IMG/VR virus record: IMGVR_UViG_2711768034_000012
Length of the DNA: 9,302 bases
Direction: 5' to 3' (one strand)
DNA from: a virus
Lineage: Duplodnaviria; Heunggongvirae; Uroviricota; Caudoviricetes
The notes under the pieces: generated by a model
What the model was told of the DNA's origin: nothing
What the model saw: only the letters and a program-made list of their open reading frames with translations
The model's database searches: none
Shown: in pieces, positions 1 through 9,302 of the stretch
Position numbering within the stretch: position 1 is the first letter of the stretch
How the letters are laid out: each line of letters begins with the position of its first letter
Made by a program: the position numbers and the translations under genes

Positions 1-267
1 TGTTCAGCAGATTATCAGGCGCAACTGAAGCGGCATAATCTGCGTGGAAGTATGAGCGCAAAAGGTTGCTGCTACGATAATGCCTGCGTGGAAAGCTTCT
101 TTCATTCGCTGAAAGTGGAATGTATCCATGGAGAACACTTTATCAGCCGGGAAATAATGCGGGCAACGGTGTTTAATTATATCGAATGTGATTACAATCG
201 GTGGCGGCGGCACAGTTGGTGTGGCGGCCTCAGTCCGGAACAATTTGAAAACAAGAACCTCGCTTAG
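1..267 (+). CDS. insF: IS3 transposase OrfB (InsF, DDE integrase-type), C-terminal fragment; N-terminus lies outside the window
   Basis: Open frame from window base 1 to the TAG at 265-267. The ORF-track protein 52..267 is the tail of the same frame. Confidence 0.88.
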
Positions 268-297
268 GCCTGTGTCCATATTACGTGGGTAGGATCA
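259..297. repeat. IS3 right terminal inverted repeat (about 39 bp)
   Basis: Terminal sequence after the transposase stop; identified from the recalled IS3 end sequence. The partner repeat is outside the window. Confidence 0.65.
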
Positions 298-386
298 ATC
301 CCCGGTTCAAAGCTCTGCTGAACAATTGCGATCTTTTCCTGTGTGGTACGCCGTCTGCGTTTCTCCGGCCCTAAGACATCAATCAT
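298..386 (-). pseudogene. insC: IS2 OrfA (InsC) 5' fragment, interrupted after about 29 codons by IS3
   Basis: Minus-strand ATG at 386-384 translates as [29 protein letters not shown], then runs into the IS3 end at 297/298. Confidence 0.8.
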
Positions 387-477
387 CTGTTCTCCAATGA
401 CTAGTCTAAAAACTAGTATTAAGACTATCACTTATTTAAGTGATATTGGTTGTCTGGAGATTCAGGGGGCCAGTCTA
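298..477 (-). mobile_element. IS2 left end (IRL plus the start of orfA/insC) in inverted orientation, truncated by the IS3 insertion
   Basis: The reverse complement of 298-477 reads TAGACTGGCCCCCTGAATCTCCAGACAACCAATATCACTTAAATAAGTGATAGTCTTAATACTAGTTTTTAGACTAGTCATTGGAGAACAGATGATTGATGTCTTAGGGCCGGAGAAACGCAGACGGCGTACCACACAGGAAAAGATCGCAATTGTTCAGCAGAGCTTTGAACCGGGGAT, which is the IS2 left end as I recall it. Confidence 0.85.
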
Positions 478-828
478 ACTGTATGTCACGGGCATACAGG
501 AAAAGACATCATGCTCGGTAAAACGTATACCAAAGCAGAATGCAAAGCACTCTTGAATAAAGACCTTGCCACTGTCGCCAGACAAATTAACCCGTACATC
601 GAAGTCGATATACCGGAAACAACGCGCGGCGCTCTTTACTCATTCGTTTACAACGTGGGTGCTGGCAATTTCAGAACATCGACGCTTCTTCGCAAAATAA
701 ACCAGGGCGATATCAAAGGCGCATGTGATCAGCTACGTCGCTGGACATATGCTGGCGGTAAGCAATGGAAAGGTCTCATGACTCGTCGTGAGATTGAGCG
801 TGAAATCTGTTTGTGGGGTCAGCAATGA
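478..828 (+). pseudogene. Phage endolysin R (P21/DLP12-type lysozyme, GH24 family), 3' portion only; 5' part severed by the IS2/IS3 insertions
   Basis: From 478 the frame reads [116 protein letters not shown], matching the C-terminal two thirds of P21-type SAR endolysins. The membrane-anchor and catalytic-Glu region is not present in this copy. The track ORF 343..828 gains its N-terminus by reading through IS2 sequence. Confidence 0.82.
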
Positions 829-1289
829 ACAGAGTAACCGCGATTATCTCCGCTCTGGTTATCTGCATCATCGTCTGCCTGTCATGGGCTGTTAATCATT
901 ACCGTGATAACGCCATTACCTACAAAGCCCAGCGCGACAAAAATGCCAGAGAACTGAAGCTGGCGAACGCGGCAATTACTGACATGCAGATGCGCCAGCG
1001 TGATGTTGCTGCACTGGATGAAAAATACACGAAGGAGTTAGCTAATGCGAAAGCTGAAAATGATGCTCTGCGTGATGATGTTGCCGCTGGTCGTCGTCGG
1101 TTGCACATCAAAGCAGTCTGTCAGTCAGTGCGTGAAGCCACCACCGCCTCCGGCGTGGATAATGCAGCCTCCCCCCGACTGGCAGACACCGCTGAACGGG
1201 ATTATTTCACCCTCCGGGAACGACTGGTAATGATGCAGGCCCAACTTGAAGGTGCTCAGCAATACATAACCGAACAGTGTTTAAAGTAA
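825..1289 (+). CDS. rz: Rz-type i-spanin (inner-membrane spanin subunit)
   Basis: ATG at 825 overlaps the endolysin stop (ATGA). Protein [23 protein letters not shown]... has an N-terminal TM helix followed by a charged coiled-coil periplasmic domain and matches Rz/RzpD-like proteins. Lysis-cassette synteny R-Rz-Rz1. Confidence 0.85.
1045..1230 (+). CDS. rz1: Rz1-type o-spanin lipoprotein, embedded in the +1 frame of Rz
   Basis: 61 aa [24 protein letters not shown]... with a lipobox (VVGC) and a proline-rich mature region ([15 protein letters not shown]); lies entirely inside Rz. Confidence 0.85.
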
Positions 1290-1360
1290 AATCTTAACTA
1301 CAATATGATTCATTTTGATGATTGTTTCATAAGGAACAGTGAAGTAAGATCTAAGAGGAG

Positions 1361-1387
1361 TTAAATTTTATACAGTATAATCATAAT
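1361..1387 (+). promoter_or_regulatory. Candidate sigma70 promoter upstream of trkG (-35 TTAAAT 1361-1366, -10 CATAAT 1382-1387, 15-bp spacer)
   Basis: Hexamer matches in the AT-rich spacer 1290-1426. Such matches are common by chance in AT-rich DNA. Confidence 0.2.
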
Positions 1388-1426
1388 ATTGCAGCAAGGT
1401 GGTTATAATTGAAAGAATATTTAGAT

Positions 1427-2884
1427 ATGAATACATCTCATGTAAGAGTTGTTACTCATATGTGTGGGTTTCTGGTTTGGCTCTATAGTCTTTCAATGTT
1501 GCCACCAATGGTTGTAGCATTGTTTTATAAAGAAAAAAGCCTGTTCGTTTTCTTTATAACTTTCGTTATGTTTTTTTGCATTGGTGGCGGAGCGTGGTAT
1601 ACAACTAAGAAATCTGGCATTCAATTACGTACCCGTGATGGGTTTATTATAATTGTAATGTTTTGGATTTTGTTTTCTGTTATTAGTGCATTCCCTTTAT
1701 GGATTGACTCAGAACTTAATTTAACGTTCATTGATGCTCTGTTTGAAGGGGTTTCTGGAATAACAACAACAGGAGCAACTGTAATTGATGATGTTAGTTC
1801 ATTACCTCGGGCATATTTGTACTATCGGTCACAGTTAAATTTTATAGGTGGTTTAGGAGTTATTGTTCTGGCGGTTGCTGTATTGCCATTATTGGGTATT
1901 GGTGGTGCAAAGCTTTATCAGTCAGAAATGCCGGGGCCATTTAAGGATGACAAACTCACTCCCCGCCTGGCCGATACGTCACGGACACTGTGGATAACTT
2001 ATTCTTTATTAGGTATTGCTTGTATTGTCTGTTATAGACTTGCAGGAATGCCTTTGTTTGATGCTATTTGTCACGGGATTTCCACAGTTTCGCTTGGTGG
2101 TTTCTCAACTCATAGCGAGAGTATCGGATATTTTAATAACTATTTGGTTGAGCTGGTGGCTGGTTCTTTTTCCCTGCTATCGGCTTTCAACTTCACTCTT
2201 TGGTATATTGTTATTAGCAGGAAAACGATAAAACCTTTAATCAGAGATATTGAACTTCGTTTCTTTCTGTTAATAGCCTTAGGGGTGATCATTGTTACCT
2301 CTTTCCAGGTCTGGCATATAGGTATGTATGACTTGCATGGAAGTTTTATTCATTCGTTTTTTCTTGCCAGCTCCATGCTCACTGATAATGGTTTAGCTAC
2401 GCAGGATTATGCAAACTGGCCCACGCACACGATAGTGTTTTTGCTGTCGTCAAGTTTCTTTGGGGGATGTATAGGTTCAACTTGTGGTGGAATTAAGTCA
2501 CTTCGATTTCTTATACTTTTCAAACAAAGCAAACACGAGATAAATCAGCTTTCTCATCCCAGAGCGTTGTTGAGTGTAAATGTAGGAGGGAAGATAGTTA
2601 CAGATCGTGTAATGAGGTCTGTATGGAGTTTCTTTTTTCTTTATACTCTCTTCACGGTGTTTTTTATACTGGTGTTAAATGGTATGGGATATGATTTTCT
2701 TACATCATTTGCAACAGTGGCTGCATGTATTAATAATATGGGATTAGGTTTTGGGGCTACTGCATCGTCATTCGGAGTGCTTAATGACATTGCAAAATAT
2801 TTAATGTGCATAGCTATGATTCTTGGTCGCCTTGAAATTTATCCTGTTATTATATTGTTTTCAGGTTTTTTTTGGCGCTCCTAA
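1427..2884 (+). CDS. trkG: TrkG, Trk-system K+ uptake membrane protein (TrkH/TrkG family)
   Basis: 485 aa from ATG 1427 (MNTSHVRVVTHMCGF...), polytopic and hydrophobic, with the GxG-type selectivity-filter-like repeats typical of TrkH/TrkG. Strongly AT-rich coding sequence. The ORF track starts at an in-frame TTG at 1409, which sits 6 nt after an AGGTGG Shine-Dalgarno-like sequence, so the start is ambiguous. Confidence 0.9.
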   Translation: MNTSHVRVVTHMCGFLVWLYSLSMLPPMVVALFYKEKSLFVFFITFVMFFCIGGGAWYTTKKSGIQLRTRDGFIIIVMFWILFSVISAFPLWIDSELNLTFIDALFEGVSGITTTGATVIDDVSSLPRAYLYYRSQLNFIGGLGVIVLAVAVLPLLGIGGAKLYQSEMPGPFKDDKLTPRLADTSRTLWITYSLLGIACIVCYRLAGMPLFDAICHGISTVSLGGFSTHSESIGYFNNYLVELVAGSFSLLSAFNFTLWYIVISRKTIKPLIRDIELRFFLLIALGVIIVTSFQVWHIGMYDLHGSFIHSFFLASSMLTDNGLATQDYANWPTHTIVFLLSSSFFGGCIGSTCGGIKSLRFLILFKQSKHEINQLSHPRALLSVNVGGKIVTDRVMRSVWSFFFLYTLFTVFFILVLNGMGYDFLTSFATVAACINNMGLGFGATASSFGVLNDIAKYLMCIAMILGRLEIYPVIILFSGFFWRS

Positions 2885-2968
2885 TATATGGCTGATTTAT
2901 AATTGTGAGTTTAATATTATATTGACTCACTCATTGATCCAATACCTAACTTTACCAGCAACACCTCC

Positions 2969-3005
2969 GCCCCCAGTAGCACTGGCTGCTGGGGTGCGTT
3001 TTATT
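2969..3005 (+). terminator. Candidate intrinsic terminator downstream of trkG
   Basis: Hairpin CCCCAGTAGC/GCTGCTGGGG (one mismatch) with a 4-nt loop, followed by TGCGTTTTATT. Confidence 0.35.
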
Positions 3006-3021
3006 CATAAAGCAAGGCTGT

Positions 3022-3810
3022 ATGAGCGAGAAATTAAAGATAGTCTATCGCCCATTACAAGAATTGTCACCGTATGCGCACAACGCCAGGACGCACAGTA
3101 CTGAGCAGGTGGCACAACTGGTAGAAAGTATTAAGCAATTCGGCTGGACTAATCCGGTGCTGATTGACGAAAAGGGCGAAATTATTGCGGGTCACGGTCG
3201 TGTTATGGCGGCTGAAATGCTCAAAATGGATTCTGTTCCGGTCATTGTTCTGTCTGGCCTGACGGATGAGCAGAAAAAGGCGTACCGCCTGGCAGATAAT
3301 CGCCTACCGATGAATGCTGGCTGGGATGAAGATCTGTTGCGGATGGAGCTGTCGGACCTAATCAATGCTGATTTTGATGTCTCCCTGACAGGCTTCGGCC
3401 CGACAGAAATTGATGAACTGTTGACGGATGTTTTGCCCGGTACAGGAAATAAGGAGGAGCCGTATACGACGAAAATTGATACGCCTGTTTATGAGCCGTC
3501 GGGCGGTAAACCGGATATCAGTGAACTGTATGACGATACGAAAACTCAGGAGCTGATCAGCCGGATACGTTCGGCGTCCCTTGATCCTGATATTGAGAAA
3601 TTCCTCCTGTGTGCGGCAGAACGTCACACGGTGTTTAATTTCAGCAGAATTGCGGACTATTACGCTCATGCCCCCGCTGAAATTCAGTGCCTTTTCGAGG
3701 AGTCGGCGCTGGTGATCATTGATTATCAGCAGGCTATTGAAAATGGATTTGTCCGAATGACGCAGCGCATGGTGGCGATCATGCATAGCGGGGAGGAGGA
3801 ATATGCGTGA
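3022..3810 (+). CDS. ParB N-terminal domain (ParB/Srx fold) protein, YnaK-like, with no fused enzymatic domain
   Basis: 262 aa. The N-terminus (KIVYRPLQELSPYAHNARTHSTEQVAQLVESIKQFGWTNPVLIDEKGEIIAGHGRVMAAEMLKMDSVPVIVL...YRLADNRL) has the ParB N-terminal domain signature including a GHGR-type motif. It is followed by DFDVSLTGFGPTEIDELL, as seen after ParB domains in phage ParB-methyltransferase fusions. SD AAGG precedes ATG 3022. Confidence 0.72.
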   Translation: MSEKLKIVYRPLQELSPYAHNARTHSTEQVAQLVESIKQFGWTNPVLIDEKGEIIAGHGRVMAAEMLKMDSVPVIVLSGLTDEQKKAYRLADNRLPMNAGWDEDLLRMELSDLINADFDVSLTGFGPTEIDELLTDVLPGTGNKEEPYTTKIDTPVYEPSGGKPDISELYDDTKTQELISRIRSASLDPDIEKFLLCAAERHTVFNFSRIADYYAHAPAEIQCLFEESALVIIDYQQAIENGFVRMTQRMVAIMHSGEEEYA

Positions 3811-4735
3811 TGATTTTTGCGCCTTTATTCTGACTCACGGGCGACCGGACAAAGTTCTGACTTACCGGACGTGGCGTCGTGCTGGCTATACCGGGAAAAT
3901 TTTTATCGTTGTTGATGATGAAGATAAGACACGGCATCAGTACATGGCTGAATTTGGTGAACAGGTGCTGGTATTTTCCAAAGCCGATATTGCCAGTCGT
4001 TTTGACGAAGCCGATAATTTTGGTGACCACCGCTCAATTTTTTACGCCCGTAATGCCTGTTTCGACCTGGCAAAACTGGTCGGGTGTAAATACTTCATTC
4101 AGCTCGATGATGATTATCACGAGTTCCAGTTTCGGGTGGATCGCAACTATGACCAGGCCTATTTCCCGATAAGGAAACTGGATGCGATCCTTTCTGAAAT
4201 GCTGGCGTATTACGAATCAATACCCGCGCTTTCCATCGCTATGTCGCAGGGCGGGGATTTTCTTGGTGACAATGGCGGCCATGCTTCGTGGGTGAAACGC
4301 AAGGCAATGAACAGCTTTATCTGTTCGGTTGATCGACCGTTCTCATTCATGGGGCGCATTAACGAGGATGTGAATACGTACACGAATCTCGGTCGCCGTG
4401 GTGAATTGTTTATGACGATCGGTGCTGTCCAGTTAGGGCAGAAACAGACGCAGAAAAACAGCGGCGGAATGACCGAGCTGTATCTGGATTCCGGGACCTA
4501 CGTTAAAAGTTTTTATTCCGTCATGTATGCGCCGTCGTGCGTAAAAATCTCACTGATGGGCGCCAGCCATAAACGCATTCACCATCAGGTCACCTGGAAC
4601 AACGCTGCAGTAAAAATCCTTCACGAAAAATACAGGAAGAAGACACCCTGCATATTAATGGGGGTGACAAATGATTCCGTATTCGAAAGTCGAGTCTCTG
4701 GCAGCGTGCCGGATGACTGCACAACAAATCGCTGA
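3803..4735 (+). CDS. Soluble GT-A-fold-like (GT2-like) glycosyltransferase-family protein, hypothetical
   Basis: 310 aa. ATG 3803 overlaps the upstream stop (ATGCGTGA) and is preceded by the strong SD GGGAGGAGGA at 3791-3800. Motif order CAFILTHGRPDKV ... IFIVVDDED ... ARNACFDLAKLVGCKYFIQLDDDY parallels GT-A enzymes (PTYN-like first strand, DD after strand 2, ARN...DxD). No transmembrane segment is evident. Confidence 0.55.
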   Translation: MRDDFCAFILTHGRPDKVLTYRTWRRAGYTGKIFIVVDDEDKTRHQYMAEFGEQVLVFSKADIASRFDEADNFGDHRSIFYARNACFDLAKLVGCKYFIQLDDDYHEFQFRVDRNYDQAYFPIRKLDAILSEMLAYYESIPALSIAMSQGGDFLGDNGGHASWVKRKAMNSFICSVDRPFSFMGRINEDVNTYTNLGRRGELFMTIGAVQLGQKQTQKNSGGMTELYLDSGTYVKSFYSVMYAPSCVKISLMGASHKRIHHQVTWNNAAVKILHEKYRKKTPCILMGVTNDSVFESRVSGSVPDDCTTNR

Positions 4736-4922
4736 CGTTCTGGATGTTGATCTGAACCGACTGAAAGAAAATCGGGAAGCAATGACAAATTTTTACGCGT
4801 CCATCCGTAAGGGCAGAGCGAAAGGTGAAGCCGAGCTACGGGCGGCATTGTTTAAGCTTGCCAGAAAAGGGGATGCCTTTGCCCTGCGCGAACTACTCAG
4901 GGTGGATAAAAATCAGGACTAA
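4671..4922 (+). CDS. Small hypothetical protein (83 aa), possibly a DNA-binding or packaging accessory protein
   Basis: ATG 4671 preceded by a GGGGGTGA SD-like sequence. Overlaps the 3' end of the glycosyltransferase-like gene by 65 nt. Same frame as the downstream terminase-like ORF, separated by TAA plus one codon. Confidence 0.4.
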   Translation: MIPYSKVESLAACRMTAQQIADVLDVDLNRLKENREAMTNFYASIRKGRAKGEAELRAALFKLARKGDAFALRELLRVDKNQD

Positions 4923-4925
4923 CTG

Positions 4926-5552
4926 ATGAGCAGACCGGACTGGGGGGCGTTGCAGCAGGAGTATATTGCTGAATACACCCGCTCCGGTATATCTCCGGTG
5001 GCATGGTGTGAAGCAAGGGGACTGAATTACGCAACAGCCCGTCGTTACATCAAAAAACCTCCGAAAAATGCGCAGACAGAAATGCGCAAAACTGCGCAAA
5101 AAAGTGCGCAGAAAAAATCTGCGCAGACTGCACAAAAGCGGAACGGAAAATCTCAGGAAAAAAAGCCAGTATCCGATGCGTACCTGAATGAGGGCGATGC
5201 GGAAGAAATTTCGTTCTGTCCCGATGAATTCGGCGTTTCTGACCAGCAGGCGAAATTCGCAATGCTGGTTGCCCAGGGGAAAAAACTCGTTGAGGCATAT
5301 CGCCTGGCAGGATACGAGTCAGAGGGGAATGCGGCCTACGTAACCGCCAGCCAGCTCCTAAGAAATCCTAAGGTTTTTCGTGCTATCAGCTACTTCCGCA
5401 ATCAGTACCAGAAACGCTATACCGCAGACCTGGATTTACTGGTGAGTCAGTTGATGGCCATTGTCCAGGCCGACCCCAATCAGTTGGCACAATTTCGCCG
5501 TGTTAACTGCCGTTATTGCTGGGGCGAGAATCATCACTACCGCAGCAGATGA
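4926..5552 (+). CDS. Terminase small subunit-like protein (Terminase_2-type DNA-binding region), possibly C-terminally truncated
   Basis: 208 aa. N-terminal HTH-like segment (ISPVAWCEARGLNYATARRYIKK), a K/Q/A-rich low-complexity linker, then QQAKFAMLVAQGKKLVEAYRLAGYESEGNAAYVTASQLLRNPKVFRAI, which resembles the conserved DNA-binding motif of phage small terminases. Ends abruptly (RVNCRYCWGENHHYRSR*) with no large terminase gene following. Confidence 0.55.
   Translation: MSRPDWGALQQEYIAEYTRSGISPVAWCEARGLNYATARRYIKKPPKNAQTEMRKTAQKSAQKKSAQTAQKRNGKSQEKKPVSDAYLNEGDAEEISFCPDEFGVSDQQAKFAMLVAQGKKLVEAYRLAGYESEGNAAYVTASQLLRNPKVFRAISYFRNQYQKRYTADLDLLVSQLMAIVQADPNQLAQFRRVNCRYCWGENHHYRSR
5069..5133 (+). 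repeat. Array of five TGCGCA hexamers plus one degenerate TGCACA, spaced 8-15 bp, inside the terminase small-subunit-like gene
   Basis: TGCGCA at 5069, 5083, 5093, 5105 and 5120; TGCACA at 5128. Encodes the AQK/SAQ-rich linker. Confidence 0.6.
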
Positions 5553-5676
5553 AGCACCTACGATAACCAGAAAAAAAGCCTCCCCGGCTGCCGTGATCGC
5601 AAAAGCCAGTGCTGAGGCGATTAGTTGATTTTCCGTTATTCCTCCTGTGGTACTGCCCTACAGGGGGACGCATTGA

Positions 5677-6138
5677 ATGAGGTTATGGATGTTTATTCTT
5701 AATCAGAAAATTATCATTGGTGGAGAACGCTGGTTTACGCCAATGAAGGACTTAAAACCTGTAGACGGGTTAAAACTGTTGGTGGCAAGCAGCGATAACG
5801 ATCAGTATCGCTCCCGTAATGCATTAATCCGTCGCCACATTGAGAAAATGGATGCCAGTTTGCACGTCGGAACGAAGGAGTTTGATATTTCAAAGGTTTC
5901 CGAGGTGGATTCTGTTGATGATTTACTCATTGATAATGCCGCTCGTTATCTGCTGAAAGACTGGAAAGGGGTTGGTGAACTGGTTAATGGTGTTGAGGTT
6001 GCACTGGAATATACGGCAGAACGAGGGATCGCGCTGCTTAAGCAGAATCCAGAGTTGTACTGGCAGATCCTTGCAGAAGCAGCCAGCATCGCCCAGGGTA
6101 AAGAGCAGCAGAAGCAGGATACGATAAAAAAGCCATAG
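5677..6138 (+). CDS. Tail assembly chaperone (lambda gpG-like)
   Basis: 153 aa acidic protein. ATG 5677 is preceded by GGGGG at 5663-5667; an alternative in-frame ATG is at 5689. It directly precedes a -1-frame ORF and the tape-measure gene, the G/GT/H synteny of siphovirus tail modules. Confidence 0.6.
   Translation: MRLWMFILNQKIIIGGERWFTPMKDLKPVDGLKLLVASSDNDQYRSRNALIRRHIEKMDASLHVGTKEFDISKVSEVDSVDDLLIDNAARYLLKDWKGVGELVNGVEVALEYTAERGIALLKQNPELYWQILAEAASIAQGKEQQKQDTIKKP
6126..6132 (+). promoter_or_regulatory. Candidate -1 programmed ribosomal frameshift slippery heptamer A-AAA-AAG
   Basis: In-frame X-XXY-YYZ heptamer two codons before the chaperone stop (TAG 6136-6138). The -1 frame is open from here through 6446. 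Confidence 0.5.
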
Positions 6139-6446
6139 CTGCCCAGCGGTGGTTATCGGAGTTCGGGGGAGAAAGGGGGGAAAAGGCAAGATGGAAGCGA
6201 GAAAAACTCAGGTTGCCACCGATACCGGAACCAGAAATAGACCCGGTGCTTAAGGAGTTGTTGTACGCCTATTCGGTAATATCCCGTGCCCGACGTTATG
6301 CTGGAATGGCTGGGGTGCCTTTGCCTTTATCTCTGACAGAGATAAATGAATATTTAGCCACTCATCCGGTATTGATTGAGCGCGATGAATTTGAAGCAGT
6401 GATCTTTGCACTGGATGACCAGTATTTTCAGGAGCAGTGTGTGTAG
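6132..6446 (+). CDS. T segment of the tail assembly chaperone G-T frameshift fusion (lambda gpT-like)
   Basis: The -1 frame relative to the chaperone gene is open from 6132 to TAG 6444-6446 and encodes ...LPPIPEPEIDPVLKELLYAYSVISRARRYAGMAGVPLPLSLTEINEYLATHPVLIERDEFEAVIFALDDQYFQEQCV. The track ORF 6213..6446 starts at an internal TTG. Confidence 0.55.
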   Translation, partial: AIAAQRWLSEFGGERGEKARWKREKLRLPPIPEPEIDPVLKELLYAYSVISRARRYAGMAGVPLPLSLTEINEYLATHPVLIERDEFEAVIFALDDQYFQEQCV

Positions 6447-6566
6447 TTGTTAATTACGTACACTCTGTTACAGAGATGTGATGGTGTCTTTAATTAAATC
6501 GATGATGCTCCTGGAGAAAAGCATTGCGTGGCCTCGTAATCGCTATATCTACTATTATGTCGCCTG

Positions 6567-9302: not shown

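Follow-up and report, generated by a model that had tools for sequence, protein, structure and literature searches.

How a lysis cassette came to be broken by insertion sequences (ISs) at the left edge of a 9,302-nt viral stretch (IMG/VR record IMGVR_UViG_2711768034_000012, Caudoviricetes; hereafter the window), and whether its loss reflects domestication of the prophage that carries it, are the questions raised by this locus. The original prediction, made from sequence alone, described positions 1–828 as an IS3 nested in an IS2 that is itself nested in an endolysin gene. Alignment shows the window to be 100% identical to positions 3–9304 of contig CXWS01000055.1 (L016) from a short-read draft Escherichia coli assembly (GCA_001268745.1), and this contig ends 299 bp inside IS3. 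We consider positions 1–828, with high confidence, to be the right-hand margin of a cluster of ISs that interrupts the lysis cassette of a cryptic Rac prophage carried by this draft genome.

Loci sharing the window sequence carry the flanks of the Rac site, with ttcA, intR, xis, recT and recE on the left and uspF, ompN and ydbK on the right. The prophage is identified as Rac by integration at ttcA, by intR and trkG, and by the uspF/ompN right end (flanks from L015, L026 and L016), and by annotation and alignment K-12 Rac is 99% identical to the window from Rz through trkG to ynaK and again from ydaY to ynaA. The gene trkG, which identifies the prophage, is also annotated in two further loci (L001 and L002). 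IS2, IS3, the R21/RrrD signal-anchor-release (SAR) endolysin, the embedded Rz/Rz1 pair and Rac with trkG are textbook elements, and cryptic prophages are known to decay, among other routes, through ISs that insert into their genes. The features of the locus are collected in Table 1.

Table 1. Features of the interrupted lysis cassette and the adjoining trkG gene, in window coordinates
Feature	Position	Strand	Basis
IS3 right end: C-terminal 88 codons of orfB (1–264), stop codon (265–267), terminal inverted repeat	1..297	+	sequence identity, Pfam, NCBIfam
IS2 left 180 nt: orfA start at 386, codons 1–29 and 2 nt of codon 30	298..477	-	exact match in L026
Candidate right-hand copy of the 3-bp IS3 target duplication, ATC	298..300	.	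inferred; left copy beyond contig
Chimeric 40-aa ORF: IS2 OrfA residues 1–29 running into the IS3 terminal repeat	264..386	-	translation; NF006928 1–32
Artefactual 161-aa ORF: 45 antisense IS2-end codons fused in frame to the endolysin fragment	343..828	+	translation
3′ fragment of a phage-21/RrrD-type SAR endolysin, residues 50–165 and stop	478..828	+	PF00959 19–125 of 125
Right-hand copy of the 5-bp IS2 target duplication, ACTGT: codon T50 and 2 nt of V51	478..482	.	L026 junctions
Rz (i-spanin), 154 aa, full length; start overlaps endolysin stop	825..1289	+	PF03245
Rz1 (o-spanin lipoprotein), 61 aa, full length, embedded in Rz in the +1 frame	1045..1230	+	PF06085
trkG, Rac prophage cargo K+ transporter	1427..2884	+	PF02386; TIGR00933 above cut-off; 99% identical to K-12 Rac

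The endolysin fragment and the spanin genes

The lysozyme reading frame resumes at 478, directly after the outermost base of IS2 at 477, as the original prediction had read it, and ends in ...CLWGQQ followed by the stop codon. The encoded fragment is identical to residues 50–165 of the intact 165-aa endolysins of loci L005, L006, L009, L011 and L013, a protein encoded ahead of Rz and trkG in many E. coli genomes. Since the fragment carries no amino-acid change relative to these intact alleles, the lesion looks recent. The intact protein matches PDB entries 3hde and 4zpu over residues 1–165, with two substitutions in the 4zpu alignment, and the intact sister alleles thus correspond over all 165 residues to R21 of phage 21 and RrrD of DLP12 (PDB 3hde, 3hdf, 4zpu). 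The gene order of phage 21 and DLP12, with holin, endolysin and Rz with Rz1 embedded in it, is also common to the Rac cassette. Unlike the R21/RrrD enzyme, the window encodes residues 50–165 only, and is a gene fragment lacking the SAR domain, E35 and D44.

The catalytic motif of these lysozymes is E-X8-D-X5-T (PMC9239132), which corresponds to E35, D44 and T50 of the intact endolysin. T50 alone is encoded in the window, E35 and D44 lying across IS2, and the N-terminal SAR domain is likewise missing with residues 1–49. The Phage_lysozyme domain (PF00959) is recognized with E = 2e-38, over profile positions 19–125 of 125 only. Because IS2 lies between the part of the gene that encodes the SAR domain, E35 and D44 and the part that encodes T50 and the remaining GH24 domain, an active muramidase is not expected to be made from this locus, and as the fragment has neither the complete motif nor the SAR domain it is to be annotated as a pseudogene fragment. 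The original prediction attributed the severing of the endolysin N-terminus, with its catalytic Glu, to two successive IS hits. The loss of the Glu (E35) stands, as does that of D44 and the SAR domain, but IS2 alone severs the gene; IS3 cuts the IS2 orfA. The retained fragment still has the third residue of the motif.

An uninterrupted 161-aa frame runs through this region at 343–828, and a 143-aa version of it, starting at 397, was called in the source assembly; both could be taken for a functional lysozyme with a re-tailored N-terminus. We regard such a protein as extremely improbable, since it would lack E35, D44 and the SAR export signal and would begin with antisense IS2 sequence. No promoter-like or consensus-like site was found upstream, on the + strand at 160–480, and the product is on one contig only: the 143-aa protein is on record solely on the source contig, and an exact look-up of the 161-aa product in the protein collection returned nothing. 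The first 45 codons of the frame are the IS2 5′ untranslated region and inverted repeat read in antisense, which makes the ORF an artefact, in agreement with the earlier reading of it as read-through from IS2. An outward promoter in the IS end, driving the endolysin fragment, was also considered and was rejected for want of a consensus-like site in the same + strand interval.

The two spanin genes are both full length, with Rz1 wholly embedded in Rz as in an embedded two-component spanin. The exact Rz protein occurs in 349 blocks of the collection, intact prophages included, and is identical to that of L005–L013 and L026; Rz1 is identical to the Rz1 of intact prophages, and its ...VVGC/T sequence resembles a lipobox. 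The claim that Rz and Rz1 had been left intact is thus borne out, and the three proteins encoded by Rz, Rz1 and trkG are all unchanged in sequence in the window. If the two ISs are nested, at least 2.6 kb of IS DNA would lie between Rz/Rz1 and the late promoter, and the IS ends present no consensus-like promoter directed towards these two genes.

K-12 Rac, which occupies the same chromosomal site, likewise lacks a functional endolysin and morphogenesis genes, but has lost its cassette in another way. There the holin gene, the endolysin gene and the first ~20 bp of Rz are deleted, leaving the pseudogene rzpR, and homology to the window begins at position 845. In the window lineage, in contrast, Rz and Rz1 are still full length and 70% of the endolysin gene, at its 3′ end, remains, with function lost via IS2. 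The deletion joints elsewhere in the two prophages also differ, being located at 5535–5541 in the window and at ynaK/ydaY in K-12 Rac. At the former joint the genes from terL through the tail tube are missing; terS is truncated, and the tape-measure gene is halved by a break at 8131/8132. The truncated tape-measure protein, which marks the lineage, is present on 14 contigs. The early region between recE and Q is missing in the sister genomes described below (L015 and L026). The prophage can no longer make virions.

IS2 in the endolysin gene and the sister genomes

The prediction that positions 298–477 belong to IS2 is confirmed by an exact match to L026 positions 9788–9967, within a full 1331-bp IS2; the segment also aligns to the annotated IS2 of E. 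coli F467 (L001). The left inverted repeat of IS2, TAGACTGGCCCC... (also read as TAGACTGG...), lies on the minus strand with its outermost base at 477, and the OrfA fragment matches the profile 'IS2 repressor TnpA' (NF006928) at positions 1–32 of 121. The termini and the OrfA fragment are those of IS2 of E. coli, for which the length of 1331 bp and the 5-bp duplication were seen in related loci. A complete IS2 with intact orfA and orfB is absent from the window, however: sequence reading and translation bear out the proposed cut of orfA after codon 29 by the IS3 end at 297/298.

Two sister genomes are nearly identical to the window over positions 298–9302. The closest (GCA_045610645.1; L015/L027) has 1 mismatch and 2 gaps (99.97% over ~9 kb), and the second (GCA_974490235.1; L026/L036) has 4 mismatches and 2 gaps (99.91% over ~9 kb). 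At exactly the site seen in the window, L026 contains a complete 1331-bp IS2 (8637–9967) with ACTGT on both sides. Its left junction reads ...GGACTGT/TGGATTTGCC, or in longer form ...GTATGGACTGT/TGGATTTGCC, and agrees with the junction predicted beforehand; its right junction reads CCAGTCTA/ACTGTATG (also given as CCAGTCTA/ACTGTATGTC). Directly upstream of IS2 are the gene for a 71-aa holin and endolysin codons 1–50. Of the features that the original prediction had proposed to look for upstream of the window, this sister thus has the 5-bp target duplication, the 5′ part of the endolysin gene and the holin gene, the right-hand copy of the duplication alone being visible in the window. Because ACTGT flanks a complete IS2 at the same nucleotide in L026, the IS2 insertion is a simple transposition into the endolysin gene.

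In both L015 and L026, IS2 continues without a break past the point that matches window 297/298, and no IS3 is present in it. The IS3 junction therefore arose after IS2 had inserted, and in the strain of the window only. In L015, IS2 is truncated at nt ~625 and fused to recE, by a deletion that removes the right part of IS2, the endolysin 5′ end, the holin gene, Q and the remaining early region. Three near-identical genomes thus represent three states, IS2 only (L026), IS2 with a deletion to recE (L015) and IS2 with IS3 (window), and make the stepwise decay of a prophage visible in a clean and datable case. The first step, shown by the sister genome, was the transposition of IS2 into endolysin codon 50/51, in the orientation opposite to the lysis genes and with duplication of ACTGT. 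In the second step, confined to the lineage of the window strain, the right end of IS3 became joined to IS2 nt 180, most likely by simple IS3 transposition.

The IS3/IS2 junction

Positions 1–297 were predicted to be the right end of IS3, and they are 100% identical to L001 positions 2411–2707, annotated by PGAP as 'IS3-like element IS3 family transposase' in E. coli F467. The 88-aa partial ORF matches the DDE transposase domains rve_2 and rve_3 of IS3 OrfB (Pfam) and positions 288–369 of 369 of NF033516, where its score falls below the whole-protein cut-off for the sole reason that the protein is partial. The terminal repeat (5′-TGATCC... / ...GGATCA-3′) is present, as positions 259–297 equal the right terminus of the L001 IS3; the terminus, read as ...GGGTAGGATCA, ...GGTAGGATCA or ...CCTGTGTCCATATTACGTGGGTAGGATCA, ends at 297. 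The complete IS3 in L001 is 1258 bp long and is flanked by TAA on both sides. Termini and OrfB fragment thus match IS3 of E. coli, with the length of 1258 bp and the 3-bp duplication known from related loci; unlike full elements, the IS2 and IS3 copies are both incomplete within the window.

IS2 nt 180 falls inside orfA codon 30, so the IS2 copy of the window cannot make OrfA or OrfAB. The IS3 junction parts the rest of OrfA from its promoter and start codon, leaving 29 codons, and inactivates IS2 in cis, in which respect this copy differs from functional IS2. The 40-aa ORF that spans the junction is annotated as a hypothetical protein (WP_283205044.1 [Escherichia coli]) and is a junction artefact. 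An exact-protein look-up places it on two contigs only, the source contig and L004. For annotation, this ORF and the 161/143-aa "lysozyme" are best recorded as junction artefacts or pseudogene fragments, and the locus as Rac with an IS2-disrupted endolysin.

The proposal of an IS3 nested in IS2 is upheld for the right-hand junction and for the arrival of IS3 after IS2; the far side of IS3, where nesting would place the other 1151 nt of IS2, lies beyond the end of the contig. In the genome of the window, a simple nested insertion is probably the correct reading. Under nesting, the left end of IS3 is expected to read GGGAGACCGTCATC/TGATCTTACCC, with IS2 from nt 181 onward and an ATC duplication, and GGGTAGGATCAATCCCCGG and GAGACCGTCATCTGATCTTACCC are sequences that would mark an IS3 in IS2 at nt 180. 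The 92-aa OrfA remainder predicted for the left side was dropped as a marker, being commonly called at ordinary IS2 copies.

The nucleotide-exact IS3/IS2 junction has a single other public record, L004, a Logan contig of 1.5 kb, in which the IS2 left end abuts ymgF and a complete IS3 borders on a CRISPR repeat of type I-E and a spacer. The repeat and spacer lie to the left of IS3 and ymgF to the right of IS2, and the flanks of that IS3 (att/atc) form no duplication. This exact junction has therefore originated, or been transferred, on two occasions, and on one of these the far side of IS3 is not IS2. Since the junction recurs in L004 without a duplication, rearrangement after insertion, or transfer by recombination, is a real alternative to simple nesting: the window junction might stem from an IS3-adjacent deletion or inversion, or have been copied by recombination with another IS2::IS3. 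The DNA to the left of IS3 would then be something other than the remainder of this IS2, and the holin gene and the 5′ part of the endolysin gene could be absent or distant. That the closest sister, L015, already lacks the IS2 right part, the holin gene and Q up to recE is in keeping with this. So is the record of P0001, the chimeric endolysin::IS2 protein of the left junction, which is listed for two other assemblies only and not for the source assembly, although absence from a protein index is no proof of absence from a genome. The IS copies checked at related loci, however, are simple insertions with duplications (IS2 with ACTGT or GTTGG, IS3 with TAA), and L004 differs from the window at 5 positions and by a gap over 480 bp, and is therefore not the same allele. 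On balance we consider rearrangement or recombination possible, and clearly less probable than simple nesting.

Searches for the junctions elsewhere gave few matches. A 60-bp query across the IS3/IS2 junction had no true match in 5426 complete E. coli genomes, GTDB representative genomes and JGI metagenomes likewise lacked this junction, and neither of the two window junctions was found in the complete RefSeq E. coli genomes. The IS2/endolysin junction gave no match in pattern scans of IMG/VR, GTDB representatives and JGI metagenomes, the predicted left junction was absent from IMG/VR, and a predicted 78-aa recE/IS2 chimera was not in the protein collection. Of the candidates inspected, H56 proved to be an IS3 with a flank of chance similarity only, and in H98 and H104 the IS3 and IS2 are each complete and lie side by side in the ETT2 region, without forming the window junction. 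The specific allele of the window appears to be rare.

A draft contig that ends inside IS3, and an identical junction at another locus in another strain, also bring to mind an assembly artefact, in which the 180-bp IS2 repeat led the assembler to attach an IS2::IS3 junction that belongs elsewhere in the genome. We consider this very unlikely. The break falls exactly at the IS3 terminal nucleotide, as expected from transposition, the 180 bp between the unique endolysin sequence and the junction can be bridged by read pairs, and the contig is carried by two samples.

The junction has the same orientation in both IS2 copies, in the Rac endolysin gene and in ymgF, and the IS alleles differ between the two strains. 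It is conceivable, but in our view improbable, that IS3 has a nucleotide-exact preferred target in IS2 orfA (nt 180/181) or that an IS2::IS3 allele spreads among IS2 copies by recombination; in a related reading, the Rac lysis cassette would be a selected and recurrent IS target. A true IS3 target in IS2 orfA would mean that one IS repeatedly disables another.

Repeated loss of the Rac lysis cassette

The Rac lysis cassette has been lost repeatedly and by different routes, namely in the window lineage, by deletion in K-12 and by IS hits in other strains. E. coli F467 (NZ_OY754409.1) and PSJ-36 (NZ_AP027648.1) carry the same cassette upstream of trkG and the same two IS types as the window. Their insertion sites differ from those of the window, and the events are therefore independent; their IS3 copies are not inside IS2.

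These recurrent hits raise the possibility that an inactive Rac endolysin is advantageous and that insertions into it have been selected, in line with the domestication suggested by the original prediction. F467 has an IS3 at the holin/endolysin boundary, with a TAA duplication, and another in Rz, as well as an IS2 12 bp upstream of the window site in the same orientation, with a GTTGG duplication. PSJ-36 has an IS3 in the endolysin gene, further complete genomes carry an IS3 within or next to this gene, and at least 6 distinct endolysin::IS2 read-through chimeras are present in the protein collection. K-12 Rac has lost both holin and endolysin by deletion. Among complete genomes with the Rz–trkG junction, a contiguous holin–endolysin–Rz arrangement of the window type is present in ~715 of 1527, although the remainder includes other endolysin alleles (H148) and not losses only.

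Other observations speak against selection. The holin is the part of a lysis cassette that is expected to be lethal on its own, and L026 retains an intact ORF for a pinholin-type holin; because of this intact ORF, the IS2 hit leaves the main hazard in place. The head and tail genes are already gone, and the sisters also lack the early region between recE and Q. ISs have moreover been reported to cluster with other ISs in genome-plasticity regions (PMC13548323). Selection for endolysin loss is accordingly an unlikely explanation, and we take the loss for decay that is neutral or nearly so, in a region permissive for ISs, with no new mechanism. The repeated loss of the cassette could nevertheless feed a proper test of selection. 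The events at this locus are ordinary prophage decay brought about by well-known elements, and of an already-known kind. Only the finding of the exact IS3/IS2 junction a second time, in an unrelated setting, is mildly unusual.

IS insertions in Rac lysis cassettes

In a survey of complete E. coli genomes (ecoli_genomes), the Rz-trkG junction was found in 1527 of 5426, and only ~715 of these 1527 carry a contiguous holin-endolysin-Rz-trkG arrangement of this type. The remaining Rz-trkG genomes include K-12-type deletions, IS insertions, and alternative endolysin alleles.

Independent IS insertions are present in the Rac lysis cassettes of two other E. coli strains, F467 (L001 1200-6300, NZ_OY754409.1), with three insertions, and PSJ-36 (L002). 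More IS2 sites in the same endolysin are revealed by the endolysin::IS2 read-through proteins P0002-P0007. The 3′ portion of this endolysin also occurs in Bor-carrying lambdoid prophages (L031-L035), where it is preceded by IS1 in L031 (9116-10318), while the contigs of L032-L035 start a few dozen bp upstream of it. These upstream contexts hint at further IS disruptions of this endolysin gene elsewhere.

Features of the window and of IS-disrupted lysis cassettes in other E. coli
Record	Feature	Location	Details
Window	ParB_N-domain protein and TET-associated glycosyltransferase (TAGT) genes	3022-4735	262 aa and 310 aa, overlapping
Window	Deletion joint	5535-5541	7-bp overlap
Window	Tape-measure gene break	8131/8132	within 8131-8413
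Window	sitA, complete	within 8337-9302	304 aa, minus strand
F467	IS3	essD/rrrD boundary	
F467	IS2	in rrrD	12 bp away from the IS2 site in the window
F467	IS3	in Rz	
PSJ-36	IS3	in rrrD	

The IS3/IS2 junction and its surroundings

Alignment of window positions 1-480 with positions 1-1519 of the Logan contig L004 (SRR31312379), from a different strain, shows a junction between the IS3 right end and IS2 nt 180 that is identical to the nucleotide. In L004, ymgF adjoins IS2, a type I-E CRISPR repeat with a 21-nt spacer lies at the IS3 left end, and no 3-bp duplication was found around IS3. The loci brought together in this contig are presumably widely separated in K-12. Recurrence of the junction suggests a hotspot, recombinational spread, or IS3-mediated rearrangement.

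The region upstream of window position 298 has its counterpart in the closest sister genome (L015 3219-3866, GCA_045610645.1), where recE is directly joined to an IS2 cut at ~nt 625, with deletion of the right part of IS2, the endolysin 5′ end, holin, Q, and the early region. Single-base homopolymer gaps at this locus are probably long-read errors.

Gene losses and cargo genes in the window

At the deletion joint, terL, portal, head genes, and tail tube are gone, leaving a terS of 208 aa (vs. 364 aa in intact prophages), and the sequence picks up again just before ydaY. K-12 Rac differs in having a ynaK/ydaY joint. The tape-measure protein is 506 aa, vs. 747 aa in the record L029, and 3′ of its break lies a ~205 bp fragment with an 86-aa ORF matching Lambda_tail_I.

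The ParB_N/TAGT pair, just 3′ of trkG, may constitute a module for DNA modification in Rac-like phages; in K-12 Rac, truncated ynaK is all that remains of this region. With sitBCD deleted and only ~52 bp of sitB remaining, sitA is an orphan Mn/Fe-binding protein gene adjoining uspF and ompN.

What the first reader, a model, noticed from the sequence alone, without database searches (positions are those of the whole stretch)
3022..4922. Uncharacterised ParB-domain plus GT-A-like glycosyltransferase module in the lysis-to-packaging cargo slot
Two genes are translationally coupled: the stop of the first and the start of the second overlap (ATGCGTGA at 3803-3810) behind a strong SD (GGGAGGAGGA). 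The first encodes a standalone ParB N-terminal (ParB/Srx fold) domain with the DFD..LTGF..E.DELL linker that normally connects ParB domains to DNA methyltransferase domains in phage ParB-MTase fusions. Here no methyltransferase follows; the partner is a separate soluble protein whose motif order (hGRPDKV / IVVDDED / ARN...QLDDDY) looks like a GT-A nucleotide-sugar transferase. An 83-aa ORF overlaps the end. The pair sits between the lysis cassette and the terminase gene, a typical site for phage cargo and defence or anti-defence genes. The architecture (a ParB-like DNA-targeting module with an enzymatic effector in trans) suggests a DNA-directed modification system, possibly DNA glycosylation, or a defence module. 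I know of no characterised system with this composition; apparent K-12 Rac relatives (ynaK/ydaY) are, as far as I recall, fragmentary and unstudied.
Basis: partly seen in the sequence, partly recalled or inferred. Interest (0 to 1): 0.75.

Follow-up and report, generated by a model that had tools for sequence, protein, structure and literature searches.

The report
Phage ParB-adaptor plus DNA-type glycosyltransferase pair
Two overlapping late genes of a Rac-like E. coli prophage encode a sugar-transferring enzyme of the family that decorates phage DNA and a dedicated partner protein with a ParB-type head; the pair occurs in thousands of bacterial and archaeal viruses that have no known way to make the modified base such enzymes normally need, so what it glycosylates is an open, testable question.

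Summary
In detail: ynaK (3022-3810) and a 310-aa gene (3803-4735) overlap in ATGCGTGA behind GGGAGGAGGA, and all quoted motifs are present. The second protein is a GT-A glycosyltransferase of a named family, Pfam PF20691 TAGT (E 1e-34), which PGAP calls 'GREB1-related'. The first protein is not a bare ParB domain. It is ParB_N, a helical linker, a disordered invariant motif (YTxKIxxPxYEP) and an acidic helical C-domain with no Pfam family. That C-domain, not ParB_N, is the constant partner: 80 of 80 viral loci with this GT subfamily have it directly upstream, and in some phages it is a standalone ~135-aa protein. The pair reaches Lactobacillus, Vibrio, Nocardia and haloarchaeal viruses at 40-60% identity. 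In temperate phages it usually opens the packaging operon just before terS; in larger phages it sits among replication genes. No TET/JBP or thymidylate-synthase-type enzyme was found nearby, nor in a complete 38-kb phage genome. The pair is backbone rather than cargo; trkG is the cargo here. K-12 ydaY is a tail-chaperone fragment, not this GT. Best reading: a late, ParB-assisted nucleic-acid glycosylation module with an unknown acceptor. I found no experimental study of it.

The parts
3022..3810 (+). ynaK, full-length 262-aa form: ParB_N, linker, invariant motif and YnaK-C domain
   Evidence: ORF. Pfam ParB_N E 9e-7 and phrog_620 E 3e-90 over residues 1-250. AF2 model pLDDT 77. PGAP names it ynaK.
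3022..3321 (+). ParB/Srx N-terminal NTP-binding-type domain (aa 1-100), with box II as GHGR (aa 57-60)
   Evidence: Foldseek hits to Noc, ParB, PadC, KorB, Srx and SerK with probability ~1. The alignment to T. thermophilus Spo0J puts R23, R60 and N93 at the phosphate-binding positions, while the box I Gln and box II Glu are replaced by N21 and H58.
3322..3429 (+). Acidic helical linker (aa 101-136) with DFD..LTGF..E.DELL, shared with phage ParB-methylase fusions
   Evidence: PADLOC MTase_II N-terminus E 1e-38 and phrog_498 DNA methyltransferase E 4e-51. tblastn gives 40-55% identity to the N-termini of annotated phage DNA methylases. Helices 103-134 in the model.
3463..3498 (+). Invariant short motif YTxKIxxPxYEP (aa 148-159) in a predicted disordered stretch
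   Evidence: Invariant columns Y148, K151, P155, Y157, E158 and P159 across 28 sequences, including standalone partners. pLDDT is below 50 for residues 137-155.
3517..3771 (+). YnaK-C: acidic helical domain (aa ~166-250), the conserved partner of the GT, with no Pfam family
   Evidence: pLDDT 84-94 with 5-6 helices. More than 400 standalone 130-140-aa homologues have no Pfam domain. The family has 1388 clusters at 50% identity and the domain is always C-terminal. No significant PDB sequence match; the best hits, at E 0.006-0.011, are designed armadillo-repeat proteins with no stretch passing on its own. Only a sub-threshold Pfam match to PF23887. pI 4.6.
3790..3810 (+). Translational coupling signal: SD GGGAGGAGGA (3790-3799) and overlapping ATGCGTGA (3803-3810)
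   Evidence: Sequence. Overlap of partner stop and GT start recurs across phages.
3803..4735 (+). TAGT-family GT-A glycosyltransferase (310 aa; PGAP 'GREB1-related protein')
   Evidence: Pfam PF20691 E 1.2e-34 over aa 8-222 and phrog_842 E 8e-102. The Foldseek top 50 PDB hits are all nucleotide-sugar enzymes, predominantly GT-A glycosyltransferases, with a few ADP-glucose pyrophosphorylase chains. Invariant R14, D102-D104 and E188-D189..Y193. More than 8000 homologue clusters.
4106..4114 (+). DxD metal/NDP-sugar motif (GAT GAT GAT = D102-D104)
   Evidence: Sequence. Invariant in 15 diverse homologues.
4469..4657 (+). Subfamily-specific C-terminal region of the GT (aa 223-285) beyond the Pfam TAGT model, carrying invariant T224, L226, Y227, G231-T232-Y233, K235, F237-Y238, M241, P244, R258, H260-H261 and W265; the invariant G221-G222-M223 that begins the GGMTxLY motif lies just upstream, at the end of the Pfam-covered region
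   Evidence: The Pfam match ends at aa 222. Invariant columns. This part of the AF2 model has low confidence.
4658..4735 (+). E. coli-lineage C-terminal extension of the GT that overlaps the next gene
   Evidence: Homologues elsewhere end at about 285-290 aa. In other enterobacterial loci the GT ends before the orf83 homologue begins.
4671..4922 (+). 83-aa conserved neighbour (small-terminase-like piece). It belongs to the packaging module, not to the pair
   Evidence: phrog_309 terminase small subunit E 2.5e-22. Present between GT and terS in 21 enterobacterial loci and absent from the other phages.
2971..2994 (+). Strong intrinsic-terminator-like hairpin ending the trkG moron, 28 nt upstream of ynaK
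   Evidence: 10-bp stem with 7 GC pairs, followed by a T-run. trkG GC is 34-39% against 49% for ynaK-GT.

Best explanation
The locus is a two-protein nucleic-acid glycosylation module belonging to the phage late (packaging) operon. Shown: the 310-aa protein is a soluble, basic GT-A enzyme of the TAGT family with the family's R...DDD...ED..Y active-site residues. It is made in fixed proportion with YnaK through translational coupling. Also shown: YnaK is modular. It has a ParB_N head that keeps the phosphate-binding residues but not the hydrolysis residues, a linker shared with phage DNA methylases, a disordered invariant peptide, and an acidic helical C-domain that always accompanies this GT subfamily. 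Inferred: YnaK-C and its peptide bind and activate or position the GT. The ParB_N head, probably as an NTP-gated dimer, keeps the enzyme on double-stranded DNA. This is how ParB176 enables its cognate thymine dioxygenase on dsDNA and how the same N-module serves fused DNA methylases. The GT would then transfer a sugar from a common NDP-sugar onto replicated phage DNA shortly before or during packaging, shielding it from host nucleases or marking it. The acceptor is unknown. These phages have no hydroxymethyl-pyrimidine pathway, so it must be something present in ordinary DNA, or a non-DNA target (see rivals).
For: TAGT membership and GT-A fold. Active-site residues are invariant and match the R...DDD...EDY/F motif described for phage GT-A DNA glycosyltransferases and JGT. 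Characterised PF20691 members act on DNA, for example the T2/T6 beta-glucosyl-HMC-alpha-GT. Co-occurrence is strict, 80/80, with conserved gene overlap. The partner domain also occurs as a standalone protein and the family is large. The YnaK N-module is homologous to the N-termini of phage DNA methylases. ParB176 has the same architecture (NBD, short helices, unstructured linker, CTD) and activates a DNA dioxygenase on dsDNA. Context is always DNA packaging or replication genes. The GT is basic and the partner acidic. The pair has backbone GC content and no promoter of its own stands out. In L088 the pair heads a cluster with further GTs, a PIG-L deacetylase and a methyltransferase next to nucleotide-metabolism genes.
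Against: No 5mYOX/TET-JBP, thymidylate-synthase homologue or hydroxymethylase lies within +-10 kb in any locus inspected. None is present in the complete genome of phi jlb1 or in the 40 kb of the 55.7-kb partial record of the intact Rac-like phage that I inspected. Canonical DNA therefore offers no known hydroxyl acceptor. One TAGT relative, GREB1, glycosylates a protein. No DNA-binding domain was recognised in YnaK, and YnaK-C is acidic. The C-terminal half of the GT model is unreliable. There are no experimental data. [quoted passage not shown]
Confidence: 0.5

Rival explanations
1. The module glycosylates protein. The GT would modify a phage or host protein, possibly YnaK itself on the invariant Tyr or Thr of the YTxKIxxPxYEP peptide (glycogenin-like self-glycosylation), or a packaging or replication protein. 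YnaK-C would then be the substrate or an adaptor.
For: The TAGT relative GREB1 O-GlcNAcylates a protein. An invariant, disordered, Tyr-containing peptide sits in every partner. No DNA acceptor pathway is present. Glycogenin is among the structural neighbours, although that match is generic for GT-A enzymes.
Against: The partner's N-module is the one used by DNA methylases. Context is DNA metabolism in lytic phages as well as temperate ones. The family's phage and kinetoplastid members act on DNA. Conservation of 40-60% identity from E. coli phages to a haloarchaeal virus argues for a universal target rather than a lineage-specific protein, though self-modification would escape this argument.
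Confidence: 0.15
2. The module makes a site-limited DNA mark used for packaging or regulation rather than bulk protection. YnaK/GT would modify DNA near the pac/cos region to time or direct terminase action, analogous to methylation control of P1 pac cleavage (the P1 analogy is recalled from memory, not tested).
For: The position immediately upstream of terS is conserved across unrelated terminase types: Terminase_4/TerL, GpA and P22-like. Phage T-dioxygenases modify only part of the genome in sequence-specific fashion, and their authors discuss regulatory roles.
Against: Standalone YnaK-C plus GT pairs sit among replication genes far from terminase in 191-kb Vibrio phages and in L086 and L088. 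No parS-like repeat lies near ynaK. YnaK lacks a recognisable sequence-reading domain.
Confidence: 0.12
3. The target is RNA or another hydroxyl-bearing molecule, such as an RNA 2'-OH, a tRNA base, a DNA end or a nucleotide second messenger. The module would then be an anti-defence or host-takeover enzyme rather than a DNA base modifier.
For: TAGT enzymes transfer to hydroxyl groups, and RNA is the universal hydroxyl-rich nucleic acid. ParB-CTPase folds are also fused to RNA-type domains such as PUA-like, ASCH and UPF0020. A class-I SAM methyltransferase of a non-DNA type lies beside the pair in L048, L070 and L088, and RNA ligase/PNKP lies nearby in L088.
Against: No member of the family is known to act on RNA. 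The closest relatives of the N-module are DNA methylases. There is no direct evidence.
Confidence: 0.1
4. The pair is a prophage-encoded defence or superinfection-exclusion module that glycosylates or otherwise disables incoming foreign DNA in the lysogen.
For: The authors of the 2023 GT survey raise the possibility for prophage GTs. Both genes stay intact in this otherwise decayed remnant and in 867 of 5426 E. coli genomes.
Against: No PADLOC model matches the GT or YnaK-C. There is no promoter of its own, and a terminator from trkG lies just upstream. The pair has backbone GC content. It occupies the late operon in temperate phages and is present in large lytic phages. K-12 lost it without known consequence.
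Confidence: 0.06

Closest known systems
Phage TAGT (PF20691) DNA glycosyltransferases: T2/T6 beta-glucosyl-HMC-alpha-glucosyltransferase and the GT-A enzymes of C5-MT/5mYOX pathways
   Same: Same Pfam family (120 bits), GT-A fold, R...DDD...ED..Y motifs, soluble, phage-encoded, post-replicative type.
   Different: Those enzymes act on 5hmC or on glucosyl-5hmC made by a dCMP hydroxymethylase or by MT plus TET. No such enzyme accompanies this subfamily. No T-even phage is hit at tblastn E 1e-10. This subfamily has an extra conserved ~65-aa C-terminal region and an obligate YnaK-C partner.
ParB-dependent phage thymine dioxygenases (5mYOX176 with ParB176; O'Toole et al. 2026, PMC13229309)
   Same: A ParB-like protein encoded next to a DNA-modifying enzyme. 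It lacks an HTH and is built as NBD, short helices, unstructured linker and C-terminal domain. Both ends are needed, it is specific to its cognate enzyme, and it enables action on dsDNA. YnaK has the same layout.
   Different: The enzyme partner there is a dioxygenase, not a GT. Homology between the two C-terminal domains could not be tested because the sequences are not held. Here ParB_N is dispensable in some lineages.
ParB_N-fused phage/prophage DNA N6/N4 methyltransferases
   Same: The N-terminal ParB_N domain plus DFD..LTGF..DELL linker is 40-55% identical, and the gene often occupies the same place at the start of the packaging region. Kaljevic et al. 2025 describe such fusions as enriched in prophages.
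   Different: In those proteins the catalytic domain is fused in cis and is a methylase. Here the fused domain is a non-catalytic acidic adaptor and the enzyme, a GT, is supplied in trans.
Kinetoplastid base-J glucosyltransferase (JGT) and human GREB1
   Same: Distant members or relatives of the TAGT clade with the same active-site motifs. PGAP's name 'GREB1-related protein' reflects this.
   Different: JGT needs JBP-made 5hmU, and GREB1 O-GlcNAcylates a protein. Neither has a YnaK-like partner, and sequence identity is very low (the preprint reports about 9% between phage GT-A enzymes and JGT).
Canonical ParABS partition ParB / Noc / KorB
   Same: N-terminal fold, with phosphate-binding Arg/Arg/Asn positions retained.
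   Different: No ParA, no parS-like repeats, no recognisable HTH or ParB C-terminal dimerisation domain, and hydrolysis residues replaced: box II is GHGR instead of GERR.

Membership tests
TAGT (Pfam PF20691, TET-associated glycosyltransferase) | Sequence match to the family profile above the curated threshold | tested here: met
   120.5 bits against a gathering score of 27.5, E 1.2e-34, profile positions 4-205 of 205. The precomputed PF20691 assignment is present on all listed homologues.
TAGT (Pfam PF20691, TET-associated glycosyltransferase) | GT-A fold with R...DDD...ED(Y/F) active-site motifs | tested here: met
   Foldseek top hits are all GT-A transferases. R14, D102-D104 and E188-D189..Y193 are invariant.
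TAGT (Pfam PF20691, TET-associated glycosyltransferase) | Genomic association with a TET/JBP (5mYOX) dioxygenase or another source of 5-hydroxymethyl-pyrimidine | tested here: not met
   No PF12851, thymidylate-synthase or hydroxymethylase gene within +-10 kb in L081-L088. None in the complete phi jlb1 genome or in the inspected part of the Rac-like phage. This feature gives the family its name but is a contextual trait, not a sequence criterion.
TAGT (Pfam PF20691, TET-associated glycosyltransferase) | Transfers a sugar to DNA (5hmC, 5hmU or a sugar already on DNA) | not testable with these tools
   This needs biochemistry or LC-MS. It is known for T2/T6 and metavirome enzymes only.
ParB/Srx superfamily (ParB_N, PF02195) | Profile match and fold of the N-terminal domain | tested here: met
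   29.3 bits against a cutoff of 26.3. Foldseek hits to Noc, ParB, PadC, KorB, Srx and SerK with probability ~1.
ParB/Srx superfamily (ParB_N, PF02195) | NTP-binding residues (box I Arg, box II GxxR Arg, box III Asn) | tested here: met
   R23, R60 and N93 align to the Spo0J positions. IAGHGR and ADN are invariant in 15 full-length homologues. The hydrolysis residues are replaced (Gln to N21, Glu to H58). Actual binding was not tested.
Canonical partition ParB (TIGR00180; ParABS) | HTH DNA-binding domain, C-terminal dimerisation domain, ParA partner and parS sites | tested here: not met
   TIGR00180 scores 38 bits against a cutoff of 58 and covers only the N-domain. The C-domain matches no HTH or ParB_C family. 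No ParA is present in any neighbourhood. No parS-like palindrome was found.
ParB_N-DNA methyltransferase fusions | A methyltransferase catalytic domain fused after the ParB_N-linker module | tested here: not met
   Only profile positions 13-148 of 436 of PADLOC MTase_II and 31-171 of 633 of phrog_498 are matched. No MTase domain is found in YnaK.
5mYOX-associated ParB activators (ParB176 type) | Layout of NBD, short helices, unstructured linker and CTD; encoded beside the DNA-modifying enzyme that it activates | tested here: inconclusive
   The layout matches and adjacency to a DNA-type enzyme is met. The partner, however, is a GT, sequence homology of the C-domains could not be checked, and activation is untested.
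Known anti-phage defence systems (PADLOC-DB v2) | Match of the component proteins to a defence-system model | tested here: not met
   The GT, orf83 and TerS give no hit. YnaK hits only the N-module of a type II methylase model.

The most novel reading that the evidence does not exclude
The YnaK-C/TAGT pair installs a sugar directly on canonical DNA, with no hydroxymethyl-pyrimidine precursor. The acceptor could be an exocyclic amine or another position of a standard base, or the backbone. Such a modification would be post-replicative, adaptor-dependent and previously unseen, and it would be shared by temperate and lytic tailed viruses of bacteria and haloarchaea, including common E. coli prophages.
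Probability: 0.25. Interest if true: 0.9.

Novelty: new variant of a known kind. Interest (0 to 1): 0.62.

Why it matters
Phage DNA glycosylation is known only downstream of 5-hydroxymethyl (or 5-hydroxy) pyrimidines. This pair is a very conserved member of the DNA-glycosyltransferase family that occurs without any such precursor pathway. The partner domain forms 1388 clusters at 50% identity, and the GT has more than 8000 clusters at 90% identity. It always comes with a dedicated, unannotated partner domain. A published survey set aside the roughly 65% of phage GT contigs that lack a 5mYOX or ThyS neighbour, and this pair may account for part of that fraction. If the target is DNA, the chemistry and the adaptor mechanism would both be new, and both bear on restriction evasion, sequencing artefacts and enzyme tools. 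If the target is protein or RNA, a 'DNA' enzyme family would gain a new substrate class. Either way the question can be tested directly in E. coli, because intact inducible Rac-like prophages carry the pair and K-12 is a natural null.

Tried and rejected
1. Canonical partition or plasmid-maintenance ParB. Rejected: there is no ParA, HTH or parS, and the protein scores below the TIGR00180 cutoff.

2. A hidden 5mYOX or ThyS among neighbouring unannotated ORFs. I scanned ten candidates with permissive Pfam thresholds. They turned out to be class-I SAM methyltransferases, DnaB, radical SAM/SPASM, an N6_N4 methylase and GT2; none was a dioxygenase.

3. Identifying YnaK-C. A profile search of PDB sequences gave no significant match; the best hits (E 0.006-0.011) were designed armadillo-repeat proteins in which no single stretch passes the threshold. 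Pfam gave only a sub-threshold PF23887 'Phage L5 gene 47-like' match in 16 of 26 members. Foldseek with the full-length model was dominated by the ParB_N domain, and I could not crop the model.

4. K-12 ydaY as the GT homologue. Rejected.

5. Seroconversion-type surface GT. Rejected on context: the protein is soluble, there are no Gtr-like partners, and the neighbours are DNA-metabolism genes.

6. Literature. I found no paper on ynaK function, and none on this pair. Iyer et al. 2013, which defined TAGT and noted ParB in modification clusters, is not held, so I cannot say whether it already drew the ParB-TAGT neighbourhood.

7. My greedy ORF caller lost the partner in 13 loci because it over-extended the GT start. 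The tblastn result (80/80) is the valid count.
Full report
WHAT IS THERE. The window is a decayed Rac-like prophage of E. coli. Window 478-5541 matches an intact Rac-like phage (ON470595) from the endolysin gene through the 5' part of terS. A ~9-kb deletion then joins terS to the tail-chaperone and tape-measure genes, and a second deletion ends the element near 8131. Within this frame, ORF 3022-3810 (262 aa, PGAP gene name ynaK) and ORF 3803-4735 (310 aa) overlap in ATGCGTGA behind GGGAGGAGGA.

THE ENZYME. The 310-aa protein matches Pfam PF20691, 'TET-associated glycosyltransferase' (TAGT), at E 1.2e-34 (120.5 bits against a cutoff of 27.5). It matches phrog_842 at E 8e-102. RefSeq sometimes names it 'GREB1-related protein'. 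An AlphaFold2 model is confident only for the N-terminal half. Its Foldseek hits in the PDB are nevertheless all nucleotide-sugar enzymes, predominantly GT-A glycosyltransferases such as SunS/ThuS, glycogenin, SpsA, ColGalT1 and LARGE1, with a few ADP-glucose pyrophosphorylase chains. R14, D102-D104 and E188-D189..Y193 are invariant in diverse homologues. These correspond to the R...DDD...EDY/F active-site pattern reported for phage GT-A DNA glycosyltransferases and the base-J glucosyltransferase. PF20691 includes the classical T2/T6 beta-glucosyl-HMC-alpha-glucosyltransferase. A distant relative, GREB1, glycosylates a protein. Residues 223-285 lie beyond the Pfam model and are strongly conserved in this subfamily. 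The last 25 residues are an E. coli-lineage extension that overlaps the next gene.

THE PARTNER. YnaK is not a bare ParB domain. Residues 1-100 have the ParB/Srx fold (Pfam ParB_N; Foldseek hits to Noc, ParB, PadC, KorB, Srx and SerK). In the alignment to Spo0J, the phosphate-binding positions are kept (R23, R60 of GHGR, N93). The box I Gln and box II Glu, which are used for CTP hydrolysis in partition ParBs, are replaced by N21 and H58. Residues 101-136 form the acidic helical DFD..LTGF..DELL linker. Next comes a predicted disordered stretch that carries an invariant motif, YTxKIxxPxYEP (aa 148-159). After it lies a confidently modelled helical domain (aa ~166-250, pLDDT 84-94). This 'YnaK-C' region has no Pfam family and no significant PDB sequence match; its only recurrent signal is a sub-threshold match to PF23887. 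It is acidic (pI 4.6; family median 5.3), whereas the GT is basic (pI 8.1-8.6).

CO-OCCURRENCE. All 80 IMG/VR loci returned for this GT subfamily (53-99% identity) encode a YnaK homologue directly upstream. In L039, L046 (two tandem copies), L048 and L070, in the 191-kb Vibrio phages, and in L086 and L088, the partner is a standalone protein of about 110-150 aa. It consists only of the motif plus YnaK-C, with no ParB_N. A word-indexed search found more than 400 such short proteins. An exhaustive profile search found 1388 clusters at 50% identity, with the domain always at the C-terminus. In the best 150, roughly two thirds carry an N-terminal extension of about 140 aa or more. Four of the six longest that I scanned matched ParB_N (two above Pfam's cutoff, two just below it), and none of four shorter ones did. 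The conserved core is therefore YnaK-C plus GT, and ParB_N is a frequent but optional head. Partner stop and GT start overlap in 65 of the 66 pairs I could call, and in independent gene calls. This argues for co-production and probably a complex, which is an inference.

DISTRIBUTION AND CONTEXT. The pair is found in 1580 of 5426 complete E. coli genomes, 867 of them full-length. It is also present in cultured phages of Lactobacillus (phi jlb1, c5, LL-Ku, Ld17, phiLdb), Vibrio and Nocardia, and in the haloarchaeal virus HHTV-2. In HHTV-2 both proteins are about 41-42% identical to the E. coli ones and the genes also overlap. In temperate phages with quite different terminases, the order is (HNH)...YnaK, GT, TerS, TerL, portal. 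In larger or lytic phages the pair lies among replication genes such as SSB, primase, helicase, DnaB and RusA. In those settings it is sometimes accompanied by a class-I SAM methyltransferase, a C5 DNA methylase, or further GTs and a PIG-L deacetylase. No TET/JBP dioxygenase, thymidylate-synthase homologue or hydroxymethylase was seen within +-10 kb of any inspected locus. The complete 38-kb genome of phi jlb1 has none; its unassigned ORFs there are too small to encode such an enzyme. In the window, the neighbouring trkG is a low-GC (34-39%) moron with a strong terminator at 2971-2994. The ynaK-GT pair has backbone GC content (49%) and no promoter that stands out. The pair is thus a conserved part of the phage late or DNA-handling gene set. 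It is not cargo and not a recognisable defence system.

K-12 ynaK is an 87-aa stump. K-12 ydaY is 100% identical to the tail-chaperone ORF at window 5677-6138 and unrelated to the GT. The K-12 deletion runs from window 3275 to 5787, so K-12 lacks the GT altogether. The 83-aa ORF is a conserved small-terminase-like gene of the packaging module, found only in the enterobacterial versions.

HOW IT MOST LIKELY WORKS. The following are shown: a TAGT-type GT with an intact active site, an obligate partner domain, coupling of the two genes, and DNA-metabolism context. The following are inferred. YnaK-C and its invariant peptide bind the basic GT. Where present, the ParB_N head keeps the enzyme on dsDNA, probably as an NTP-gated dimer. 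The closest experimental precedent is the ParB-dependent phage thymine dioxygenase. Its activator ParB176 has the same layout (NBD, short helices, unstructured linker, C-terminal domain) and lacks an HTH. It is specific to its cognate enzyme and is needed only on dsDNA. The same N-module serves fused DNA methylases. I therefore favour a late, post-replicative nucleic-acid glycosylation module whose product protects or marks phage DNA (confidence about 0.5). The weak point is the acceptor, because canonical DNA has no known hydroxyl for a TAGT enzyme. This leaves several rivals: protein glycosylation, including self-modification of the invariant Tyr/Thr peptide (0.15); a site-limited packaging or regulatory mark (0.12); RNA or another hydroxyl-bearing target (0.10); and prophage defence (0.06).

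NOVELTY. The enzyme family is known, and so is the idea that ParB-like proteins accompany DNA-modification enzymes. The idea was proposed computationally in 2013 according to and shown experimentally for dioxygenases in 2026. A 2023 survey listed ParB among GT neighbours and noted that about 65% of GT contigs lack a 5mYOX or ThyS neighbour, without following them up. I found no description of three things in the held literature: the strict YnaK-C/GT pairing, the recognition that the unannotated C-domain rather than ParB_N is the constant partner, and the absence of any precursor pathway. The 2013 paper itself could not be read. I rate the finding a new variant of a known kind, with a 0.25 chance that it hides a new DNA chemistry.

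Noticed in passing
window 5535-5541 and ~8128-8131: Two internal deletions define this prophage remnant. terS is cut at codon ~205 and joined to the region upstream of the tail-assembly chaperone, with about 9 kb of terL, portal and head genes lost. The tape-measure gene is cut at 8131 and joined to a 214-nt piece of the tail-tip region. K-12 Rac carries a different deletion (window 3275 to 5787).
   Followed up: yes
NZ_CP019280.1 locus L094 5001-5258 (= window 3022-3279): PGAP annotates the intact 262-aa ynaK as a 258-nt 'partial pseudogene missing C-terminus' and leaves the rest unannotated. The apparent cause is that the reference protein is the truncated 87-aa K-12 YnaK. This looks like a systematic annotation artefact that hides the YnaK-C domain in many E. 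coli genomes.
   Followed up: partly
window 1-477: The 3' end of an IS3-family transposase gene (ORF 52-267) abuts the endolysin gene. Homology to the intact phage starts only at 478, so the holin and the start of the endolysin are missing and the lysis cassette is defective.
   Followed up: partly
window 1409-2994: trkG is a low-GC (34-39%) insertion between Rz/Rz1 and ynaK with its own strong terminator (2971-2994). It is the true moron of this 'cargo slot'.
   Followed up: partly
window 5051-5127: A cluster of short direct repeats built on TGCGCAGA lies inside terS, in the stretch encoding the AQK-rich segment. It could be a pac-type terminase recognition site or merely repetitive coding sequence.
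   Followed up: no
L046 5607-8117: In one metagenomic phage the YnaK-C plus GT unit is tandemly duplicated (134 aa + 282 aa, then 134 aa + 276 aa). It is flanked by an N6_N4 DNA methylase, a DnaB-like helicase and a radical-SAM/SPASM enzyme.
   Followed up: partly
L048 4847-6903, L070 1926-3982, L088 8561-10629: A class-I SAM methyltransferase (Methyltransf_23/11/12-like, ~255-270 aa) lies between YnaK-C and the GT in L048; L070 carries the same 135-aa + 282-aa + 314-aa arrangement, though its middle ORF was not itself scanned. In L088 a weaker, sub-threshold match of the same kind lies directly upstream of the pair, and there the pair also heads a cluster with two GT-B enzymes, a PIG-L deacetylase, a further methyltransferase and a GT2.
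   Followed up: partly
window 8388-9302 (- strand): A 304-aa ORF with a signal-peptide-like N-terminus lies outside the prophage remnant and runs off the window edge. It looks like a periplasmic metal-binding (SitA/ZnuA-type) protein. I did not check it against any library.
   Followed up: no

What the first reader, a model, noticed from the sequence alone, without database searches (positions are those of the whole stretch)
5041..5140. Palindromic TGCGCA hexamer array inside the terminase small-subunit-like gene
Five exact TGCGCA hexamers and one degenerate copy recur at 8-15 bp spacing within about 65 bp, all in the low-complexity linker of the terminase-like ORF. Pac-type phages often carry their packaging recognition site inside the small terminase gene, and terminase binding sites are typically short repeated motifs. 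The array could be a pac-like or regulatory binding-site cluster, or simply reflect slippage generating the AQK-repeat linker.
Basis: seen in the sequence. Interest (0 to 1): 0.4.

Follow-up and report, generated by a model that had tools for sequence, protein, structure and literature searches.

The report
P1-like packaging-site hexamer array, relic
The TGCGCA repeats are real and are conserved as DNA rather than as protein, most likely as the docking sites where a phage small terminase recognises its own genome for packaging; here they survive as a relic in a prophage that has lost its packaging genes.

Summary
There are five exact TGCGCA hexamers (5069, 5083, 5093, 5105, 5120) and one decayed copy (TGCACA, 5129) within 66 bp, in codons 48-70 of a small-terminase (TerS) gene. 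Simulated sequences never gave more than 2 copies per 66 bp.

The array is a DNA-level element, not a by-product of the AQK peptide repeat. All 98 distinct homologous loci whose N-terminal helix reads A-R-R-Y carry 3-10 TGCGCA copies. The copies use all three reading frames and sit under divergent peptides. Synonymous recoding predicts 0.2-0.9 copies, against 3-9 observed.

Thirty loci with A-K-R-Y carry TGCGAA/TTCGCA arrays instead. Residue 39 is the only N-domain column that separates the two classes.

The same N-domain-plus-array cassette sits on unrelated TerS cores. The N-domain matches the phage P1 PacA profile, and P1's pac site is a TGATCA/G hexamer array at the same place in pacA.

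Best reading: a P1-type terminase recognition (pac) array with a new specificity and no GATC. Binding and cleavage are inferred, not shown.

In this window terS is truncated at about codon 205, and terL, portal and capsid genes are deleted. The array cannot package its own element.

The parts
4926..5552 (+). Truncated small-terminase (TerS) gene, 208 codons. Intact relatives have 363-364 codons.
   Evidence: Pfam Terminase_2 scores 26.6 bits against a cutoff of 26.1. PHROG phrog_51 'terminase small subunit'. The gene is 93% identical in DNA to terS of Escherichia phage vB_EcoS-666R9 up to window ~5541 and unrelated after that.
4926..5057 (+). N-terminal PacA-like helix-turn-helix domain, residues 1-44. 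This is the proposed reader of the hexamers.
   Evidence: The AF2 model has three helices (6-20, 24-31, 35-38+) with mean pLDDT 82. The best Foldseek PDB matches are almost all HTH DNA-binding domains, but none is significant. The domain matches the P1 PacA profile phrog_1711 at E 4e-5 to 1e-6, and PacA matches phrog_370 at E 2e-4.
5040..5042 (+). Codon for Arg39 (CGT) in the third helix. This is the residue that co-varies with hexamer position 5.
   Evidence: Column 39 is the only N-domain column that separates TGCGCA arrays (R, 48 unique N-domain sequences, plus one H) from TGCGAA arrays (K, 13 unique sequences).
5069..5134 (.). Hexamer array: TGCGCA at 5069, 5083, 5093, 5105 and 5120, plus the decayed copy TGCACA at 5129.
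   Evidence: The array is conserved in homologues in three reading frames.
5058..5225 (+). Region encoding the flexible, low-complexity linker (residues ~45-100) between the N-domain and the canonical Terminase_2 DNA-binding and oligomerisation core.
   Evidence: AF2 pLDDT is below 50 for residues 60-93 of the full-length relative. Among close relatives the linker downstream of the array is the most variable segment, with 59% variable columns against 23% in the array.
5232..5540 (+). Canonical Terminase_2 HTH and the start of the oligomerisation helix (residues ~103-205). The gene is cut here.
   Evidence: The Pfam Terminase_2 match covers residues 123-189. The AF2 model has helices 106-116, 121-127, 135-146 and 148-182.
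5535..5541 (.). Deletion junction, with about 9 kb missing. It joins terS codon ~205 to the ydaY/tail region. terL, portal and capsid genes are absent.
   Evidence: Homology to intact terS ends at window 5541. Homology to the E. coli Rac ydaY/tail region starts at window ~5535. The intact gene order is seen in ON470614. The same remnant occurs on at least 24 contigs.

Best explanation
The array is the recognition part of a P1-type packaging (pac) site that lies inside terS.

Proposed mechanism in intact relatives:
- TerS is an oligomer built on a Terminase_2-type core.
- Each subunit carries an extra N-terminal PacA-like helix-turn-helix domain on a flexible linker of about 50 residues.
- Each N-domain docks on one TGCGCA hexamer.
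- Five or six hexamers spaced 9-15 bp apart give multivalent, sequence-specific capture of the phage concatemer.
- Bound TerS then recruits TerL to cut nearby and start packaging.

Arg39 of the third helix is proposed to read position 5 of the hexamer. R pairs with TGCGCA and K pairs with TGCGAA. P1 has R and TGATCA, which also has C at position 5.

The DNA that encodes the linker is the DNA that is bound. Reader and address are therefore inherited as one cassette of about 210 bp, and this cassette has been recombined onto unrelated TerS cores.

In this window the cassette is a relic. terS is cut at about codon 205 and terL, portal and capsid genes are deleted. The array cannot package its own element. 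It could still be recognised in trans by a related R-class phage.

Shown here: the array exists; it is conserved at the DNA level; it co-varies with residue 39; it is unique within the three whole phage genomes checked; the N-domain is PacA-like at profile level; the gene is truncated.

Inferred, not shown: N-domain-hexamer binding, the Arg39 contact, recruitment of TerL, the cleavage position, and headful packaging.
For: 1. DNA-level conservation. Homologues with only 35-50% protein identity keep 4-9 TGCGCA copies right after the N-domain. They come from Klebsiella, Citrobacter, Raoultella, Serratia, Buttiauxella and Superficieibacter, and include an Aeromonas phage.

2. Reading frames. In 18 representatives, 120 hexamers are read as xxT GCG CAx (88), xTG CGC Axx (25) or TGC GCA (7).

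3. Synonymous recoding. The peptide was kept fixed and 5000 resamplings were run per gene on 23 representatives. Expected counts were 0.2-1.9 copies against 3-9 observed. At most 2 of 5000 recodings reached the observed count in any gene.

4. Co-variation. Among 129 distinct loci, A-R-R-Y goes with TGCGCA in 98 of 98 and A-K-R-Y goes with TGCGAA/TTCGCA in 30 of 30. Column 39 is the only separating column. Some K-class N-domains differ from an R-class one at only 2 other residues, yet differ from other K-class ones at 18-22.

5. Modularity. The same N-domain and array are joined to TerS cores with no detectable similarity to each other (phrog_51 versus phrog_370; BLASTP E 7.9).

6. Loss of reader, decay of sites. 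Rac-SA53 has its N-domain replaced by a deletion fusion, and 3 of its 5 remaining hexamers are mutated.

7. Uniqueness. In the 38.7-kb intact relative the terS array is the only TGCGCA cluster, with 4 copies in 100 bp and 1 in every other window. The same holds for TGCGAA in phages Pmp11 and RothD, with 8 and 6 copies per 150 bp against at most 2 elsewhere.

8. Precedent. The N-domain matches the P1 PacA profile. P1 pac is seven TGATCA/G hexamers inside pacA at gene nt 194-347, with spacings of 7-15 bp. Synonymous mutation of those hexamers cut P1 packaging about 9-fold (PMC10028697).

9. Generality. A second, different N-domain class carries its own GGGGCA/TGCCCC array in the same position.

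10. Association in viral contigs. Of 120 sampled IMG/VR stretches with three closely spaced TGCGCA, 77 lie directly downstream of this N-domain, and one more is cut by a contig end.
Against: - No binding, footprint, cleavage or virion-end data exist for any member of this family.
- Codon 39 lies only 27 bp from the first hexamer. Block inheritance or block recombination of 'helix 3 + array' could produce the co-variation without any direct contact.
- Unlike P1, the window and its closest relatives have one cluster, no GATC and no IHF consensus nearby. Only some other members show a second cluster downstream.
- For the related Terminase_2 protein of phage SF6, repeated 'boxes' in pac turned out not to drive specific binding (PMC4737164). 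Repeats alone are therefore weak evidence.
- About a third of sampled TGCGCA triple clusters in viral contigs are unrelated to this domain.
- The structural assignment of the N-domain as HTH rests on a 50-residue model whose Foldseek matches have E > 0.3.
- Among close relatives, hexamer positions are only modestly less variable than spacer positions (5 of 36 against 14 of 50 variable columns).
Confidence: 0.7

Rival explanations
1. The hexamers are bound by the TerS N-domain, but the role is regulatory rather than packaging. For example, TerS could autoregulate its own synthesis or the late operon, or control translation through the linker.
For: Every comparative result that points to N-domain-hexamer recognition fits a regulatory site in cis equally well. 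The window family has a single cluster with no obvious cleavage module or IHF site.
Against: The homologous P1 arrangement is an experimentally defined pac site (PMC10028697). The domain is always fused to a small terminase, on unrelated cores. An operator inside the coding region, 140 nt past the start codon, is an unusual place for repression.
Confidence: 0.12
2. The array is a by-product of replication slippage that generated a low-complexity Ala-Gln-Lys linker. The hexamers have no function as DNA.
For: TRF reports imperfect 10-, 12- and 36-nt periods. Relatives differ by 9- and 27-nt deletions between copies. The linker is predicted to be disordered.
Against: Hexamers occur in three reading frames and encode AQ, MRK/LRT and CA. 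Codon choice is far from what the peptides require; at most 2 of 5000 recodings reached the observed count in any gene. The hexamer type tracks residue 39 of the neighbouring domain. The arrays persist across peptides that cannot be aligned.
Confidence: 0.04
3. The palindromic hexamers act at the RNA level, by forming hairpins in the terS mRNA that affect stability or translation.
For: The 96-nt RNA covering the array folds at -31.7 kcal/mol, z = -6.2. R-class relatives give z of about -4.
Against: This stability follows trivially from repeating a self-complementary hexamer. K-class arrays made of direct TGCGAA repeats show no excess structure (z +1.5 and -0.55), yet they are conserved just as strongly. 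There was no Rfam match.
Confidence: 0.03
4. The hexamers are targets of some other factor. Candidates are the upstream ParB_N/TAGT proteins, the small upstream ORF, or a restriction-modification or methylation system (TGCGCA contains GCGC).
For: ParB_N, TAGT and a small TerS-like ORF lie immediately upstream.
Against: The Klebsiella, Yersinia, Aeromonas and Pasteurella loci keep their arrays but have different upstream genes, with no ParB_N or TAGT annotated. The K-class motif TGCGAA is not palindromic and has no GCGC. Restriction pressure would deplete sites, not cluster them.
Confidence: 0.05

Closest known systems
Bacteriophage P1 pac site and PacA (pacase small subunit)
   Same: Both have several copies of a 6-bp palindromic motif inside the small-terminase gene, just downstream of a homologous N-terminal domain (...LN..TARRY[IL]...). 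Copies are irregularly spaced at 7-15 bp and lie in more than one reading frame. In both, the hexamer has C at position 5 and the protein has Arg at the equivalent helix position (PMC10028697).
   Different: The motif is TGCGCA, not TGATCA/G, so there is no GATC and no Dam-methylation control. The window has one cluster of 5-6 copies instead of P1's 4 + 3 flanking a mapped cleavage site, and no IHF consensus. The TerS core is Terminase_2-like, not PacA-like. TerL of intact relatives is the Terminase_6N/6C type and shows no similarity to PacB.
SPP1/SF6 pac site and G1P (Pfam Terminase_2 small terminase)
   Same: The TerS core belongs to the same Pfam family. In both, pac overlaps the start of the TerS gene and contains direct repeats (PMC4737164).
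   Different: The SF6 DNA-binding domain binds weakly and without sequence specificity, and the box repeats did not drive binding (PMC4737164). Here an additional N-terminal domain is present, and the repeats are strongly conserved and co-vary with it.
Phage lambda cosB R sites bound by the Nu1 winged HTH (from my own knowledge, not tested here)
   Same: Several copies of a short site next to or within the start of the small-terminase gene are read by an N-terminal HTH of TerS, giving multivalent anchoring of terminase.
   Different: Lambda has three 16-bp R sites plus an IHF site and cuts at cosN to give cohesive ends. There is no sequence or domain similarity to lambda here, and the packaging mode of this family is unknown.
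P22 pac (22-bp asymmetric site inside gene 3)
   Same: The packaging signal is embedded in the TerS coding sequence (PMC9611059).
   Different: P22 has a single asymmetric 22-bp site rather than a hexamer array, and its TerS family is different.

Membership tests
P1-type pac site (PacA-read hexamer array) | Multiple copies of one hexamer clustered inside the small-terminase gene. | tested here: met
   The window has 5 exact copies plus 1 decayed copy in 66 bp of terS. P1 has hexamers at pacA nt 194-347.
P1-type pac site (PacA-read hexamer array) | A PacA-like N-terminal DNA-binding domain encoded immediately upstream of the array. | tested here: met
   Family members hit the PacA profile phrog_1711 at E 4e-5 and 1e-6. 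PacA hits phrog_370 at E 2e-4. PacA itself defines phrog_1711 (E 4e-202). Pairwise BLASTP is only marginal (E 0.02-0.04), over ...LN..(T/S)ARRY(I/L)....
P1-type pac site (PacA-read hexamer array) | Hexamers contain GATC, so that cleavage is controlled by Dam methylation. | tested here: not met
   The motif is TGCGCA, or TGCGAA in the sister class. The array contains no GATC.
P1-type pac site (PacA-read hexamer array) | Two hexamer clusters (4 + 3) flanking the cleavage site, with an IHF site between them. | tested here: not met
   The window has one cluster and no IHF consensus in 4800-5600. Some other members do have a second cluster 50-160 bp downstream.
P1-type pac site (PacA-read hexamer array) | Terminase binds the hexamers and cuts nearby, and packaging series start there. 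| not testable with these tools
   No biochemical or virion-end data were available. Literature searches found nothing for this family.
P1-type pac site (PacA-read hexamer array) | A PacB-type large subunit as partner. | tested here: not met
   TerL of the intact relative is Terminase_6N/6C and shows no BLASTP similarity to PacB (E 0.8). The window has no terL at all.
Pfam Terminase_2 small terminase (PF03592) | A profile match above the gathering threshold. | tested here: met
   The window protein scores 26.6 bits against a cutoff of 26.1, which is marginal. The full-length relative scores 35.1 bits.
Pfam Terminase_2 small terminase (PF03592) | A complete oligomerisation core and C-terminal region, needed for a functional TerS. 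| tested here: not met
   The window ORF stops at 208 residues against 363-364 in intact relatives. Homology ends at window 5541.
Functional pac site of a live phage | Cognate terL, portal and capsid genes in the same element. | tested here: not met
   The window goes from terS' directly to ydaY and a truncated tape-measure gene. The intact gene order is seen in ON470614.

The most novel reading that the evidence does not exclude
A portable 'reader plus address' packaging cassette. A PacA-like HTH domain and the hexamer array it reads are encoded back to back in about 210 bp. The cassette is shuffled among unrelated small-terminase cores. A single residue (Arg39 or Lys39) sets which hexamer is recognised (TGCGCA or TGCGAA). 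This would be a legible and engineerable recognition code for pac-type terminases.

A corollary follows. Relic arrays in defective prophages such as this one could still act as chromosomal packaging start sites for related phages. That would mobilise neighbouring host DNA.
Probability: 0.35. Interest if true: 0.75.

Novelty: new variant of a known kind. Interest (0 to 1): 0.6.

Why it matters
How pac-type small terminases pick out viral DNA is still described as unclear and controversial. In vitro binding to known pac sites is mostly weak and non-specific (PMC9611059, PMC4737164), and the pac sites of well-studied phages such as ES18 remain unknown (PMC11260489).

In this family the target can be read from sequence alone. 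The hexamers are conserved in three reading frames, and one amino-acid position tracks one base of the motif across about 130 distinct loci. That yields a direct swap experiment: R39K together with TGCGCA to TGCGAA.

It also gives a way to predict pac sites and packaging compatibility for many enterobacterial prophages. This bears on predicting generalised or lateral transduction and on building phagemids or transducing particles with chosen specificity.

For this window the practical message is smaller. The array is a well-preserved fossil in a Rac-like prophage remnant.

Tried and rejected
- Literature searches for TGCGCA with terminase, for hexameric repeats with pac site, and for Rac prophage packaging found nothing on this family.
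- Pfam does not recognise the N-domain.
- A sequence search of PDB chains with the full-length protein gave nothing significant.
- Foldseek of the 50-residue model against the PDB gave only non-significant HTH matches. The full-length AF2 model was too poor (mean pLDDT 50) to use beyond secondary structure.
- The two large protein searches returned only short fragments or near-identical E. coli proteins, so they added no diversity.
- A scan for P1 PacA relatives returned only 95-98% identical P1-like copies, so it gave no further specificity classes.
- No IHF consensus and no second hexamer cluster were found in the window.
- An RNA-structure reading was considered and rejected.
- A link to the upstream ParB_N/TAGT genes was considered and rejected, because distant homologues keep the array without them.
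- Among close relatives the difference in variability between hexamer and spacer positions is small. I did not lean on it.

Full report
**1. What is in the window**

The window is a Rac-like prophage remnant in an enterobacterial chromosome. The gene order is:
- lysozyme (343-828)
- Rz (813-1289)
- trkG (1409-2884)
- a ParB_N protein (3022-3810)
- a TET-associated glycosyltransferase homologue (3803-4735)
- a small ORF (4671-4922)
- a small-terminase gene (4926-5552)
- YdaY (5677-6138)
- a truncated tape-measure gene (6612-8132)

The terS gene is 93% identical in DNA to terS of induced Rac-like phages such as vB_EcoS-666R9, but only up to window 5541. Intact relatives encode 363-364 residues, followed by terL, portal and capsid genes. 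In the window, homology to the Rac ydaY/tail region starts at about 5535. About 9 kb has therefore been deleted, and TerS is cut at about residue 205. The identical 208-residue remnant is found on at least 24 contigs, including chromosomes of 4.6-4.7 Mb.

**2. The observation**

TGCGCA starts at 5069, 5083, 5093, 5105 and 5120, and TGCACA starts at 5129. Spacings are 14, 10, 12, 15 and 9 bp. The remaining 9.2 kb holds four copies.

Simulated sequences never reached more than two copies per 66 bp. This held even when the model was trained on the A-rich linker itself. The array covers codons 48-70, which read NAQTEMRKTAQKSAQKKSAQTAQK.

One copy, at 5083, is in a different reading frame (ATG CGC AAA) from the others (xxT GCG CAx). 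In many close relatives the sixth copy is a perfect TGCGCA.

**3. Is it the DNA or the peptide that is conserved?**

I collected terS starts from three sources:
- annotated phages
- one genome per species
- IMG/VR viral contigs

This gave 129 distinct sequences.

Homologues with only 35-50% protein identity keep 4-9 TGCGCA copies directly after the N-terminal domain. They come from Klebsiella, Citrobacter, Raoultella, Serratia, Buttiauxella and Superficieibacter.

In Klebsiella phage ST405-OXA48phi1.3 six copies use all three reading frames, encoding AQ, LRT and CA. Over 18 representatives, 120 hexamers split 88/25/7 among the frames.

I then held each peptide fixed and resampled synonymous codons, with 5000 recodings per gene on 23 representatives. 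The expected count was 0.2-1.9 copies against 3-9 observed. At most 2 of 5000 recodings reached the observed count in any gene, and none did in most.

The hexamers stay while the peptide drifts.

**4. What reads it?**

The first 44 residues form a small three-helix domain (AF2 pLDDT 82; helices 6-20, 24-31 and 35 onwards). Its best PDB fold matches are nearly all helix-turn-helix DNA-binding domains, though none is significant for so short a query.

It is followed by a disordered linker, then the canonical Terminase_2 HTH and core.

The same N-domain and a TGCGCA array occur on TerS proteins whose remaining sequence is unrelated. Aeromonas phage phiARM81mr has seven copies on a phrog_370 core. 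The Rac-type core and the RothD core show no similarity (BLASTP E 7.9). The array therefore travels with the N-domain, not with the core.

**5. Co-variation**

Every locus whose third helix reads A-R-R-Y has a TGCGCA array (98 of 98, 3-10 copies). Every locus with A-K-R-Y has TGCGAA/TTCGCA instead (30 of 30, 4-9 copies, with 0-2 TGCGCA). The K-class loci include Yersinia, Providencia, Klebsiella RothD-type and Pasteurella phages.

In Pasteurella phage Pmp11 the TGCGAA copies are read both as TGC GAA (Cys-Glu) and as xxT GCG AAx.

Column 39 is the only N-domain column that separates the two classes. The neighbouring helix residues vary within both classes. Some K-class domains differ from an R-class domain at only two other positions, while differing from other K-class domains at 18-22 positions. 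The two classes are therefore interleaved in sequence space.

This fits a direct read-out of hexamer position 5 by residue 39. That is an inference. Codon 39 lies 27 bp from the first hexamer, so transfer of 'helix 3 plus array' as one block would give the same pattern.

One natural experiment points the same way. Rac-SA53 has its N-domain replaced by a deletion fusion, and three of its five remaining hexamers are mutated.

**6. Comparison with what is known**

The N-domain matches the PHROG profile of P1 PacA (phrog_1711) at E 4e-5 to 1e-6. PacA matches phrog_370 at E 2e-4. Pairwise similarity centres on ...LN..TARRY(I/L)....

P1's pac site is seven TGATCA/G hexamers inside pacA. They form a 4 + 3 arrangement around the mapped cleavage sites, with an IHF site. 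Synonymous mutation of the hexamers lowered P1 packaging about 9-fold (PMC10028697).

In my own count the P1 hexamers lie at pacA nt 194-228 and 324-347. Spacings are 7, 12, 15 and 12, 11 bp, and two reading frames are used. That is the same place and the same irregular spacing as in this family, where the modal spacings are 12, 14, 9, 7 and 10 bp. P1 has Arg at the equivalent helix position and C at hexamer position 5, which is consistent with the proposed code.

The differences from P1 are:
- no GATC, and hence no Dam control
- a single cluster and no IHF consensus in the window, although some other members carry a second cluster 50-160 bp downstream
- a Terminase_2-type core
- a Terminase_6-type TerL unrelated to PacB

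I therefore treat the array as a new variant of the P1 kind of pac site, not as a member in the strict sense.

**7. Further checks**

Uniqueness within whole phage genomes:
- In the 38.7-kb intact relative, the terS array is the only TGCGCA cluster.
- In Pmp11 and RothD, the terS array is the only TGCGAA/TTCGCA cluster.

Of these, 77 lie directly downstream of the N-domain signature and one more is cut by a contig end. The other 42 have no such domain nearby and are mostly simple tandem repeats in unrelated genes.

A second class: a different TerS N-domain class (Erwinia/Izhakiella type) carries its own array in the same position. It has GGGGCA three to five times, followed by inverted TGCCCC, again in more than one reading frame. 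This suggests the 'HTH followed by its own sites' layout is more general.

**8. Rivals**

- *Slippage.* It explains copy-number changes but not the frame switching, the codon bias or the co-variation.
- *RNA structure.* The strong predicted RNA fold (z -6.2) is what any set of self-complementary hexamers gives. K-class arrays of direct repeats have no such fold but are equally conserved. Rfam has no match.
- *ParB_N/TAGT or the small upstream ORF.* Distant loci keep the array without these neighbours.
- *A regulatory role for N-domain binding.* This cannot be excluded.
- *General caution.* The SPP1/SF6 precedent, where pac 'boxes' did not drive specific binding (PMC4737164), is a reason not to treat repeats alone as proof.

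**9. Verdict**

In this particular window the array is a fossil: five of six copies are intact, inside a truncated terS of a prophage that has lost its packaging and head genes.

Noticed in passing
window 3022-4735: A ParB_N-domain protein (262 aa) and a TET-associated glycosyltransferase homologue (PF20691, E 1e-34) overlap by 8 nt directly upstream of terS. The window contains no TET/JBP or cytosine methyltransferase. They may be a DNA-modification pair of Rac-like phages.
   Followed up: no
window 4671-4922: A small ORF just before terS matches only the C-terminal part of a different small-terminase family (phrog_309 positions 145-218 of 319, E 2.5e-22). It is annotated as hypothetical in relatives.
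   Followed up: partly
window 5535-5541: Deletion junction. About 9 kb (terL, portal, capsid and head-tail genes) is missing compared with ON470614. The same 208-aa TerS remnant occurs on at least 24 contigs. No complete E. coli genome in the collection held window 4900-6700 (which spans this junction) as one continuous match.
   Followed up: partly
window 5058-5140; L083, L105, L131, L157: Several IMG/VR copies are frameshifted inside the array. A profile search returned mainly 44-88-aa fragments that end there. The A6-A9 runs between hexamers look prone to frameshifts, either real or from sequencing.
   Followed up: no
L001 4327-5421 (full-length relative), residues ~195-255: The TerS core carries CxxC ... 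CPxC motifs (NCRYCWG ... NPDCPKCCGEG), a zinc-ribbon-like insert that is unusual for a Terminase_2 protein. The window retains only the first CxxC.
   Followed up: no
L010, L011, L185-L200 (terS nt ~125-205): A different TerS N-terminal domain class (MSKPDEKAIERDFCAG...KALRYMA) is followed by GGGGCA(A)n three to five times and then two or three inverted copies (TGCCCC/GCCCC), in more than one reading frame. This is the same layout with another specificity.
   Followed up: partly
L004 nt 360-398 of terS; L134 225-266; L096 237-328: Some family members have a second, smaller TGCGCA cluster 50-160 bp downstream of the first, reminiscent of P1's 4 + 3 arrangement. The Rac-type genes, including the window, do not.
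   Followed up: partly
L209, L256, L291, L306, L319: Irregular TGCGCA arrays in viral contigs with no PacA-like N-domain nearby. Their context and function were not examined.
   Followed up: no
window 1409-2884: trkG (a TrkH-family potassium transporter) sits between the lysis genes and the packaging module as a cargo gene, as in intact Rac-like phages.
   Followed up: no

What the first reader, a model, noticed from the sequence alone, without database searches (positions are those of the whole stretch)
5400..5760. Head module missing: terminase small subunit abuts the tail chaperone
A terminase small-subunit-like gene ending at 5552 is followed after 124 bp by a tail assembly chaperone gene. 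Large terminase, portal, protease/scaffold, capsid, head-tail connector and tail tube genes are all absent. The terminase-like protein ends abruptly after its DNA-binding region. This marks a large internal deletion junction somewhere in about 5500-5676.
Basis: inference. Interest (0 to 1): 0.35.

Follow-up and report, generated by a model that had tools for sequence, protein, structure and literature searches.

The report
Head-gene deletion scar in Rac-type prophage
This is the scar of a 9.1-kb deletion that removed all the head-building genes from a Rac-type prophage of Escherichia coli, which is ordinary prophage decay of a well-known kind.

Summary
Window 4926-5552 encodes the first 205 residues of a 364-residue small terminase subunit, plus three out-of-frame residues. 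Window 5677-6138 is the tail assembly chaperone gene ydaY. Intact relatives carry about 9.1 kb between these two points: the rest of terS, then terL, portal, minor head protein, scaffold, P22-type capsid, connector genes, tail terminator and most of the tail tube gene.

The junction maps to window 5538-5541, a 4-bp microhomology (TACC). That is 6 of 7 bases if the flanking CA is counted. The last 87 bases of the tube gene survive at 5542-5628.

The same window holds two more deletion scars. One is at 8131, joining the tape measure gene to the 3' end of the gpK-like gene. The other is at 8337-8340, joining the gpI-like gene to sitB, so sitA is left without sitBCD. There are also nested IS fragments in the lysozyme gene.

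All three junctions recur in independent assemblies of one small E. coli lineage. Junction 1 is in none of 5,426 complete RefSeq genomes. K-12 Rac lost its head genes through a different deletion.

This is a new deletion allele of a known phenomenon. There is no sign of a new mechanism or function, and interest is low.

The parts
4926..5541 (+). 5' 56% of the small terminase gene (codons 1-205 of 364). It keeps the N-terminal helix-turn-helix-like region, the basic low-complexity linker and the first part of the Terminase_2 domain.
   Evidence: 100% identity over 205 aa to L012 13827-14921; phrog_51 at E=1e-64; Terminase_2 positions 20-84 of 141 here against 20-129 in the full protein.
5538..5541 (.). 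Deletion junction 1. TACC is shared by both parental sequences. The extended imperfect overlap is 5535-5541, CA[C/T]TACC.
   Evidence: Three-way alignments with L012, L002 and L001. In a random-breakpoint simulation, P(microhomology of 4 bp or more) = 0.018.
5542..5628 (+). 3' remnant of the tail tube gene: last 28 codons (AADEAPTITRKKASPAAVIAKASAEAIS) plus the stop. It is out of frame with terS. Read in the terS frame it adds RSR and then the TGA stop at 5550-5552.
   Evidence: Translation comparison with the L002 tube gene 16132-17094, which matches Pfam Phage_tube_2 at E=9e-32.
5677..6138 (+). ydaY, a gpG-like tail assembly chaperone. Gene callers start it at 5689; RefSeq starts it further in.
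   Evidence: phrog_313 at E=4e-46; PF27119 Phage_YdaY on the identical gene in L003-L010; it sits between the tube and tape measure genes in intact relatives.
6126..6446 (+). Putative -1 frameshift site A_AAA_AAG (6126-6132) followed by the gpT-like extension, which is open from 6102 to 6446 in the -1 frame.
   Evidence: The fused 256-aa product matches phrog_313 over positions 13-246 of 258 in one stretch, at E=6e-51 and with a higher score than G alone. The site is conserved in L001, L002, L011 and L012.
6612..8132 (+). Tape measure gene truncated at codon 506 of 1,077. The stop codon TAA is created at junction 2.
   Evidence: TMP_2 at E=3e-82; alignment to L002 18078-21311.
8131..8131 (.). 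Deletion junction 2. It joins the tape measure gene to the 3' end of the gpK-like C40 peptidase gene. 3,367 bp are lost, with 1 bp of overlap.
8132..8340 (+). Last ~124 bases of the gpK-like gene and roughly the first 50 codons of the gpI-like tail assembly gene.
   Evidence: Lambda_tail_I at E=2e-14; alignment to L002 22964-23173.
8337..8340 (.). Deletion junction 3, with TACG shared. It joins the gpI-like gene to codon ~17 of sitB. About 11.5 kb are lost: J, lom, tail fibre genes, sitD, sitC and most of sitB.
8388..9302 (-). sitA, intact at 304 aa but now without sitBCD.
   Evidence: 99.8% identical to L013 3628-4593, annotated SitA; Pfam ZnuA.

Best explanation
The window is the late region of a Rac-type lambdoid prophage. 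In the long contigs that carry the same junctions it lies between ttcA and uspF-ompN.

One RecA-independent illegitimate recombination event removed about 9.1 kb. The likely routes are replication slippage or microhomology-mediated end joining at the 4-bp TACC repeat. The deletion runs from codon 205 of terS to 87 bases before the end of the tail tube gene.

The result is a dead fusion. The terS reading frame runs into the tube remnant out of frame and stops after three codons. With no terminase, portal, capsid, connector or tube, the element cannot make virions.

Two further deletions and IS insertions in the same lineage show continuing decay. The deletion and its endpoints are shown directly. 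The molecular route is inferred from the microhomology and from the absence of IS or long repeats at the joint.
For: - The flanks are collinear with intact relatives up to the same nucleotide. Window 478-5541 matches L012 9380-14442 at 99.1%, and 5100-5541 is 100% identical to the listed top hits among 40 complete genomes at 99% identity or better. Window 5535-8139 matches L002 17001-19605 at 99.8%.
- The gap in the relatives is 9,045-9,094 bp. It holds terL, portal (DUF4055), a minor head protein, DUF6651, a P22-type capsid gene, five small genes, the tail terminator and the tube gene.
- Both cut genes are truncated and joined out of frame.
- The TACC microhomology has P=0.018 by chance. Junction 3 also has 4 bp of microhomology.
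- The 40-base junction string is present in all eight independently assembled loci L003-L010, three of them from contigs over 1 Mb.
- EAEC 042 carries the full-length counterpart, 042p3, next to uspF-ompN as in the long contigs. It has sitABCD at the tail end, as published.
Against: - Four bases of microhomology is weak evidence for any one repair pathway.
- No genome was found that is ancestral to this lineage and still intact. The parental sequences are therefore inferred from relatives. The left flank is closest to a prophage at the lambda attachment site in YJ6, and the right flank is closest to AST215, so the ancestor was a mosaic of these.
- Nothing tested here says whether the 208-aa fragment is expressed or inert.
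Confidence: 0.93

Rival explanations
1. Natural gene order of a satellite or packaging-hijacker element (PICI-like). Such an element would keep a small terminase and tail genes and borrow heads from a helper phage.
For: Known phage satellites do carry small-terminase-like genes without head genes (general knowledge). The terS fragment keeps its N-terminal DNA-binding-like region.
Against: - The terS ORF is cut inside its Terminase_2 domain and ends in three out-of-frame residues taken from a tube-gene remnant.
- Both flanks are 99-100% identical to ordinary full-length prophages.
- The tail module is itself broken by two more deletions.
- The lysozyme gene upstream is interrupted by IS fragments.
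Confidence: 0.02
2. Assembly artefact: a chimeric contig joining two parts of a prophage.
For: The source contig (L005) ends in an IS element two bases before the window, so the assembly is fragmented.
Against: The identical junction occurs in 24 contigs that were read, from NCBI, ENA and Logan assemblies. Three of them are 4.6-Mb contigs. All three junctions are the same wherever the contig reaches them.
Confidence: 0.01
3. The deletion is real, and the retained terS fragment has since been kept by selection. It might, for example, act as a dominant-negative inhibitor of packaging by superinfecting Rac-family phages.
For: The ORF is intact and identical on about 14 contigs. Domestication of defective-prophage genes is a documented theme (papers listed).
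Against: - The carriers are about 99.9% identical over the whole 9 kb, so the conservation is uninformative.
- No promoter-like site lies ahead of the gene in 4600-6700.
- The zinc-knuckle pair and the C-terminal half are lost.
- The lineage is small, and the allele is absent from 5,426 complete genomes.
Confidence: 0.04

Closest known systems
Rac cryptic prophage of E. coli K-12 (ynaK-ydaY-ynaA region)
   Same: - The two share the backbone: Rz, trkG, the ParB-like gene, ydaY and the tape measure gene are 99.1-99.4% identical.
- Long contigs carrying the window's junctions place the element between ttcA and uspF-ompN. K-12 Rac sits next to uspF-ompN and is integrated in ttcA (PMC4632033).
- Both have lost the head module and carry a truncated tape measure gene.
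- Loss of structural genes in Rac is noted in PMC5700373.
   Different: - The endpoints differ. K-12 joins ynaK (window-equivalent 3275) to ydaY (window-equivalent 5787) with a 2-bp overlap. That also removes the glycosyltransferase gene, terS and the start of ydaY.
- K-12 keeps lom, stf and tfa and has no sit genes. This element keeps the terS fragment and sitA but has lost J, lom, stf and tfa.
Prophage 042p3 (ROD21) of enteroaggregative E. coli 042
   Same: - It sits next to uspF-ompN, like the long contigs that carry the window's junctions.
- The gene order is the same, and it has sitABCD at the tail end (PMC2808357).
- It matches the window at 92-99% identity in four collinear blocks.
   Different: 042p3 is full length. 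It carries the 9,094 bp, 3,367 bp and 11,529 bp that are missing here.
Lambda gpG/gpGT tail assembly chaperone with programmed -1 frameshift
   Same: - The gene sits between the tube and tape measure genes.
- The slippery heptamer A_AAA_AAG lies just before the stop codon.
- The -1 frame is open and gives a 256-aa fusion that matches one chaperone family end to end.
   Different: Sequence similarity is to phrog_313 and the YdaY family, not to lambda G itself. Frameshifting was not measured.

Membership tests
Small terminase subunit (Pfam Terminase_2 / phrog_51) | Significant match to the family profile | tested here: met
   phrog_51 at E=1e-64; Terminase_2 at 26.6 bits against a cut-off of 26.1.
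Small terminase subunit (Pfam Terminase_2 / phrog_51) | Full-length domain and C-terminal part, as in functional homologues | tested here: not met
   Only profile positions 20-84 of 141 and 1-183 of 261 are covered. 205 of 364 residues are retained. It is a gene fragment.
Small terminase subunit (Pfam Terminase_2 / phrog_51) | Adjacent large terminase gene | tested here: not met
   There is no terL in the window. In the relatives terL overlaps the end of terS.
Tail assembly chaperone (gpG/gpGT type) | Match to a chaperone family and position between the tube and tape measure genes | tested here: met
   phrog_313 at E=4e-46; position confirmed in four intact relatives.
Tail assembly chaperone (gpG/gpGT type) | -1 slippery site giving a longer GT product | tested here: met
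   A_AAA_AAG at 6126-6132; the fused product matches phrog_313 positions 13-246 of 258. This is sequence evidence only; frameshifting was not assayed.
Rac-type cryptic prophage | Integration at ttcA with Rac-type integrase, recET and trkG | tested here: met
   L004, which carries the same junctions, reads ttcA-like (ATP_bind_3), integrase, RecT, RecE fragment, then lysozyme, trkG and onward to uspF, ompN and the PFOR gene. K-12 Rac has the same right-hand neighbours uspF, ompN and nifJ, and the ttcA site is described in PMC4632033.
Rac-type cryptic prophage | Defective: lacks genes needed for virion production | tested here: met
   Three internal deletions totalling about 24 kb, mapped against EAEC 042.
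Phage satellite (PICI-like) | Compact, intact element with its own packaging-redirection gene and no truncated structural genes | tested here: not met
   terS, the tube gene, the tape measure gene, gpK, gpI and sitB are all truncated at junctions.

The most novel reading that the evidence does not exclude
The N-terminal 205-residue terS fragment may be retained because it interferes with DNA recognition or packaging by incoming Rac- or 042p3-type phages. It would then be a prophage-remnant defence gene created by the deletion itself.
Probability: 0.03. Interest if true: 0.5.

Novelty: new member of a known kind. Interest (0 to 1): 0.08.

Why it matters
It matters little beyond annotation.

- The 208-aa 'terminase small subunit' and the 506-aa 'tape measure protein' in this lineage should be marked as pseudogene fragments.
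- sitA here is an orphan of a broken sit operon, so the strain should not be scored as sit-positive for iron/manganese uptake.
- The three mapped joints give a clean, nucleotide-level example of stepwise prophage decay by short-homology deletions.
- K-12 Rac also lost its head genes, but through a deletion with different endpoints.

Tried and rejected
- I scanned the GTDB species-representative genomes for the 29-base junction string and found no match. This is uninformative, because each species has only one genome there.
- I searched 5,426 complete RefSeq E. coli genomes for a place spanning the junction and found none. The allele turned up only through an exact-protein look-up.
- An Rfam scan of the window found no match.
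- The promoter and terminator scan of 4600-6700 found nothing at the junction. The terminator-like hits at 5069-5136 on the minus strand are the TGCGCA(G)AAAA repeats that encode the basic linker of terS.
- The repeat search found no long direct or inverted repeat flanking any junction, and no IS at junctions 1-3. That argues against homologous or IS-mediated deletion.
- Literature searches for 'Rac prophage' together with sitABCD or terminase found nothing specific.
- I considered and rejected three alternatives: a satellite element, an assembly artefact, and recombination between two resident prophages. The last is unlikely because the chromosomal flanks ttcA and uspF are preserved in L004.

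Full report
**What is in the window.** ORF listing and family scans give the following order:
- IS3-family transposase fragments, 1-~477
- the 3' part of a phage lysozyme gene
- an Rz/Rz1-type lysis gene
- trkG, 1409-2884
- a ParB/Srx-like gene, 3022-3810
- a TAGT-family glycosyltransferase gene, 3803-4735
- a small ORF, 4671-4922
- the 208-aa small-terminase-like ORF, 4926-5552
- ydaY, 5677-6138
- an ORF with a weak tail-chaperone match, 6213-6446
- a 506-aa tape measure ORF, 6612-8132
- an 86-aa gpI-like ORF, 8153-8413
- sitA on the minus strand, 8388-9302

The window is 100% identical to a 21-kb E. coli draft contig (GCA_001268745.1, locus L005) at an offset of two bases.

**Checking the observation.** The 4926-5552 ORF matches phrog_51 (small terminase) at E=1e-64. 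It only just passes Pfam Terminase_2, at 26.6 bits against a cut-off of 26.1, because it covers just positions 20-84 of the 141-position profile. The gene at 5677-6138 matches phrog_313 'tail assembly chaperone' at E=4e-46, and the precomputed Pfam hit is Phage_YdaY. Nothing between or around them resembles a large terminase, portal, scaffold, capsid or connector gene.

**Mapping the deletion.** A megablast of 4600-6700 against complete E. coli genomes and against phage records split the query at window 5535-5541. No record covered both halves in one place.

I fetched four relatives that carry both halves:
- 'Salmonella phage SPF_0923', ON032529.1. This record includes E. coli-type host flanks.
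- E. coli AST215
- E. coli YJ6
- E. coli 042

In each, terS is 360-364 codons. It is followed by these genes before ydaY:
- terL (Terminase_6N/6C)
- a DUF4055 portal-type gene
- a minor head protein gene
- DUF6651
- a P22-type major capsid gene
- five small genes
- a tail terminator gene
- a 320-codon tail tube gene (Phage_tube_2)

The pairwise alignments are as follows:
- Window 478-5541 matches YJ6 9380-14442 at 99.1%.
- Window 5100-5541 is 100% identical to the listed top hits among 40 complete genomes at 99% identity or better.
- Window 5535-8139 matches AST215 17001-19605 at 99.8%.

The material missing from the window is 9,045 bp in YJ6, 9,046 bp in SPF_0923 and 9,094 bp in AST215 and 042.

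**The joint itself.** The three sequences at the joint are:
- Left parent: ...GAGAATCATCACTACC|AGTGGCGC
- Right parent: ...CAATTGAGCATTACC|GCAGCAGATG
- Window: ...GAGAATCATCACTACCGCAGCAGATG

The exact overlap is TACC at 5538-5541. With the flanking CA it is 6 of 7 bases. In 200,000 random breakpoint pairs drawn from the YJ6 prophage, 1.8% had an overlap of 4 bp or more. No IS element or long repeat lies at the joint.

The terS frame (position 4926, phase 0) and the tube frame (phase 1) differ. The product is therefore TerS residues 1-205 followed by RSR and a stop. The 205 residues are 100% identical to the YJ6 protein. The last 28 codons of the tube gene survive untranslated at 5542-5628.

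The cut falls right after the first CxxC motif (NCRYCWGENHHY|QW). It removes the second motif (CPKCC) and the whole C-terminal half. That these two motifs form a zinc-binding pair is my inference from the sequence pattern.

**Is it real?** An exact-protein look-up found the 208-aa product in 28 collection blocks, and 24 contigs were read. All eight loci shown have the same gene order. Three of the contigs that carry it are longer than 1 Mb. The sources are NCBI, ENA and Logan assemblies. The 40-base strings across junctions 1 and 2 occur once in every one of these loci. The junction 3 string occurs in all six loci that reach that far. So this is a lineage marker, not a misassembly. None of 5,426 complete RefSeq E. 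coli genomes has junction 1.

**Surroundings.** Two more scars lie in the window.

Junction 2, at 8131, joins tape measure codon 506 of 1,077 to the last ~124 bases of the gpK-like C40 peptidase gene. The overlap is 1 bp, and the joint creates the TAA stop. It removes 3,367 bp: the rest of the tape measure gene, the gpM-like and gpL-like genes and most of the gpK-like gene.

Junction 3, at 8337-8340 (TACG), joins roughly codon 50 of the gpI-like gene to roughly codon 17 of sitB. It removes about 11.5 kb: J, lom, the tail fibre genes, sitD, sitC and most of sitB. sitA is left intact but alone.

At the left end the lysozyme gene is interrupted by IS3-family fragments. The window and two longer loci of the same lineage (L003, L004) differ from each other upstream of this point. 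L004 has also lost everything between recE and the lysozyme gene. Decay is therefore still going on within the lineage.

The long contigs place the element between ttcA with a Rac-type integrase on one side and uspF-ompN on the other. K-12 Rac has the same right-hand neighbours, and ttcA is its published integration site (PMC4632033).

**Comparison with what is known.** K-12 Rac shares this backbone at 99% identity, but its joint is different. There ynaK, at window-equivalent 3275, is fused to ydaY, at window-equivalent 5787, with a 2-bp overlap. The tail-region deletions of the two elements cannot be derived from one another. K-12 keeps lom, stf and tfa, and this element keeps more of the tape measure gene. 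K-12's head deletion spans the window's junction 1, so it could be either a direct 11.6-kb loss or a secondary one. I cannot tell which.

[quoted passage not shown] It also describes sitABCD as cargo at the tail end of lambdoid prophages, in EAEC 042 prophage 042p3 (PMC2808357) and in 70% of the lambda-type coliphages of one infant-gut collection (PMC6969025). Prophage 042p3 is the published full-length counterpart next to uspF-ompN.

**The chaperone gene.** The heptamer A_AAA_AAG sits at 6126-6132, in the right phase and one codon before the stop. The -1 frame is open from 6102 to 6446. The 256-aa fused product matches phrog_313 in a single stretch over positions 13-246 of 258, and it scores higher than the unfused protein. 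This is the usual gpG/gpGT arrangement of long-tailed phages, as far as I know the field. It is conserved in all the relatives.

**Verdict.** The finding is correct in observation and in interpretation, and the junction is now placed to within four bases. It is a previously undescribed deletion allele of a well-known process, the stepwise decay of a Rac-type prophage by short-homology deletions and IS insertions. Nothing points to a new mechanism. The only non-trivial reading left open is that the terS fragment has acquired an anti-phage role. I give that about 3%, and nothing here supports it.

Noticed in passing
window 8337-9302: sitA is intact but sitB is cut at about codon 17, and sitC and sitD are gone, removed by deletion junction 3 (TACG microhomology). 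The sit iron/manganese transporter is therefore broken in this lineage even though a sitA gene would be detected.
   Followed up: yes
window 8131: A second internal deletion of 3,367 bp joins tape measure codon 506 to the 3' end of the gpK-like gene. The overlap is only 1 bp, and the joint creates the TAA stop.
   Followed up: yes
window 6126-6446: A conserved A_AAA_AAG slippery site lies at the end of ydaY, and the -1 frame is open into the 6213-6446 ORF. The fused 256-aa product matches one tail-chaperone family end to end. RefSeq annotates ydaY and the downstream ORF as separate genes.
   Followed up: partly
window 1-477: There are nested IS3-family fragments. The C-terminal end of a transposase (rve_3/rve_2) lies on the plus strand at 52-267, next to the start of an HTH_Tnp_1 transposase gene on the minus strand at 264-431. 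Together they interrupt the 5' part of the lysozyme gene. The window and two longer loci of the same lineage (L003, L004) differ upstream of window position 298.
   Followed up: partly
window 3022-4735: A ParB/Srx-like gene overlaps a TET-associated glycosyltransferase (TAGT) family gene (E=1e-34; RefSeq calls it 'GREB1-related'). The pair sits just upstream of the packaging genes and is conserved in all intact relatives. It may be a DNA-modification pair, and K-12 Rac retains only the first 87 codons of the ParB-like gene (ynaK).
   Followed up: no
window 4671-4922: A small ORF (69-83 aa) directly upstream of terS matches the middle of a different small-terminase family: phrog_309, positions 145-218 of 319, E=2.5e-22. 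Its role is unknown.
   Followed up: no
L001/L013 (ON032529.1): The record deposited as 'Salmonella phage SPF_0923, complete genome' ends in uspF, ompN and a pyruvate-flavodoxin oxidoreductase fragment, and it starts inside the lysis genes. It looks like a prophage region with E. coli-type host flanks, not a packaged phage genome.
   Followed up: no
L012 (E. coli YJ6, NZ_AP023235.1): A late region that is 99.1% identical over window 478-5541 (100% over 5100-5541) sits in a prophage integrated next to ybhC with a lambda-type integrase, not at ttcA. The packaging and head module therefore moves between prophages with different integration modules.
   Followed up: no

What the first reader, a model, noticed from the sequence alone, without database searches (positions are those of the whole stretch)
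6110..6220. dnaX-like A-AAA-AAG -1 frameshift site in the tail chaperone pair
The heptamer A-AAA-AAG (6126-6132) is in phase in the G-like frame, two codons before its stop, and the -1 frame is open for a further 104 codons encoding a gpT-like segment. This is the arrangement of the conserved G/GT programmed frameshift of long-tailed phages, but using the dnaX-type heptamer rather than lambda's G-GGA-AAG. A purine-rich tract follows downstream (GGGGGAGAAAGGGGGGAAAAGG, 6165-6186) and could contribute stimulatory structure.
Basis: partly seen in the sequence, partly recalled or inferred. Interest (0 to 1): 0.45.

Follow-up and report, generated by a model that had tools for sequence, protein, structure and literature searches.

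The report
Unannotated frameshift site in prophage tail chaperone
This is an ordinary example of the programmed -1 ribosomal frameshift that long-tailed phages use to make two tail-assembly chaperones from one gene pair, sitting in a decayed Rac-type prophage of E. coli where public annotation misses it.

Summary
A-AAA-AAG (6126-6132) is in phase in an ORF ending ...DTIKKP* (stop 6136-6138). The -1 frame then runs 104 codons to 6446.

The upstream ORF is ydaY, a tail assembly chaperone (PHROG 313, E 5e-46). In intact relatives it lies between the tail tube and tape-measure genes.

Comparative evidence for a programmed G/GT-type frameshift is strong:
- The heptamer is invariant in 80 viral contigs.
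- In 40 distinct sequences from Enterobacterales and Pseudomonas, the same position holds A-AAA-AAG, lambda's G-GGA-AAG or the near-cognate G-GAA-AAG, plus two degenerate exceptions.
- The wobble base of the preceding codon co-varies with the heptamer type.
- Third-codon-position variability switches from the G frame to the -1 frame exactly at the heptamer.
- Most sequences have no start codon for the T frame.
- The conceptual fusion aligns as one piece to fused-chaperone profiles.

The suggested purine-tract stimulator is not supported. The tract encodes conserved FGGE.GEKA, varies at synonymous sites and shows no conserved structure.

Use of the dnaX-type heptamer in tail chaperones is already documented. 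In this window the prophage is defective: the tube gene is deleted and the tape-measure gene truncated. The signal is therefore an inherited relic here.

Verdict: real, ordinary, unannotated; low interest. No expression data were available.

The parts
5689..6138 (+). G-like tail assembly chaperone gene (full-length ydaY). The likely start is ATG 5689, preceded by GAGG at 5679-5682; an alternative ATG is at 5677. Product is 149 aa ending DTIKKP*.
   Evidence: ORF list and translation. PHROG 313 'tail assembly chaperone' E 4.9e-46. Precomputed Pfam PF27119.1 on all homologues. Lies between the tail tube and tape-measure genes in intact relatives. RefSeq annotates only a 119-aa version starting at TTG 5779.
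6126..6132 (+). Slippery heptamer A-AAA-AAG, in phase with the G frame; the proposed site of tandem -1 slippage of two tRNA-Lys.
   Evidence: Invariant in 80 of 80 IMG/VR loci. Replaced at the same position by G-GGA-AAG, G-GAA-AAG, G-GGG-AAG or C-GCA-AAG in other genera.
6132..6446 (+). T-like segment in the -1 frame: 104 codons (AIAAQRW...QEQCV) plus stop 6444-6446. Translated only as the C-terminal part of a 252-aa G-T fusion.
   Evidence: PHROG 1189 E 1.4e-36 and sub-threshold Pfam Phage_TAC_18. Protein conservation starts at residue 1 of the segment, with W7 and G13 invariant in 19 diverse sequences. First possible start codon in this frame is TTG 6213.
6133..6159 (+). Local hairpin (11 bp with several G-U pairs, -10.2 kcal/mol) starting with zero spacer after the heptamer. 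It is specific to the E. coli Rac clade and its role is doubtful.
   Evidence: Not conserved in other lineages and shows no covariation. With the heptamer in the P/A sites most of the 5' arm would already be inside the ribosome (inference).
6165..6186 (+). Purine-rich tract; it codes for GGERGEKA of the conserved FGGE.GEKA motif in the T segment. It contains a G6 run (6175-6180) that is polymorphic.
   Evidence: Relatives read GGCGGGGAGCAGGGCGAAAAGG at this place, so the differences are mostly synonymous.
6116..6119 (+). Weak SD-like AGGA 6 nt upstream of the heptamer (part of codons CAG GAT). A possible minor stimulator, but not conserved family-wide.
   Evidence: Sequence. Present in many Enterobacterales; absent in Providencia, Serratia and Pectobacterium sequences.
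5535..5628 (+). Last 94 nt of the tail tube gene; the rest of the tube gene and all head genes are deleted in this window.
   Evidence: blastn against intact prophage L002; tube CDS ends at L002:7029.
6612..8132 (+). Tape-measure gene truncated to 506 codons by an internal prophage deletion (1077 aa in intact relatives).
   Evidence: Pfam TMP_2 E 2.6e-82. blastn junction at 8131. Intact gene is 3234 nt.

Best explanation
The site is the programmed -1 ribosomal frameshift signal of a phage tail-assembly-chaperone gene pair, the functional counterpart of lambda G/GT. Most ribosomes translating ydaY (G-like, 149 aa) terminate at TAG 6136-6138. A small fraction slip back one base, with tRNA-Lys on AAA in the P site and tRNA-Lys on AAG in the A site re-pairing with AAA-AAA. 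These ribosomes continue in the -1 frame for 104 codons and produce a 252-aa G-T fusion (...DTIKK-AIAAQRW...). By analogy with lambda, in intact relatives the G part would bind the tape-measure protein and the T part would recruit the tube protein, with the G:GT ratio fixed by the slip frequency. The heptamer alone, perhaps with weak local context, appears to be the signal; no conserved RNA stimulator was found. In this window the prophage is a Rac-type remnant without a tube gene and with a truncated tape-measure gene, so the signal is an inherited and probably idle copy. Shown here: anatomy, family assignment, synteny and comparative signatures of a frame switch. Inferred: the slip mechanism, its efficiency and the protein functions.
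For: (1) Anatomy: in-phase heptamer one codon before the G stop, with the -1 frame open for 104 codons.
(2) Identity: the G part hits PHROG 313 'tail assembly chaperone' at E 4.9e-46. The conceptual fusion matches PHROG 313 as one stretch, residues 5-249 to profile positions 20-246 of 258, at 174 bits against 158 for G alone. It also raises the PHROG 8233 hit from E 0.0075 to 3.8e-8.
(3) Synteny: the order tube, G, T, tape measure holds in Salmonella phage SPF_0923, E. coli FDAARGOS_497, and Erwinia, Klebsiella, Flyfo and Pseudomonas phages.
(4) Conservation: AAAAAAG is invariant in 80 of 80 viral loci while the flanks vary, and the 0-frame stop after it is lost in some.
(5) Motif interchange: the 40 distinct sequences hold AAAAAAG (21), GGGAAAG (8), GGAAAAG (9), GGGGAAG (1) and CGCAAAG (1) at the same codon position. 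The two commonest canonical motifs have equal measured shiftiness in E. coli: 0.29/4.3/39% and 0.28/3.8/43% without and with two stimulators (PMC4066793 Table S3).
(6) Synonymous covariation: the preceding Val codon is GTA in 14 of 14 AAA-type sequences and GTG in 7 of 7 GGA-type sequences.
(7) Frame switch: variability peaks at G-frame third positions upstream (1.32 against 0.57 and 0.45 bits) and at T-frame third positions downstream (1.07-1.31 against 0.3-0.8).
(8) No T-frame start codon in 28 of 40 sequences; elsewhere the first is mostly at codons 25-27 (once at 14), downstream of conserved residues. In Providencia the permissible shift window is only about 6 codons and contains the heptamer.
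(9) Precedent: G-T frameshifting is widely conserved (PMC5009743). A_AAA_AAG is already recorded for an unrelated E. coli prophage chaperone cluster (ECs1801) and for Paenibacillus phages.
Against: There is no direct expression evidence: no reporter, mass-spectrometry or ribosome-profiling data were available. No conserved stimulator was found, and A_AAA_AAG without a stimulator gave only about 0.3% in one reporter system, so the efficiency is unknown. No detectable sequence homology to lambda G or T. The structure prediction for G was too poor to test the fold. Two of 40 homologues (Pectobacterium G-GGG-AAG, Erwinia phage C-GCA-AAG) lack a tandem-slip motif. The nine Pseudomonas G-GAA-AAG sites allow full re-pairing only in the A site. 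In this window the partner genes are deleted, so there is no present selection for the product.
Confidence: 0.9

Rival explanations
1. The T-like ORF is a separate gene with its own initiation (TTG 6213, GTG 6246 or TTG 6261), as GenBank and RefSeq records annotate it, and the heptamer is incidental.
For: Gene callers annotate short independent ORFs here: 66 aa from GTG 6246 in NZ_CP095088 and 61 aa in phage SPF_0923. An AAGGAG at 6252-6257 precedes TTG 6258/6261.
Against: The 27 codons upstream of the first possible start are conserved as protein across genera, with W7 and G13 invariant, and show T-frame wobble periodicity. 28 of 40 homologues have no start codon in that stretch, and the ones present are not conserved in position. 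The AAGGAG is 0-3 nt from the TTGs, too close for initiation, and is absent in relatives, which encode GEIL instead of KELL. The fusion aligns collinearly with fused chaperone profiles.
Confidence: 0.04
2. The two-frame arrangement is a mutational frameshift (pseudogene) in a homopolymer run of a once continuous GT gene, or a sequencing artefact.
For: The window is a decaying prophage. Homopolymer indel variants do occur in this region in public assemblies (L086; P0002, P0003 and P0010).
Against: The same -1 relationship at the same codon is kept in 40 distinct sequences from about a dozen genera, including isolated phages, and with different heptamers. The only in-frame fusion found (P0001) arises from a separate 35-nt deletion. 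More than 1000 complete E. coli genomes carry the region at 95% identity or more.
Confidence: 0.02
3. The frame change is made by RNA polymerase slippage on the A6 run (transcriptional realignment), not by the ribosome.
For: Homopolymeric A runs can support transcriptional slippage (general knowledge; the GeneTack paper PMC3711429, mentions poly-A runs in programmed transcriptional realignment).
Against: Six A's is shorter than the runs cited there as implicated (An with n above 7). Homologues with G-GGA-AAG or G-GAA-AAG have only 3-4 A's yet keep the arrangement. The in-phase requirement and the covariation of the preceding wobble base fit tRNA re-pairing, not polymerase slippage.
Confidence: 0.03
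4. The downstream purine-rich tract or the local hairpin is a dedicated stimulatory RNA element, making this a dnaX-like three-part signal.
For: A hairpin of -10.2 kcal/mol lies at 6133-6159, and stronger variants exist in close relatives at -14.7 to -16.8 kcal/mol. A weak AGGA lies 6 nt upstream.
Against: Folding of 6133-6222 is no better than shuffles (z = -0.24). RNAalifold on 20 diverse sequences finds only 4 bp at -1.96 kcal/mol with no compensatory change. The purine tract changes at synonymous positions while the peptide is kept, and purines alone cannot form a stem. The hairpin has zero spacer, whereas known -1 stimulators sit about 5-9 nt downstream (own knowledge).
Confidence: 0.1

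Closest known systems
Phage lambda G/GT tail assembly chaperone frameshift (Levin, Hendrix & Casjens 1993; Xu, Hendrix & Duda 2004, 2013, 2014; summarised in PMC5009743)
   Same: Two overlapping ORFs lie between the major tail (tube) gene and the tape-measure gene. The second ORF is in the -1 frame with no start of its own. An in-phase X-XXY-YYZ heptamer ending in A-AAG sits near the 3' end of G. Several homologues of this family carry lambda's own G-GGA-AAG at the same position.
   Different: The heptamer here is A-AAA-AAG. There is no detectable sequence homology to lambda G or T (hhalign probability below 1%), and the PHROG families differ (313/1189 against 42/39/32165). The G stop is 1 codon after the site (6 in lambda). 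About 165 nt with a terminator-like hairpin separate T from the tape-measure gene, whereas in lambda T overlaps H.
E. coli prophage chaperone cluster A_AAA_AAG_25 (ECs1801, Sakai prophage Sp9) of Sharma et al. 2014 (PMC4066793, Table S4)
   Same: A tail assembly chaperone of an E. coli lambdoid prophage with in-phase A-AAA-AAG at its 3' end (AGA AAA AAG TAG). That paper lists it as a case where frameshifting 'can be safely inferred'.
   Different: It is an unrelated protein family: no BLASTP alignment and PHROG 344 instead of 313.
E. coli dnaX tau/gamma frameshift
   Same: The same A-AAA-AAG heptamer and the same proposed tandem tRNA-Lys slippage.
   Different: dnaX has an upstream SD-like element and a downstream stem-loop, shifts at about 50% and gives a shorter product (PMC3711429). 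Here no conserved stimulators were found, the product is longer, and the expected level is a few per cent by analogy with G/GT systems (6-7% was measured for an HK97-like chaperone cluster).

Membership tests
G/GT-type tail assembly chaperone frameshift of long-tailed phages | The gene pair lies between the major tail (tube) gene and the tape-measure gene | tested here: met
   Met in intact relatives. In the window itself only the last 94 nt of the tube gene remain upstream, and the truncated tape-measure gene follows downstream.
G/GT-type tail assembly chaperone frameshift of long-tailed phages | The second ORF overlaps the 3' end of the first in the -1 frame and lacks its own conserved start | tested here: met
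   The -1 frame is open 6102-6446. There is no start codon in 28 of 40 homologues, and protein conservation begins at the junction.
G/GT-type tail assembly chaperone frameshift of long-tailed phages | An in-phase slippery sequence in the overlap, conserved among relatives | tested here: met
   A-AAA-AAG is in phase and invariant in 80 of 80 close loci. It interchanges with G-GGA-AAG and G-GAA-AAG at the same position, with covariation of the preceding wobble base. 2 of 40 sequences are exceptions.
G/GT-type tail assembly chaperone frameshift of long-tailed phages | Both G and the G-T fusion are made, at a fixed low ratio | not testable with these tools
   This needs a reporter assay, western blot or mass spectrometry. 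No expression data were found in the held literature.
G/GT-type tail assembly chaperone frameshift of long-tailed phages | The G part binds the tape-measure protein, the T part binds the tube protein, and neither is in the virion | not testable with these tools
   Inferred from lambda (PMC5009743).
Lambda gpG / gpT protein families (sequence homology) | Detectable sequence or profile similarity to lambda G and T | tested here: not met
   hhalign probabilities are 0.2% (G) and 0.1% (T), and the PHROG families differ. It works like lambda G/GT but is not a sequence-level member of those protein families.
Tail assembly chaperone protein families (PHROG 313 / Pfam Phage_TAC) | A significant profile match | tested here: met
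   PHROG 313 E 4.9e-46 for G and 8.2e-51 for the fusion across both parts. Pfam Phage_TAC_18 on the T part is below threshold only (20.7 bits against a cutoff of 27). The G part has no hit in the local Pfam or NCBIfam copies.
Tail assembly chaperone fold | Structural similarity to solved chaperone structures | tested here: inconclusive
   The AlphaFold2 model has mean pLDDT 52.6. Foldseek against the PDB gave no match with E <= 0.001. PDB profile searches were empty.
dnaX-type three-element frameshift signal | An upstream SD-like element about 10 nt away and a downstream stem-loop about 6 nt away, both conserved | tested here: not met
   Only a weak, non-conserved AGGA lies 6 nt upstream. No conserved downstream structure was found, and the local hairpin has zero spacer and is clade-specific.

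The most novel reading that the evidence does not exclude
The ydaY chaperone family may be a natural series of slippery-site replacements at one fixed codon position: A-AAA-AAG, G-GGA-AAG, the non-canonical G-GAA-AAG in Pseudomonas, G-GGG-AAG, and C-GCA-AAG next to a stop. The non-canonical members might work by single-tRNA (A-AAG) slippage tuned to host tRNA-Lys. In the E. coli Rac clade, the zero-spacer hairpin 6133-6159 might act as an unconventional stimulator. If so, the family could show how slip-site type and efficiency co-evolve with the host.
Probability: 0.15. Interest if true: 0.35.

Novelty: new member of a known kind. Interest (0 to 1): 0.2.

Why it matters
The practical value is in annotation. 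ydaY is listed in E. coli K-12 and in more than 1000 complete E. coli genomes as an uncharacterised 119-aa protein, and the T ORF is either unannotated or called as a short independent gene. These features are in fact one tail-assembly-chaperone pair with a programmed -1 frameshift. The correct products are a 149-aa G and a 252-aa G-T fusion in intact prophages and related phages. Mechanistically it adds nothing new. The G/GT frameshift is a textbook conserved feature, and A-AAA-AAG has already been noted in other chaperone families. The family-wide interchange of heptamers with synonymous covariation is a clean comparative illustration of selection on slipperiness.

Tried and rejected
- Pfam and NCBIfam scans of the G part found nothing. 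The T part gave only sub-threshold Phage_TAC_18 hits.
- PDB sequence-profile searches with G and T alignments found nothing.
- The AlphaFold2 model of G from a 30-sequence alignment had pLDDT 52.6, and Foldseek against the PDB returned only meaningless hits. I ran no further fold searches.
- hhalign against lambda G and T found no homology.
- I looked for a conserved stimulatory structure and found none. The single-sequence fold z-scores were -0.24 and +0.08. RNAalifold found 4 bp with no covariation. Per-sequence folds were heterogeneous.
- Independent initiation of T was considered and rejected.
- Transcriptional slippage and a mutational pseudogene were considered and rejected on comparative grounds.
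- Literature searches for ydaY plus frameshift or tail assembly found no paper describing this case. Xu et al. 2004 itself was not available in the held library, so I could not check whether its table lists a Rac-type phage.
- I tested whether the prophage cluster A_AAA_AAG_25 (ECs1801) in Sharma 2014 is this family. It is not.

Full report
**Observation.**
- The ORF 5677/5689..6138 ends GAT ACG ATA AAA AAG CCA TAG.
- A-AAA-AAG occupies 6126-6132 with its first base at codon position 3.
- The -1 frame is open from 6102 and runs 104 codons past the shift to the stop at 6444-6446. It reads KK-AIAAQRWLSEFGGERGEKARW....
- The purine tract is at 6165-6186.
- AAAAAAG by itself is not unusual in the window: 7 matches against 3.0 expected. 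Its significance lies in phase, position and conservation.

**Context.** The window is a Rac-type defective prophage of E. coli.
- It carries trkG (1409-2884), a full-length ParB-like ynaK (3022-3810), a TAGT-family glycosyltransferase (3803-4735) and a small terminase subunit (4926-5552).
- At 5535 a deletion joins this stretch to the last 94 nt of the tail tube gene.
- Next come ydaY, the T-like ORF and a tape-measure gene cut at 8131 by a second deletion. About 210 nt of a gpK/gpI-like region follow (8128-8341), then sitA on the other strand.
- Intact relatives have the order tail terminator, tube, ydaY, T ORF, tape measure (1077 aa), then M/L/K/I/J-like genes. Examples are the E. coli FDAARGOS_497 prophage and Salmonella phage SPF_0923, 99% identical over 5535-8131.
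- K-12 Rac keeps window 5787-7546, that is a 5'-truncated ydaY, the heptamer, the T ORF and a tape-measure fragment.
- About 1075 of 5426 complete E. coli genomes carry the region.
- No record I inspected annotates ribosomal slippage. ydaY is given as 119 aa from TTG 5779. The T ORF is either absent or called as a short 61- or 66-aa ORF from an internal TTG or GTG.

**Identity of the proteins.**
- The G part (5689-6135) matches PHROG 313 'tail assembly chaperone' at E 4.9e-46, on profile positions 15-149 of 258.
- The T part matches PHROG 1189 at E 1.4e-36, and matches positions 173-246 of PHROG 313 weakly.
- The conceptual fusion ...DTIKK-AIAAQRW... matches PHROG 313 as a single stretch, residues 5-249 to profile 20-246, with a higher score: 174 against 158 bits. 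It also lifts PHROG 8233 'tail assembly chaperone' from E 0.0075 to 3.8e-8. The -1 fusion is therefore collinear with families built on long, fused chaperones.
- Pfam gives only sub-threshold Phage_TAC_18 hits on the T part. NCBIfam gives nothing.
- Homologues in the large protein collection carry a precomputed Pfam accession, PF27119.1, that is not in the local Pfam copy.
- There is no detectable homology to lambda G or T or to the Sakai chaperone ECs1801.
- A structure prediction of G was too uncertain to use, with pLDDT 52.6.

**Comparative tests of the frameshift.**
- *Close relatives.* In 80 IMG/VR loci whose T part is 69-100% identical, AAAAAAG-CCAT is invariant while the neighbouring codons vary. 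The 0-frame stop after the site is replaced by sense codons in some (CCA TTG, CCA TCG), so the stop is not the conserved feature.
- *Distant relatives.* I used 34 loci from one-genome-per-species contigs and four diverged phages. They cover Escherichia, Citrobacter, Klebsiella, Dryocola, Scandinavium, Siccibacter, Providencia, Pantoea, Mixta, Serratia, Pectobacterium, Erwinia and Pseudomonas, with G identity down to about 25%.
  - The T homology is always in the -1 frame and begins at the same codon.
  - Across the 40 distinct sequences compiled from all these sets, that position holds A-AAA-AAG (21), G-GGA-AAG (8), G-GAA-AAG (9, all Pseudomonas), G-GGG-AAG (1) and C-GCA-AAG followed by a stop (1).
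- *Equivalent motifs.* A_AAA_AAG and G_GGA_AAG have nearly identical measured frameshift efficiencies in E. coli: 0.29/4.3/39% and 0.28/3.8/43% without and with two stimulators. In-phase A_AAA_AAG is strongly avoided in E. coli genes, z = -10.1 (PMC4066793 Table S3).
- *Synonymous covariation.* The preceding valine codon is GTA in 14 of 14 AAA-type sequences and GTG in 7 of 7 GGA-type sequences. This has no explanation at the protein level, but it is exactly what tRNA re-pairing in the -1 frame requires.
- *Frame switch.* Column variability peaks at G-frame third positions in the 30 nt upstream (1.32 against 0.57 and 0.45 bits). It peaks at T-frame third positions in each 30-nt block downstream (1.07-1.31 against 0.3-0.8). 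Purifying selection therefore changes frame at the heptamer.
- *No independent start.* 28 of 40 sequences have no ATG/GTG/TTG in the T frame from its upstream stop to 30 codons past the site. In the rest the first candidate is mostly at codons 25-27 (once at 14), downstream of the invariant W7 and G13. In Providencia the T frame opens 4 codons before the site and G stops 1 codon after it. That leaves a window of about 6 codons, which contains the heptamer.

**Stimulators.**
- The purine-rich tract encodes GGERGEKA of the conserved FGGE.GEKA motif. Relatives spell it differently at synonymous sites, for example GGCGGGGAGCAGGGCGAAAAGG.
- Folding 6133-6222 or 6100-6260 is no better than shuffled controls, with z = -0.24 and +0.08.
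- RNAalifold on 20 diverse Enterobacterales sequences finds only a 4-bp pairing at -1.96 kcal/mol with no compensatory change.
- The E. coli Rac clade has a local hairpin at 6133-6159 (-10.2 kcal/mol, up to -16.8 in close variants). It starts immediately after the heptamer, so most of its 5' arm would be inside the ribosome at the time of slippage (inference). Other lineages have different or no hairpins.
- A weak AGGA lies 6 nt upstream and is not conserved family-wide.
- The signal therefore seems to be essentially the heptamer. From my own recollection, not checked here, the lambda G/GT site also lacks a defined structure.

**Rival explanations.**
- Independent initiation of T, a mutational pseudogene, transcriptional slippage on A6, and a dnaX-like three-part signal were each considered. 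The comparative data argue against all four.
- Homopolymer indel variants do exist in public assemblies. L086 has a G-run deletion, and P0002, P0003 and P0010 show frame changes.
- One E. coli protein, P0001, is an in-frame G-T fusion. It was created by a 35-nt deletion between 10-bp direct repeats GCAGAAGCAG at 6073-6082 and 6108-6117. These are sporadic and do not represent the family.

**Comparison with what is known.**
- The arrangement works like lambda G/GT, and the G/GT frameshift is described as widely conserved despite low sequence similarity (PMC5009743).
- The dnaX-type heptamer in this role is not new. Sharma et al. 2014 list an E. coli prophage chaperone cluster (ECs1801) with conserved A_AAA_AAG as a case that 'can be safely inferred'. 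I confirmed AGA AAA AAG TAG there and showed it is an unrelated protein family.
- Paenibacillus larvae phage chaperones were also tentatively assigned AAAAAAG (PMC6003738).
- An HK97-like chaperone cluster gave 6-7% frameshifting in reporters (PMC3711429).
- I found no paper describing ydaY as a chaperone with a frameshift.

**Verdict.**
- This is a new, unannotated member of a very well known kind. It sits in a defective prophage where it is probably idle.
- Confidence that the site is a genuine G/GT-type programmed frameshift signal in the intact relatives is about 0.9. Direct expression evidence is still missing.
- Interest is low (about 0.2). The value lies in correcting annotation and in a clear comparative example of selection on slipperiness.

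Noticed in passing
window 5535, 8131 and 8341 (junctions); 1409-5552; 8388-9302: The window is a Rac-type prophage remnant with two internal deletions: terS joined to the tube 3' end at 5535, and the tape measure joined to a gpK/gpI-like region at 8131. It ends near 8341, next to sitA. It keeps 2.5 kb (3276-5786: full ynaK, a glycosyltransferase and terS) that K-12 Rac has lost.
   Followed up: partly
window 3022-4735: A ParB-N-domain protein (ynaK, 262 aa) overlaps by 8 nt a 310-aa protein matching Pfam TAGT, 'TET-associated glycosyltransferase' (E 1.2e-34; RefSeq name 'GREB1-related protein'). This may be a DNA-modification or anti-defence module inside the prophage.
   Followed up: no
window 5159-5165: A second in-phase A-AAA-AAG lies inside the small terminase ORF (4926-5552). 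The -1 frame closes after 8 codons, so a slip would give a truncated product. It is probably incidental.
   Followed up: partly
window 6175-6180: A G6 run inside the T segment is polymorphic among close relatives (GGGGGG, GGGTG or GGGGG). One IMG/VR locus (L086) has a 1-nt deletion there, and several assembled proteins (P0002, P0010) change frame in this region. It is either a mutational or sequencing hot spot.
   Followed up: partly
window 6073-6082 and 6108-6117: 10-bp direct repeats GCAGAAGCAG lie at these positions. An E. coli protein in the public collection (P0001, 240 aa) corresponds to a 35-nt deletion between them, which fuses G to T in frame and gives a GT-only mutant.
   Followed up: partly
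window 6447-6611, hairpin 6566-6589: A 165-nt non-coding spacer separates the T stop from the tape-measure start. It contains a terminator-like hairpin (GAAACCCAC-TTCG-CGGTGGGTTTT followed by a T run). In lambda T overlaps H, and Klebsiella and Pseudomonas relatives have extra small ORFs inserted at this place.
   Followed up: no
window 5689 versus 5779: RefSeq's 119-aa YdaY (TTG 5779) appears to be propagated from the 5'-truncated K-12 copy. The full ORF starts at ATG 5689, with GAGG 6 nt upstream, and is 149 aa, as annotated in phage SPF_0923.
   Followed up: yes
L004:1984-1995, L096 and L111-L121 (homologous shift site): Some homologues carry non-canonical sites at the same position. Erwinia phage Gungnir39 has GTC GCA AAG TAA, Pectobacterium has G-GGG-AAG, and nine Pseudomonas sequences have G-GAA-AAG. 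These suggest single-tRNA (A-AAG) slippage or decayed copies.
   Followed up: partly
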